Source of the DNA: Guillardia theta CCMP2712
Taxonomy: Eukaryota; Protista; Cryptophyta
Reading direction: 5' to 3'
Assembly (NCBI RefSeq): GCF_000315625.1
Contig: NW_005434659.1
Location: 495,142-559,141, forward strand
Length of the DNA: 64,000 nt
The notes under the pieces were generated by a model, which saw only the letters and a list, made by a program, of their open reading frames with translations, made no database searches and was not told the origin of the DNA. Position numbers and translations under genes: made by a program. This document shows positions 1 to 64,000 of the stretch, piece after piece (position 1 is the first letter of the stretch; each line of letters begins with the position of its first letter).

Positions 1-423
1 TATAGCTCCCCGATTCCCGGCCCAGCATATCCCTCCCTCTCTTTCACAGTCCGCCTCAGAAGACTTTGTTACAAGGTCCGCCTCGCAAGTGAGTTTCACT
101 CAGCCGCCGGCCTGAAGTTGCCCGGGCCGCCGCCGGGCCTGGCCTGTCCCCCGGGCACACTGCGTTCAGGGCCTTCCCTAATTCACCGTGTCCGTCTGGC
201 AACGCCAGCGAAATCACAACTGACTGGGCCCTCGGACTCTCAGGGCCTGGCAAGGCGGGCCTGCGGCAGTGCCATGATTGTTTCATGGGTATTCAATTAA
301 TCATGTTAGACACTTTCAAGTGACTGCAAACTTCAGTGAAAGGCGGTGGACACGGCGAAACCTGTACAGCCAGAAAGGCAACGAGTCGCCTGCGGATAAC
401 ACAAGGCAAATCATTCATATACA

Positions 424-1632
424 TCATTCAGTCTGCCCTTCACTCGTCGGGCTCGGAGACGTCTCCGCAGGTTTGTCGCTGGCCGGTGCATCAGGGTTTT
501 GTTGCTGTTTCATGGGGCAGTAAGGAGAAGACTGAGACAAGTGGACAAGCACTGACCTGGTACATGAGGGACAACCTCGCCACGACCTTCACTCCGTTCA
601 GCACCTTGCGAGCGCGTCTTGCCTTGATGTACTCCTTGAGAACCTTGCCCTGGCCCAGATCCTCGTTCGAGACGCTTTCAATGTTGTCCATCAGTGAATG
701 TTTCAGGCACTCCATGCTCGTCGGCCTCTTCTTCTGATCCACTGTGAGCAGGAGAGACACATACTGCCTCGTTTCCTTGGAAACATTCTTCCATGGATCT
801 TTAGGAAACTTGACCTCGCCTTTCTGAATCAGAGACAAGAGCTCAGCCAAATTCTCGCTGTAAAATGGCGGGTAGCCAGCAAGCATGGTATACAAGATCA
901 CACCAGTTGCCCACACGTCGACCTTGGCATCGTATTTGACTCTTGTGCCTCTCCCTTGCGAAGCAATCATGACAACTTCCGGAGCAAGATAGTCTGGGGT
1001 CCCACAGACTGTATTCATGCTCTGTTCACCCATTACAGGACGCAGACTCGACAGTCCAAAGTCAGCAATCTTCAGGTGCATGTACTCCGGCTTCGACGGG
1101 TTGTCAGACACCATCAGCAAGTTTTCTGGTTTGAGATCACGATGGCAAGCTCCAACCGAGTGCATGTGAGCAATGCCTTCGAGAATCTGCTTGCAAGCTT
1201 CAGTCCATCCTGCTCACTGAAATGGCCCATATCTACAATCCTGTCGAATAGCTCCCCTCCCACTGCAAGCTCTTCCACCAAGTGCACTGCCTTCTTGTCT
1301 TCGAACACTTCCACCAACTTGATGCATCTCGGATGCGCCACTGCGATCATGATCCGAACTTCATGATCCAGCAGCTCTCTATCATAGTTCTCGTGCGACT
1401 TGAGCAAAGTCTTGATAGCAAACTTCTCACCAGTTTCTTTGTTGGTGCCTACTGCACATGATGCAAAGCTACCCGATCCCAATTTCTTCCCGAAGGTGTA
1501 CTTCTCTGTGATGGCAAGTTGTTGATAATTTCCCTTAGACCAATCGGCATCCGCTATTCCACCTACACCGACCTTGCCATTCACTTGTGGGTCTGACTGA
1601 TTCACAGCTTGCGAAGAGCTTCCACAACCCAT
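424..1632 (-). CDS. CaMK1-like Ser/Thr protein kinase with N-terminal acylation motif; apparent 1-nt frameshift at ~1193
   Basis: MGCGSS start; [43 protein letters not shown] motifs. Intron 505-556 (GTCAGT...AAACAG) leads to a last exon ending SEGQTE*. The two ORFs join only through a frame change. Confidence 0.9.
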
Positions 1633-3372
1633 CTCTATCAGATGATTGTCTCTTGCAGCAACCAGTCTTCAATCTTGTTCAGGTGGGAAAGCAACGGATT
1701 GAGTGCCCTTCATTCGGTATAGCCTTTGCTTGACCTACGACGTCCCATCGAGAATTTCCTGGAACATTTACCTCAGAAACAAAGTCACGACTAAAATCTT
1801 TGCTTGAGAGAAAAAAAACCTATATCTCCTCATTCAGCAATACAATTCAAACAATACTGACAAAACTATTCTTCGTCTTGCAGGGAAATAACACCTATCT
1901 ACATCTATTTTCGTTTGTAGTTACAATCAATTGCAGTACAGCACCAGTAACAACCCAGGGATGCTCTCCTATTCTGAGTTGATTCTATCCTCCTAATACA
2001 TCCCCCCCTCATCCTCCCTCCTCCCTCTAGATCCCTCTTTCAACGTCTCCGCACAACCCGTTGCACCATTGAGGCATCATGCTGTGGTAGGAGGTGGTAG
2101 GAGGGCTAGCACAGGGTCCTAGAATCCTAAAATATTTCGTTATATCCTAAAATTATAGGTCTTATGCACCTCCTAGTCCCAGGTCCTAGGACCTACGGTT
2201 GGTGGTACCTAACGGCGGCTAAACACTTGAACTTTTAGCAGGATACTAAAACAACTTTACAAAACCTTTTTGGGCTGGTTTTTAAAGGAGATAGTTACTT
2301 AGCGGAGTGTACCAGAACCGGTACATATCAGGACCAAAACATTAAAATGGTAGTGACTTATCATCCCCTCCCTTCTAATCAAAATCATTTTATGTGGTAC
2401 AAATTTTATAGCCGTACAAAATGTTTTGTTAATTATAGAAATGGCTATACGAGGCTTGACGGTCATGATCGGTCGATCATGCCGGGCCGAGAGTCCCGGC
2501 CGGCCGGGCGATCATCCGGCCCGGGGCCCGGGGATCACCTGACTCCGAGGCCGAGTCAGTGACACAGTGATGGCATTGCGACCGTTGGCTGGGGGCCCCG
2601 GACCGTATGAGTCACCCCTGTGGACTCCTCAGTGACTGAGTCACTAATCACGTCACGGCGTGCCAGGCGGCCGGGCCGCAGTACAATAGGTGATCAGACT
2701 CTGTCTCCGATCAGATGATACTTGTGACCGTATCATAGTAGTATCGGACAGTGATCAACTTTCGTTGAAGTTATCACCGAAGTCGTGACACTCAGTGACT
2801 ATGACAGGCGTGAGGCCGCAAGATGCCAAAATTGAAAACTTGAAAACTTGGCAACTGAACCGTTCCGAAGGCCCGGAGGCCAGATGATCCACTGCCGTCG
2901 CTGAAAGGCTGGACGGCCGGCAGTCACGAGGTTCGCTGCCCGCCTTTCAACTAAGAAGCCTGTTTGGCAAGGTTTCCAGGCTATCGGTAGTATGTCTACT
3001 TTACCACCGGTAAGGTTCACCTGCACGCGCGAGCTGATCTGCGAATTCGGCACGCAGCCGCCCGCCGCCGCCGCGCGGGCGGGCTGAAATCACAGGCTTG
3101 GCGAGTGGGCCGATCGCCGGATGAGACGGTCACGAGTCACGGAGCTATTATCATCACAGCAACTCAGTCAGGCATTGAATACTTGAATATCATACTTCTT
3201 ATGCCACTGGACTGGAGGACACTATTGGCAAGTTGATGCGTCAAAAGCTACACTGCTCGCCGGACTCAAGCCGAAGAACGTAGTGTGACGCAATTCAATC
3301 ATTCATTCATTCATTGAAGGTAAGAAAATTTACAGCAAGACAAGCACTTATGAGGGATAAAATGACAGGGAA

Positions 3373-3874
3373 TCAATATGACTCAACATGTTTCAAAGCC
3401 TCCTCAAGAAGCAGAGTCGTATCGAAGCAAGCCACCAGGTAACGAGGCCAATGGCCTTCCTCTTCCTCGGCATGCACGCTTTGTTGAGCTGGCATCTCTG
3501 GCCTTTCGGCTTGGATGCCGTTCTTTGTGGAATCCTGGAAGAAGGCAAGGATTGAATCGACGTCCGATTTGCATGGAGCAACAAGCTGCAGCGTCGGGGT
3601 AGCTCTCACGTAAGGCCACTTGTCGATGCCAACTCTTCGGCAAGCTTTCTTCAAGGCAGTCAATGAAATACCCTGAGAAGGAGAGGGAGGGCTGTCAGGT
3701 TCGGATACAGGATAACAGGGAAGTGCTCACCAGCATATTAGCTGCGTCTCCTTGCTTCATATGAAACATCATCGAGATGTCCTTCTTTGACAGTGTAACA
3801 ACTGATTTGCTAGCAGAAATGGATGTTTCACCAGCCTTTCTCCGTGGGAAAATCCTTGCGACGTCGGTAGTCAT
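3373..3874 (-). CDS. RWP-RK domain transcription factor
   Basis: Splicing intron 3673-3730 gives LSKKDISMMFHMKQGDAANML-GISLTALKKACRRVGIDKWPY, which matches the RWP-RK helix pattern. Confidence 0.85.
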
Positions 3875-5619
3875 GGCTGAAGATAAGAGATCTGGGATTG
3901 ACCAGGGTTGAAACAAAGTGCTGAGTCGGGATATGGATAGGTCGTAGGAGCCTGATGCTAGGTGCAGAGGGATCAAGTAGGATGAAGTGCAAGGAAGCGG
4001 AGACACAAGGTGAGGATTGAAGTTTGCTGGAAACAAAATGAGAGGAGGGGAAGTTTAAATACAGGTGATATGGAGCAACAGGCTGGTGTAATAGGAGGAA
4101 CACGTGGGCGAGGAGGAGCAAGCGCAGTTCAAGAGCCTGAGGTGCAAGGGGCCACTGGACAGGAGTTCTCCTTGCGGTGCTCCGAACCGTTGTGCTTGAG
4201 CTCGGGTGGAACTATGCTGACAGTTGCCCGCTCGAGATATGTCCCTTGATCAACCGACCGGAGGTCCGGATGTACTGTACCCCCATCGTCATAAGGGTTA
4301 TAACCTATCAAAAGGGGGGTGGGGTGTTGAGTGATACATTGGGGGAAGGGGAGCTGTCTATTGAGTTGAGGTGAGAGAGGAGAGAAATGATAATTGAGGT
4401 ACTAATGGATTGATACTAACAAGGAAATACTGCAAAGGAGCTTGTCGGGGGGTGCAGCTACGTATCCCTGCTTCTATCCTATTTGAAATGTATCGTTTTT
4501 GAATTCATACAGATTGAGTCGATGACTTTACTACGAAGCAGTCATGACCTGTAAGCTCGAAACGACTGCGTTTCCAGGCTCAAGTTAAATCCCAAAAAAC
4601 TAATTTTGGAGGGCATCGTCGGAGTCTCGGAATTTCTCTTGTTTACTGTCCTTTTGCTAGACTATTTCTTTGTTCCGAGGCGGCTCACATGGACTAGTCA
4701 AATCAAGCCAAATAACCGGACACAGCCTTTTATATTATAAAACATGTATCAGAGTTTTAGAGTTTTAAAATTTCCGCTCAGCCGCGACCAGCTGCCGTGA
4801 CTGCCACCTTGGCCGGACAACCAGTAAAGTAAAAAAACAACGGGGCCACCACCCTAACCCCCACGTTGATGGACCCCCTAATGTCCATTTACCCCTACCC
4901 CCACCCTACCCCCACAGCTGACTCTTTGGCCGGCCTAGCAGGCCGAGGGAACAGTAAAACCTAGTTAGCAGTACCCCAATACTACCCCACCCCCTAGTGT
5001 TAGTCACCGGACCTCCTTTTAACACTTGCCGTGACAGCCTGAATGCTTCATCGCCCTCATGTACACTGCACAGCCTGGATTGTCCTCGTACTGATTTTTA
5101 ACTTAACTTTGAGTAACCCTGGAAATGACACCGTGCCACGGTGCCAGGCACTCACCGTCTTCTCTTCTCGCCGCACGGTATGACCGTAACGGTGAGTGTC
5201 ACTGAGGCCCCCGGTGAGCCGGGCCGCTCAGCGGCCTTCAAGGCTCCGAGTGACTTTCAACCGGGTCACCGGGGCCCGGGTTGCGGCCGCCGCGCCGGGC
5301 CGCGGCTGCGCCGGGCCCATGATGGCATGATGATGCACTCAGCCTGCCGCTGACACTTTACTAGTACATGAATATCTGAGTCAGTGGCCGCGCCCCAAAT
5401 TCGCCGAGCGGGGCCTCTCCCCCGGCCCCACTTCGACTGCCAGGCTCAGTGATCCGACATGATCGGAACCACTGGGCCTCTTGATCATGACGGCGGCGAG
5501 GATTCACTCTCCTGATCATTCCGAACATCTCGACGCTCTGCCAGGCAAGCAGTCAGTCAGACCTGAAGCTTGTCCGCGGCCACGTCCATGTAGCCTGTCA
5601 AGTTCGAAGTCGATCAATC

Positions 5620-8220
5620 ATCATTACCTTCCGACTCGCCGCTGCCACTTGCCGCCTGTCTGTCCAGACATCAAGTCAACTGAACCATGTAAGGAGATCC
5701 GGCTGAGCTCAGGTACCTCGAAGAGCACGAGTTTGAAGACCCGTGGGCTGCTGCAAAGGAACTCGGGTGTGCTCCTGGCGCTGAAGTTGGGGCTGACGTG
5801 GTTGGAACAGCAGGGAGCGTCGGGAGCAGGCCGCGCTGAAAGAAGGTGAGCGGCACGGCAACTAAGAGCCCACGGACCTGCTGGTAGAGCCGCAAGAGTT
5901 CTTTCTTGCTTAGCCATGGTTGACCCCCCTGGGCAAGATTGAGGGAGTCAGGCAGGAGCAGGGGCAGGTCAGTGCTGGGGAGGAGCAGAGGTTGGAAGAG
6001 GGGCAGGAGCAGGAGACAACAAGACCTGTGAAGGATTCCTTTGCGTTCCGGCGGCTGCAGGTGATGTGGAGTCTGGCAGCCTGAAGGAAAAGATCATCTC
6101 CTCCTCGTCAGCAGCGCTCGGATGGACCTTGTCGTGGCTCCGCTCCGACTAAGCAATGCTTGTCCGGGGACCTGAAGAAAATTTTGAGCCTAGACAGACG
6201 AGCCGAGGAGGAGAGAAGGCCGTTGACGAGAGAGGAAGCATTTGTCTTTACCTGCGCCTCTGAACGGATCATCTGCAAGGTCGCCATTAGTACACATGCA
6301 ATCAACCTTGGTGACATCAATCCGCGTATCCAAAGACCTAGTCTCCATCTCCATCTCGATTCCCATCCCCATCATTGTGATCATCTTCACGATCTCCTTC
6401 TCCCTCTCCTCACCTTTCTCGCCCTGTACTGCTTCCTGTATTCCGCATGTGCCTGCGTTTTTTACATGCTCAGCATCCATCAAAGATTTCCCACATTGAC
6501 TCACCAAATAAACCTCAGCAATCGATCCAACGAATGTAGAGATCAGGAGCTGGCAAGTGCTTCTCAGTTCCGTAGAGGAGAGAGTGACAAGGAAAAGGGA
6601 AGTGGGATGAGCAAAGGAGCAGAGATGCAAAGTTACCGGAAGCAGGCTGAGCATGTACACCGAGACTACCCAAACCGGCACGAGCATGGCGTAGCCGAGA
6701 AGCAGTCCCAGGATGGGCGCGATCCAGGGGATCATGAGCCCGAAGCTGATGACTGGAGCAGAAGCAGGGACGAGTCAACCTCAGCAGAGGGTGAGCTAGC
6801 AAACCTGAGATGACGAGCAGGAAGAAGACCATGGCCATGATGAGCAAGGCGAACCACAGGGGGCCCGTGATGTAAGCGACTGCAAGCAAGGAAGAGCCAG
6901 GGCTATGAGCAAGAATCTACTGCTCGAGATGGAGTGGTACCCAAGTTCAGCACTGGGTATCGCAGGTACGTGGGAAGCTTTCTGCCCCTGGCGACGGGAA
7001 TCAATCATTCAACAGTCAAGAGGCCCTGCCGACCCTCCTGGTACCTCATGGCAAGATCCAACCATAGCAGCAGCTTCTCGAGATTCACTGTACAGCGCCG
7101 TCAGCGCCGCCCCCAGCTCCTTGTGTCGAAGACCTGCAAGCTCCGGGAGCAGCGTGCCGAGGACCTAAGGTTCAGAGGGTCAGGACAGTGCAGAGAAGTC
7201 ATCAGATCGCACCAGATGCATCTCAGGCTGCACCCTATCACTCGCCATCCTCTCCTGCGCCTTGTCCGTAGGATACTGCACAAGGAGGGAATGAAAAGCC
7301 TCCCAGTGCCGAGGGGTCGAGCTACCTTGACGATGACCCACGTGGCGGCCGCCAGGCCCCAGCCGAGCAGGAACTGATACGAGCATGTCACAGAAGACGA
7401 GAGCAGGTGGAGGCTGCGTGCCTGCGTGAAGCTGATGGTGAATGGGGACGTGAAGAGCATGACGGGGGTCAGCACGGAGAGGACCGTCAGAATCAGGAGG
7501 AACCTGCTGGGCGGTCAGATGAACCAGTTGCATCCTCCCAGCCACTCATCACCTCCATGATGCTCTCAGCAGCTTCCACAACGAGGAGATGGAGGACGCG
7601 ATGTGACTCACGTCTCGCCCCGACACAGAACGTCGCACCGCCCCAGCCCCCACGTTGAAGTCCTCGTCGTCGCCAATGGCTCCTCTACTTCGCCGCATCG
7701 ATGAATCGCCTATCCATCCTCCTCCTGTTCCTCCTGTTCCTCCTGCTCCTGCCCCTACAGCTGATCTTCCTGACGGGGATTGGAGAGGAATGCTGCTCAG
7801 AGCACTGGGTATCGCTTGCTTCGTCCCATGCTCGTATAAAGATTGGAATCCCCTTGGCTCATCCATGTGCACGAGACCCTCAACCGCATGTCGACGTCAA
7901 CTGAACCAGCAGCTCATGGTCAGACATGCCATGTTCTGGGATCTCTGGCGGGGCCAGCATGCTCCCGATATGCTGAGGGCAAACGTACAAAACAAGAACT
8001 CGCTTCGATGAGATGCAGCGTCTCAAAGTGATGAGAGCAACACGCGCAGTGGGAAGTTTGACGTGAGAACAACTTGCAACTCAAGTGCGAGACTGACAGG
8101 CCAGCCGGGATGAGCATCACGTGCCGCTAGGCTGGAAGCACGTTTCGTTCCCTGTCTCCTCCTCCTTCTCCTCCCTCCTCCCTCTCCTCCCTCCAGACAA
8201 CGAGACTTCATCATGCATGC
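5620..8220 (-). CDS. Multi-exon hypothetical multi-pass membrane protein (ends approximate)
   Basis: Hydrophobic exons (FLLILTVLSVLTPVMLF, FLLGWGLAAATWVIVK, LWFALLIMAMVFFLLVIS, WIAPILGLLLGYAMLVPVWVVSV) linked by ~50-nt introns. No family recognised. Confidence 0.5.
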
Positions 8221-8630
8221 ACATGCTCTTCGACATCTCTTTCAGCCTCATCCTTCTCCTCCCTCCCTCCTCCCTCGTCGCCGCTGTCTCCTCCCCTACT
8301 CTGTTGCTGCTGCGCCCTTACCTGCCCAGCCATGGTCGCCTTCCGTGTGGGTGGGAGGGTTATCCTGTATAAATTTGAGGGGTACAATTGAGGGAAAATC
8401 AGGGGGTACCTAATGCAATGTAGGGGTGGTGGATGTTCACAACAAACTGGGGGTCCAGTTTCGAGTCGATCCTGAAAAATGCCTGGGAGGTGCAGGTGCG
8501 ATCAGAAGAGCGGGAAGGGAGAGGAGGGGAGAGGAGATGTACATGGGATGTAGAGGAGATGAAGACATGAGGATGAAGAGGGCTCGAGTCGCTCTATGAA
8601 GCAGCTCATGCGCGATCCCGCAACCCCAGC

Positions 8631-10009
8631 ATGGCTTTCAGCGCAAGACTGATCTCCATCCTAGTCCTCCTCCCAGCCATCGTGCCTTCTCAACAGCAGA
8701 CGCCCCATCCCTCTGAGCGCCTCAGACCTCCCGACGTGGATGTGTCGTGGGACGATCACTACCATAGCTTGCAGGAGCATGTCGACACCCACGGTCGTCT
8801 TAGGCTGGCATCGCTCAAGTACAAGGACAGCTCTCTGTACGTCTGGCTGATGGAGCAGCGGAAGAGGTGGAGGACAGGAGATCTGCAGCACGGACAATCG
8901 ATGAGGCTGTGGAGGTTGGGGGCACTGGAGCCGATGAGGGCGGTGTGGGAGACGAACTTCTCGCTTGTCATGCTCTGCAAACAGCACATGGGGTGTGTGT
9001 CGTCGGGAAGCAAGAGAGGAGAGAGTCTCGCTGTCAGCAATGAGCTGAGGAAGAACAATGTGCACCGATGGGTCGAGAAGCAGCAGGCGTACGCTGCGAA
9101 GGGCAGCCTCACTCCCAAGAGGAAGGAGATGCTGGAAAGCCTCGGCATTGTCTTCGAGAGGTCCGAGCATGATCGTGTCCTTGCCTTGTGTGAGCAGGTG
9201 TGCAGGTTCAAGTCTGAGTGGGAGCAGAAGTACAACTCCCTCTGCTTGTTCAAACAGACCTTTGGGCACCTAGACTTGCTGAGGAGGGAGGAGAGCACTA
9301 CTTGGAAGAAGCAGGAGAGGTGGGGGAGCGGGTAAGGGCAAGACTGCCATGTGCTGCTGACGCGCCGGCCACAGGCAGTCGCTCTGCCGTTGGTTATACA
9401 ATCAGAAGTTTCAGCTGAAGAGAGACACCAGCAAGGCGCATGCTGAGAGGTGACTGAGGGCCCGGCCCCCGGGGAGGTTGACCCTTCAACTAGGTTGCTT
9501 GCCATGGGCGTGGTGCTGAGAAATCGCGGCCGGTGCGTGAGGATGAGGGCGAGGGTTTGAGAGGTGACGTGATGCGGTAGAGTCTGGAACAAGCGCTTCA
9601 ACCATCTTGCGTCCTTCAAGAAAGCGAATGGTGAAGGAGGATGATGGTTGGATGATTCGACCTGACCTGACCCCCCTTCTCCCCTCCTCTCCCCTCATCT
9701 CATCTCTGCTCCTCATATTCCTTTCCTCCTCCTCCCCTCCTTCAGGTCACGTAAAGGTCCCCGTCATCTGCAAGGAGAACCCAACGCTGGGCCAGTGGGT
9801 CATCAACCAGAAGCAGCGAATTCGACAGGGCCGAATGCCAGAGGTCAGACCTCTCCTCTCATCGCTCGTTGTCATCCTGAACTCCTCGCCCTCCTCCTTG
9901 TCCTCTGCTGCAGGAGAGGATGAAGCAGTTAGAGACCCTGGGATTCGCCCGCAAGGCGTCAACCGCAGGGGGCAGAAGCAAGAAGGAAGCAGCATCGGTT
10001 CAGTGTTGA
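8631..10009 (+). CDS. Helicase-associated (HA, PF03457-like) repeat protein with N-terminal signal peptide
   Basis: Four W...L..(F/H)...(H/N)G...L..W...Q.......L..LG repeats after splicing, e.g. WNKRFNHLASFKKANGHVKVPVICKENPTLGQWVINQKQRIRQGRMPEERMKQLETLGF. Hydrophobic leader MAFSARLISILVLLPAIVPS. Confidence 0.85.
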
Positions 10010-10315
10010 ACCTTCACTGCCTCTCCTTCCCCCTCCCTTGCTCTTGAGGAGCGGTTCGAATTTCTGTCAAGATTTTTTGATGCAGTAGAGATATCGATAA
10101 GACAGGAGTTGAGGTAAGCAAAACAATCTACAAGCAGCAGTATCGAGAGAACAGACGAAATGGTGGAGGCTTTGGATTGCGAGGAAATAAGCAATGAAGA
10201 TGACAGCCAAATTTTCAGGTTAAACAGGAGGATGGTAAATAGTTTGCACACACGTATCTCAAACCTCAACCGACAAACTTCATGTGAATCTAAGATGACC
10301 GAGCATCTCTCAGCA

Positions 10316-12779
10316 TCAAGCGTTAGACTTCTCTTCACTTCGTGTGACCGACTCGATTGCTTTGAGTTCCTTGCTCATGTCTGACAGGCACGAGTATCGC
10401 TCCTTCGGGTCATGTTGGAGACAGCGGCAGATTACCTGCGTACAAACATCGAAACTATAATCAGCAGGAGCAGGAGCAGGAGCAGGCGCAAGATGAGCAG
10501 AAAGCACTGTTGCAAGTTCCATGAGGAGGAGCGCATGTACCTGGCATAGGCGAGCTGGAACATTTGGGTTCTCCTTGCTAGGAGTTGGGGGCTCTGCCCC
10601 GGCCGCCCCCCTCATCAGCTTCTCCCACATCCCTCGCTCATTGTTGAAGTCTCCCGCAGCCCCAGGTTTCCATGTCAGGTCCTTGTCGACGCTATAGGGA
10701 AGCTTCCCTTGTTGGAGCGTCAGAGTCAAACTCAGAGCCCCGCACTGTCAGCTCTTACCCGTGAGCACCTTGTACATGAGAACGCCTGGACGTGCCGTCA
10801 GCGACAGTCGATGGAGAAGCTGACGTCATCACCGAGGGAGTAGAAGTCCGTAGAGACAGACCGAGAGCTTGAATCGCACAGAAGCTGCTCGGGCGACATG
10901 TAAGCGTACGTGCCGGCCGGAAACGCTGAGTCTGCACTAGAGCGTGAGAATCACTGGATGGCTCTTCCTCCCTCCTCCACCTCATTTCCGTCACCCTCCT
11001 CCCCTACAGATCTCCTCTGCACTTGTCTTCTCCCCCCATCCCTCCCGCCCTCCCTCCCTCCCTCCCTCCCTCCCTCTGACGCCTCCGGCGATGGATTTAC
11101 AATCACCTTGCTCTGCGACAAGCTCGCCAAACATGTCATAAAACTCTTCCTGCAGCGACCATGAGCCACCACAGCACACATCGCCGAACACGTTCACCAG
11201 CGAGATCAGACGATCCCCGTTCACGTCATATTTCGCAATCATCCGAAGAATCTGTTCCTCCGACGGGCGCACGCCGACAGCCCGGAAGCACTGACCTCCT
11301 ACCTCACAAGACTCTCCAACAAGCGATGCAGCCTACCTGGGCCACGTCACCGCTGGAGATGACTCCGACCTTCCTACGATCCTGCAGCTTCAACGTCACC
11401 ATGGAAGCACGTTAAGATGAGCACGACCATGGATTCGAAGACACTCTTGATCTTTCTCATTGTGTCCTCTCCGTACGTCTCAAGGGTGCAAACCCCCTAC
11501 ACGATCAGTGGTCTGCCTCAACTGCTCCATCCACTCACCGACTCATCGTTGGTGTTGGTCCATTTACCAAAGAGACAGCCTGAGAAAATTTCAGTCTCAG
11601 CCGGCGGCAAGCATCACACTCCCACCCACCTTGTGCTCCTGTCGCGGACCCAAAGTCGATGAGGCGATAGACTGTCTTCCCGCCCTGTGCGCTCCGAATG
11701 ACATTCTGCATGACAACGCAAGTCATGACATGACGGGCAAGGGACAGCATGCGAGGAAACCTGAGGCTTCAAGTCACGGTAGATGAAACCTGCCGAGTGA
11801 ATCGAGTTCAAGGCCCGTATGAGGTCCTGGGCTACCTGAACTCGGGGTGTCAGAGCTGGTGCTGCTGGTCACCCACATACGCGAATGGCCTCGGTGCTCT
11901 CAAGAGCTCCTTCCTGCTCGATCAGCTCGTCCAGGCTGACGCCATCGACATACTGCATGACTACATAGCAGACTCCATTGCTCAGCCCATGATCGAAACA
12001 CTGAGGAAGCAAGAGTCACGATGACCAACGAAGCCAAGAGGGATACTCGCCCGAGGAACGTGCGGGCTGTCGATCAGGGACAAGATAAGACCTTCTCGCA
12101 TGAGAATCGGCTCCTCGCCCTTCCTCGACTTCATCAGCTTGACTGCCACAAATTCGTCTTCGTCTGAAATCCCAGGGAGTGCATTGACACGTCCATCAGC
12201 TTCCCGTAACACCCTCGCCTTGAGCACCATTCCAAACGATCCTTGTCCCAGCAAAGTTTGCATCTCCAGGGAAGAACGCAGTGCAAATGGCAGTGAACTC
12301 CAGAGCTCCCTCGATCGATCTAGAATTTCAAGTTCCTTCGGGGCAATAATCCTTTTCCCTCCCGTCGGCACATCCGAGTTCGGCTTGCCGAGATAGTTCT
12401 GAAGCTGCGCCATTCTCCTCTCCTCCTTCCGCTTCCTCGCCTCCTCCCTTTCTCGTCTGAGCTGGTTCTGCTTTTCTTCGATGCGGCGATTCAACTCATC
12501 GATCTCGTTGCTCACAGGCTCGCTCTTTGCCTTGAGGCGGAGGCTCCCGAAAGATACACTTCGACACTTGACCTTGCCATCAGCAAGCGGCTTTCTGCAA
12601 ACCCTGATCGAGTGATCTACAACGTTAAGTGGTGCGGTAAAAGCTGATTGTACGTGAGTTGATCTGGTGTTACCCAAAGTCACTGTCTCGCCCAGCCCGT
12701 CAGCACGATTGACAATCTGAAGAAACACAAACAGCACAGTGAAGACATAGCGTGAAGGCTCTTGTCGTAGAGCTTGCAT
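10316..12779 (-). CDS. PknB-like Ser/Thr protein kinase with an EF-hand pair inserted in the activation segment; possible bipartite plastid leader
   Basis: Spliced over 11 introns: LGQGSFG, VAVK, YRDLKPQN, IDFG, [EF-hand lobe], GTYAYMSPE, DFYSLG, LTGKLPY, PTPSKENPNVPARLCQVICRCLQHDPKERY. Confidence 0.9.
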
Positions 12780-13074
12780 GAGACTGGAGGTCCTGTTTTT
12801 GCTTGCAATTACGACAAATAATCCTTTTTTTGGTATCATAATGATCCTCAAAATATCAGGCAAACTTTCCGCCTGCTTCAGATCATGAACCTGTCACGTT
12901 GTGTTAACCATTGGCAGATAATTCATAAGTTGCTTCCGTTCATCCCTCAAACCCCTCCTCCATGAAATACTTCCCTGCTCTTTTTCATCCCATCTCCCTC
13001 CTCTTTCATCCCTCTTCATCTACCCATATCCAACCCCTCCGTCTCCCTTTCCGCAACCCCCTCCTCCCTCCTCC

Positions 13075-13174
13075 NNNNNNNNNNNNNNNNNNNNNNNNNN
13101 NNNNNNNNNNNNNNNNNNNNNNNNNNNNNNNNNNNNNNNNNNNNNNNNNNNNNNNNNNNNNNNNNNNNNNNNNN
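13075..13174. other. Assembly gap (100 N)
   Basis: Run of N flanked by CT-rich low-complexity sequence. Confidence 1.
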
Positions 13175-14160
13175 TCCATCCTGCGTCTTCTCTTCATCCG
13201 CACATGCGCCTCAAGGGACTCATAGAGGTACAACCCAACGTTACCACCCCACCCATGCCATAGCAGTATCATGACTATTATGAACACCCACCCCTGGGAG
13301 GTATTTGTTTTCCTGTAAACTGCGAACGAAGATCAAGAAATATTTTACAATAATTTCAAATTTCATAAAAAAGTTTGAACCTAAATTGCTATGGTACTCA
13401 AACTTGAAACTAAAATATTGACCTAAACCTGAACCATGAACCTAAACCCTCTAAACCAAATTGCTAGAGTGATGGTCTGGAGCTGCCTCGATGCTGAAGC
13501 GGATATTTCCGACACGCGGGAGTCTCCGGCGAGGGCGGGGGCTTCCGCTACCATCAAGTTTTAGTTAATAAAGTATCTATATATATATATATATATTATT
13601 TTATAAATAAAAGTAAATGTAGCAGAGAAAGCCGATCCGCGTGACCTGGATTTCCGGTCATGGATGCAGGCGGTCTGGGTTTGAGAGGTAGAGGGTATAC
13701 AATGAGGGGTAATAATCTCATATATTTTAGGGGGTACATTACAGTTGACTCGGATATATCCGGCTAGTCCTAGGGGTAGGGGTACTCGAGTAACTTGAAA
13801 TCTCGTGACAATGACATTCTCTGGTACGGGTACTTTAACGAACAAGAATGCGACAATCAGGGGTGGGTGGCAATTAGGCCAGGCGTTCGGATCCGGAAAT
13901 CACAAGGTCACCTGCCGTAAAATTACGCGTCAGTGTGATCGACCATGAGAGTCAGCACGCTTAGCATGACTTTGATGACAGATATCTTTTGAACAATTCC
14001 TTGTTCGTATCCCCTGCAGAGGGATATGCTTACCCCGAGATGAAAAGAAGTCTTTTGGATATATCATTACCACAGGATCGAGGCCGCCAATCGGCGCAAC
14101 AGAATTTATAGAAGAGGACGGCTACACGCGTTCCACACTAACAGCCTCCACACACAAAAC

Positions 14161-14457
14161 ATGCACGCGGGAATGGAAGAATTGATCAGCACGTCAGCGA
14201 ACAAGAGATCGTTCAACGAGGAGATTTCCAAGGAGAATGCAGACGCCAACATGGTTAACTACAACAAGTGGGCCAACTTGCTGAGGACCTCATCCGATTA
14301 CCGCTGTCCTGAGGACGAATGCCATAACTTCGATTTTAACGAAGAGAGGCTGCTCTGGGAAAGGGAATTCTGTCTCATCAACAACCAACAGCACTTGGAT
14401 TATTGTTTCGTTGAGGAAGCTTCTCCAGAAATCAACCAATTCCTCAAGCTCTGGTAG
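14161..14457 (+). CDS. Small hypothetical protein (98 aa)
   Basis: ATG-initiated single-exon ORF with protein-like composition, preceded by an AC-rich leader and followed by an AT-rich tract. No homology recognised. Confidence 0.5.
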   Translation: MHAGMEELISTSANKRSFNEEISKENADANMVNYNKWANLLRTSSDYRCPEDECHNFDFNEERLLWEREFCLINNQQHLDYCFVEEASPEINQFLKLW

Positions 14458-15488
14458 ACACCTATCAGAGTTCTGTTCACTTGTAGAGTATTTTAGTGTA
14501 AATAAACAATCACATCAGTCAAGTCTCTGGCCTTCATTGCGTTTCCAAACTTGATACTGGTGTATCTGGACAAGGTCTGCACACCCTTTGTCAGAAGGGA
14601 GCGCAAAGAATTCTCTCGTCCTGGCAAGACATTTTACAAATTTCTGGCAACAACTGCCGAGATTCATCCCACCATGACTTCACAGTGGCTCTGCAATCTA
14701 AAAGCAGCAGTGAGCGCTGATTGCAATAATCAGGCTCTCACTCGTGTTCTGTTCTATCGTGCAAAGTATCCGCACATTCAAGTTGGTCGACTTCAGGACT
14801 GAGTTGCAACACTCGGCCTGGCAGCCTTGAACTTCGGAACTAAGGCGGCAAGTTCAGTCGTGAGTTCACTGAGGGCCATCAAGCCAAGTCACCGAGCCGG
14901 GTCACTGCGGTCCGACGACGGTGAGCCACCAGACTGATGCGGAGACCGGTCACCGGGTGACCCGCCGGGCTCCGAGTGCAGCCGCCGCCGGCAGGGCGGG
15001 CTCAGTGCAGTCCGACAGCCCAGTGAGTGCTTTCATGCGCGACGATCAGAGCGATCATGGCAGATCGCCGAGTCGTTCACAGACGGTCACCGTCACGGTA
15101 CGGTACATCGTGTCAGGCTACTCAGCGGCAGTCACTCAGGCTACTAGGCTCCGCCTTTACTCAAACTTGAACCCGACAGGCTAGAGTCTATCCGGCTACT
15201 AGGCTCAGCAGTGATCGGACTATCCGATGATCGGACTAGTGCCGCACTGACTGCGCCGCTGACGGCGGCGGCCGCAGTGCCGCGGCGGCGGCGGGCCCGA
15301 GGCCCGCCCGGCGGCGCCAGGCCCCGGCGGCGCCGGCGGCCGGCCCGGTCGGCCGGGTGAAATCAACCGTTATAAATGGAAGAGTGACCGTTACATTGTG
15401 TTCACATATAAGAGGAGATCAATTATTGGAGGTCGTGGAGATGCTTTAGTGAGGGAGTGAAGGCAAGAGATCACCAGACATACCGATC

Positions 15489-15555
15489 AGGACAGGACAG
15501 GACAGACCAGGACAGCACAGGACAGGACAGGACAGGACAGGACAGCACAGGACAG
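15489..15555 (+). repeat. (GGACA)n pentanucleotide microsatellite, imperfect
   Basis: Tandem ggaca/gcaca units visible directly. Confidence 0.9.
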
Positions 15556-15797
15556 GGCAAGAGGAGTTGTAGGGGGAAGGGAGCTGAAAAAGCGCCGAAC
15601 ATGTGAGGTTAGGACGTAGACTCATGTTCTGAATGCTTGTGAGTAACTGTCAATGATATGCAACGCATGCTGGGCATGAAAGAGAAGAGGTCCAAGCTCC
15701 ATGATGCGGAGGCTCAGGGTTTCTGTCAAGCTCCACATCAGTGGCGATTCGCACTCTCTTGGCAGTGACAAAGTCCTTTGGCAGGTCCAGTGCAGCA

Positions 15798-17385
15798 ATG
15801 AGGGCCCAGATTCTGTCGTCTCTGTGTCTAGTGGCGCTTTGCCAGCCTACCTTTGCTCTCACCCAGATCTCCGTGCAGGCCTCGCGCCCCAACACCAAGA
15901 GCGTGGGAGCATGGGGCTCGGACTCGGACAGCCATTCCTGGATGGCTTCCAATGAGGCCTGCTTTGCCGCACCGCGTGCCCTGCTCCTGCACTCTGCTCC
16001 TCGTCTCTGCTCGCGCAGATGGTGAGGAGGACGATCCTTGTCAGTCGTGCTGCTCTGACTTCTGCTCCCTACCAGCGCTACGAGCTTCAGGTCTCCTGCT
16101 TCCAGCAGACGCCCGTTGAACATGCAACAGCAAACCGACGCGAAGGAGGAGAATGCGGGAAATCGAGCTCTGTCGTTCGAGGAGACGCTCAAGGAGATCA
16201 AGGAGCCTTGCAAGAAGGCGTGGGAGGGGTCAGCGACAGACGTCTACGACACTTTCGAGAGGTCCTCAGCTTCTCTTTCTCCTCCCTTGTGCTCATGGGA
16301 CATGCCACAGGCTCAAGTCGCAGGGGGTCCTCAAGAAGTGGAACAGCATGCCTGTGAAGTCCCGCGCTGTCTCCCAGAACGAGCTCAAGAGGATGCTCAA
16401 GACTGAGCTCGACCTCGACACCGTCCTCGGCATCTCCGGGGGAGTGCAGACTGAAGATCTAAAGAAGGTGAGGAGGTGAGATGCAAGGGGCCCGAGCTGA
16501 CGTCCAGCTCCAGCTCACTGTCGGAGCCTTCGCCTCCAGTGCCATCATCGGTGTGCTGGGGACTGCGATTGGTGGGGAGACGGGAGGGTTTGTCTACTGG
16601 CTCACCTTCCTCGGAGCCTCCATCCCACTGGTTCTGGTCGGCGTCGGCTCAGTCGCTCCCTCCCTCATCGGCGGCGTCATTTCCGGCCTTCAGTGGCAAT
16701 TTGACAAGACCAACACGATGGAGCGGAGGATCAGGCACGAGGCTGCCCACATCCTCGCCGGCTACATGTGCGGCCTTCCCATCGAGGGATACGAGGTAGG
16801 CGGAGCATGCTGGTTGGCTAAGACGATCCCTGAGCCTCCTGCTCCTCAGGTCGAGCCCATGCCGATGTGCAAGTTCTACGACCGCAGGGAAGGAAACATC
16901 GACGATGTGGAGGCGTGGAAGAAGGCTCGTCCCTTCAACGAGGAGGAGGTGACGAGACACGTGGAGGAGCAGGCGCAGCTTACTCCTATGGCAGGTGGAC
17001 AAGTTGGCCGTGGTTTGCCTGTCTGGGGTGATGGGAGAACTGAGCCTCTACGAGAGGGCAGCTGGGGGACAGCAGGACCTTGAGCAGCTGCAGGAAGTCT
17101 ACTTCCGTGCGGAGTCGGAGAAGCTGAGGGTTCGTGACCTCCCGCTACCTGTGGCTGAGTCGTCTGACTTGAGTTTGTCTTGCAGAACAACCGCGTTAGG
17201 GAGGAGACGGCAAGTTCCCGCATGCCTCGTCTCGAGGGCCCTGACGTTTCTTGCAGACTCGCTGGGGAGCGATGAAGGCGAGAACGCTGCTGGAGGAGAA
17301 CAACGACAGCTTCATGCGGCTGTGCAAGCAGCTCGAGAAAGGAGCATCCATCGAAGAATGCATCGCTTCGATCGAGGCTGCGTGA
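15798..17385 (+). CDS. Stand-alone M41-like zinc metalloprotease (VIR3/At1g56180-like), probably plastid-targeted
   Basis: Signal peptide MRAQILSSLCLVALCQPTFA plus S/R-rich transit-like region; two TM helices; RIRHEAAHILAGYMCGLPIEGY zinc motif; GGQQDL; TRWGA...ARTLL...ECIASIE C-terminus; no AAA domain. Confidence 0.85.
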
Positions 17386-17572
17386 GCCGATCAGCTCCTC
17401 ATCCTCCTCAACCGGCAGCTCTGCAAGTTGATACACTAGCCATGACGATCCCAAGGCCTTTGAGGCTTTGCCGCCCGCCAACTATTTGAAGTTATTTTAA
17501 TGCAGCACGCGAGCAATCAACCAGGAGAAGCTAAACATACACTACAGACAATCTAGTTCGGACAGTGGCAGC

Positions 17573-18617
17573 TTAAGTCGAGCTGGGGAAGTTCAGACCA
17601 GCTGAGGACCAGTCCATTGACATGTGCGTGCTTCCTGCGCTCCTGTGGAATGTTTCCGCGTCTGGAGGTGACTCGACCTCTTGCTCCGCCGGGCTGCCCA
17701 TGTAGGAGGAGGCGACAGACTCCACACGTGACGAGGGAGGCAGCTGCATATGGTGCACATCGTTGGGATCATGGAGTCGGAGGTAGCACAAGAAGTACTC
17801 GGGCTTCTTGTCCCGCCATAGACATGTCATCTGCGCGTTCAAATCTATCTCCTCCCCACTCGCTCTGACGCAGCGCTTGTTCAAGTTCACAGGTCCTTCT
17901 GAGCCGTTCAGCAGGGAGCCGACGGCCTAAAGAAAACCAGTCAGACGCCATCACAAACTATCTAGCAGGACGAAAAAGCAATCAAGCAGCAGGGAATCCG
18001 TCAACGGAAACTCAACACACCTGCATGGTGTAGGGCAAGTCCGACGGTGCAGTGAGAGAAAACATTGTCTCCCCACGCCATTTGCCAGGCATAAAGTTCA
18101 TGATCTTCTCAAAGACTCCATTCACCCTCATGATCCTCCCGTCTGCTCGGGCGATCGCAATGCCAAAAGGAGCCGTGTCAAAGGCAGACAAATAGCGGAG
18201 GTGCGACAAGTTCACGCATGCACGACCAGCCTTCAACTTGCTAGCATCAACCATAATCGAGTTTTCTTCCTGAGTGCTATTCATGGATCTCTGCATGTTG
18301 TTTGGATCAGGAGAATTTCTGGGCTTTGTGGCATTGAGATCAACAGATTGAAGATAATCTAGCACTCCTTCCAACACAACATTGATGCCAGCACCGGGAG
18401 CATTATCTTCCATATTTGGCAGCATCTCTTGCAGTTCAGCGACATATTGCTTGGTGAGTTCTCTACGCTTTTGCTCAACTTTGTTATGTTTCACTTTCTT
18501 GTCTCCTGGTTCTTCATCCATCCGCGACGACGTCACGCTGTACGTATCATCGTCTTGCGCCATGTGTGAGTAAGGGCTATCTCTCATCTGCTGGCGGAGA
18601 AGTCCTGCAACAGACAT
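17573..18617 (-). CDS. bHLH-PAS transcription factor
   Basis: bHLH KHNKVEQKRRELTKQYVAELQEMLP...VLEGVLDYL. PAS FDTAPFGIAIARADGRIMRVNGVFEKIM...LNKRCVRASGEEIDLNAQMTCLW across one intron (~17927-18020). Confidence 0.88.
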
Positions 18618-21067
18618 TGAAGAGATCAAAAGTTCGCAATTCAGCAAGATCTGTGCCCTTCCCTTCCTGTATTGCTGTCAAACTGAGAGGTCAATCTAAC
18701 TAGTTGAGTCGAAACTGTTTGCAATGTTTTGATCAAAAGCTCTTGATAATGAAATAGACCAGCTGTGAGAGAAAGACAAGAGGTGTCTGAGACCTGATAA
18801 TTGAAAAACCACAAGAGCGAAGCTTCTCCACTTCGGAGCTGTGGCAAGAAATGCCCTCCAGGACCAAAAGGTCGTGGGAGGTCTACCCGAGTTGCACTGC
18901 AACGAGGTGGGAGGCAACGGCTATCAGACAAGCTCTCGAAGATGAAGTGAGAGCAGGACGGTAGCTTCCTGCTGCTCAACGGAGGTGACAGAGAGGGAGA
19001 GAGCCGTGAAGTCGACCCGAAGGGGAGGACGGTGCTAGGGAGAGAGGGGGGGCGAGGATGGGGAGTGTGGGAGCAGGCTGGGAGGGAGGGAAGTGACTAG
19101 GAGATAGGGGTGGGGGTAGGTACGAAAGGGGGTAGGGGTTATAAAATGGGTGGGTGGTTTTAACTCTCCAAGCCCTGAGCAGAAAGACTTGGGCTATGGC
19201 AAAATATCTATAGAGATTAATATAGAAAATGCGTGAGGTGGTAGAGGCTCTCGAGGAGATGGGGTCGGACTTGACTTTTAAGTGGGTAGAGGGTCAAGAG
19301 TAGTCGGTCCCGGTGAAGGGGTGGGTGGACATGAATCGGTCACCATGGGGTGGTATTTGAAGTCCGGGTCTACCTTAGGACTTCTGAAGGGGGGGTGGAT
19401 GTCTGCAGATTACTAGAGCAAGATACAAAAGGGTGGGGTACTTATAGGGAATAAAAGGGGTAATGTGTCTTACGGCCCTGCAGTCGGGTGGGGGTTATCT
19501 CCATCGCCCAAATGGAGTAGGAATGGTACGGATATGGGGGTCATCAAAATGAGGGCTGGAGATAATAGGGGGTAGGGGTGGCGAACACTTATGGGTGGGG
19601 GTTATCCTCGACATCCTAGTAATAATAACCCATACTACATTCGTAATGCAAGGGTAGGGTGGTTAAAAACCAACATGAATTCAGGGGTGGACTTGGCATG
19701 AGGGTAGGGGTAGTCTTACCTCTTTTCGTCAGTACAAAAAGATAGAGAGACAGTCGAGATGAGGGATAACTAGCTGGAGGGTAGGGGTACATGCAGACTA
19801 TTGCGACTTGTCTTTACAGAGTGGGGTGGGGTGGTGGGAGGGGGTGGTAGACAGAGCAAGGCTTTATTTGACTAAAAGAATTCTTCTCGGTCCTAGAAAT
19901 AGGTTTTAATTAGGACCATCATAGGACCTCTTGAGGTTAGAGGGACATAGCATATGTCATCCTATACATGGGTCTTAGAAAGGTGGGATATGTTGTATGG
20001 GGGGCTGGATAGGGGGTGAGGTCATAGAATCGTAATTGATCAACCGCCCGGGGTGGGTGGGTTTTCACTAGCGCAGGGGTACGATAAAATGTACTATCTG
20101 GGGGTAGGGTAGGAACAAAGAGGGGTAGTTGGGGAACACTCCAACCCCCTAAGGTCTCACTACCCCCAGAATACAAACTGGCAACCCCGTGCTTTTACTC
20201 CATCTGAAGGGGTCAGGGTGTCGAGATAAGTTGAACTGGGAGGGGGGTAGTAAAGTAGGGAGTTTTAAATTGATTCTGAACAAGGAGTGGTGGGTAGGTT
20301 TTGAGAGAGGATGAAGAGGGTAAAGAGATCGATTTAGGTGGGGTGGGGTAGTCAATTGTGGGGGTAGAAGGAACGGGAGTAGAGGGTTGCCTACTTTTAA
20401 AATATTCCAAAATTAAAATATTCCATAAAATATCCGAAAATTTTTATGCTGTGATGGGAGGGTGGGGTACTTCTTGGTTGAACATAGGGGTGATGTGACT
20501 TGAGCGGCGCGGCCAGGCCAACTTGCCCGGGCTGGCCCCGGGCCCGGCCACCCGGGCTGGCCCCGCCCCGTGGCCGGGCCCGGGGCCGCGACAGTGTGCT
20601 CGCCCGGCCGCCGGGGAAACTTGGCACAACCCGGTGACCGTCCGACCGTCACTCACCCGGATCCGGTGACTCCGACTGAGTACTGCACCCGCGGACTCGG
20701 ATATGATGTCTGCATTACTTTGGCATAGAGGCTACTGAGTACATTGCCACGGAAGCCTAACACTGGCACCCAGCGCCGGGCCCGCCGCCAAGCACTCACG
20801 CCGCTGCGGTACCCGTACCGTACCGTATCCTGTACCGCCGATCAGAGCCTGTACGACGGTGCCAGTCCGCCGATCCGGGCCATCCGCTGACAGTGCCGCC
20901 CCGCCCGGGCGTTCACTGGCAACTCAGTGCCGCGCGGTAACGAGTCCGATCTCATCACTGATGGCGTTGCCCGGCTCGAGTCGGCCTCGCCGAGCACTCC
21001 CACTGATTCCGATCCTAGTGACTGATCCGAGGTGAACCGTCGGAACTTCCGGCCCAGTCCCGGGCCG

Positions 21068-23400
21068 TCAAGTAGTAGAGATAATGCCGCGTGAGAGGAG
21101 CGACGCGCAGACTTTGGCTCGGGGGGTCTCGAGGATCTGAATGCTCCGACGAAACATGCCGCTGACACCGTCCCCGCCGCTGACGCCCATCCCCTGCTTG
21201 ATGGCGACACGAGCTAGCGAGCTGTGAGGGGCGAGCATGGAGGCAGGGGCATCGGAAGAAAGGAAGGAGATATCCTTGTCCCGGAAGATCCTCTTGAGCA
21301 GGTTCCGGTCCTCGTTGGTTTCGTCCAGCTCACGGACCCTCCACGTTCCCTCCGACTTGTACCACATGGTCATGCACAGGAGCCAGTGTCTGCCATGGCT
21401 CGACGTTAGCATGGAGTTCCTCAGAGGAGAGGGAAGGGAGGAAAAGGCCGAGGCAGGAAGCAAGTCAACGGCGAGGAAGGGCAGGGATAAACTTCGTGAG
21501 CGAGCGAGCGAGCGAGCGAGGCCCGGGAGGGAGACAGGAGGAAGGGATGGAGATACATCAGCGTCATTCTCCGCAGAGGCTTCGCACACTCTTGTGCTGT
21601 CGTCAGGCTGACCATGTGCTGCTCATCAACCTCGTTGAAACCTGCGAGCGTGAAGTTTGAGAACGGCTCCTCGTTACTCTATCTTGTCATCCTCGTCACC
21701 GCACTCTCCTCACCTGCGGGTTCGCTGCGCTGCATCCCTTCATTTCCGCTGCTGAAGTGCTCCTCTCCACCCTCCATGTCAGGTGTAGCCTCCATCTCAT
21801 TCTTGCGGGGCCTCGTCGCATCTTTGAGCAACGTGGATCAGCATGGATGGACGGGGAGCGATACCCTGCCCTTCACTCACCGATGATATGGCTGATCTCT
21901 CGCAGAGCAAGGACCGTCTTTGCGCGCGAGATCGCCTGGTCCGCCCGCTGCATCCTCGACTCATGGGAAGAGGAAGGCTGCGAGCAAATCCTGAGATCGA
22001 CTGCCCTACTCTGCTCTGTCGGCACTGATCTTGACCGGGCAGCCGACAAGTCCCGACCCATCATGAGGGCTGCTCTCCTAACCTTTGGCGGTTTGCTGTG
22101 AGGGCAGGAGTGAGGGAGTGATCTGCTGAGGGAGAGAGGTTGGGGATGGGAAGGACAGGACGGGACGGGACAGGACAGGACAGGACAGGACAGGACAGGA
22201 CAGGACAGGACAGGACAGGACAGGACAGGACAGGACAGGATAGGACAGGACAGGACAGGACAGGACAGGACAGGACAGGACAGGACAGGACAGGACAGGA
22301 CCGGGGAGGATTAGATGTGTAATTGAGGGTTGGGGAGCAAGGGGGCGAGAAATGAAGCATACATCATCCAGGGGGAGACGATCTCTTGGAAGAGCTTTGA
22401 GAGCCTGAGGGGGTTGAAACAAGTCTCGGAGATCTCGGGGACCAGCGTCAGAGCTATCTCGGACGCGTGATCGAACGACTGCGGCATGACGGTGACTCGG
22501 ATGGGAGGTAGGGGGGATGAGGATAGCAGCACCTTGAGCATCTCCTCATACAGGTTCTGACGGTGGGATGGAGCAAGCTCCAGCCACCATCGCTGCAGCC
22601 TGTGCTCGATGGGCCGATGCTGCAGCGCGTTGCTGGAAGGGGTTGCCAGTTTGACGTTCTCCTCGATGACGACGACTTGCATGCTTTCCGCATGCTCGTG
22701 GACGACGTTGAGGAGCGTCGCCGTGTCTGCTTGGATCAGCTTTGCCTCGTCAAGACTGTCATAAACTCCTGCACGCTCGTAAGGAACCAAGAGGCTTCTC
22801 CTCGCCCTCTAACCTCTTCTCGGCCTGCTCGTCTCTACCGCAGCGCGCGGTGGTTTCCTCGGGCTCCTTAGCACTGGCGCGAACGTCACGAAGAGGAAGA
22901 GAAGGAAGAGAGACAAGGCAAGGGGAGGGAGGCAGGACGGAGGCACAGTAGCGAAGTGGGAAGAGGAACAGAGGGAGGGGCAGGGGTCTGAAGAATCTCG
23001 TCACCTCGTTTGCAGCACTCGCATCGAGCAGTCATGGAGCCATCCTCTCGTCCATTGAACAATCGCAGCGGCCGATAGTCGATGCCGCTTCTGTGCGTCC
23101 TGCGCCACGGCGGTCACCACCACTCCTCTACTACACATGCCAAGAGGACCGGGCAGACTGAACGAGTTTCATCTCCTGGGGGGTCGGGAGGGAGAGGAGC
23201 CTGGGAACCAGCGGTGGCTCGCTTCCTGCTGACCTGACGGGGCGCCGAGAAGGGCTCGGAGTTTCAGGGTGGGACTGAACCTCGTCGAGCCTCTGCTTGT
23301 AGTTCTTGTACGACTTTTTGATCGAGTCGTTCATGTGGTCGATCTCCGAGGTCAGCGAGCTCAGGGCTCGGAGCAGCTCGACGTTGCGAGTCATGCCAGT
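21068..23400 (-). CDS. Multi-exon hypothetical protein (5' end uncertain)
   Basis: Protein-like minus-strand ORF segments (23131-23424, 22311-22790, 21873-22064, 21068-21420) mostly joinable by GT-AG introns; one intron holds a microsatellite. Confidence 0.45.
22154..22301 (+). repeat. (GGACA)n microsatellite, intronic
   Basis: About 29 near-perfect ggaca units. Confidence 0.97.
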
Positions 23401-24499
23401 GTCAACGACTATCCTGGAGCGCAACTCAGTACTACTACTTTCGCTGAGTTTGCTGTCGAACTGAAAGAACAGAAGTTAGAAGAAAAGGTCAGTGATCATG
23501 ATTGGACTCCTGCTAGCTCCCTGTCTTATCTTCACACGTATATCAGAAATTAGATAGACAGTAGGACACGATTAGGCAATCAGGCAGAGGTAATGATGTG
23601 AGCATAATGGGGCCCTATACTAACACGTTTTTCCAATCAACGAGACTGCGGCAGTCATCTAATCCAATTATCTGATTCTCCCATCACTGCCCGTAAGCTG
23701 AGTCTTAGAGTCTCGCTTCTGCTCCTCTCTTCTCTGAGTCTGTTTTGTTCCGCCCGGCAGGTTTTGTCCTGCCCGGCAGGCTCAGTGAGGCTCTTCTCTG
23801 TCTTCCCTTCCCTTCTTTTCCTTGAAGTTCTCCTCCCTTCTCCTCTCATGCTTCTCCTGTTCCGAAGCCCTTGTTCTCGTCTTGTCAGTGTTGGACTCTC
23901 CACCTTCCTATCGCCATTGCGCTGCCGGGAACGCCAAGTCGACATGGCGGCCTTTGTCAACCTAACGGCTCCCACAAGTCAAGATGAACTGAATCGATTC
24001 AAATCGTCTTGCCTCCCCTCAGAGAACTATTTGAATCAAATAAATTCTTAAAAATCAGCGAATTAAATCAACACAATCATGAATCTCCCACCCTCCCCCA
24101 GAACAGGTGTAGGACGGGGTGTGCTGATTTGCAATGAAAATTTTAGAATCTTGTTTAAATTTTAAATTAATCCAGAATAATTCATGCTAATGGCCAAACT
24201 GGATGGAGGCCTCGTGCTGACTCAGCAAGCGCGAGAGAAAAAAAGAACTGAGGGAGGGAGGTAGGGGGGTAGGTACTCGCAGGAACGAGAAAAAAACAAT
24301 AGATTGTAGACTAAAATATGAAGTGATATTGTATATGAATAAAAGTTTTATGTAGTGAATTTTGAGGCGGGCTCATTTGAAACAAGATGAACAAGGAACT
24401 GTTGTCGGATCGATCAGAGTTTGTGCCAGATAGCTCACAATCTGGCTTCTATCCTTTTTTCTACCTGCGAGCCCGCGCACTGCAAATATTTGTGGCGCC

Positions 24500-27400
24500 A
24501 TGGCGACGCAAACGGAATGTCTTGTCCCTGCGCAGCCGCAATGGCAGGACATGCCAGCGGGCGAGAAGCCTTCCTTCCAGAAGTACCGCCTTGAGGTCTA
24601 CCTCCGCTCCTCCCTCCTCCCTCTCCTCCCTCCCCGCATCCTCCTCTTACCCATCCCCATCTACCCATTGGCGCAGTAGGTTCCCTGTACTGTGGGAGGG
24701 GATGGCTGTGGCAGCGCTGACTTGAAGCTCGTCAGATGTTCGAGAAGATCAAGGCCAAGCGTGAGGCTGAGAAGGGAAATCTTCCCAACGACCCCATCAA
24801 GGTCACCCTGCCTGACGGGAATGTCAAGGAGGGGGTCAAGAACAAGACCACCCCCTTCGATATCGCCATGGAGATCTCCAAGGGCCTTGCGAACAATGCC
24901 GTCGTTGCGAAGGTCAATGGCAAGACCTGGGATCTTCATCGCCCCTTGGAAGGTTCGCTCTCCTCCCCTGCTCCCTCCTCCATGCTGAGTTGCCGCAAGG
25001 CGACGCTGAGCTCGAGCTCTGCAAGTTCGACAGTCCTGAGGGACGAGAGACCTTCTGGCACTCCAGGTGAATCTCATGCTCGACTGCGTGTCTGCTCCTG
25101 TTCCTGCATCTGGTTGCGTGACCCTCTCTGTCTCGTGAGTGCTAGACTGTCGCCTCTTACCCATCTCTACAGCGCTCACGTCCTCGGCCTTGCTCTTGAA
25201 AACAGGTTCGGCGCACACCTGTGTGTCGGGCCCGCCATTGATGATGGCTTCTACTACGACGTGTACGCGGGTGAGGGGCACGTCTGCTCTCCTGCCGTCA
25301 TGCCGCTGACCGCGTCGCAGGCGGGAACACCATCTCTCCCAGTGACAAGGAGGACATCGAGAAGTATGTAGATGAGGTGCCAGTGGTGCGTCATGATGGG
25401 TGGGGGGTGACGTTTCTGCGCAGGTGGTGAAGGGCAAGCATCCCTTTGAAAGAGTCGAGATGTCCAAGGACGAAGCACTGGAGATGTTCAAGTACAATGA
25501 CTTCAAGATCGACGTGCTCAAGAGAAAAGTCAGCCTCTTCCTGCGTGTTTCGTGTGCTAAGCCTTGCCATCGCAGGTTCCTGATGGCGCCATGTGCACTG
25601 CTTACCGCTGTGGTGACTTGATTGATCTCTGCCGTGGTCCACATGTAGGGTTCGGGCATCCAAAGAAACAGCGGCTGACCATGTGGCAGCTTCCGGATAC
25701 TGGAAGAGTGAAGGCTTTTGCTGTGATGAAGAACTCTTCCGCGTAAATCTCACAAGAGATGGAGTGACATTCGTTCTGATCCATCGTCCTAGTTACTGGC
25801 AAGGACAAGCAAGCAACCACACGCTTCAGCGTGTTTACGGTGTGTCATTTCCAGACAGCAAAGAGCTGAAGCAGCACTTGTAAGAACACGGGTGCCATGT
25901 GTCATGCTACGCCTGCTGACGGGATCGGGTCATCAGGTTCCGACTGGAGGAGGCAAAGAAGCGAGATCACCGCAATGTGGGTCCCCACCAGGAGTTGTTC
26001 TTCTTTCACGAGCTCAGGTCTAGCTCCCCATTCGCTCCACCAAGGTTTTGACGTTTCTTGTTCAGCCCTGGAAGCGCTTTCTGGCTTCCGCATGGAGCAA
26101 GGATCTACAACAAATTGGTTGACTTCATTCGGTCGGAATACTTCAAGCGTGGCTACCAAGTCATCCTTCTGATCCCGACTTGAATGTCAAAGCTCACGCT
26201 TGGCTGCAGGAAGTCATCACCCCGAATGTTTACAACTTGAAGCTGTGGGAGATCTCGGGCCATGCGGCACATTACAAGGAGAACATGTTCATCTTCAATG
26301 TCGAGGGCCAGGAGTTCGGCATGAAGCCGATGAACTGCCCTGGCCATTGCCTCATGTTTTGTAAGCACATGAGTTGAACCCAGTCGATGAGGCCTGACCT
26401 GCCGTTCGTTAGCCATGCGTCAACGATCGTTCCGTGAGCTGCCATGGCGTGTTGCCGATTTTGGAGTAAGTTTGATGCACATCTCATCACCTCAACTTAG
26501 AGTTGTCTCAGGTGCTTCACCGCAATGAGCTCAGCGGTGCACTCTCTGGATTGACTCGCGTGCGTCGTTTTCAGCAGGTTTGAAACGCGACCAAGTGACT
26601 TTCAGTCAGTCACCCTGCGCCCCTTAGGATGATGCGCACATCTTCTGCAAACCTGAGGATGTTCAGGGTGAGATTGAGGACATGCTCAAGTTTATCGACT
26701 TCGTGTATGGTAAGTTGAAAACAGCTTGCCATAATTGCCTCCACTGTTGTCGGCCAAGGTTGATGGTTTGGTTTGCCTTGTTCAGGCAAGTTCGGACTGC
26801 AGTATGAGATGTTCTTGTCTACAAGGCCGCAGAAGTTCATCGGAGAGGTCGCTATGTGGGATGAGGCAGAGAAGCAGGTCAGGATGCAAGTTCGCCATCA
26901 GTTCGCCGTGGTGCTGATCTGCATGGTAGCTTGCCGCTGCTTTGAACAACACCGGCAAGGCATGGAAGGAGAACCCAGAGGTCAGCAAGGCTCAGAGTGA
27001 AGGCACTCGACTTGACGGCAGATCAGGATGGAGCCTTCTACGGTCCCAAGATTGACATCAACGTGTTTGACGCTCTGGGCCGCAAGCATCAGTGCGCGAC
27101 TATCCAGGTAAGACGAACAAGCGCGACATCGGGACTCTGAGCATGGCTACTCCAGCTCGACTTCCAGCTGCCCATCCGATTCGGCTTGAAGTATGTGACG
27201 TCTGCTGGTGCCGACGGAGGAGACAAGGAGGAGAGGCCCATCATCGTTCACAGGGCAATCCTGGTGAGAGCTTTCATCGTCGCCCTGACCAGCGAGTGAT
27301 GGGCGTGTAGGGATCGGTGGAGAGGTTCACTGCTATCCTCATCGAGCACTTGGCTGGAAAGTGGCCTTTTTGGCTCTCTCCCCGCCAGGTTCAGGACTGT

Positions 27401-27882
27401 GAGGAGTTAGAGGTGATGATGTGGCGTGTCGGCAGGTTGCGATCGTTCCTGTCTCCCAGGATCACTTCGCGTACGCCTACGAAGTGCAGCAAGTGTTGAT
27501 GAAGGAGGGCTACTACGTCGACGTGGATGATTCCTCCAAGACGTTGCAGAAGAAGATCCGCGAGAACCAGCTCGCTCAGGTGAAGCTGCCGAAACCCTGC
27601 AGCTCCATGTGCTCAAGTTGGCTCTGCAGTACAACTACATCCTCGTCGTCGGCAAGGAGGAGATCGAGTCCAAGACGGTCAACGTTCGTACCCGAGATAA
27701 CGTTGTGCACGGTAAAAGACACCAGCGATCTACCTCCTCCCCAGCGATCTACCTCCTCCCCCTCACCCTCACCCTCCTCCTCCCCCTCCTTTCTCTCCTT
27801 CTCCTTGACGTCTGAACCAGGTACCAAGAGTATCCCGCAGCTGCTGGCCGAGCTCCGACAGAATGTCGTGGAATTCAAGTGA
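24500..27882 (+). CDS. TARS: Cytosolic threonyl-tRNA synthetase
   Basis: TGS domain (IKVTLPDG...TTPFDIA), editing domain (FWHSSAHVLG, DLCRGPH), catalytic motifs [49 protein letters not shown], and anticodon-binding domain. More than 20 short introns. Confidence 0.97.
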
Positions 27883-27967
27883 AGGGGTGGGGATGTTGAC
27901 GAGTCTCCTCTTGCCTCCACCGCCGAATGTTGATAAACGGGGCTCGAGGGTCGAACTTTCAACTTCT

Positions 27968-29069
27968 TTACTTTCCGGGCTCAAAGTCAGGGTCGTCGGA
28001 GTCGCTGTCCGGCAGCTCGTCATCCAGCGTCTGGAACAGCGACTCGTCGATCCCTGCACCCTCGTCCTCGTCCTCGTCGTCGAACTCCTGCGGCAACGAC
28101 CTTTACCAACTTGCACACCACATGCTCTCCAGCAGCTGACCTCCTCGTCCTCCTCGTCCTCCTCGTCCTCTGGGAACTCCTGGACGGCCAGTCACTGAGA
28201 TGGAGGAGAGCAGCAGGATTTACCTCGTCTTCGAACAAGGTCGCGTCGTTGAAGCTGCAGCAAAACTTGAGAACGAGCGAGCACGAGGAGGTGAAACTCG
28301 TACCCAACATCCGTGTCCATGTACAAAGATGCATCTCGTTCGAACAGCTGCCGACCTGGCACGCTGTCATACTCTCCCTCCTCTTCCTCCCCGTTACTCT
28401 CCACTCCCTTCCCATCTCCCTCCTCTCGTTCCTCTCCTCCTTCGTCCTGACGCTCCATACCTGTTGGTCTCAGCAGCTTCTCCTTCAACCCAGCCGTGAT
28501 GTCCTTCCTGCATGTTTGTCAACTGTCTCCTCCACTCGCTTCCTCCCTTGCCGTTGCGCTTCGATATCAGCCTCGAACTTCGCTCTCCAAGCAAAGAAAT
28601 TGTCGGGGTTCACCTGCATCCTCGTCATGATCCTCTTGTCCCTCTCCTTCTCCCCTCCCTTCCCCTTCCCTTCTCAAAACCACACCCCGTCCCCTCCCCC
28701 TGCTCCCCCCGTGTGGTAGCTACCGGCGTGACCCCGACCACCCCCTTCAGAATGCCGCTCTGAATGCTCGTCAGGCTCTCTATGACACGAAACCAGACCC
28801 TTGCCTTGTTGCGCTTCTTGCTCTCGTCCTCCTCCTCCTCCTCCTCATATGCGCCCCAATCCTGCGCTGCACAGTGAGACAGTGGCCTGAAGAAGAGCAG
28901 CAGGAGGTGGAAACAGGTGCAGCAGCAGCAGCAGTAGGAGCAGTAGGAAGGGGAACAGGAGGATGAACCTGAGCGGCACTCAAATTGTTTGACTCGAGCC
29001 ACTCCTTGGCAGCCGTTACGAGGTTGAAAACCATCGCCTGCATGGTGATGAGAAAGAAGCACGACGTGG

Positions 29070-29104
<35 letters not shown>

Positions 29105-30130
29105 GACAAGGACAAGCATGGCAGGAACATCTGGAGAATCTTACGCATCCCAAGAGGTTCTGAGCCTCAGCATCTAGATGTTGCTGCAGCACCAGTCACG
29201 CTGCTTCCTCGACAGCAGTATGAGCAACTTGCCTTGAGCGCAGCCGCATGCTTGGGGAGGATGTGAGAGTAGCGTACTTCGATCTCTGGAGCCTCTTCGG
29301 GGTACCTGACGGAGCAATGAGTGACGTTTCCTCGTCCTCACTGAGGGAGCAAGTACAAAGTAGGAGCACAAGTATGATGAGAAGACAAGAAGGTGAAGGT
29401 GAGGGTGAGGAAGTGGAAGATGGAGGAAGAGACGAAGGAGAAGAAGGATATGAAGGAGGAGGAGGAAGAAGAGGAGGAGAGTCTCTTCAGGCTCATACTT
29501 TTCAGGGAACGTGATCTCAAGTCGAACAGGCTGAGCCGAGTTGCCTTCCCTTTCTTGCGCTGCTTCTGGATCGACAGCTACTCGAAACTGATGCACAGGG
29601 TGAGGAGATGGAAGCACGTTCATCAAGGAAAAGGCAGGGTGATCAAGACGAGCACCGAAACTGGGACGGGGACGGGGACGGGGACGGGGACGAGGTCGGG
29701 GGAAGAAGAATCAATACAAGGGTTCGGAGAGGAAGGAAAGAGTCTGCTAACCTTGTAGGGTGCGCCTTGTGACAGCATGTCGAAGAAACTGATCGAAGAA
29801 CCATGGTGAGCTCGCAAGATTCGGGAAGGATGCATCTCTCTCTCGACATAACAGTACAATTGACCTTGCACGTCATCTACGATTGTGATCTTCCCCTAAC
29901 GCTAATTTAATGCACCCTCCTCGTCCTCCTCGCAAGGATTTCCCTCTTGGATTGTCGGGTGCAAAAAATCCTCTTGATTATTCAACCATAGCAAACGTGC
30001 GGTCTTTCTGCGTCATCCTCATCTCATCTTGTCCCTTCTCTGCATCATATCTCCTCCTCTCCTCCTCTCACCCGCAGTAGATCGACTCCAGCGCCTCCAC
30101 CTCGTCCGCCTGCTCCGTCGCATGCTCCAT
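27968..30130 (-). CDS. RWDD1: RWD domain protein, RWDD1/Gir2 (DRG family regulatory protein 2)-like
   Basis: MEHATEQADEVEALESIY; LEITFPEK-YPEEAPEI; MVFNLVTAAKEWL; VNPDNFFAWRAKFEA; GRQLFERD; acidic tail IDESLFQ. Confidence 0.88.
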
Positions 30131-30378
30131 TGGCTCGTTTGGCGTCCACCACCCCTACCTCTGGACCAAGTAAGTAGAGAACTACCCACGATATCTTACA
30201 AATTTCAATTGTTTTTCTGTAATTATAAAATATTTTCTGATAATCCTGAAATATTTGAAAACAAACTCATATTTGGATTACCCCTACCCCCAACACCCCA
30301 CCCCACCCCACACACCACCCCTGATGTATCCGAATAAGTATCCGTGACAGTATCCGGGGCAGGCAGCGGCTGCCAACC

Positions 30379-30759
30379 ATGAAGGTGCGGGCGGCGGTGA
30401 AGAAGATGTGCGAGCACTGCAAGGCGGTCAGGAGGCGAGGAAAAGTCTACATCGTGTGCTCAGCCAACAAGAAGCACAAGCAGCGCCAGAGGTTCCACAC
30501 CCTTGCTCCCTCTGCGCTCTCCCACGAGGAGGCGGATATCTCTTTGTCCTCCATGGCGCCTGGATCAGCGTCAGCCATGCTCTCTGATCCCTCGCCCCTG
30601 TCGACTTCCCTGTCAATGCACTGGCTCAGCCAAGCAGTGAACATGTGGGGCTCCAACATCTCGCGGGCTGAGGTGACTGGAGTCTCTGAAACTAGTGGAA
30701 ACGTTCTCCTCAGAAAAGACGTTCAGTCGCTCATCTACCTGCCCTCGAGCAAGCACTGA
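30379..30759 (+). CDS. rpl36: Ribosomal protein bL36 with C-terminal extension (probably mitochondrial)
   Basis: [37 protein letters not shown] is a C2-C-H zinc-ribbon bL36, followed by ~90 extra residues. Confidence 0.92.
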
Positions 30760-30988
30760 GCTGACAGGTGGGGAGAGAATCCTCCCATGCCTTTGCGTCT
30801 CAACTAGACTGTGTGGACAGATTAAGCAGGTGGGAATACCAGGTGGATGATCTTGTTACGACAGACCGATAGCATGTTTTAATAAAATTCACGCTGTGTG
30901 GCTAAATGCTATGAACTTTTTTCTGTGATGTAACACAAAATTCTTGCTAATCGTGCGATGTAGTCAAGATCTTCCCCTGTCATGACGA

Positions 30989-32713
30989 TCACAACCCGGC
31001 CATCAAAAAAGTCATGCGTGCATCACCGTTCAACTTGGCGATGGCCTTCTTGACGTTGCCCAGGAAATTCAGCAGCTCCGGGCTCCTCGGCTGCTTGTGG
31101 AAAGAGCCGTCTCTGTGTCTTCGAAACTTCTTGAGGAGTTCCGCAGCAACGCTGTGCATGCTGTCAACCAACAAGCCAACACACTCTTGGACAACTCACA
31201 TGCTCCCCTCCCGCACTACATGCATCTTACCCCGTTGGCTGTCCGCAGGCAAACATCTGCAGCAATAAAGCATCAGGAAGAAGCAAGAGAGGAGGGAAGA
31301 GGAGGGGAGGGAGAGAGGAAGGAGAGGAGGAGGAGGAGGAGGAGGAGGAGGAGTCACTCACTTATACTGTGAGTAGACGTACTGAAACAATTTGCCGGTT
31401 GATTGTGAGAAGTTGTGAGCCTTCATCGCGTCCGACTCGAAGGTGAGGTACTCAACATACTCAACGGCTGCCTCGAAGTAAGCCTCCAACCGCCCCTTGA
31501 GATCATCGCTCCTCCCCTTCTCGTCCCCTTGCTTTTTCCTTCGCTCGGCACCCTGGAGCTTCGCCTCCCACTCCGCGCTTGTCTTCTCTGAGAGCTCATC
31601 GTGCACGCGGTGGTCGTCTTCTATCGACAGGCTCGTTCTCGATCTCTTGCTTTCGGCCGACTCGTACTCGCCGCTCCTCTTCCTCGACTGATAAGCTCCG
31701 TCCCCCTGCGCCTCCGCATGCTCCACCTCGTCGGAGTTCTCGTCGAATATCCTTGGAGAGATCGGAGAGAGTAGAGAGGGTCGCATCTCGTTCAGCTCCA
31801 CCACGATCTTGACGATGTTCTCTGCTGTTGGCGCTGCGTCTTTCTGCATGGCCAGGAAATTCTTTGAGAACATCATCCAGTGTCTCTCCCGCGTGTACTC
31901 GTGCTTGTTGGAGTTGTGCGAGCCTCCGTCCTTGGTGACGTGCGGGACAGCTAGATCTGGTTCGCTCACCTTCGCCAGCCTGATGTCCTTGAAGTCCCGA
32001 CAGCCTTCAATCTTCAACAACCCGGCATATGTTTGAATGGGTTTTATCGGACCACAATGCAAGTATTGCTCGAGGATCCTCTTTCTGATATCCGGTTCTT
32101 GAGGCAGGAAGTCTCTCGTTGCGCTCCTTTGCAGCCAGTGACCTCGTAATCTCTCCATGATGGGATCCACGTTATCCATGGAGGTAAATTGTGACACAGT
32201 GAGCATGGTGTCGCAAGCCTTACAAATACAATCGATGAAGACTTTCTTGTAGACAATGTGCAGTTTCTGGTGGGAAAATGGTCGCCAGATGTTCAAAATC
32301 CAATTGCCCGTGTCACTTTAAAGCATTTGCACAAGGAGGTAGTCAAATGACGGCCAGATTGAACGTGCTACCTTTTGACGCGTAAAACAGCCTAAATGCC
32401 CAGAGCAGCGTCTCAGAAGCAGGATCTTGTGCCTTTAGGTAGCCAAAAACGATTCTTATGATGAAAAAAACTGAAGGAACTCCTATCTCCGACAAACACT
32501 GACACAAATGAACTTCATAGTCTGGCCTTCATTCCTCCAGGGTTGGCGGCGATTCTGGACAAATAAGTGTCAAGCGTCTGGAAGTCAAGGAGGAGGGGGG
32601 AGCCATTAGGAAGAGATGTTCGAAAGGATGATAGTCGTCAATCAAGACAGTAGTTTACCTTCTCCTCCCAACCTCGTCCTCGCACTGCTCACCATCACTA
32701 CCGCAGCCGCCAT
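30989..32713 (-). CDS. Hypothetical nuclear protein with C-terminal AFF4-CHD/THD-like helical domain (5' exons uncertain)
   Basis: 312-aa core ORF plus two spliced 3' exons. NLS-like SRKRS...SKRSR. The C-terminal pattern resembles the AF4/FMR2 C-terminal homology domain. Confidence 0.6.
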
Positions 32714-33734
32714 ATCCAAGGCCTGGGCGCACCGTTTTAAAAGTCTTTAAAAGTTACCCCCCTCAAATAAAAATCAAAGTTTTATATTTCAGTACCAGAG
32801 ATCTCGCTATTTGTGAGACAAGATCAACCTGGAGCAAGATATAATATGGTATATAAATTGAGCTCGGTTTTTAAGTTCATGAAGAAACCTGTACAAAGAA
32901 CAAGGCATTGTTGTGGAGAATATCAGGGATCTGTAAAACCCTTATAGAAATAAAAGAGTATTGAGCGAAGAGATCTGTACGCCGGTCGAACACCTGCTGA
33001 CGACTAAATATATATATATGGTAGCAAAATATGTTTTTGGTACCTGCGAAAAAGAATAAAAAACCAACATCTAAAACTCACTTTTAAAAGGGCTGATGGG
33101 AGAAGAAGAGGCTGTTACGAGTCCTAGGAAGACTACCCCACCCCCTCTGCCATCGGAATTTAAAAAGACCCCACCATCCAAAAGCTGGTCAAAGTACCCG
33201 GTGATTTTGTGTAAAGTCAGAGGGAGGGGGTGGGTAGTAGGTCTGGAGGGTAAAAGCCGTCGGAGAGCAACTATCAGTACTCATCGGTCAGTGATGATGA
33301 TCATCGGACTCGGGCCGGGAGGAGGCCCGAGCCGGTGCTCGCCCGGTGACACAATCCGATGCTGCTCACTCACTGGGCTGGTCCGACTCTGCGGCACGCA
33401 CTCGGAGGCTCCGAGCAGTCGGCGGCCCGGCCCGGCGCCGCAGCTGCCAGTGAGCAGCCGGCGGCGGGCGGCGGCCGGGCGGCCAGGGCCGGCAGTGGCC
33501 AGTGACCGTCGGAAGAAGAAGTTCAATCAAAAATCAAGTTGCCAGTGATGACTTAGTGACGATGATGATTGTGACAGTAAGAAGGACTGAGGAAGACGGG
33601 GAGAGAGAGACGGGGAGAAGGAACTTAGAGTCAGAGTCATCGGACAGGGCTCTTGGCCAATCGTGACGGCGACGAGTAGCGATAGCGCGACACGAAAAAA
33701 GCTTGTGTGCGACTCTCAGCTCTGCTCATATCAC

Positions 33735-36700
33735 TTAGCACGCAAACTTCCTCCGTCCTCCCGCGTACCTTCGAGTTGTCGCCCTCATGCAGGCAAGTGC
33801 AGCGCCGACGAGGCTCTGGGGAGGGTCAGCGGGGCCCAGTAGCCTGAAGGCACAAGGGAGGACCTGCGAGGACCGGGTCGACTTCTCGGACGTAGCGACA
33901 GGCTTGAAGCTGCCGGGGGAGCAAGGGTCACTGAGCAGAGGGACTGAGTCGCGGGCCTCGCACCTGGTGGCAGAGCTATGAGACAGGTAGCGGTGCCCCT
34001 CGTACAAGCTCGACTGCTCCACGTCATCGGGAGGCCACGAGACGCGGCCGCGGCTTCTCGAGGCAGGGAGGAGGGAGTGAGAGCTGAGCCGGCTCTTGCC
34101 TTGGTATGACCCCTTCCTCGACATGAGCTCTGACCGGAGGCTGCCACACCGTCACAACCACCGCACAAGCAACCGCACAGCCCTGCCTCGTCTCGAATCG
34201 TTTGCTCGCAGGAGACAGGTTCGCGCTGGGCCCTCCAGACTCTTTGAGGGCCGGGGCCTTGCTTGGAAGAGGAGAGAAGGAGGAGGAGGAGAACTGGAGC
34301 TGACTCTTCTGGTTGTCTGCATCGCCGTGAGAGTTCTGCCATCCGAGGACGTTGGTCGAGTCGCACGTCATCACGTCCCCACAGTTGCAGCACTGCGACG
34401 CAGCAGTCGCGTCAGACACGCTGCTCGTCCCCGTCCCCCCTCTCGCCCTCACCTGGATGATGGGAAACGATCCAAACTCGAGCGACAATGTTCCCCACAC
34501 GCGTTTCATGTCCGTCAGGCTGGACAAGATCCTGGGCGGGAGCTCGACTGCCGATTCGCCATCCTGAAAGCCAGCAGGTGACCAAGAGCACAGCAAGTGC
34601 AGTCAAAGGTACCACGAAGAGAGAACGAATGTCCGCGAACTGAATGCCCCACATCATGGTCGACCCGTGATAAAACTTCCCTGAGACTGAACTTTTCCTG
34701 CGCTCACTCACAAACAGCTTTCAAGCAATCATGCAAGTAGCACTTTGGCGCAGCCGAGCGGCTGCTCGCTTGAGACTTTTGGAGGCTGCCGCAAGTCTCG
34801 ATCTCGAGGGAGCATATCAGGTCCGTCGCTTCACGGATAAGTCAGGACTGCTCAAGTCAGGTTTGATCGAAGGAACCTTGGTCCCTCTGGATGTGATAGC
34901 TCCCGTAGTAGTTCGCTCCAAACAACAGTCTGCTCGTTGACTCTCTTTCCAACACCTCCTGCAACACCCAACAGCCTCACAAGCTCTGTCCCTCCCTCTC
35001 AATCCCTCTCACCGTCGCCAGGCAGAAAGTACCATCCTCCTTGAGCGTGAGGGACAGGGAAGCCGTGAAGGACTGACCGCTAGGTGGTGAAGAAGTCTTG
35101 GTGCGATCTGCAACGTACAACTTCCACATCAGCTTCACTGGAAGCCAGCAGGGGGGGTGGACCTTGTCGACTTTCTTTGGAGCGCCATGTACATTCCGAG
35201 CTGAACCTCACCTGCGGCTCTAGTCAGGAGTGATGCAGCCGAATCTTCCAAGAGACCATCGAGGGAGTGCGATCGACGACCAGCTCCTCGTCGTTCAACA
35301 GCCAGAGGTTGTTCCCGTCTGCTGCAGCGACATCATCGCCGTCACGAGCAGCGAGCGAGTTGGTGGAGAGGTTGTCGGGGCTCTGACTTCCGATCGAATC
35401 TCTGGGGCCATCAGTCAGTCGTTCTTGCCAGGCGCTCACAGACTTGACCTCGACTGCCCATTGAGCGCGTGAAAGGCAGGATGTGACAATAAAGATCGCC
35501 TATGGCATGCCGTGAGTCTGTAAGAGATCGCCGTGGCTGCGCCACGAACCTGCTGCTGTGTGAGGAGTTGGAAGACGAGTTGGAAGACGAGTTGGAAGAA
35601 TTGTTCTGTGAGGAAACGCTCTCCCCCCTCTTGTTCTCTGACTCGTTGCACATGTCTGCATTGTCATCTTTGATTTCCGGAAGGGCTCGATTGTTTGGAG
35701 TGTGAATGGCCGGGGCGCAAATCGGCGACAAGGTTTCTAATCCATCGCAGAATCTTGAGAGAAAGTCAGGGCAGAGCGCCCAGCAACCTTGTTCACCGAC
35801 CTGACCCTCGATCCTGGGCACACAAACCTCGGGCCGCTGCGACCTTTGAGGCAAGAAGCTGGAAATCTTTGAGCGTGTATGGTTAACAAGAATCACAGGG
35901 AGGACCTGGAGTAGCGGGAGTAGACGGAGCCACCTCTTGATGCTCTGAAACCAACGTCAGCACTTGTCGAGCGAGCTGTGTCGACTAGTCACCAGTGGCC
36001 CGTGGGCTCTCTGCAATGACTGAGTCTTGCGTTATGGACGGCCATTCAATCTTCTTCTGCTCGTTGTACTACATGAGGGCGGAGGGAAAGAGGCAGCCCA
36101 CGGACTCACCGAGCGAGGGGACTCGAGGCAGAAAGACTCGTTCTCGTGAATCTCCTTGTTCACAGTGTTGTCGTTGGGACTTGGGTCCTCTTGGCTCATG
36201 GCCGACTGGACAGGCGGTCAGTCATGTTCAACAGCACCAACACGTCATCACAGGAGCTACTGGAGTCAGATTGATGCTGATGGAAGTCTGACTCAGGAAG
36301 TTTGATCTGTGGGACCTGGTGAGAGTGAAAGGTGAACTACAAGTGCGAGCAGAAACCAGAGGCACCTGGGTCCGAGAGAGAGGTCGCCTGCTAGGCTCTC
36401 AGCCTGTGAAGCTTCTCGGAGGTGCTGGAGCTCACACTCAACGGGAGCAAGACAAGCGAGAGGGGAGGGTACGTTGGTTTGCATCGCACAGAAGAGATCA
36501 GCCATGCAAGGAGAGCCTGAGAGATTGGAGGCGTTGGAACCAAGAGGTGTGCACTCAAGGAAGGAAGGCTTCACGGGAGTTCCTTCCAAGCATGGGAAGA
36601 TTCCTCCTGCACGGCATCATCAGCGTGAGAAAAACTTGATAGCTGAGCAAGGGACCTTTCGAAGGTTGCTCGGGAGATTTGAGGTCTGTGATCCACGACT

Positions 36701-37016
36701 CAGGAAACTCTGGGTCTTCCTCTTCTTCTGAGGTGAAGGTCACGTTCTCGTCTTCCCGGAAGCTGTCGGGGTGAATGAGAGACTGCATGCCGATCGTCAA
36801 GTCCATGACAGTCTGAACTTCAGACTCCGAGGGGTCCTCCTTCTCAGACGCATCTTCCGCTGACGCCCCTTCCCTCTTCTCTGGGTGGTATGCCAGAGCC
36901 TCGTCGAGCGGTGGGAATGCAATTCTGTCATTCGCCTTGAACGGATTCCTGCGTTTGTTGTTGGGGTTTGAATTCTCCTCCGACGGTGCAGGAACATCAG
37001 TATGACCCCCTCGCAT
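33735..37016 (-). CDS. Multi-exon hypothetical protein(s); exon structure unresolved
   Basis: Chain of minus-strand protein-like ORFs with acidic/Ser-rich N-terminus (NNKRRNPF...) and intron-like spacers. No domain recognised. Confidence 0.35.
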
Positions 37017-37552
37017 CCTTGCTTTCTCGGCTGCTTTCCTTTCTCGCCTTCTCACATCACCCGTGAAAGCTGATGATTGTAACAAGATTTCAGTCAACAA
37101 CAGCAAACAAGGAGGTCAAACCAAGCAAAGGAGAAGCATGTGAGGCATCATGTGTTACGGATCCATGGAATCGTGATTCGATGAAACGTACAACAAACAA
37201 GACTGGAATGTACTATTTATCTACCAGACGGAATCATACAGGACGATTAGTGAAAAATTGAAACAAAATGAGCAAGTTAGAATGAGAAACTGAACAATAT
37301 ACAATGTACAGAAAAGGCAGGGAAAACAGAGAAATCAGTGGAGCTGAGATGATTTGGTGATATTAGCGGAGGAGGAAAGGCAACATGTAGTTTCGAAAGA
37401 AGCCCCAAATGAACGAGTGAACTTGCATGGATATGAAGTAGTTGAAATGAAGGGATGAGAGGGAAAACAGGGAAAAGGGAGAGGAAAGTCATCGGTAAAC
37501 AGATACGATGGGGGGGCAGGAATGAATATGGTGTGAATTTAAGAAGATCTAT

Positions 37553-37652
37553 CAGCAGAACAGCAGAGCAGCAGGAGCAGCAGGAGCAGCAGCAGCAGCA
37601 GCAGCAGGAGCAGCAGCAGCAGGAACAGGAGCAGCAGCAGCAGCAGCAGGAG
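37553..37652 (+). repeat. CAG/GAG trinucleotide repeat tract
   Basis: Imperfect (CAG)n run upstream of the 37805 gene. Confidence 0.9.
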
Positions 37653-37804
37653 CTCCTGTGTTGTTCACGCATGGACGGGCACGGGGGCGGGCAGGGTTCA
37701 GAGGCGGGTCAAGCTCTGAGCCACTAGCTGGAAGGCGTGGCTTATTTTCCGTTACAAACATGGAACCACATTTTGTAACGGTTTTTGGTGGTGAACCCGT
37801 AGGG

Positions 37805-38680
37805 ATGGAGGGGACAGATTTCGTGGTGGTGGGAGCCGGGAGGATGGGGGCGAGCATCGCAGGTTACCTTGCGACATGCGGGAAGACAGTAGGTATGCAC
37901 GACAGAACAGAGTTCGACATGAACAAAGGGATGGAGATCTTGCGGGCTGACATGAAGGCGTACGTGGAGAAAGGGCTGCTCACTGAACAGGACAAGGAGG
38001 AGGCGGTTAGGAGAATTCGGCTGGTGGGGACGCATGATGAGGTTGTTAAGTCCAAGGTCGTGATTGAGTGCATCTTCGAAAATGTTGAGGAGAAGAGAAA
38101 ACTCTTCAGCTCTCTCATTGCGTCAGCAGAGAAAGCGAAGCTGCGTCCGATCCTCGCCACAAACTCCATCAATTTCTCGATCAAGGACATTGTACCGAAC
38201 CGCGAGGAGATCTCGATGACGACGTGCGGGATCAGATTTCTCCATCCTGTATGGTTCATACCTCCTGTGGAGATTTCTTCGCAAGAAGAGCAGCGGCCGT
38301 TAGAGCTGGCCGCGCTATGGGAGGAGTGCGTAGGGCTTGGGCTAGAGCCTTTCTACATGTCAACCAAGGGGCTGAAAGGGTTTGGTCGTAGGAAGTTATA
38401 CCAGGATGAAATTGACAAGTACCATCAGCACCGCAAGGCGACTGTCTCCTCCTCCCTCCGCGGAGGACAGGCACCCGCGCCCAGAGGTTCGGGCAGTGTG
38501 GGGAGGGAGTGCGGTATCTGCATGGAGCCGAGCAGGGTGAGCATGATTTTGAGTCCCTGCGGGCACAAAGACCTCTGCAAGGAGTGCACGAACAAGATCA
38601 TGAGTGGAACTAGGACATGCCCGACATGCAGGAGGGCAGTGGAACGAGTGCTCGAGGCAGACTCGGGTGCTGACCTTTGA
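37805..38680 (+). CDS. 3-hydroxyacyl-CoA dehydrogenase-like NAD-binding domain fused to a C3HC4 RING finger
   Basis: VVVGAGRMGASIA Rossmann motif; VIECIFENVEEKRKLF; ILATNS; GIRFLHP; PVEI; RING CGIC...PCGHKDLCKEC...CPTCR. Intronless; alternative start at 37760. Confidence 0.9.
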   Translation: MEGTDFVVVGAGRMGASIAGYLATCGKTVGMHDRTEFDMNKGMEILRADMKAYVEKGLLTEQDKEEAVRRIRLVGTHDEVVKSKVVIECIFENVEEKRKLFSSLIASAEKAKLRPILATNSINFSIKDIVPNREEISMTTCGIRFLHPVWFIPPVEISSQEEQRPLELAALWEECVGLGLEPFYMSTKGLKGFGRRKLYQDEIDKYHQHRKATVSSSLRGGQAPAPRGSGSVGRECGICMEPSRVSMILSPCGHKDLCKECTNKIMSGTRTCPTCRRAVERVLEADSGADL

Positions 38681-39719
38681 AGGACTTGCAAGTGCAGCAG
38701 GTCGGAAGTGCCATGCGCATTGCTCCGGCCTTGAGATCGTGGCATGTATGAGATCTTGTTTCAGGACTAGCCTTGAGAGTGTTGTACCTATTAAATCTTT
38801 CTGCACATCGCTAAGGACACTGCCAGCATGTGTTGCTCCCCGGCAGCAAGATGCCTCGGCAAATCGGAAAACGTTGAGCAGAACCGTTGATGGCGTTATC
38901 CGGTTGCCTTGACAGCACAAAAGAAGGAATCAGTGTCTCAACAAGTAACTCGTTTCGTATCACAATCAACACTCATGCGAAGACTCGGATTAGCATAGCG
39001 AAAGTTATATTTCATGTTGCCAGCATGACAGCTGTCATAAGACAGAAAGAGAAGTTTGGTTATCTTCAGAGTCTTCAGTCTAAGGTCGACTTGCTAGGAG
39101 CCAACAGATGTCAAACGCTCATGGCATCAGCAGCATCGGCAGCATCGGCAGCGCATCATGAGCTCGAGCAAGCTCCCTTACCTCTCGCCAGCATGTCAGC
39201 GGCCGGGGCGAACCAACACTCATGACCCCACCCTTCTCTACAATGGGGGGTAGCTGAACAAGGGGTGGTATCTGATAGGTGGGTTCTGAATGAGGAATTC
39301 AGGGGTAGAGATGATAGGAATGTGGGTGAGAAGGGTGGGGTGGAATCAAAAGGGGGGGTAGAGTAGATCACAGTCTGAAGTAGGGGTAGTGGGGATGCGC
39401 CTCACCAGAGCATGTGCCGCTCATGGAGATCCGAAAGGGGGGGGGAGGGTGGGGAGGAGGAGGAGGAGGAGGAGGAGGAGGTGATGGAGAGGATATGAGT
39501 CTGAGAGGATATGAGATGGAGAAATATGAGACGGAAGGCAGCAGGGTAAGATCACAACAGAGCTCATGTGGAGGTTTGAGAAAGGAAATTGATGAAGGAG
39601 ATTTGTGCCTCAATGGCATGAAGCTCTCGACAACCATGCTAACTCTAGTCTTGAGGTAGGGGTGCAAGTTGCAACAAAGTGACATTGCTGCAGGATTGAT
39701 GCTCAACAACATCGTTGAG

Positions 39720-41650
39720 ATGGTTTGCCTTCGACATCATATCATGTTTCGCATTCTATTCCTTTGCGCCATGATATTTGTCAGGATGCCGCATGAAAGC
39801 ATGGCAAGCATGAATCAGTGCATGAGCTCAGTCAGACGATCGTGCGGCCTCTCTGCAGATGGTTGTCCGTCGGTTGTGAGGAGAAGAGGCATCAGGCTGC
39901 TCTGCTTGCGAGTGCGTGGGGGATCAACGAAATCGGATGAAAGCTCCTCTTCTATGGAGGATTCGGTGATGACACAAGACCTGCGGGTCCGTCAATGTGA
40001 CGGAGTTTGCTTCACAGACTCCGGACATTCAAAGTGACTTGTCCTCTCTTTCTTCATCGTCCGATGCAGTAACGTCGTCTTGTGTGCTGGTTGTAGCTGA
40101 TTGTGCTGCTGCAGCCAAAGCAAGCGAGCCATGAAGAAACGAAGCCGACAATTGGTGCTGTAAAAGACGAAGATGAGTCGGAGAAGAGTGATCCGGTGAA
40201 TGAGGCTATCTCGAGTGCTTTTGCTCTGGAGTATCAGCAGCGGAACGAGAAAACGAGGAGAGATTACGCCGCCAAGTTCCAACAGGGTGTTGGTAGTGGA
40301 ACAGCGGGAGTAGCGGGCGAGCCGACCGAGCTGCTTCCCAGGTTCGAGCCTGTCTTCAGCGGTCACAACATGGAGGTCATTGAGGATGGTCGAACGCTGC
40401 GGAAGAAGGACTGGAGCATCGTGCATGGCCGAGTCCTCGGTCTGGACAGGAAGGTGTGGTACGAAGACAAGGAAGAGAACGTGGCGTATGGCTACCAGGC
40501 TCCTTCCACCCTCGTGTTGGGCAGATCCTCCTCCATGGGCGTCGAGCGCTACTCCTTTCTCATCCGAGAGATCCAAGGAGGGAGCTTTTTCCTCGGCTTC
40601 CTCGAGCTTCCCTTCAAGCCGGTGCAGCAGTGGCCCAACTTCTTTGATACCTGCGCCTGGATGCTCGCAGATGGAGGGAACGTGTTCCGCACGGGGCCCG
40701 ACGTAGGAGGAGAAGGATACTACGACTCGCCGCAGGACGAGCTTCCTCTGATGGGGAGGAGGTTTGCGATGAAGACGGGGTTCGAGGTACTGACGGAGCT
40801 GCTGCGGCGGGAGCTCTACACTCAATACCCCAACGTGACGACACCAGGGATCTGGACGTTCGGGGAAGGGTCGGTGGTGTCGCTAGAGATCAACAGGGAG
40901 GAGAGGGAGCTGCGCTTCGAAGTTAACGACGCTCCTCCCTTCACCCTGCGCAACGTCTCCTCCTCCGCCCTGCCCTTCGTGACGCTCCTGTACCCCAACG
41001 ACACCGTCTCCCTCCTCTCTCCCGCCGAGGAGCAGTTCTTTCGTGCAAGGTGGAAGTCGAAGAGGAGGGGGCCGGAGGACCCGGACTACTGGGTGTGGGA
41101 CTGGGAGCGATGGCGCCCGTCCGACGGTGGTCTGATCTGGAAGGATGGGAAGTACGTGGAGGATCCTAACAAGAAGAACAGGTGGGAGAGAGGAAGGAGG
41201 GAAGAAGACGGGGACGGAGGGGGACGGAGGGTTTGACGAAATGCAGATGGTTTCCAACCTACGACAACAACGACGGGAGGAGCCCGGTCCCCGGGCTGAG
41301 CCTGACGGAGTACTTGATATTGAAGAGCTCGTATGACGAGCAGGCGCACGAGAAGCGGAAGAAGGAGAGGGAGAGACGAGACAAGAAGTATCGGCAACTC
41401 CTCCCTGCTTTCTCATGCGCTTCCGTTCCCCGCTACCTCCTCCACCCATCGTTGCTCTGCCAATCTCTCCCAGCCCTGTCCCCTCCGCACGTCTCTCCCC
41501 TTCCCCTCTTGACATCGAGATGGCAGGACACTGGAACGAGGGGACATGCCGAGAGAGCTGAAGCGAGTGATGAAGGAGGAGGACAAGGGTAAGTGGAGAG
41601 ATTTGGAGGAGAAGCTCGAGGAGCTGAAGAGCAGAGGCAAACTAAATTGA
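39720..41650 (+). CDS. Signal-peptide protein with SPRY/B30.2-like domain
   Basis: Hydrophobic leader MFRILFLCAMIFV; LRVRGG motif; SPRY-like GVERYSFLIREIQGGSFFLG...FGEGSVVSLEINREERELRFEVND...PFVTLLYPNDTVSL; spliced 3' exons ending SRGKLN*. Confidence 0.65.
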
Positions 41651-41839
41651 ATCGTAACGTCCTGACGCAAACTAAATTGAATCGTAACGTCCTCATTCTC
41701 CTCGTGTACCCTCGTCTCCCTCTCGTCGCCCCCCCCCCCCTCCTCCTCCTCCTCCTCCTCCTCCTCCTCCTCCTCCTCCTCCTCGTCATCATCATCATCA
41801 TCGCTCTCCCTCTCCCCCATCTGCCTGTCCCGAAGCCTC

Positions 41840-44800
41840 TCATCTTTCATTGAGAACGTCTCCGTAAGTCCTCGGGCCCTCCGCTATGCCGATGTGCTGC
41901 ATGTACAACCTCCCGCCCTCGATCTGCGCCGTCCACCTCGGCTGCATCGTTCTCGGGTCCCAGTTCAAAGCCTGGGGCAAGTGAGATGACCGTGAGGAGG
42001 AGGAGAGATCGAGGAGTATGGTAGGAGAGGAGAGAGGAGGAGAGGAGAGGAGTATGGCAGGAGAGGGAGACAGGAGAGAGAAGGCGTGGAGACAGGAGAC
42101 AGGAAAATAGAGAGAGAGGAGGAGGGGTGGGGAGGGGGCGGAGGACGAAGAGAGAGGAGCTACCTCCAGCAGGTTCTGGAGGCCTCGGAGCTCATTGATA
42201 CGCATGTCGGTGATGTCGGAGGAAGCTGCTCTAACGAGGGGACAGTCTAAGAGAGTCTGCAAGGAGGGTCAGAGGGACGACAAGAGAGAAGGCGGGAGGA
42301 GAGAGGGAGGGAGGAGGGAGGGAGGAGGGAGGGAGGGAGGGAGGGAGGGAGGGAGNNNNNNNNNNNNNNNNNNNNNNNNNNNNNNNNNNNNNNNNNNNNN
42401 NNNNNNNNNNNNNNNNNNNNNNNNNNNNNNNNNNNNNNNNNNNNNNNNNNNNNNNGCTCGTCTCCTCAGGATCCCCATCTCCTCCTCCTCCTCCTCCTCC
42501 TCCTCCTCCTCCTCCTCCTCCTCCTCCTCCTCCTCCTTCCCCTCCCCCTCCCCCTCCTTACCCGTATTTCTGGTCCCAGATCCTCCCAGCGACCTTGAGG
42601 ACGGTGTTGAGCGTCTCTGCCGCTGCCTCGAGCGCTTCAAGTGCGGCAGACGCGTTGGCTCCCTGCTGCAGTGCCGCCACGATGGACTGCTTCCCGCAGA
42701 ACTCTCTGACCCAGAGGTAGGTGAAGAAGGCGCTGCGGTCTGCATGAGCTGAACAAAACAGAACGGAGATAACAGGAGGAAAAGAAGAAGGTAGAGGAGG
42801 AGGACAAGCAGGAGGAGGACGAGCAGGACGAGGACGAGGAGGACGAGGAGGACGAGGAGGAGGAAATGAAACTTCAGGATGTTGTGAGAGTCGACAACCT
42901 ATTGACGTACTGTACGCCATCCACATTGATTGTCTGTAGCTCAGCACTTTTACCCACACCGATCGTGTCCTCCGCTAGCTGCTTGGCCGCGGCTAGCGAC
43001 AGTTCCTCGTTCTACAAGTGCTCAGCTCATCTCCCTCCCTCCCTCTCCTCACCTGCATCAAAGCAGCGAACATGTTCACGCATGCACGCGTCTCGCCATT
43101 TCCCTTGTTCAGTCGCTCCGACGGTTCAGCTCGGCATCGCATGTGCGGCACTCCCACGTGCTCATCCCCCAGCAGCTGCCCGAGGAACTTGAGGAAGGAC
43201 AACCCCTCCTCAGAAGCCCCGGCCACCCGACCCAGACATGCCGACCATGCGAAGCCCTGGAAGCCTCCGCCGAAGGTGAACATCTTAGGCAGCTGCTGAA
43301 TGCGCTCGACGAACTTCTCGGCGAGCTTCGCCTGGATCAGCTCCTTCATCGTCTTCTTCTCCTCCTCGCTCTTGCCCGCCATCAGCTGCGTCAGGCTCTG
43401 CACGGTATCGTAGTAGATGGGTGAGGAACCAAGGGCGGAAGGGTCTCCACGCAGAACAGCCGAGAAGAATTTCGCTTTGTTGTCAATCTGCGACTTGTCG
43501 GACCCAATGTTGTTGAAACCAGCCCCATCTGAGATCTTCTTGAACATGTCGTGCTGCTCCTTGCTCAAGCTGTCCCACGTCCTCGAGAGCAGCGTGTCGA
43601 TATACTGCTCCCCCTCCTCCTCTTCCTGCTTGCTCGACTGGATTACGTAGGATTTCAAGGTTGCTATCTTCTTTTCTTCCTCCTCCTCTGATGCAAGAGC
43701 GTCGAGCATGGGGATCAGCGTGCTGGCCTCCGGAAGGGTCTTGCATATTTCGAGGACAGCTGCGCTTCCCTTGAGCGCGATCGCGATCTTCCTGGCCTGC
43801 TTGGGGTAGGAGGAGACGAGCGGGACGGAAGTGACCTGCAGGAAGGTGCTCATGTGCTGCAGCATGTACTTGATCCTCTCCCTGTCCTCGTCGTGCGCTA
43901 CAGGACCAGAGCAGAGGCGAGCAGCACTGGCGAGCCATGTGTACATCCTCTCCTCCGCTGACCGCTTGGGGCCGTTGGGGTCAAACTGCTGGAACGTCCC
44001 GTGAGTCCACTTGGCGTCCATGCCGGAGAGAGCGACGAGGAGGCGAGCGAACATCTCCGTGACTCCCGTCCCTCCCTCCGGGTACATCACGTGCGGGATC
44101 AGCTTCGCTCCTCGCTTGTGCGTCGCCTCCTTGGATCCGAAAAGCTTCCGCTCCACCTGCACGGCCCCGTCGGCGCCGGGGGAGTCGGAAAGGATGCGGA
44201 TCCATTCCTCATCCAGCAGGCAGATTGACGCGATGTTCCCCACCTTGAGCGGTTTATCCTTTACCAGGAAGATGTTCGTCGCCGCTGCGTCCACGTCCTC
44301 CTTCAGCCTCGCGCTGTACTCGGGGATGGGAAGCGGAAACCTGTTGCAGTCTCGTCTACCGGAGATGGGGAGGCCAAGGGGACAGCGGAGGCTGTTAGGC
44401 TCGTTCTTGTTCTTGTAGGGCTGGCGGGAAGGGGCAAAGAAGGGGAGCAGAGCAGCGCAGCGAGAGATACAGAGCTTGACGAGGATGGGAAGGACGTTGG
44501 GGAGGATAGAAATGATCTCGAGGGTCAGGCTGACGGCTGCTTCCTTGGAGTCTGAGCGGGTCAGGACGAGGGCAATCAGCAACGCTCGCAGCTTTGTGCT
44601 GCCACCAGAGTCCATCTGGCTATCTCGTTCCTTGGCAAACTGTCGGAGCTTCTCCGCTCGATCCTGCAGGCTCAAGCTGCTCTTGAGGTGCTGCGGCCCT
44701 GACTCCTCCCACACCTCTGCGCTGAGTTCAGAGATCCCCTTGCAAACATCGCCCAGCTGAGCCCGAGCTCTCACGAGATCCGCGATGTCATGAGTGGCGA

Positions 44801-46502
44801 TCAGGCCGATCCAAGAAGGCGCGAGAGCCTTGCGGGCCTCGGAGATCCTGATGAGCTCTTTCTGTTTCTCGTTGATGCTGGACTCCAGCTCAAGTATATC
44901 GCTCTTCAGAGATTTTGATTTGCTCTGGAGCCTCGTCACATCCGCCAGCCGCTCCTCGACTTCTCCCTTGCTGCCTTCCGCATGCCCGTAGAGCAAGTAC
45001 GTCCAGGCAGACGAGAGAGGCTTGAGCTTCTCCTCCATCGAGCCCGAGGTCTTGTTGAGAGCCTGGACCAACTCCTCGAGGGTGCTCTTGCTCTCCGATT
45101 GAGACGTATCCTTTAGCACTCCCCGTATCCGCTGTACCTCCTGCTCCATGCCCTTCACTGCTTCCTCTCCTGCAGCATGATGGCGCTTGAGCTGCGCCGC
45201 GATCTTCTGCTCCCTTCTCTTCTGCCAGTCGCTCTTGGCTTCACGTCCCAGACCAGTCAAGCCTTGCAGAGCCTGGAGAGCCTCCTCCTTCCTCTGCGAG
45301 GAACTCGACGAGTAGTCAGGAGTGTTGGGTTCTCGGAAGACGTTGTCCTCCTCCCAGTCGTCGCTGTCGGACCGTCGGACCGATCCCAAGTCTTGTGAAG
45401 ACCGAGGAGTGGATTCGGTGGACCTACACCTGAGCATCCAAGTCACGTCAGGGAGGTCACGAGCAAGACAGCGGCACGGCTCACCCATCGAGAACTTCTC
45501 GCGCATCCTCCGACCGTCCGACGATCTGATCGTCGATGAGGGAAGAGATGTCGCGGTCGATCACCAGCCTCAAGCTCGACTGGTTCAGCTGAACCACAGG
45601 CGACGGACGGTCAAAGCGCTGCTGAGCCATCGAATCAGCTCGAAGGAAAAGCAGCAAAATGAGCAACAAGGAGAGGGGGTGGGGGGGCGGGTACTCACCG
45701 ACGGCGAGCTCTTAAACTGGTTGAGGAGACGGGGAGTCAAGCTTCGACTTGTCCCGACATTGAGACGCGAGGGGGAGGCGTATGAGTCCTTGATCTGCAA
45801 CCAGTGAGAGTCTTTCTGCTTGACTTCAGCTGGGTCCTTGAACATGTACGAGAAAGCTCTCGAGCCGAAGGGAAACATCTGTACGTGGTCCAGCGAGCCG
45901 TGTCTGCTGGAGACATGCCCGGCTTTGTGCAGCACGGGGTCTGAAAGGATGTTGGGAGACTTCTCTTTCACTACTGGAGTCTTTGACGCTGACCCTACAG
46001 GGTTGACTGCTTCTGCCGTCTTGGTTTGTGCTCCGAGTTTCCCATCCGTTGCTATCTTGGAGGTGGGCGAGGGCTTGCTCTCTGACTGATTCTCAGCTGT
46101 CTGAGAGCTGCCGCCTTTGATCGGAGAGATGCCTTGTGAGAGTGACATCGAGCCAGGCTTGCTTGCCCCTCCCGCTTCAAACATGTTTGTTCCCAGCCCT
46201 GTCGCGCCTGTCGGCTTCTGGGCTGACGACGATGCAGAAGCAGGTTGTGGCTGAGCAGCAGGTTGGGAGGGGCCAGCAGACTGACTCCAGCTCTTGAACT
46301 GCTCCACCAGGTCGTTTCTGCCGGCAAGAAGCGTCGAGACCATCAGATTCGCCGCTGCAACATCTATCTGCTTGTTCTTCATGCTCCTCACCGTCTTCAC
46401 AAACTCAGGATATCTCGGGCCCAGTGCCGCCTTCACTGCTTCCTTCAACGCATCCGGCAGATTTCCTCCGGCGCTCTCAGCGGGCGCTGTGGAGGACGTC
46501 AT
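41840..46502 (-). CDS. Large hypothetical protein: N-terminal PAH/HHD-like helical bundle, low-complexity linker, coiled coil, unknown C-terminal domain
   Basis: ORFs of 305 aa and 837 aa plus smaller exons. RYPEFVKTVRSMKNKQIDVAAANLMVSTLLAGRNDLVEQFKSW resembles a PAH repeat. The gene spans an assembly gap. Confidence 0.65.
42356..42455. other. Assembly gap (100 N)
   Basis: N run between (GGGA)n and (CCT)n tracts. Confidence 1.
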
Positions 46503-47435
46503 TCTAGGTGCGGAGGATCAGAACTGAAGGACGAGGCTCCTGCCGGGCTAGCGATTCTCCTCTTTGAATGAAACGGGATCCGTTCCAAACAACATGGCGA
46601 AATCCCCTGTTAACATAGATAAGAAAACTGCTCCGACAACTCCTCAGATTCATCCTGAACTGTTACTCTCAGAGACATTCGGTGACTCTGTACTTTCATT
46701 CTATACCTCTCATATGTTTTACCCCCATGTCCTTGTGCTTCACGTCTGATATCATCTCTATGGTCTCAATCATCGTCTCCATCATAATCTACACAACTTG
46801 ATCATCTTTCTCCGTCTCCCACAATGTTTTCGTCAACATCCTCATGATGAATTTTTCATCATCATTTTAATATCCGTCATCTCCATCTCCATCGTCTCTT
46901 TAGTCGCCGCCCTATCCACTCAATCATCGACCCATCATATCATTTTGATCTCCATCATCTCCATCATCTCCATCCCAATCATCATTATATGCCTCCATTT
47001 GTGATTTTTCAATCTCATGTCTCCTGCTGATAAATCTTTATCTGTCTCTTCACCTTCATCTCCACTAACTACATTCCCCATGATCCGCGTGCCATGAATC
47101 ATGGTTTGAGCTTTTCCAACTAGAAGGGGTCAGAGAATGGGTGGCTGAAGGGGTGGTATCAATGTGGGTCCGAGGAGGGATGAGGGTTACTCACGCCGGG
47201 CGGCGGCCCGTCACAGTGATGGCAGCGCGGCCCGGCCCTGGCGGTCACCCGTCAAGTTCAGTGCCCGGCTGGGCCGCGAGTCACGACGGGCTGGACCGCG
47301 AGTGCGCCGGATCACGACGGGCCTGGCTCCGACTCGGGGTGGCCATAGGCCCGGAGTCACTGAGTCACGTACTCAAAGTTTACTAACGGTTAAAGCTCAG
47401 TACGAGGACCATCATCACTTCACTGAATCAGTGAC

Positions 47436-49112
47436 TCAGACTGCTGGCAGCTTCAAGTTACTCGCCCAGGCTGCCGACGAGTCAGCAGCCGCTGGCGCGT
47501 CCTTGTCTTCCTCGCCGGCATGAGCAGTTTCAGCTGAGAGCTGCTGAGGGTCCGAGGCGGTAGCAAACCAGAGCTGGAGGGAGTAGAGGGAGGGAGGAGG
47601 AGCCTTGAGAGCCTGCTCCTTCTCCTGCTCCACCACCTGCAGCATGATCCGTTTGAAGACTGTCTCGTTCACGTAGGGCTTGTCTTCGCTGTCGTCCGAC
47701 GCCGGGGGCTCGGAGGGCGGCTGAAGTTGAGAATGAAGGTTGCGCTTCCTTCGAAGGACGCGAGCAAGGCGATCGTCAAGAGCAGCGATCTGCTCGTCGA
47801 GAATGGAGAGCGAGGGGCTCATTATCTCCATCGCGCCCGTTCGCTTGTAAAGATCCGTCGCCAGCTCCATCGCTCTCTTGCATTCATCACGCTGACTTGT
47901 GAGAGTCTCTTCCGCGTCCTCTTGCTCGTCCTGACATGCTCTGCTCAGGCCCAGCTGGCTTTCAACGATGTCCAGGTACTTGTCAGCCGGGCACATGTCC
48001 AGCAGGAGCGAGCAGGAGTGCTTGAGGCTTGTGACTTTGGAGGAGATGTTGGGGTTGACGTTGACCTTGTTGCTCATGGACTCAGCAAAGAGGATAAGCT
48101 GCATGATACCGTCGAGCTTCACTTTGCGATCTACTCTTTGTTTCTGATTGTGCACTGGTGCGTAGCAGGAGGCGAGCTGATGCTTGAGTTCGTTAGTCAT
48201 CATGCTCACCTCGAACTCCACGTCTTCTCTCTGCATCGCCAAGTCTCGCTGCGCTTTCTGCTGCTGCTCGACGGTGGCAGCGAGCTCACTCTGCCTGCTC
48301 GCATACGAGTCGCACACTCGCTGGCTCAGAGCCTCGTGCGCCTCCTTGTCACGTGACACGCTCTCCTCCAGCTCCTTCGCCAGCTGGTTCAGGTGCTGCA
48401 GCCTCGCCTGCAGGTCGCGCAGTCGGTCTGTGGTCGTCGTTCTCAGCTGCTTCAGGCCCTGCGAGGTGCCCGATACCTGCGCGTGGTGCTTCATCTCCCT
48501 CTCCTCCGCGCGCGTCTTGAGCAGCTCAGCCTGCAGCGGTTGGATGCGCCTGCGCGCGTCCTTGAGCCGAAGCTCGTCCTTGAGCAGCCTCACTCGTGAC
48601 CGCAAGCAGCGATCCAGCTCCTCCACCTCACTCGTTGACACCGTCACGTCATCCGTAACCTTGACCGAGACGTCGGTGCCCATCTCCCAGTACTGCTGGA
48701 GGCCCTTGACAACCTGCTGGGAGAGGCGGGAGGAGATGCCGAGCATGCGCGCAAGGTTGTTGTTGCCGACGATGCTCATGAGCCGGCTCCCGTCGATGCT
48801 GTTGACAATCACTCGCCTCAAAACCTGTACGTCCTCGAAGGTATCCACTCCGCCATAGATGCTGCGAGCAGAGAACTCGTGCTTGCCCTTGTAGTGCACG
48901 TCCTGCAAGTTGAGGAAGTCGGCGAGGAAAGAGAAAACGTCGAACATACTCCATTGCTTGAGAGGGCTGTACATGTAGAACTGCGAGTACATTCTTCGAA
49001 AAGCCCTCCGTTCGTTGTCATGGATCAAACTCTTGTAGTGCGAGAGATGCTGGGGTAGAAATCTCGTTTTCTTCTTGCTCTTGGCGGGCGAGTTTTCCTT
49101 CACCCCTGCCAT
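47436..49112 (-). CDS. Intronless coiled-coil protein with SAM-like N-terminal domain
   Basis: 558-aa ORF. WSMFDVFSFL...IDGSRLMS...LARMLGIS fits a SAM pattern; followed by long heptad-rich regions. Confidence 0.75.
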   Translation of the reverse strand: MAGVKENSPAKSKKKTRFLPQHLSHYKSLIHDNERRAFRRMYSQFYMYSPLKQWSMFDVFSFLADFLNLQDVHYKGKHEFSARSIYGGVDTFEDVQVLRRVIVNSIDGSRLMSIVGNNNLARMLGISSRLSQQVVKGLQQYWEMGTDVSVKVTDDVTVSTSEVEELDRCLRSRVRLLKDELRLKDARRRIQPLQAELLKTRAEEREMKHHAQVSGTSQGLKQLRTTTTDRLRDLQARLQHLNQLAKELEESVSRDKEAHEALSQRVCDSYASRQSELAATVEQQQKAQRDLAMQREDVEFEVSMMTNELKHQLASCYAPVHNQKQRVDRKVKLDGIMQLILFAESMSNKVNVNPNISSKVTSLKHSCSLLLDMCPADKYLDIVESQLGLSRACQDEQEDAEETLTSQRDECKRAMELATDLYKRTGAMEIMSPSLSILDEQIAALDDRLARVLRRKRNLHSQLQPPSEPPASDDSEDKPYVNETVFKRIMLQVVEQEKEQALKAPPPSLYSLQLWFATASDPQQLSAETAHAGEEDKDAPAAADSSAAWASNLKLPAV

Positions 49113-49142
49113 ATCGCAGACGCAGGTCTACATGTCAGGTCT

Positions 49143-49268
49143 TGTGCGGTACTTGCTCGTCTTCTTCCCCCCTCCCTCGTCGCTCAACGGTCTAGCATGG
49201 CTTCATGTGCGGTACTTGCTCGTCTTCTTCCCCCCTCCCTCGTCGCTCAACGGTCTAGCATGGCTTCA
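49143..49268. repeat. 63-bp perfect tandem duplication (2 copies)
   Basis: tgtgcggtacttgctcgtcttc...ctagcatggcttca occurs twice, head to tail. Confidence 0.95.
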
Positions 49269-49574
49269 TCCTTCCGGCCCTACCCGTTGGTTTTATTCGA
49301 GTGACCTGCTCCAAGGACTGAAAGCTAGGCGATGGAGAGGTAACAGCAGTTGTACCTACTGCCATCTCGAACATCTACCTCATCTCTCATACACCATCTA
49401 CCTCATCTCTTATCGAACATCTACCTCTTATTGGGTGTCTTTTGTTTGTTGTACAGTAGAATTGTCTGTCTTGTTGCTTGTTTCTCAGTACTGTTTTAAA
49501 CATATGTTTTCTCAGATGCTTCTTTCCTCAAACATGAGTTTTTCAACAAAAGCATGATTTGCCATCCTCTCATC

Positions 49575-52033
49575 TCATCGCTTTGTCTGTTCGATGATCG
49601 CCTTCTCCTCTATCTCAGCAACGATCTCCTGCAACCGCACGTGTCAAGCCGCATCGCTTCACGTCTTCGCTCACCTTCAGCATCTGCATGTACAGCTCCA
49701 CTCCAACCTCGTTCGCTTCTCCGCTCTGCTCTGCCCCCAGCAGGGATCCAGCTCCTCGGATCTCGAGGTCTCGTTGCGCGAGCTCGTAGCCCGAGCCCAG
49801 GCTCGTGTAGCGCGTGATGGCGGCGAGGCGCTGCTGGGACTCAGAAGAGAGCTCGGAGTCGGGGGGGAACGTGAAGTAGGCGTGCGCTTGTGTCGAGCCT
49901 CGTCCCACCCTGGCAGCAGGTCAGCAGGAGAGGAGAGGAGCATGCACGTTACCTCCCGCGCAGCTGGTAGAGGGAACTCAGGCCGAAGTAGTGGCTGTTG
50001 AAGACGAAGATGGTGTTGGCAGTGTGAATGTCCAGCCCGGACTCGATGATGGGCGTGCACACGAGCACGTCTGCTCCTCCCTCGCTGAACTTGATCAGCC
50101 GCTCCTCCAAGTCCTTCAGCTCTCCATGCGCCACCAGCACTCGAGCTGCTGGCGCCAGCCGGTAGAGGGTCGCGACGACTTGATCGATGTCAGCGATGCG
50201 AGGAACGACGCAGAAGGTCTGACCCGCGCGATCCAACTCCAGCTGAAGGGCCTTGAGGAGGAGGCGCTCGGAGAACTTGGCGACGTGAGTCTCGACCTCC
50301 TTCTTGGAGCGCGGAGGAGTCCGCATGACCGTCATGTCCCGCAGCCCGCTCATGGCCATGTGCAGCGTACGGGGGATGGGGGTGGCAGAAAGGGTGAGGA
50401 CGTCGATGCCAACACTGAGAGTCTTGAGCTTCTCCTTCTGATTTACCCCGAAGCGTTGCTCCTCGTCGATCACCACCAGCCCGAGGCTGCGGAAGGAGAT
50501 CTTAGAGGAGAGGACCGCGTGCGTCCCCACCAGGATGTCCACCTCCCCGTCAGCAACCTGCTGCAGTAGCTCTCTCCTCGTCTTGGCTGGGACGAAGCGA
50601 TTGAGCAGAGCAGGTCGCAGGCCAAAGCTTTTGAATCGACTTTGAACAGTCCGAAAGTGTTGGATCGCGAGGACGGTGGTCGGAGCGAGGAGAATCGCCT
50701 GACGCTGCTGAGAGACGCAGAGGAACAGGGCGCGCATGGCGACTTCTGTCTTTCCAAAGCCGACGTCTCCGCAGACAAGTCGGTCCATGGGAATATCACG
50801 AGAGCATAAGTCTTGCTCGATGTCTCTGAACGCCTTGAGCTGGTCAGCTGTCGGTTCATGAGGAAACAGATCGTCGAAGTCTGTCTTGTGCCCGGGCATC
50901 TTGTACGGCTCGCGCTTGTTCTGCTTCCTCACTGCCTGTAGCTTGATCACGTCGTGCGCGAGCTTCTTCAGCGTCCTCTTAGCCTTCGCCTTCCGCTTCG
51001 TCCAGACCTCAGGCCGCGAAAGATGGTCGAGCTTGGGCTCCTCCGCGGCATATCCAACGCCGCTGGCGAAGTACTTGGTCACCATGGACTGCTGCGTGAA
51101 GCTCTCTTTGAGCACTCCGTCAGCGAACTGCAGCACCATGAAAGGCTTCGGGGCCTCATCCTGCATGGACATATACTCAACCCTGAGGTACTTGGCAATG
51201 CCATGCTGAGAGTGAACGACGAGCTCGTTCTGCTTGAAGAGACTCGTCGGGTCTGCTGTCGTCGTCTCTGCTTCCTTCACCTGGCTCTCCGGCTTGATCT
51301 TTCCGCTCATCGTTCCGCCTGGATTCTTCATCGCAGGACCTGAATTCACGTTGAATTTCACAGCAGGTGGAGAAGAGGGAGGAGGAGGCTTGGACGGTGA
51401 GGGAGGAGGAGAAACGCGAGAGGCAGGTGGAGCAGGAGAGGGACGAGAGGCAGGTGGAGCAGGAGAGAGACGAGAGGCAGTAGGAGAAGGAGAAGTGCGA
51501 GAGGCAGGAGAAGTAGTAGAACGTGAAGGCTGGGAGGAGAAGAAGTCAGGCTTCGGAACTCTGAGCCCGTTGACTATCCTGTCTGTCCGGGGAGCACGAG
51601 AGGTGGGAGAGAGGGTTCGGAGGTCAGGCCTTATGCCCCTCCTTGATTCCGGAGGGAAGAAGTACGTCCCTCCTTCCTTCTGCACATCTTCCATCCTGTT
51701 GTACTTAGGCGAGAAAAAGTTGGTAGCGCTCGATTCAGGCCCCTCCCGCGTCTCGTTGCGAGGCGGTCTGAGAGCTCTTCTGTCGAAGTTCATTCGCCCC
51801 AGCGGGTTCTCATCGACTCGGCCATCACCGTCTGCTGGGTACTGAGCCATGATCGTTGTCGCACAGCGCTGGCAGCGTTTGAACGCAACTCGATATGTCA
51901 TGCAAGAGCGTGAGAGCACGCCCGTGAGAGAGGGAGGAGGCCCCATGAAGGAATTGCAGCCATGGGGAAGGTCGAGAGTCAAGATGATGCAGAGGAGGTA
52001 GAGGGTCGATCTGCTTGAAGAGGAAGCAGACAT
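49575..52033 (-). CDS. mfd: Transcription-repair coupling factor Mfd-like translocase, probably plastid-targeted
   Basis: Signal peptide plus NS-F transit-like start; RID/CarD-like LVVHSQHGIAKY; DRLVCGDVGFGKTEVA; DEEQRFG; LSATPIPRT; QLRGRVGR; TRG motif RDLEIRGAG. Two introns; ends IIEQTKR*. Confidence 0.95.
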
Positions 52034-52515
52034 TATGCCCGAACTAATCTTGTCTCCAATGAGACTCCACAGCACTGAACTCACGGAAGGCAAATAACAT
52101 GGAGGAAAGGATCAAGGAAGGGAGCAGCAACTGAAGATGTTGTCTTAGTGCTGCTATCGCCGATGACATGCATGTCCACCGTCTGTCAGATGCTCCTCCT
52201 CCACTCTTCCCCCGACTCTGCCCCTCTCCTCAATCCTCGATGCCCATGGACCGGCCCCCGGATCACTACTACCCTCACCTCGGAATGAATTTTACCACCC
52301 TACCAGACAAATGTACAAGTAATTATTGGACTTGTGAGGGGTATGCAACCTACCCCCTACCCCTGTGGACCTTAATGCAGTTTGGGCTTGCAATGTATTC
52401 CAACATACGAGGAGAGTAGAAGGAAACATGCACACGACTATCTCACTCGACAGATAAGCGAGGAGAGGTATAGATATCTGACTCAGACTATCGAATGAAT
52501 TCATTGCAACAAGAT

Positions 52516-52558
52516 TCAGAATTATGACTAACTTAATTCAGAATTATGACTAACTTAA
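52516..52558. repeat. 22-bp tandem duplication
   Basis: ttcagaattatgactaacttaa x2. Confidence 0.85.
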
Positions 52559-52629
52559 CCGTTAAGAGCGTGGCATGGAAATCGATCTAGCTTTGTCGAC
52601 AAGGATAACAAAATCAAGACAGTGACAGT

Positions 52630-53700
52630 CACTGTCAGTTACATCCATTTGTAGTTCGTGGAAAAACGATGCTGTACGATTCCCTTAATCGTTTCATTGA
52701 GACCCTGGAAGGAAGAGACATACGATCAGCATGCGACGGATCAGTCATTCGAGAATCACCTCTTGGATGCTATCTTGAAAAGAAGAAAGACATTTCAGCA
52801 AATCGAACTCAATCGCCGGCGTCTGAAAAATGCATCAGCCAACTCGGGGCTGACGATGAACCTCTGCTTCCCCACCTGCCGAAATCTTCGTAATGCAAGC
52901 GTTCGGTTCGCAGGGCCTGCATGAGTTCGCATGCCTCTCCGGAGCAGAGACGTGAAATCAACCAAGTCCATCTCCTTGTCGCTCGGCTTCGCGATCCCTT
53001 TGAGGTGAATCCCGTTCTGATTTAAGCAGTCGACCGCTCCCTTCTCCGTGACGACACCGTTGCAGCGGTTGATGGCATCATAGAGCAAAGAAGCTTCGTG
53101 TAGAAAATCTTCATCCTGATTTCGAGGAGGCCTACCTTCAAAAATCTTCTCGCTTATCACGGACTCATGCCCAGTGGTAATGGGATCCTTTTTCATTCCC
53201 TGCAACTTTTCAACATTTACGACATTGCATCTTGAGACATCACCCGTTTCTCTATCAGAGAGCTCCAGTCGTGAGGCTCCCTCGAACGCAAAATCCTCGA
53301 TCTGAGTGATTGTGGGTCTTCGAGCTGTGATTCTTCCAGACTGCATGAGCACATCAGATATCGGTCTGGAAAATCAAACTGATTACAGTCGAGGTGTGTC
53401 GAAGACCATCTTTTTCTTCTTGATGCCTAGTCAAACCACATGTGAGTTGTTATGGAACCGGCTGCAGTCAAGTACAGCACCGGTAGAGGTTTTACTTGAC
53501 CAACCGCTTGATGACGACAGCAAAGAATTGGAACAATCCCCCACTTCTTGGGGTTGTACGACAGCTGTGACCATGGTTTGATGCTCTATTTCATGCAAAT
53601 TCTGCTGCATCCAGAACGGAAAACCCTGTTTCTCACGAATTGTGAAGACTTTCTTGCTTGAAAGCTCAAATGTTACTTCATCGCTTATTGAACTGTGCAA
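52630..53700 (-). CDS. Hypothetical protein, possibly with degenerate EF-hand-like helices (limits uncertain)
   Basis: 185-aa protein-like ORF (LLYDAINRCNGVVT...MDLVDFTSLL) with flanking exon-like segments. Confidence 0.35.
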
Positions 53701-54907
53701 AGATCACTGTTTGAACCTTTAACGTGACTCCTAATTTTCAGGTATTTAACAAGAAGAAGCACTAGAAACTTTGATTGGGGAGAAGGAGGAGAGTGAGAAG
53801 GAGGAGGAGAGGAAGGGCGGAGGAGGACAAGCAGGCGAAGGAGGGTAAACAACGAGGACAAGAATGTATTGTTGTTCAGTCCGACAACAAGCAGGAGCGA
53901 TTAGGGGGAACAGCTGGTTTCGAGGGGGTGGGGGTGGACATGATGGGGGTGAGATAGCGGAAAATTTAATTGCCAGGCTGTGAGTGGGGGGTAGGGGTGG
54001 GGGAGGGGTGCACCCAAGTCGATACTCGGAAGTCAAAATTCTACAGACCAGGGGTGTTTTAACAGAAAAATACAGGGGTAGCCTGACTCATTGTGTCTCC
54101 GTAGTAAAAAAGTGAACTGAAATTCCGTGGGGCAGGTAAGGGGGTACCCGTCGGGGGTACATCATCGTCACCGGTGGTCTAGTTCACTGGTAGGGTATAG
54201 GGGTGCATATGAAGATGTGATGGGGGTGGGGGTGGGGGTTGAAATATTGGGGTCAGGAGCGTGAGTGCCGAATCTGCCTTTTCGAAGTTTACTACTTGAT
54301 AGGATGGAGGGGGTGGGGTGATAAATGAAGGGGGTGGGAAAGATTGCTCCTGCCTGGGATAGAGGAAGTTGTAGAAGATGATGAATGGGAGGTAGGGGTC
54401 CAATGTACATGGGTGGTTGCGAGCAGGGGGTAGGGTACTTGGGGGAAGGGGTTAACCGCACGGTTCAGAGCCGTTTCAGATGAGCGGGCCCGGCGCTGTT
54501 CGCCGGAACTGTCGGGGAGACTCACAGGCAACTCCGTGCCATAGTCGCTACAGCTAGTGGGGCATCCTGCTACTTTGAACTGAAGTGTCGAAGGCAGGGT
54601 AGGGGTCCAAAACCTATGCATGAGACCGGTATTTTACCAAGGTATCAGACGGGTGGTCATGGTCAGATGCGGGTAGATGGAGGGTGGTTTTGAGGGTTGT
54701 CCATGTTGATAGCTTTCAGCAAACTCATGCATATCTTTGCCGGCGAAAGCAGAAGGAGCGACGATGAGAGCCAAGAAGCGAGAGAGAGGAGACAGACCGT
54801 GGGGAGCGAGATGATAAATTGAAGTGAGTGGAGACTAACAGACCTTCAAGGCTTCTCTCATACAGAATCTTAACTTCTCTAGGAAGAGAACAGATACACT
54901 AAACCTC

Positions 54908-55070
54908 TTAACTTCTAGGAAGATCACACGAGTATTATTAACTTCTAGGAAGGTCACACGAGTATTATTAACTTCTAGGAAGATCACACGAGTATTATTG
55001 ATTTCTGGGAAGATCACACGAGTATTCTTAACTTCTGGGAAGATCACGGGAATTATTAACTTCTCTAGGG
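54908..55070. repeat. 30-bp minisatellite (~5 copies)
   Basis: acttctaggaagatcacacgagtattatta units with few substitutions. Confidence 0.93.
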
Positions 55071-55208
55071 AGAAGACTGGAACATCGACAAGTAAGCTTG
55101 CTTGTTCTACCCTTGAACAACACATGCTGGCATTAAGTGAGGCTTGATTCAATAATTTGAAATCATCTGTTCGAGCACCAAAGGAAGCAAGAAAATCAAA
55201 TGTTTTGC

Positions 55209-58200
55209 ATGATGATGAGGCGAATCTTTTGTTTCTCCTTGTGCCTTCTGGCACTTTCTTCGGCACATATTCTGCCCATCGCGTTAGAAAGTCTGGAGGA
55301 GGTCTCAACTTTACTTGCGGTGCCACATGCAGTGCAAGTAGAAGCTGCAGACAGTCATGCTCAAGAGCTCAGGAGCAGCTCAACTTTTGACGTGTCTTTG
55401 GGTACAATATCTTTTCAGATCTCAACTCCCCAGGTGTTCTTGTACACTCCTTCAGGTAGATCAGGCCTCGTTGATGCGTTCACTTGACATCTCCCTCGCT
55501 CATTAGGTTCCGCATTTGCAGCGAATATTGATGCAGCTGCTGATCGCCTTGCCTTGGGCTCCAAGTACGATGGTCTTGCATCTGCCCGGGCAGACGCGGG
55601 GCCAGATTTCTACAAGGAAGATCCGAAGATGTGGTCAGTGTCGGACAGCAGCAGCATGCCCTTTCAGACCAAGACGAGCGAGGTAAGTGCTGGTGTGTTG
55701 CAGTGTCGCACAAGATCACTTCTCCCCCAGGTGCTCACCTGCTTTGGCATCAATTACATCTATTGCAGCATTCACAACTCGAGCAACTTGTGGACCCAGT
55801 TGCCCAAGTTACAAATTTCGAAAGATGTGAACTGCGGGAACAGTGATCTGTTATGCAATGGTAATCTTTTCTCGACCTGGAGCTCAGCTATGGCCTACTT
55901 GGATTCGACGACAGGGGGTCTGCTTGTCGTCAAGGTTGTTCTCGTTGCCTGCTGATGCGCCATGACCCTTTCTCAAGGTGCTCGAGCTCTTCCGCGGGTC
56001 CCATTGGCTCTGCTGGTCAGGATGTGCAGCAAATGCGACGGCGAGTTCGCCCTCCATCGCCTCTGCTGGAAGATGCGGCCCGCAGTTTGGAGATGCTGTT
56101 TGCGACTGCAGGGGATCCCCTGCCTCATCAATCGTGTGGTGCTGCGAGTCGTCGGGTTGGTGCGGAGACACGTCACAACATCGAGCATGCTCCAGCGGAA
56201 GGTTCGATAGAAATTTCAGCTGTGCTCCGCCGACGATAGGTTCGAAAGGAATCATCATCGACACAACAGCTGCCCCAAAGTCTCTTGTTCTCAACGAAAG
56301 CTTCGTTATGATAGGCTATCCTGGCTACAATAATGGTACCGGCAAGGTTGATGTCTGGCAAGCCATCGGAACGCCGAGCGGAAATGGGACAGGCTCCGAG
56401 GGATTGTTCGGAATGTACAACAGATGGCTACTGGTCTCAAGCTTGAAGGATGACAAATCTTCTGCATTTGGCTCATACATTGCCATTCGTGCTAACCTTG
56501 TTGCAATCAGCGCACCTAGCTACTCACAAGCAAGTTCATCTGTTCACATTTACAGCAATCTTGCCTCATCGGGCATTGAGAGAGTTTGCACAATTCAAAG
56601 CCCGACTCCCAACGCTCAGTTTGGATTGGCAATCGCGATACAGCAGCACGAGTCTCAAAGTCACAAGTACATTGTCTTCGTCGGCTCTCCCAGCGAGAAC
56701 AGAGTTTATGCGGTCAACGTGAATCTTGCTCCTACAACACTCATAGATCAGTCGTGTGAGGCTGCAAGCTTGTTGAGGATCTTCAAATCTCAGGACACAT
56801 CGTATGCATGGAACTTCGGCTACTCTGTCGGCGCAACTGGTCGGTTTGTCTTCGTGGGAACTCCCAGCTACACCAACGCTCAGAGTGGCTACTTCTACAG
56901 CGGTTTGTTGATGGTCTTCACCTGCTGCTTCCCCGGGGAGTATTACGACTCGGTTAGCTCGTCCTGCTTTATATGCGGGGAGGGGACCTGGTCTGCTGGA
57001 GGCCAGCAGTCAGCTTGCACCTCCTGCATCCCGCAACATGCGAGGCAGATCTCAGGTTGCAACTACACCTGCTTGTCCGGTTTCTTCGGCAGGGATTGTC
57101 AGGTGCGCCCGGTTGAGGACTGAAGGAGTCAAGCTGACGCAATTTAGGTGTGCTCAGTAGCGATGCAAGGAACATACAAGCCGTTGTACTCACACTGGGT
57201 AGACGGGCTTTCGACTTGTGAGTGGGCATGTGACCAGTCTTTCTTTCCCTCCAACGGTTCGTGCGTCACGTGCGGCAACATCACTGATCTCAACGGAGTA
57301 TACGATGCGGTGGGCTGCTCGTGGACATGCAAGAAAGGTTTCTTCAACTTCTCCAACTCCACCTCCCCGATCTGTCGAAGCTGCTCGGAATACAAGGCGC
57401 GAGTCGGCGAGGCTGCTCCTCCTCATGCCCAGTGGGTCGATGGAATCTCGACTTGTACCTTCGGGCCTCTGCTCGGATACAAGTGTAATGGAAGTAACTG
57501 CACCCCGTGCGAGCAGCCGCTCGTCCATGCTCACTGGCTGTGGAAGCCAGGGCTGCAGTCCGAGCAGTGCGACCGCGAGTGCGACCGAGGCTTCTTTGCA
57601 AGGCTCGACGGAGCGTCGCTATCGTGTCTGACTTGCTCTCAGCTGCAGCAGGTGAGGCAGAGGTGTGAGGAGGTGCGTAGTGATGATGATGCAGGCCAAA
57701 GCTCCGAGCGAGCAGATCTCTTTGCCAGCTAGAGCCGCATGGAACGACAACACGACTACTTGTGATGCGAACTCGTGGCAATGCCTGCCGGGGAACCTCT
57801 TGAGCGCAACTGACAAGTTCTGCTGCCCTGTCAACATCTCAAACTCAAAGGCGAACGCGAACAGCCGGCCGTGCGGGGTATTCCCTCCTGACTCTTTTGC
57901 TTACAGTACTGATGGCTAACAGGTGGAGTGCTTGCTGGGCTTCTGGTGGGATCTGAATTCTGCCTCCTGCCTCCCCTGCTCGCCACTCCCTCTTCACACG
58001 GAGTGGGCAGGACCTAACTGTCTCTTCCGAGCTCTCCCGGGATACACTTGTGGAGCCGAAGGCTGCCAAGCTTGTAGCGTTGCGCTGCCTCCTCATGCCG
58101 AGTTTGTTCAGGCGGCTCGAGATTGTGAGTTCCGCTGCGACCAGACTTACTTCGGGCATCCCGACTATCAGGGGGTCTGTGTGAAATGCTCCGTCCTCCT

Positions 58201-61200
58201 CACTCAGGTCGTTCCGCCCAGTCAGAGGGTCGAGCTGCCTCGTCACGCGGTGTGGCTTGACAACGTGACCTCGTGCTCCTTGGACAGCTGGGAGTGCGAC
58301 GAGGGGTATACAGAGGACAAGACGTTTCGGCTCTGCTGCCCGCTGAACATTCCCAATGCTCGAGCAGGAGTTCCAGGAGCTCCTTGCAGCGTTGAGTGTC
58401 TTCCTGGGTTCTCCTGGAATGCCTCGAGGCTGTCGTGTCAATCATGTCCTGCTCTGCCCGACAAGGCTGATCGCTTCATTGCGGGCTGCGACTTTGTCTG
58501 CAAGGCTGGATCGTTCTTGACGCAGGACAAGCTCTGTGTGGACTGCAGGACGCTGCAGGTGAGGTGCAGGTGGTGGCAGTTTCGCTCTTGACCTGGTTGA
58601 CACAGGAGTCTGCGGGCACGGCTCTGCCTCCGCACGCTTTCTGGCCTCTCAACGTGAACCTGAGCGAGTGCACGAGGCTCTCGTGGGAGTGCGACGATTT
58701 GAACTTCTTCAAGTCTCTCGCTGCTGACCCCCCGGGTTGTTGCCCGAGGAACCTGACGGAGGGTGCTGAACCCTCCGACAGCGTCAGGACTTGCAACTAT
58801 CAGTGTCAAGTCGGATGGCGATGGGACTCTGCCGCCAAGTTGTGCGTGCGATGTCCGAGCCAGGTAACTCCCCCGTCGTCAGATCCCTCCATCTTCTTCT
58901 GGAACTTCACCGCCTGCCTCTGGGAGTGTGAGCAAGACTGGTACCCCTACCCTCCCGCCTCCGCCTCGCCAGACAGATGCGTTGACTGCGCAGAGCTGGC
59001 GACGCTGGAGAGTTGGCAGAAACCCGCGAACTCAGAGTGGGCGCTGCCAGCCCATGAGACGAGCTGCCGCTACCTGGACTGGACGTGCAAGGACGGGTTC
59101 TTCCTCCAGCTGCAGTTCAGCCTCTGCTGCTCGCAGTCAGACTTCTTCGCGCCCTTCAACCTACAGGCCAACTTCGAGTGGCTGCCTAACAGCTGCTCGT
59201 GGCAGTGCCTTCCAGGCTACTTCCCCACCACCCCCCGACGCGACTGGAACAACCCAGCGGCAGGAGGGAACTGCCTGACATGCTCTGAGTACCTCAACAA
59301 GTTCCAGGTGCCGCTGCTGGGGTCAGACGTTAACAAAGTGTCAGCCAACAACCCGAGCTCATGCACGGCAGTTGTGACGGTGAAGTTTATGGTTAGCAAA
59401 ATCACAGTGAGCGACTTCTCGTTGGCTAGAGAGTCCAGCCTCCTCTCCCTCATCGCCTCAGTCGTTGGCGTTTCCTCGCAGCTCGTCAAGCTTTCCGCGA
59501 TCAGCAGCAGCATCGCCACCCGCCAGGTCGCCGCTGTCAAGCAGCTTCTCTCCATTACTGTCAACGTCGTCCAGCTGGACCCTCAGCTCGTCAGCAGCGT
59601 CATCAGCTCCCTGCAAGGCATCAAGTCGGACACGAACTTTCAAAGCTTCTCCTCCTCCTTCGGGAGCGACTGGCAACTCAAGACCGTTGAGGCGACCGGA
59701 GGAGATTCTGCGTGGAGCTGCAGGGTCAACTACGTCAAGAACGCGGAGACAGGCAGCTGCTGCCAGGCCTCCTCCTTCTGGCCTCCTGCCTCTGACCCTT
59801 CGACGTACGTCTGGGTTGGAAGCTGTCAGTGGCAGTGTCGAGGAGGCTACATCCAGGAGAAGCTCACGGGCAGGTGCATCTCGTGCGACCTCTACCAGAG
59901 CAGACTCGGCAACTCGAAGCCTCTCAACTCTCACTGGACCTCCTCGCAGTCTCAGCCCTGCGGCAACTGGGAATGCGACACCGGATACGTCCCTTCCTCC
60001 TCGGGCTCCGAGTGCCTCCTCCTCTCCTCCCTCCGCATCAAGTGCTCCGCCCTCAATCGATGCGTTTCCTGCTCGCAGATCGCAGACTGCGTGTGGTGCA
60101 ACGAGAGCTGCGTTCCTGGCACGACCACGTTGCAGTACAAGGGATGCCCGTACGACAACAGTGGTACCGCGCAGCCCTGTAGCTGCGACATCACCTGCCC
60201 TAAGGACTGCGCGCATGACTCCTGCTCCTCCTGCATCGACGACAGCTACTGCGGCTGGTGCTCCACGAGCAGCAAGTGCATGATCGGCAACGACAAGCGT
60301 CCGCAGTACGAGCTCTGCTCTTACGACTGGATCAGAAGAAACAGCCAGCTGCCCGTCGAGCACACAGATGTGGCTCATAGCCATGATCTGTGCAACCTGT
60401 TCCACCGCCGTCGTGGGATCGTTTGGCGGCTACGCCGTCCTGCGACTGAAGTTGGCAATCAGGCGGAGAGAAAGGCAGGACGCGGAGTACGTGCGACGAC
60501 GAGAGCAGCTGCTGGAGATGACTCGCACCACCATGCACAACTTCCCGACCTTCAAGTTCCATGCCAACAACCGGGTGAGACCCAGGGACAAAGAGGACGA
60601 GGATGAAAAACCGACGTGCTCCATCTGCCTGGGAGAGTTCGCAGAGGGCGAGGAGCTCAAGTCTCTTCCGTGCGTCCACGTCTTTCACTGTGCCTGCATC
60701 GACCAGTGGCTTCGACTCTCCTCCGAGTGTCCTCTCTGCAAGAGATCTGTGCTCGCCAACGCTGACCAATCGGCTGATGCCCAGCCCTTCGTCGCCGCGC
60801 AGGCCCAGGCCTTCGAGATCGACCCGACCGCGGCTGGCGCTCCTCCTCGCCGCTCTCTCCGACGTTCGGCAGCTCAGGCTGACACCAGCAGCCCTCAGCT
60901 GCAGGATGGCTGGCTGATGAGCCTGCAGGAGAGCGTGAGAGCCATGAGTCAAACTCGTTCTCGTTCCTACCAGCCCGACGGTCCAGAAGCCCAGCAGCTG
61001 AACCTCAACGTCCCCTCAGCTGCCTCAGAGCTGGACACATACCAGCCCTCCGTCGCTTCTGCAGCGGCTTCACGGCGACTGCAAGTCCCGAATCTTAGAA
61101 TCCCGGCTGTCGTCCGGTCCCTCCAGCAAGACGAGCAGGCTGAAGGTGAGCGGGACGAAGAGAGAGAGGAGGAAACCTCAGCTCCTAGCATCGTCTCACC

Positions 61201-61261
61201 TCACAGCGAAGCAACGACTTCCTCGTCTGGCAGCTCTCCTAGGATCGACTTGGTTGTCTGA
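55209..61261 (+). CDS. Large type-I membrane protein: Cys-rich ectodomain, TM helix, cytosolic RING-H2 E3 domain
   Basis: Signal peptide; hevein-like GRCGPQFG...CCESSGWCG; FG-GAP-like blades (FGSYIAI, FGLAIAI, FGYSVGA); many P.(H/N)(A/S).W...C.W.C..G(F/Y) repeats; PSI repeats; TM MWLIAMICATCSTAVVGSFGGYAVL; RING-H2 CSICLGEF...PCVHVFHCACIDQWL...CPLC. Frame discontinuity near 60334. Confidence 0.85.
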
Positions 61262-61683
61262 CAGCCTCTTGTACCACTACCCGACTTCCTCGTCTGGCAG
61301 CTCTCCTAGGATCGACTTGGTTGTCTGACAGCCTCTTGTACCACTACCCGACTTCCTCGTCTGGCAGCTCTCCTAGGATCGACTTGGTTGTCTGACAGCC
61401 TCTTGTACCACTACCCGACTTCCTCGTCTGGCAGCTCTCCTAGGATCGACTTGGTTGTCTGACAGCCTCTTGTACCACTACCCGACTTCCTCGTCTGGCA
61501 GCTCTCCTAGGATCGACTTGGTTGTCTGACAGCCTCTTGTACCACTACCCGACTTCCTCGTCTGGCAGCTCTCCTGGGATCGACTTGGTTGTCTGACAGC
61601 CTCTTGTACCACTACCCGACTTCCTCGTCTGGCGGCTCTCCTAGGATCGACTTGGTTGTCTGACAGCCTCTTGTACCACTACC
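61215..61683. repeat. 67-bp tandem repeat, 7 copies
   Basis: Units start at 61215, 61282, 61349, 61416, 61483, 61550 and 61617. Only copies 6 and 7 carry a single A>G substitution each. Confidence 0.98.
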
Positions 61684-61742
61684 TCCTAACCGCTGGTGGC
61701 CGAGCTCCTCTCCCCTCCCGCGAGCCCCTATGAGTAAAGCCC

Positions 61743-63440
61743 TTACACTCGATGCCCGCATGCGACAAGCTGCTCCTGCACCTCCCTCGAGATCTGATTC
61801 CCCGTCATGTCCGCCCTCAGCCCTCCAGTGCTCCCGTTGACCATGCGCAGAGCGCCCTCGTCCCCGATGTTGTTCTGCGACAGGACGAGAGCCCTCAACC
61901 TGTGGGGGAGGATGAGCGCATCGCACAGCGCTCGCGCCCCGTCGTCCCGGATGTCGTTGCTCCTCAGGGTCAAGGTCGACAGGCTAGGACAAGCTCTCAT
62001 GAGCTTGGACATGCACCGCATCCCCTGCGCCTCCAGCTGGTTGACGTTGAGTCGCAGCTCCTCTACTCCGCTCCTCTGCGCAGGGTCAGATGCAGGCAGC
62101 CGGCGGGAGCAGGGAAGCACATACCGTCAAGCTCCTGCAGAAGCGCTCCAGCCCTCTGCTTTGCATGGAGTTGTAGCTCAGATCCAGGTACTTGAGGTAG
62201 CGCAACGAGCTCAACACTGCCCCAAGCTCTCCTGCTCCTCGCGCGCCCAGCATGTTTCCTTGCAGCTCCAGTCGCTCGAGGTGACGGCAGGAAGCAAGCT
62301 GGTTGCAGAACTCCTTGGTGTGAGAGTCTCCGATGGAGTTGAAGCTCAGGTTCAACACCCTCAGGCTCGAGCATCGTCCCACCACCCTGGTAAGACTCTG
62401 CAGGCCCGCGCTGCCGATGTTGTTCTCGGCCAGGAGCAGCGACACGATCTCGATCTGGGGCATGCTGCTCAGCGAGTCGACGACTGCGACATTCCCTGCT
62501 GGCCAAGAGAAGTCCGCGAGAGGTTTACCTGCGCTAGAGAGCTGTACTGTTGCAGGATCAGCCCCACCTGCTTCACTTGCGCTGTGCCCAGCTTGGCTTG
62601 ACTGACAGACAAGGACGCAAGCGACTTCCATCCTGTCCTGTGTAGCTCCACAAGCGCTCCAAGCACGCTCTCCACGTTTGCGACGGAGCACTTCACGTCC
62701 ACCGACCCTTTGAACTGCTTCAAGCAGCCTGCCACCCAGAGGCTCGGCACAGTCTCAGCTCGCGCTCTCCCCTGCAGCACCACTCGAGGAGCGAACCTCA
62801 GCGCCATCCTAAGCTGCCGACATGCTGCCATGCCCAACAGTATCCTCTTGGCGGGCCATATGCGGAACAGCAGCTCAGGCTTGAGTGCAGACAGGTTCAC
62901 CTGCGACGCCTCTTGAGCACCGCCCGCCACACATGCGGGAGGAAGAGGGCACGTACCTGGAGGGATGGAGGCTTGTGGTCTCCGACCTGGCCCCTGCCTT
63001 GTCGGGTCTTGGCGATGATTTGCTCGAGGGCGGGCAAGCACTCCACGAGCTCATCCTGTGTCTTGAGGGTCAGCGCGTACACGAGGGACTGGGCGTCACA
63101 ATCGAGCAGCGACTGGTATGTCTGCTTGTTGCTCTCGTTGTCGCTGATGTGATCAGATATGGAAGGAGTTCGATCACTCGTAGTTCGCATGAAGGCACTG
63201 AAGGTCCGCAGGATGGCTGTTTGCTTTGTCGGGACGGAACTCGCATCTCTCTGCTCAGTTTGATGTGGAGGGATCATGTGGGACATCGACTTGTTGAAGA
63301 AACTTTGCAGCAGAGCTTGAGGCCTGACCTTGTCAGATCTGTCGAGGCGACGAACGTGTTCGCGCTTGTTCGGTTCTTCATCAAGGAGTCCCAAAAGCTT
63401 TAGCGAGACTTGTTGAGAAACGCTAGACCTCCGCCGTTGA
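61743..63440 (-). CDS. RI-like leucine-rich repeat protein with F-box-like segment (5' partial)
   Basis: LRRs such as LRVLNLSFNSIGD, LERLELQGNMLGARGA, LSTLTLRSNDIRDDGA, LRALVLSQNNIGDEGA; LSALKPELLFRIW...ACRQLR is F-box-like. Confidence 0.85.
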
Positions 63441-63619
63441 GGAACTTGTCGAACTGCGACAAGAAAGGTAAACCAGCAGGAGCCCTGCTCCCTCCCCTCC
63501 TACGCACATCACACCACATGGAACACGTCGTGAATGCATGATTACCAGTTGAAGTCTGATCCATCCCCTGTCCTCCCACATCATCTCCCCTTTCTCGTTG
63601 AATTCTCTTTCCTCTTTTA

Positions 63620-64000
63620 CTCTCATCTCATCTACCCTCATCCCATCCTATCATCTCTATGACCCTGCTCTGCTCTGCTCATCGCTATTTTCTCATCTCA
63701 TCTACTGTCATCTACTCTACTCTCATCTCATCTACTCTTCTCTACTCTTCTCTACTCTTCTCTACTCTCATCTCATCTCAGCTATTGTTCTCTCATCTCA
63801 TCTCATCTACTCTCATCTCATCTCCTCTACTCTACTCTACTCTCATCTCATCTACTCTCATCTCACTTCATCTACTCTCATCTCATCTCATCTACTCTTC
63901 TCTACTCTTCTGTCACTTACTCTCATCTCATCTTATCTCATCTACTCTCATCTCGTCGCATTCCATCTCATCTACTCTTCTCTACTCTTCTCTACTCTCA
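63620..64000. repeat. Low-complexity (CTCAT/CTACT/CTCTT)n pentamer array
   Basis: Mixed pentamer units running to the window end. Confidence 0.92.

Follow-up and report, generated by a model that had tools for sequence, protein, structure and literature searches.

A calmodulin-like EF-hand pair is encoded within the activation loop of a cryptophyte protein kinase

In the well-known kinases that carry their own EF-hands, the sensor adjoins the catalytic domain and acts by moving an autoinhibitory helix. The activation segment is regulated by phosphorylation in most kinases. A kinase gene within a 64,000-nucleotide stretch of Guillardia theta CCMP2712 DNA (the window, meaning the whole stretch that was analysed) raises the question whether EF-hands can also reside inside the activation loop and, if so, what they would do there. 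An earlier note on this DNA had proposed that they do, in the form of a calmodulin-like lobe that senses Ca2+.

The kinase gene and its transcripts

The gene is GUITHDRAFT_104043 (XP_005837209.1, UniProt L1JPN7), encoded on the minus strand. In the spliced model its coding sequence spans positions 10316–12779, from the annotated ATG (12779–12777) to the stop codon TGA (10318–10316), and its 13 exons encode 567 amino acids. All 12 introns, including the six junctions around the five small EF exons, are removed exactly as modeled in cDNA-type transcript contigs from three independent studies, and a single contig of 3,275 nt covers the entire gene. The EF exons are therefore no chance in-frame join, and the junctions, which the earlier note had left to be confirmed from RNA, are all accounted for. 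Six introns (introns 4–9; 50, 42, 46, 46, 48 and 175 nt) separate the DFG exon from the SPE exon; they are all of the GT-AG type and joined in frame, as proposed, but had been counted as five. Neither outcome named beforehand as telling against the insert, skipped EF exons or a missing EF fold, was found: the fold is described below, and no form skipping the EF exons occurs in the contigs of the three studies, although such contigs drop rare isoforms. At the level of raw reads, about 6% of one RNA-seq run (X21) was sampled, giving a single read on the gene.

Exon 1 (12051–12890) contains the 5′ part of the transcript, a signal-peptide-like N-terminus, a charged helix, an LWSSLP motif, the G-loop and the β3 Lys. 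According to the transcript contigs, it ends at intron 1 (12001–12050), which is of the GC-AG type. Upstream, the contigs run past ~12890–12892 into a further 5′ exon, seen as a loose end of 49 nt or more, which searches of both the window and the assembly failed to locate.

The earlier note also held that the exon structure hides the insert. This turned out not to be so, since the deposited gene model already includes it: L1JPN7 is an uncharacterised protein, and the deposited protein P0021, from the same locus, has an insert identical to that of the spliced model. In the domain, structure and database analyses, P0021 and a correctly spliced orthologue, P0161, stood in for the 567-residue protein, and the spliced model itself was analysed by script only. 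Two junctions of the deposited gene model are incorrect. For exon 13 (10319–10435), which contributes the C-terminus as well as kinase subdomain XI (CLQHDPKERYS), the model takes an acceptor farther downstream, at the cost of 11 residues from the start of the exon. The name "Calmodulin", assigned automatically in UniProt, is misleading.

An EF-hand pair between DFG and the P+1 loop

Reading along the minus strand, exon 4 (11630–11705) completes the catalytic core, includes DFG (11649–11657) and terminates in phase 1 after ...SATGAQ. Beyond intron 4 (11580–11629, phase 1), the insert starts in exon 5 (11539–11579), which encodes a flexible linker along with GCLFG, a conserved motif. The linker ends in exon 6 (11428–11496) with C-T-L-E-T-Y-G, and from ~11469 EF-hand 1 begins with its entering helix. 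Exon 7 (11337–11381) encodes the degenerate EF loop 1, DRRKVGVISSGD, at 11346–11381. Exon 8 (11198–11290) completes EF1 with its exiting helix, continues through the inter-EF linker and begins EF2, of which it encodes the entering helix and residues 1–10 of loop 2 (DVNGDRLISL, 11198–11227). Exon 9 (11107–11149) supplies the final two loop residues, EE (11144–11149), the second of which occupies loop position 12 and is residue 418 of the 567-residue model, followed by a long exiting helix, FYDMFGELVAEQ, and a phase 1 end. After intron 9 (10932–11106; 175 nt, phase 1, GGGA-rich and of low complexity) comes exon 10 (10833–10931). It holds the Asp that is invariant in the QD motif, together with the P+1 loop PAGTYAYMSPEQ, within which SPE occupies 10888–10896, and the start of the C-lobe. 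Introns 4 and 9 thus bracket a cassette of 291 nt, or 97 codons, made up of exons 5–9 and corresponding to residues 334–430 of the 567-residue model. In the protein, DFG is followed by a flexible linker of ~30 residues that contains Cys, then by EF1, EF2, an exiting helix of 18 residues, the QD motif and the P+1 loop.

DFG and SPE lie where the earlier note had put them (11649–11657 and 10888, minus strand) and joining the exons gives the peptide it claimed, but the DFG-to-SPE spacing is 115 residues rather than ~118. Such a spacing is exceptional: in 205 of the 206 non-family kinases retrieved, DFG and xPE are 7–39 residues apart (median 24), and the sole outlier turned out to belong to the same cryptophyte family.

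Domain searches resolved the insert as expected. In P0021, the Pfam kinase match (Pkinase, E = 5.9e-28) is split into two stretches flanking an EF-hand_7 match at residues 358–420 (40.3 bits against a cut-off of 30, E = 4.2e-10). The orthologue P0161 likewise has Pkinase in two stretches (E = 2.8e-36) and an EF-hand_7 match of 41.0 bits; for P0138 and for the open frame of a G. theta paralogue the EF-hand_7 scores are 45.3 and 46.2 bits. Single exons produced only weak partial matches, which is to be expected for pieces of just 23–55 residues.

The predicted structure points the same way. AlphaFold models the window's own insert with a core pLDDT of 86–92 as two helix–loop–helix units joined by a short antiparallel β bridge (helix 33–46, strand 53–55, helices 56–65 and 72–82, strand 89–91, helix 92–109). 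In Foldseek comparisons, this model superimposes on the N-domain of calmodulin (3ucw) with a target TM-score of 0.91–0.92 and an rmsd of 0.8–1.0 Å, and it also matches centrin and troponin C. The proposed resemblance to the calmodulin N-lobe is thus borne out by both profile and fold. The orthologue model (pLDDT 84.9, pTM 0.81) contains the same helix–loop/β–helix unit twice, at model residues 196–272. In neither model does the linker reach a pLDDT of 50. The EF lobe was modeled in a closed, apo-like state, which is uninformative with regard to switching. Taken together, these data confirm that the kinase mRNA of G. theta encodes a calmodulin-like EF-hand pair within the activation loop.

A bacterial-type catalytic core

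In an alignment with bacterial kinases, the G-loop, the β3 Lys, the αC Glu, D.K..N and DFG are invariant or nearly so, and the P+1 motif, GT..Y[ML][SA]PEQ, is that of bacterial Hanks-type kinases. Judging from these motifs, the core is a Hanks-type Ser/Thr kinase with its catalytic machinery intact. The core fold agrees: the top ten Foldseek matches in PDB are all PknB, with target TM-scores of up to 0.87, and CaMKII first appears at rank 11. All ten rows returned by a shape search of the ESM Atlas were bacterial kinases aligned over the core. By three methods the best matches outside the family are bacterial, in databases that are dominated by prokaryotes; the same dominance applies to the scores of 87–93 bits for bacterial kinases versus 56–71 bits for the best other G. 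theta kinases. The top PDB matches by sequence are CDPK1 structures, because both their kinase and their EF parts match.

After the kinase domain, Pfam detected no EF-like sequence in the deposited P0021, and no junction helix was found there. A feature search of the ESM Atlas returned ordinary CDPK-like clusters only and was silent on the position of the insert. By features and by shape, with small clusters lying outside the search, the Atlas gave no sign of the architecture beyond the cryptophyte family.

The insert in other cryptophytes

The earlier note suggested looking for the same insertion in other algae. It is present in relatives from Hanusia, Rhodomonas and Teleaulax as well as in a second G. 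theta gene, and is carried by every full-length relative found. Moreover, no other part of the protein is as conserved: the insert has a pN of 0.044, whereas the two kinase parts reach 0.115 and 0.153 and the N-terminus 0.336, synonymous sites being saturated. The linker has a pN of only 0.015, and its GC..C is conserved throughout the family. On these comparisons, the insert is under strong purifying selection across cryptophytes.

Two homologues encode the insert independently of any splice junction. In the G. theta paralogue (contig C81), one open frame holds the catalytic loop, DFG and the EF pair; this protein has four EF-like units and retains DIDGDGSIGYEE. The other homologue, P0163, is an intronless ORF of 619 residues. 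A giant-virus origin of the contig encoding P0163 was considered but is unlikely, given a GC content of 56.5% and algal-type genes.

The N-termini of the cryptophyte kinases are signal-peptide-like, and in several members the predicted +1 residue is Phe or Trp. Tentatively, these features may be combined into a scenario in which a calmodulin-type sensor entered the activation loop of a bacterial-type kinase once, in a cryptophyte ancestor, and later gave rise to one-site (GUITHDRAFT_104043), four-unit (the C81 paralogue) and pseudo-EF (subgroup B, see below) forms; targeting to the complex plastid or the periplastidal compartment would then provide a direct route from Ca2+ to phosphorylation in these compartments of endosymbiont origin. 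We consider this scenario possible rather than probable.

EF loops and the predicted Ca2+ site

To assess the loops, we used the pattern of the canonical 12-residue EF loop, with ligands at positions 1, 3, 5 and 12 (PMC6920834). Loop 2 (DVNGDRLISLEE plus F) matches it at all positions. Loop 1 departs from it, having non-ligand residues at positions 3 and 5. The earlier note had read both loops in the same way, loop 2 as keeping its ligands and loop 1 as degenerate. Position 6 of loop 2 is Arg, where Gly is usual; the pattern permits Arg, which nevertheless likely weakens the predicted Ca2+ binding. The G. theta protein thus has one canonical loop out of two. With one presumably functional site beside a degenerate one, it resembles the regulatory lobe of cardiac troponin C.

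The canonical loop 2 is retained in Hanusia, Rhodomonas and one MMETSP relative. Loop 1 is degenerate in both Guillardia and Hanusia, and in P0145 it is loop 1 that is canonical. In one subgroup of the family (subgroup B: P0011, P0162, P0163, P0029 and others), the insert is kept in the same place although neither loop is canonical, and so it must, at least in these proteins, have some role independent of Ca2+.

A proposed Ca2+ switch and its alternatives

What might the EF pair do in G. theta? Our preferred reading, to which we assign a probability of roughly 55%, is that the protein is a catalytically competent PknB-like Ser/Thr kinase in which the EF pair serves as an intramolecular Ca2+ switch. 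Ca2+ binding to loop 2 would re-orient the exiting helix of EF2. Since this helix is predicted to end only ~6–8 residues ahead of the P+1 loop, its movement would shift that loop. The P+1 loop and the invariant Asp would be displaced relative to the catalytic RD pocket, and substrate access or activity would become Ca2+-dependent. Unlike in CDPKs, where the sensor comes after the kinase domain, the switch would operate from inside the activation loop. Ca2+ could plausibly control the activation segment in this way, as the earlier note had suggested in having calcium directly reshape the loop.

The EF pair could instead be a Ca2+-independent structural or docking module, a pseudo-EF in which any residual Ca2+ site is structural only. 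It might recruit substrates or partners, mediate dimerisation or localisation, or fix the activation segment in an active or autoinhibited state. Subgroup B, with its insert at the same site and no canonical loop, fits this reading well, as does the degenerate loop 1 of Guillardia and Hanusia. Moreover, conservation is very strong in the linker as well as in the degenerate loop 1, which points to constraints besides Ca2+ ligation, and insertions at the same site in plant AGCVIII kinases serve localisation, not ligand sensing (PMC3499706). On the other hand, a loop that fits the pattern fully is kept in four lineages of subgroup A, a fifth lineage has another loop as its canonical one, and the G. 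theta paralogue retains its own. Ligand residues preserved in this manner are hard to explain if Ca2+ has no role. For the G. theta kinase we view a structural or docking module as a possibility to be taken seriously, albeit a doubtful one.

Regulation by splicing appears improbable. Here exons 5–9 would form an alternatively spliced cassette, and the ratio of isoforms would regulate the kinase instead of, or alongside, Ca2+. The geometry would allow it: the 291 nt lie between two phase 1 introns, joining 11630 to 10931 is in frame, and the skipped product, DFGSATGAQ-DSAFPAGTYAYMSPE, would have a normal activation segment with a DFG-to-SPE spacing of 19 residues. However, the skipped joint is absent from the contigs of the three studies (in which rare isoforms are lost, the raw data adding one read). 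The insert is found in every full-length relative, the paralogue and P0163 encode it with no introns at the cassette boundaries, and nowhere in the protein is constraint stronger. Finally, the idea that the EF exons join in frame by chance, stem from mis-assembly or are parts of another gene, for which nothing spoke after testing except the weak Pfam matches of small single exons, is contradicted by transcript contigs and orthologues, as well as by Pfam, fold, pN and the intronless P0163, and may be dismissed.

Should the Ca2+ switch hold, it would represent a mechanistically distinct coupling of a second messenger to catalysis, as the sensor in G. theta is part of the activation segment itself. 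Engineered domain-insertion switches exist, and the G. theta kinase would then be their natural counterpart. Because one-site, four-unit and pseudo-EF versions coexist, the family offers ready comparisons on Ca2+ ligation. Ca2+ signaling within complex plastids is poorly understood; the bacterial-type core and the targeting-like N-termini bear on it.

Comparison with known kinases and EF-hand proteins

The earlier note described the architecture as one it did not recognise. As far as an EF pair in the activation loop is concerned, this holds, because we found no description of one in the literature searched. It does not hold for EF-hands within a kinase domain in general. One such case, the only one found in that literature, is the metazoan secretory-pathway family FAM69 (DIPK1A-B), for which an EF-hand inside the kinase domain has been predicted and direct control by Ca2+ proposed (PMC3696010). 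FAM69 proteins are divergent, Cys-rich and kinase-like, and their single EF-hand motif of ~26 residues is located in the N-lobe, between αC and β4 (PMC3696010). In contrast, the G. theta protein is a classical Hanks-type kinase whose activation segment contains a complete EF pair, and the sequences are unrelated.

CDPKs and CCaMK, which occur in plants, alveolates and algae, resemble the G. theta kinase in combining a Ser/Thr kinase with its own EF-hands in one polypeptide, and so Ca2+ can act on them without free calmodulin. Their EF domain lies C-terminal to the kinase, beyond an autoinhibitory junction or a CaM-binding segment. CDPKs have four EF-hands after the kinase domain, beyond the autoinhibitory junction, and CCaMK has a C-terminal visinin-like domain (PMC3499706, PMC3696010). 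The G. theta kinase differs from both in having a single EF pair, placed between DFG and the P+1 loop, and a core nearest to bacterial PknB, not to the CaMK group.

The site of insertion does have a parallel. In plant AGCVIII kinases (PINOID, phototropins), an insertion of 36–118 residues lies between subdomains VII and VIII, that is, between the Mg2+-binding loop and the T-loop/P+1 loop (PMC3499706). Topologically this is the same site, which indicates that it tolerates large inserts. The AGCVIII insert is variable and unstructured, has no EF-hand or recognised fold and is known for its localisation signals; the kinases themselves are of the AGC type, with a DFD motif and a C-tail with PIF motif (PMC3499706). 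The G. theta kinase has DFG rather than DFD, no C-tail, a folded EF insert and a PknB-like core. Leishmania LmjF.22.0810 was considered as a possible precedent and set aside: the resemblance amounts to ~80% pattern similarity, involves C-terminal regions and includes no inserted domain.

The closest relatives of the catalytic core, in both sequence and structure, are bacterial Hanks-type kinases (PknB, StkP, PknA/E). These have 20–39 residues from DFG to xPE and no EF-hand, whereas the cryptophyte proteins, whose N-termini resemble signal peptides, contain neither PASTA nor transmembrane modules. The insert, in turn, has the same fold as the N-lobes of calmodulin, centrin and troponin C at ~25% sequence identity. 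Calmodulin-type lobes are free-standing or terminal and bind a target helix, whereas the G. theta lobe is joined at both ends to a loop of the enzyme.

Gene model and transcript evidence

In the minus-strand gene GUITHDRAFT_104043, the DFG (11649-11657) and SPE (10888-10896) motifs of the kinase lie where an earlier note on this DNA had placed them, and the DFG-SPE peptide proposed there is reproduced exactly by the spliced gene model. The introns between the two motifs are joined in frame as claimed, except that there are six of them and not five; likewise, the gap is indeed large, but spans 115 residues and not ~118. Our explicit gene model comprises 13 exons and 12 introns, 11 of which are of the GT-AG type and one (intron 1, 12001-12050) of the GC-AG type. 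Ten introns are 42-55 nt long and the remaining two 105 and 175 nt. Together, the exons form one open frame, which runs from the annotated ATG (12779) to the TGA stop (10318-10316) and encodes 567 aa. Exons 5-9, the insert cassette, sum to 291 nt (97 codons) with a phase-1 intron on either side. Skipping them would keep the frame and leave a normal activation segment, which makes transcript evidence essential.

Such evidence is provided by assembled transcript contigs from three independent studies, covering 10000-12950. Each of the 12 introns has been removed from them at precisely the modeled boundaries; this holds for the GC-AG intron as well as for the six that surround the EF exons, so that the junctions which the earlier note asked to confirm are borne out in RNA. 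A single 3,275-nt contig contains the whole gene in one piece. Free of introns, these contigs must stem from spliced RNA; ~0.85 of the sampled words were present in DNA runs versus ~0.55 in transcript-contig runs. A joint from 11630 to 10931, which would omit the EF exons, was not reported in contigs of the three studies; as rare isoforms are dropped from contigs and the sole raw-read run amounts to one read, a minor skipping isoform may still exist.

Introns 10, 11 and 12 are retained in low-depth contigs (10409-10567 and 10679-10861) at a depth of 6-60 versus 41-281 for the spliced form, and thus a minor share of transcripts is unspliced at these introns. Among the contig pieces listed, none retains an intron around the EF exons. 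At 175 nt, intron 9 (10932-11106, minus strand) is unusually long compared to the 42-55 nt common in this gene, and it includes low-complexity sequence of the (GGGA)n type. The insert is bracketed exactly by introns 4 and 9, each of phase 1, which is compatible with a module inserted into a pre-existing intron. At these two positions, introns are missing from a second G. theta gene of the same family, the C81 paralogue.

The locus is represented in databases by a 553-aa protein (XP_005837209.1 / EKX50229.1, UniProt L1JPN7), which bears the automatic name "Calmodulin". It has the same insert as the transcript-based model, residue for residue, but departs from this model at two junctions. First, the GC-AG intron 1 was missed, and the beta4-beta5 segment CFDHGLSNGVCYVV was replaced by intron-derived residues. 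Second, a later acceptor was chosen for intron 12 (10436-10540), and VICRCLQHDPK of subdomain XI was lost. Both are restored in the transcript-based model, in agreement with P0161, a full-length Hanusia-type orthologue. Scored against a family profile built without Guillardia and the Hanusia-type species, the transcript-based model gains 60 bits over the deposited one (370.3 versus 310.0). The corrected model is therefore supported by transcript contigs, the orthologue and the profile gain. The identifiers of this gene are not mentioned in the literature searched; the protein is already public, yet uncharacterised, mis-named and partly mis-modeled.

The insert is an EF-hand pair resembling the calmodulin N-lobe

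In the deposited protein, Pfam detects Pkinase (E 5.9e-28) in two stretches on either side of EF-hand_7, the very arrangement predicted in the earlier note. The EF-hand_7 match (residues 358-420; 40.3 bits, E 4.2e-10) is above the curated Pfam cut-off of 30 bits. The AlphaFold2 model of the orthologue kinase region (mean pLDDT 84.9, pTM 0.81) displays a normal bilobal kinase in which the stretch behind DFG (model residues 176-195) is a disordered linker. The linker is followed by a helix, a loop with a beta strand, a helix, another linker, a helix, a loop with a beta strand and a long helix (model residues 196-272). When the insert of the window's own gene was modeled alone, all four helices and both short strands recurred (core pLDDT 86-92). 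The suspected likeness to the calmodulin N-lobe was borne out by Foldseek, which superimposed this model on the calmodulin N-terminal domain (3ucw) with a target TM of 0.91-0.92 and an rmsd of 0.8-1.0 Å over 70-73 alignment columns at 25-26% identity. Centrin and troponin C N-domains were also matched. The closest superpositions are with apo or Mg2+ forms, which bears only on the predicted conformer.

As read earlier, loop 2 is canonical and loop 1 degenerate. Judged by the canonical EF-loop pattern (PMC6920834), loop 2 (DVNGDRLISLEE, followed by F) fits at every position, with Arg in place of the usual Gly at position 6, while loop 1 (DRRKVGVISSGD) breaks the pattern at positions 3 and 5. Three cysteines of the insert are invariant or nearly so throughout the family (11539-11579, 11428-11496 and 11198-11290): the disordered linker contributes two (GCLFG and C-x-L), and the third begins the EF1 exiting helix (QCF). 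Disulfide formation by these residues, or redox switching of the activation segment through them, is conceivable.

Relatives sharing the insert

A search for the same insertion, suggested for algal relatives, was made by an exhaustive exon 1 search and two word-indexed searches. It turned out that ~20 clusters of relatives have the insert in the same register, with the common motifs GCLFG, C-x-L-x-x-YGE-x-T, the EF pair and EEFxxMFxELVxxQD-x-x-PAGT. Every labeled member comes from a cryptophyte, namely Guillardia, Hanusia phi, Rhodomonas salina or Teleaulax amphioxeia. In subgroup A, one or more loops are canonical: loop 2 for Guillardia, Hanusia, Rhodomonas and an MMETSP sequence, and loop 1 for P0145. 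Subgroup B (P0011, P0162, P0163, P0029 and others) lacks canonical loops. Family members have 114-148 residues between DFG and xPE; for all 205 non-family kinases retrieved, the range is 7-39 with a median of 24. When Guillardia is compared with the Hanusia-type orthologue, synonymous changes have reached saturation (pS 0.6-0.86), yet the insert shows the lowest non-synonymous divergence of all regions, with a pN of 0.044 compared to 0.115 and 0.153 in the two kinase parts and 0.336 in the N-terminus. The EF-insert kinase is real, expressed, conserved and under selection.

In two homologs, support for the architecture does not depend on splice junctions. In the C81 paralogue (G000:C81:387122-390700; ~1076-2650 of this segment, minus strand), the catalytic loop, DFG and the EF pair share one 225-aa open frame, in which Pkinase and EF-hand_7 (46.2 bits) are detected in one piece; the pair follows DFG and includes a fully canonical loop, DIDGDGSIGYEE. 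A second, more degenerate EF pair appears to follow after two inferred 57-nt introns, before AGTHGYMPPEQ, so that, given these two splices, the activation segment appears to hold four EF-like units. A repeated ...MYGELVA motif suggests internal duplication of the EF-pair unit. The other homolog, P0163, belongs to subgroup B (cluster of 45 sequences) and is encoded by a single 619-aa ORF free of introns at 6001-7860 of L010, a 13.9-kb environmental genomic contig (ENA metagenome). This contig is gene-dense, with 56.5% GC, and also contains genes of the lipase, choline-transporter-like and ankyrin types. As an intron-poor genome would be unlike that of G. theta, members of the family may occur outside the cryptophytes sampled.

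Comparison with known kinases

In CDPKs and CCaMKs, the EF-hands follow the kinase domain (PMC3499706, PMC3696010) and are thus outside the catalytic domain, as the earlier note states. The sole described prediction of an EF-hand within a kinase domain, in the literature searched, is that of FAM69/DIPK1, a divergent kinase-like fold with a single motif between alphaC and beta4 (PMC3696010). Plant AGCVIII kinases have an insert of 36-118 aa at the same site (PMC3499706), but it is not an EF-hand, unlike the EF pair of the cryptophyte family. As the defining features of each of these systems are missing, we did not assign the family to any of them. It would work like an intrinsic-EF Ca2+-sensor kinase, but with an apparently new topology. 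EF-hands in the activation segment are not described in the literature searched, the coverage of which is incomplete.

Possible role of the EF-hand pair

According to the structural model, the EF pair is loosely tethered at its N-terminus by ~30 disordered residues and tightly at its C-terminus, where the 18-residue EF2 exiting helix stops ~6-8 residues before the P+1 loop. An invariant Gln-Asp lies in between. By analogy with other EF-hand sensors, Ca2+ at loop 2 would alter the angle between the EF2 helices. The exiting helix would then shift and displace both the P+1 loop and the invariant Asp with respect to the RD pocket, thereby gating kinase activity. The Asp may replace the activation-loop phosphate, because there is no conserved Ser/Thr in this region. 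We consider such a Ca2+ switch somewhat favored (probability of about 0.55).

The main competing explanation, a Ca2+-independent structural or docking role, is possible, if clearly less probable. The pseudo-EF subgroup B demands such a role at least in part, and plant AGCVIII kinases use the same site for localisation (PMC3499706). That the EF exons are an optional splice unit is improbable in view of the spliced contigs, the open frame of the C81 paralogue, the low pN of the insert and the intronless P0163. An artefact is excluded.

Kinase core and N-terminal region

Alignment with bacterial kinases revealed that the G-loop, beta3 Lys, alphaC Glu, catalytic-loop D.K..N and DFG are all present and invariant or nearly so; with these residues in place, an active enzyme is expected. 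Sequence searches, Foldseek and an ESM Atlas shape search all point to bacterial Hanks-type kinases as the closest non-family relatives. In PDB, M. tuberculosis PknB accounts for each of the top ten Foldseek matches (target TM up to 0.87), and all ten ESM Atlas rows listed are bacterial, aligned over ~262-280 residues, that is, the core only. Moreover, a profile of the family N-part scores bacterial kinases at 87-93 bits versus 56-71 for the best other G. theta kinases. This affinity does not have the force of phylogenetic proof, since the databases are prokaryote-heavy.

Transcript contigs extend at least 49 nt further upstream than ~12890, and this sequence, with no match in the window or the whole assembly, is probably located in the N-gap 13074-13173. 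The reading frame is open up to the start of exon 1, and 20 codons before the annotated start an ATG (12839-12837) lies in frame. The N-terminus, 5′ end and start codon of the model are therefore provisional.

Family N-termini are signal-peptide-like, and in several members the apparent +1 residue is Phe or Trp. Judged by the bipartite presequences of organisms with red-alga-derived plastids, these kinases may be targeted to the periplastidal compartment or into the complex plastid. A strongly charged, E/R/K-rich helical segment ahead of the kinase domain is conserved in subgroup A (~88-125 in P0021, the deposited protein; also in P0002, P0145 and P0161). Directly before the G-loop, an LWSKLP...R..Y motif is conserved across the whole family.

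What the first reader, a model, noticed from the sequence alone, without database searches (positions are those of the whole stretch)
37805..38680. Pseudo-dehydrogenase-RING fusion: candidate NAD(H)/acyl-CoA-sensing E3 ligase
Seen: an intact GxGxxG Rossmann domain of the 3-hydroxyacyl-CoA dehydrogenase family. The family's G(L/M)HFFNP motif reads GIRFLHP (catalytic His replaced by Arg, 38234-38236) and SNTSS reads TNSIN. The C-terminal dimerisation domain is replaced by a C3HC4 RING with IAP/MGRN1-type spacing. The gene is intronless among mostly intron-rich neighbours. Inference: a catalytically dead metabolite-binding module coupling redox or fatty-acid status to ubiquitination.
Basis: partly seen in the sequence, partly recalled or inferred. 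Interest (0 to 1): 0.75.

Follow-up and report, generated by a model that had tools for sequence, protein, structure and literature searches.

The report
Dead dehydrogenase fused to RING ligase
This alga makes a small protein that joins an NAD-binding dehydrogenase domain lacking its catalytic residues to a ubiquitin-ligase RING finger, and the same unstudied design occurs across eukaryotes, so it is a good candidate for a ligase tied to NAD metabolism.

Summary
Window 37805-38680 (+) is a single-exon, transcribed and polyadenylated gene in a cryptophyte nuclear genome. The genome has 87.1 Mb in 669 contigs; an earlier scan note names it Guillardia theta.

The 291-aa product has three parts:
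- A 3-hydroxyacyl-CoA dehydrogenase N-terminal Rossmann domain (Pfam 3HCDH_N, 8.6e-27).
- No 3HCDH C-terminal domain.
- A C-terminal C3HC4 RING of the IAP-like zf-C3HC4_3 type (2.7e-11).

The catalytic His codon reads Arg (38234-38236) and the catalytic Ser reads Ile.

The new point is that this is a family, not a one-off:
- A profile search finds dozens of 50%-identity clusters with the same architecture.
- Named members come from cryptophytes, haptophytes, green algae, stramenopiles, dinoflagellates, Acanthamoeba, choanoflagellates, a jellyfish and arthropods. A language-model lead also points to molluscs.
- In 56 aligned members the Arg is invariant and the Ser position is always Leu/Met/Ile.
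- The NAD-binding residues, the eight zinc ligands and the RING linchpin Arg are invariant or nearly so.

The best reading is a RING E3 ligase whose inactive Rossmann module binds NAD(H) or a related ADP-nucleotide. Ligand binding, sensing and E3 activity are all inferred. No paper on the family was found.

The parts
37805..38680 (+). Single-exon coding sequence: 291 codons plus stop (TGA at 38678-38680).
   Evidence: ORF. Transcript contigs are colinear with the genome and show no joints. The Hanusia phi ortholog is 292 aa with the same N-terminus.
37760..37804 (+). Upstream in-frame ATG and 15 extra codons, probably not translated.
   Evidence: Not covered by RNA contigs, which begin at 37801, 37813 and 37862. 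Absent from the orthologs.
37805..38398 (+). HADH-type Rossmann (3HCDH_N) domain, residues 1-198.
   Evidence: Pfam 8.6e-27. AlphaFold2 model pLDDT 93.1. Foldseek rmsd 2.0-2.3 A over 183-185 columns to HBD N-domains 4kue and 6aa8.
37832..37849 (+). GxGxxG dinucleotide-binding loop, GAGRMG (residues 10-15).
   Evidence: G10, G12 and G15 are invariant in 56 of 56 family members.
37901..37903 (+). Asp33 at the end of strand beta-2. In Rossmann folds this acidic residue binds the adenine ribose and favours NAD over NADP.
   Evidence: Asp in 51 of 56 members. It aligns to the Asp of NAD+-bound HBD 9fbd. The role is from general knowledge of Rossmann folds.
38066..38095 (+). The E-x3-E-x4-K segment (Glu88, Glu92, Lys97), matching the family's VIEAxxE..K NAD-contact motif.
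   Evidence: E88 in 56 of 56, position 92 is Glu or Asp in 56 of 56, K97 in 56 of 56. Aligned to the same motif in 9fbd and 4r1n.
38159..38173 (+). TNSIN, in place of the canonical SNTSS. The catalytic Ser position is Ile122.
   Evidence: maps HBD S117 to Ile122. In the family, position 122 is Leu, Met or Ile in 56 of 56.
38228..38251 (+). GIRFLHPV, in place of the canonical G(L/M)HFFNP. Arg144 (38234-38236) replaces the catalytic His, and His147 replaces the Asn.
   Evidence: alignment. R144, P148 and V149 are invariant, and F145 is in 55 of 56.
38270..38272 (+). Glu156, the counterpart of the Glu that pairs with the catalytic His (E150 in HBD, E170 in human HADH).
   Evidence: alignment. Glu in 50 of 56 members.
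38402..38509 (+). Long helix (residues 200-218) followed by a flexible linker (219-235). This is all that stands where the C-terminal domain would be.
   Evidence: AlphaFold2 secondary structure; the block of ten residues 221-230, within the linker, averages pLDDT 66. No PF00725 hit.
38510..38659 (+). C3HC4 RING of the IAP-like zf-C3HC4_3 type (residues 236-285). Zinc ligands are C236, C239, C252, H254, C258, C261, C272 and C275. Ile238, Pro273 and Arg276 are the residues expected to engage and activate the E2.
   Evidence: Pfam 2.7e-11. All eight ligands are invariant, R276 is in 55 of 56, P273 in 47 of 56, and position 238 is Val, Ile or Leu in 55 of 56. The roles of the residues are from general knowledge of RING E3s.
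38681..38809 (+). 3' untranslated region, ending at a poly(A) addition site.
   Evidence: Raw RNA-Seq reads of X20 carry an untemplated run of A after 38809, and reads pile up on 38414-38866.

Best explanation
The gene encodes a member of an old, widespread and so far unnamed eukaryotic family of single-chain RING ubiquitin ligases.

The N-terminal two thirds is the NAD-binding Rossmann domain of the 3-hydroxyacyl-CoA dehydrogenase family. It keeps the residues that hold the ADP and ribose parts of NAD. It has lost the catalytic Ser (to a hydrophobic residue) and the catalytic His (to an invariant Arg). It has also lost the Asn that holds the nicotinamide amide, and the entire C-terminal substrate and dimerisation domain. 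It therefore cannot carry out the family's reaction.

A helix and a flexible linker tie it to a C-terminal IAP-like RING that keeps every zinc ligand, the E2-contact Ile and Pro, and the linchpin Arg.

The most likely mechanism: the RING recruits and activates an E2~ubiquitin, while the Rossmann module binds NAD+, NADH or a related ADP-nucleotide. That ligand state then sets either ligase activity or target choice.

Shown here: the gene, its transcript, the architecture, the family and its conservation pattern, and the fold.
Inferred: nucleotide binding, E3 activity, and the coupling between them.
For: Gene and RNA:
- Colinear transcript contigs in three runs, and a poly(A) tail after 38809.

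Domains and fold:
- Pfam hits.
- AlphaFold2 model with pLDDT 93.1 and pTM 0.87.
- Foldseek rmsd 2.0-2.3 A to HBD N-domains, including NAD+ complexes.

Family:
- 56 representative clusters at E <= 1e-30 in the profile search.
- 75 proteins fetched by then, mostly top-150 hits, carry a RING.
- Named members span at least six major eukaryote groups. An Atlas cluster of 152 members, mostly Mollusca, is a further lead.
- All 56 aligned members hit 3HCDH_N and zf-C3HC4_3, and PF00725 is not among the 25 families listed.

Conservation:
- Invariant: G10, G12, G15, E88, K97, R144, P148, V149 and the eight zinc ligands.
- Near-invariant: D33, F145 and R276.
- Position 92 is always acidic, and position 122 is always Leu, Met or Ile.

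Association and descent:
- Arg with RING 50, His without RING 39, His with RING 0.
- 69 Arg-type domains lie on one side of a branch from 39 canonical ones (SH-aLRT 91).

Link to NAD biology:
- One Arg-type relative carries a PARP catalytic domain instead of the RING, as one continuous ORF.
Against: - No binding or activity data exist for any member.
- The contacts at the nicotinamide end are replaced, so the ligand may not be NAD(H), or there may be no ligand.
- Glycine-rich loops and buried acidic residues can be conserved for folding alone.
- RING fingers are fused to very many domains, and some RINGs are inactive.
- The invariant Arg is unexplained.
- I could not inspect model coordinates or the predicted error between domains, so how the Rossmann domain and the RING sit together is unknown.
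Confidence: 0.55

Rival explanations
1. The Rossmann domain is only a scaffold. It has lost ligand binding as well as catalysis and now serves as a protein-binding, substrate-recruiting surface for the RING, with no metabolite input.
For: Catalytic residues and the nicotinamide-end contacts are replaced. RINGs commonly pair with protein-recognition domains (general knowledge).
Against: Residues with no obvious structural need are kept across very distant eukaryotes. Asp33 at the ribose position is in 51 of 56, position 92 is always acidic, and Lys97 is in 56 of 56. One relative carries a PARP domain, which uses NAD+.
Confidence: 0.2
2. The domain is still an enzyme with a changed reaction. The invariant Arg144 would polarise or bind a carboxylate or phosphate group of a new substrate, much as Arg does in lactate and malate dehydrogenases, and the RING would add regulation or targeting.
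For: Arg144 is invariant at the exact catalytic position. Glu156 is retained in 50 of 56, and the NAD-binding residues are retained.
Against: No general base replaces the His. The Ser is always hydrophobic. The domain that forms the other wall of the active-site cleft is absent in all 56 members.
Confidence: 0.1
3. The module holds NAD+ next to the RING-bound E2~ubiquitin so that NAD+ is used as a reagent. One example would be ADP-ribosylation of ubiquitin or of a target, as the Deltex RING-DTC ligases do. Alternatively it reads ADP-ribose marks, as RNF146 does.
For: An NAD-type pocket sits directly beside a RING. The same Arg-type domain is found fused to a PARP catalytic domain. The invariant Arg could hold a phosphate.
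Against: There is no homology to DTC, WWE or macro domains. Rossmann dehydrogenase folds are not known to transfer ADP-ribose. This is analogy only.
Confidence: 0.07
4. Acyl-CoA or fatty-acid status sensor, the second half of the first reader's idea. The module would bind 3-hydroxyacyl- or 3-ketoacyl-CoA.
For: It descends from an acyl-CoA dehydrogenase domain.
Against: The C-terminal domain that closes over the acyl-CoA is missing, and the Ser and His that grip the 3-oxygen are replaced.
Confidence: 0.05
5. Annotation or assembly artefact, or a decaying pseudogene made by a chance fusion.
For: None was found. The only oddity is that a public database holds a version that starts at residue 39.
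Against: The reading frame is intact. The transcript is polyadenylated and seen in several studies. There is a 66-68% identical ortholog in Hanusia phi, and dozens of distant orthologs have the same architecture and invariant residues.
Confidence: 0.01

Closest known systems
3-hydroxyacyl-CoA / 3-hydroxybutyryl-CoA dehydrogenases (HADH, HBD, FadB dehydrogenase part; Pfam 3HCDH_N + 3HCDH)
   Same: The N-terminal Rossmann domain is homologous. Its fold matches at 2.0-2.3 A, and the GxGxxG, Asp, E..E..K and [ST]N[TS] positions are kept.
   Different: There is no C-terminal domain. The catalytic Ser is Ile, the catalytic His is Arg and the Asn of HFFNP is His. A RING is attached. The same genome has a canonical paralog with SNTS, GLHFF and GFIGNR intact (L004).
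IAP / MEX3C / MUL1 / MGRN1-type RING E3 ligases (Pfam zf-C3HC4_3)
   Same: C3HC4 ligands with the H-x3-C spacing, Ile after the first Cys pair, CPxC followed by Arg, and the RING about 10 residues from the C-terminus in most family members.
   Different: None of these carries a dehydrogenase-type Rossmann domain. Whether this RING dimerises is unknown.
Rossmann-fold NAD(P)(H) sensors that have lost or nearly lost catalysis (NmrA, HSCARG/NMRAL1, CtBP, bacterial Rex). From my own knowledge.
   Same: The same logic: a dehydrogenase-type fold keeps dinucleotide binding and passes redox or NAD state to a regulatory output.
   Different: They come from different Rossmann families (short-chain or D-2-hydroxyacid dehydrogenase, Rex). 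Their outputs are transcription regulators reached through protein contacts, not a covalently fused ubiquitin ligase.
RNF146/Iduna (WWE-RING) and Deltex (RING-DTC) ligases. From my own knowledge.
   Same: A RING placed directly beside a pocket for an NAD-derived nucleotide. In RNF146 the ligand switches the RING on. In Deltex the NAD+ is used at the E2~Ub site.
   Different: The ligand-binding folds are unrelated (WWE and DTC versus Rossmann). No evidence here for ADP-ribose binding or transfer.

Membership tests
3-hydroxyacyl-CoA dehydrogenase family (functional enzyme) | N-terminal NAD-binding Rossmann domain (PF02737) | tested here: met
   94.6 bits against a cut-off of 22. Foldseek rmsd 2.0-2.3 A over about 185 columns.
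3-hydroxyacyl-CoA dehydrogenase family (functional enzyme) | C-terminal helical substrate and dimerisation domain (PF00725) | tested here: not met
   No hit at E <= 1. The model has one helix and then the RING. PF00725 is not among the 25 families listed for the 56 members.
3-hydroxyacyl-CoA dehydrogenase family (functional enzyme) | Catalytic Ser and His (HBD S117 and H138; human HADH S137 and H158) | tested here: not met
   They align to Ile122 and Arg144. Across the family these are Leu/Met/Ile in 56 of 56 and Arg in 56 of 56.
3-hydroxyacyl-CoA dehydrogenase family (functional enzyme) | Glu partner of the catalytic His (HBD E150; human E170) | tested here: met
   Glu156 aligns to it. Glu in 50 of 56 members.
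3-hydroxyacyl-CoA dehydrogenase family (functional enzyme) | Asn of the GF(I/V)xNR motif (HBD N188; human N208) | tested here: inconclusive
   By motif register, GFGRRK puts Arg196 there, and the family column is Leu or Arg. The Pfam alignment stops at profile position 160 of 180, so the register is not secure.
RING-type E3 ubiquitin ligase, zf-C3HC4_3 (IAP-like) subtype | Eight cross-brace zinc ligands, C3HC4, with H-x3-C spacing | tested here: met
   43.5 bits against a cut-off of 27. All eight ligands are invariant in 56 of 56.
RING-type E3 ubiquitin ligase, zf-C3HC4_3 (IAP-like) subtype | E2-contact hydrophobic residue after the first Cys, Pro in CPxC, and the linchpin Arg after the last Cys | tested here: met
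   Ile238 (Val, Ile or Leu in 55 of 56), Pro273 (47 of 56) and Arg276 (55 of 56). The roles of these positions come from knowledge of solved RING-E2~Ub complexes.
RING-type E3 ubiquitin ligase, zf-C3HC4_3 (IAP-like) subtype | Ubiquitin transfer from an E2 | not testable with these tools
   Needs an in vitro ubiquitination assay.
NAD(H)-sensing pseudo-dehydrogenase regulators (works-like class, not a homologous family) | Dinucleotide-binding residues kept while catalytic residues are lost | tested here: met
   GxGxxG in 56 of 56, Asp33 in 51 of 56, an acidic residue at 92 in 56 of 56, and Lys97 in 56 of 56, against the Ser and His being replaced in 56 of 56.
NAD(H)-sensing pseudo-dehydrogenase regulators (works-like class, not a homologous family) | Measured binding of NAD+ or NADH, and a ligand-dependent output | not testable with these tools
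   Needs binding and activity assays. The complex-prediction tool does not score ligands.

The most novel reading that the evidence does not exclude
A pan-eukaryotic family of ubiquitin ligases reads or uses NAD+, NADH or ADP-ribose through a disabled HADH-type Rossmann domain, with the invariant Arg holding part of the ligand. If so, this is a direct link between NAD metabolism or ADP-ribosylation and ubiquitination. It has gone unnoticed because none of the named members found here comes from a standard laboratory model organism.
Probability: 0.3. Interest if true: 0.8.

Novelty: new variant of a known kind. Interest (0 to 1): 0.62.

Why it matters
RING ligases that take a small-molecule input are few and mechanistically valuable; RNF146 and the Deltex ligases are the main examples. 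This family has a clear sequence signature: G-x-R-F-L-x-P, a hydrophobic residue at the Ser position, intact NAD-binding residues and a C-terminal IAP-like RING.

Its members come from algae, amoebae, choanoflagellates and invertebrate animals. Every member seen here is labelled hypothetical, generically named, or wrongly named as an active 3-hydroxybutyryl-CoA dehydrogenase.

The protein is small (291 aa), single-exon and confidently modelled. The key claims can therefore be tested directly: nucleotide binding, absence of dehydrogenase activity, and E3 activity with and without ligand.

If the link holds, it gives a new route from NAD or redox state to protein turnover. It would also be a clean case of an enzyme domain turned into a regulatory module. 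At the least, it corrects database names.

Tried and rejected
- Homodimer prediction of the full-length protein, two copies with alignment A3. It returned no verdict (score 0.00 against a mark of 0.42). This is not evidence for or against dimerisation, so I make no dimer claim.
- First AlphaFold2 run with only four sequences. It gave pLDDT 62.6 and was too weak to use. The 56-sequence run replaced it.
- Word-index protein search with the family profile A3. Canonical bacterial dehydrogenases swamped the candidates and it added no named family members. It did show a 95%-identical 154-aa fragment (P0021) in a metagenome.
- Shape search of the ESM Atlas. It returned only canonical dehydrogenase clusters.
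- Scan of viral contigs with A3.
- Five literature searches: domain names, Pfam names, accession numbers of named members, and sensor and pseudoenzyme terms. None found a paper on this architecture. The library lacks most subscription journals, so this is not proof that none exists.
- Upstream ATG at 37760 as the start codon. I rejected it in favour of 37805, because the orthologs and the RNA contigs do not cover it.
- Pseudogene or artefact. I rejected this (see rival explanations).

Full report
**What is in the sequence**

An open frame runs from 37658 to 38680 on the + strand, with in-frame ATGs at 37760 and 37805. I take 37805 as the start codon for three reasons:
- The full-length Hanusia phi ortholog (P0016, 292 aa) begins five residues before the first beta strand, as the 37805 start does.
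- The more distant orthologs begin at the same point.
- The transcript contigs of three runs begin at 37801, 37813 and 37862 and do not cover 37760.

The product is 291 aa. All residue numbers below use this protein.

**Domains**

- Pfam gives 3HCDH_N at 94.6 bits (cut-off 22) for residues 7-168, and zf-C3HC4_3 at 43.5 bits (cut-off 27) for residues 234-282.
- No match to the 3HCDH C-terminal domain appears even at E = 1.
- The best solved relatives of the first domain are 3-hydroxybutyryl-CoA dehydrogenases (9fbd at 8.3e-15; 4r1n, 4kue, 6aa8).
- The best solved relatives of the last domain are the RINGs of MEX3C, RNF4, cIAP1/2, RAD18 and MUL1.

**Residues**

The HMMER alignment to C. butyricum HBD gives this mapping:

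| HBD residue | This protein |
|---|---|
| S117 | Ile122 |
| H138 | Arg144 |
| N141 | His147 |
| E150 | Glu156 |

- These are the studied catalytic residues. This shows in the titles of solved mutants: S117A of HBD, and S137C and E170Q of human HADH. It also agrees with what I know of the family.
- The dinucleotide loop reads GAGRMG.
- Asp33 closes strand beta-2, and the E-x3-E-x4-K segment (Glu88, Glu92, Lys97) matches the enzymes' VIEAxxE..K motif.
- RING spacing is C-x2-C-x12-C-x-H-x3-C-x2-C-x10-C-x2-C, followed directly by Arg276.

**It is a real, expressed, unspliced gene**

- The genome is 87.1 Mb in 669 contigs, and the window is contig 15, 495142-559141. The 66-68% identical ortholog in the cryptophyte Hanusia phi fits that.
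- Sixteen public runs from seven studies hold the stretch.
- When laid on 36300-40800, the contigs of three runs cover 37801-39179, 37813-39240 and 37862-39223. They show no joint and no differing letter.
- The same runs carry spliced forms of both neighbours. These are 48-49 nt introns at 36424-36473 and 36605-36655 on the minus strand, and 46-52 nt GT..AG introns at 39964-40017 and 40068-40115 on the plus strand. The runs are therefore RNA-derived.
- Raw RNA-Seq reads of a fourth run pile up on 38414-38866 and carry an untemplated run of A after 38809. That gives a 129-nt 3' UTR on the + strand.
- The contigs run past that site because a convergent minus-strand transcript (38867-39319, with an intron at 38906-39181) abuts it.
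- So the claim of an intronless gene among intron-bearing neighbours holds for the two flanking genes.

**It is a family, not a one-off**

- The word-index search found three other proteins with both domains: Hanusia phi at 66% identity, and two proteins from roughly 1-kb contigs at 34% and 29%.
- A profile of these four was run against 1.84 billion cluster representatives. It gave 56 hits at E <= 1e-30, many covering profile positions 4-288.
- A pattern scan of all 164 proteins fetched by then found a C3HC4 RING in 75. Most of these are top-150 hits of that search, and nearly all of them read G-x-R-F-L-x-P.
- Among 110 hits with a recognisable domain, the counts are: Arg with RING 50, His without RING 39, Arg without RING 20, Gln with RING 1, and His with RING 0.

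Named members:
- Emiliania huxleyi (XP_005784941.1, hypothetical)
- Pterosperma sp. CCMP1384
- Octactis speculum
- Noctiluca scintillans
- Acanthamoeba castellanii (XP_004356735.1, 656 aa)
- the choanoflagellates Salpingoeca punica and Barroeca monosierra
- the jellyfish Sanderia malayensis
- the barnacle Amphibalanus amphitrite, where it is named 3-hydroxybutyryl-CoA dehydrogenase or a pyridoxal-pathway dehydrogenase
- the millipede Chamberlinius hualienensis

A language-model search also points to an Atlas cluster of 152 members with both Pfam domains, mostly from Mollusca (a lead only).

A quick maximum-likelihood tree of the Rossmann domains (LG+G4, SH-aLRT support, midpoint root for drawing only) shows the following:
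- 69 Arg-type rows lie on one side of a branch (support 91), apart from 39 canonical rows.
- The named animal and choanoflagellate members fall in one sub-clade.
- The named dinoflagellate and stramenopile members fall in another.
- The cryptophyte, green-alga and haptophyte members fall in a third.
- Guillardia and Hanusia are sisters (support 100).

This pattern fits one origin and mostly vertical descent, but it is not a rooted test. Guillardia has one copy of the fusion, plus a canonical paralog with intact SNTS, GLHFF and GFIGNR motifs.

**Conservation pattern**

In 56 aligned full-length members (A3):
- Invariant positions: G10, G12, G15, E88, K97, R144, P148, V149 and the eight zinc ligands.
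- Near-invariant: D33 (51 of 56), V29, G26, F145 (55 of 56) and R276 (55 of 56).
- Position 92 is Glu or Asp in all members.
- Position 119 is Thr or Ser in all, N120 is in 44 of 56, and position 121 is Thr or Ser in 55 of 56.
- Position 122, the catalytic Ser position, is Leu, Met or Ile in all.
- E156 is in 50 of 56.
- Position 147, the Asn of HFFNP, varies (Tyr, His, Phe or Ser).
- In the RING, position 238 is Val, Ile or Leu in 55 of 56 and Pro273 is in 47 of 56.
- Most members end about ten residues after the last Cys.
- All 56 hit 3HCDH_N and zf-C3HC4_3, and PF00725 is not among the families listed.

So selection keeps the ADP and ribose side of the NAD pocket and the E2-activating face of the RING. 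It also keeps a new Arg where the catalytic base was. The residues that act on the substrate and hold the nicotinamide amide are gone.

**Structure**

- With the 56-sequence alignment, AlphaFold2 gives pLDDT 93.1 and pTM 0.87.
- The model has a Rossmann domain up to about residue 198, a helix at 200-218, a low-confidence linker at 219-235 and the RING at 236-285.
- Foldseek matches residues 1 to about 190 to HBD and HADH N-domains, at rmsd 2.0-2.3 A over 183-185 columns. The matches include NAD+ complexes.
- I could not read the coordinates or the inter-domain error, so the packing of the RING on the Rossmann domain is untested.

**How it most likely works**

The shown parts are listed above. 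What follows is inference from them.
- The protein cannot be a 3-hydroxyacyl-CoA dehydrogenase.
- It probably still binds an ADP-containing dinucleotide. Asp33 points to NAD over NADP, from general knowledge of Rossmann folds.
- Its RING probably activates E2~ubiquitin, because the linchpin Arg and the E2-contact residues are kept.
- The simplest model is a ligase whose activity or target choice depends on the nucleotide bound. This resembles NmrA, HSCARG, CtBP or Rex in its input logic, and RNF146 or Deltex in having a RING beside an NAD-derived ligand (these comparisons are from my own knowledge).

Domain partners of the Arg-type module support a tie to NAD and suggest varied targeting:
- One relative replaces the RING with a PARP catalytic domain, in a single continuous ORF (P0071).
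- One adds an N-terminal PX domain (P0063).
- One is a tandem duplication of the whole unit (P0035).

The role of Arg144 is unexplained. A salt bridge to Glu156 or a contact to a phosphate or carboxylate of the ligand are both possible.

**Novelty**

The two-domain architecture is visible in precomputed Pfam annotation. However, every named member is hypothetical, generic or misnamed. Five literature searches found no paper on it, and the library searched is incomplete. I rate it a new variant of a known kind: a RING E3 with an undescribed, conserved pseudo-dehydrogenase module.

**Limits**

- There is no experimental evidence for ligand binding or E3 activity.
- The tree is quick and unrooted.
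- The taxonomic range rests on about 20 named clusters.
- The homodimer prediction gave no verdict.

Noticed in passing
window 37559-37659: An imperfect CAG/CAGGAG microsatellite of about 100 nt lies about 150 nt upstream of the start codon. It creates spurious poly-Gln, poly-Cys and poly-Ala ORFs on both strands, and it is where the read tool skipped repeats.
   Followed up: no
window 38867-39319 (minus strand): A convergent minus-strand transcript has a 274-nt intron (38906-39181, CT..AC on the + strand). Its 3' end lies within about 60 nt of the poly(A) site of the fusion gene. Transcriptome contigs merge the two transcripts. Thirteen reads also have a loose end at 38909 that points to a further joint.
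   Followed up: partly
L013 1823-4042 (protein P0071, ENA metagenome contig): The same Arg-type 3HCDH_N domain (GLRFLHP) is fused to a PARP catalytic domain instead of a RING. It is one continuous 739-codon ORF. In the tree it is sister to the RING-bearing member P0025.
   Followed up: partly
proteins P0063, P0035, P0188: Other architectures occur in the family. A millipede has PX + Rossmann + RING. One protein is a tandem duplication of the Rossmann-RING unit (669 aa). Acanthamoeba has a 656-aa form with about 190 extra N-terminal residues and a long insert before the RING.
   Followed up: partly
L004 1222-2157 (G000 contig 14, about 359.3-360.3 kb): This is the canonical 3-hydroxyacyl-CoA dehydrogenase paralog of the same genome. 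It has intact SNTS, GLHFF and GFIGNR motifs and an N-terminal extension that may be a targeting peptide. The ORF ends where an intron probably begins.
   Followed up: partly
window 37919-38677 (residue 39 onward): The ESM Atlas holds this protein only from residue 39 on. A public gene model may therefore be N-terminally truncated and lack the GxGxxG loop, which would hide the NAD-binding nature of the protein.
   Followed up: no
proteins P0055, P0186, P0187 (Amphibalanus amphitrite): These barnacle family members are named 3-hydroxybutyryl-CoA dehydrogenase, or 5-formyl-3-hydroxy-2-methylpyridine 4-carboxylate 5-dehydrogenase-like. P0055 at least reads GVRFLYP at the catalytic-His motif and carries a RING, so the names are probably wrong.
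   Followed up: partly
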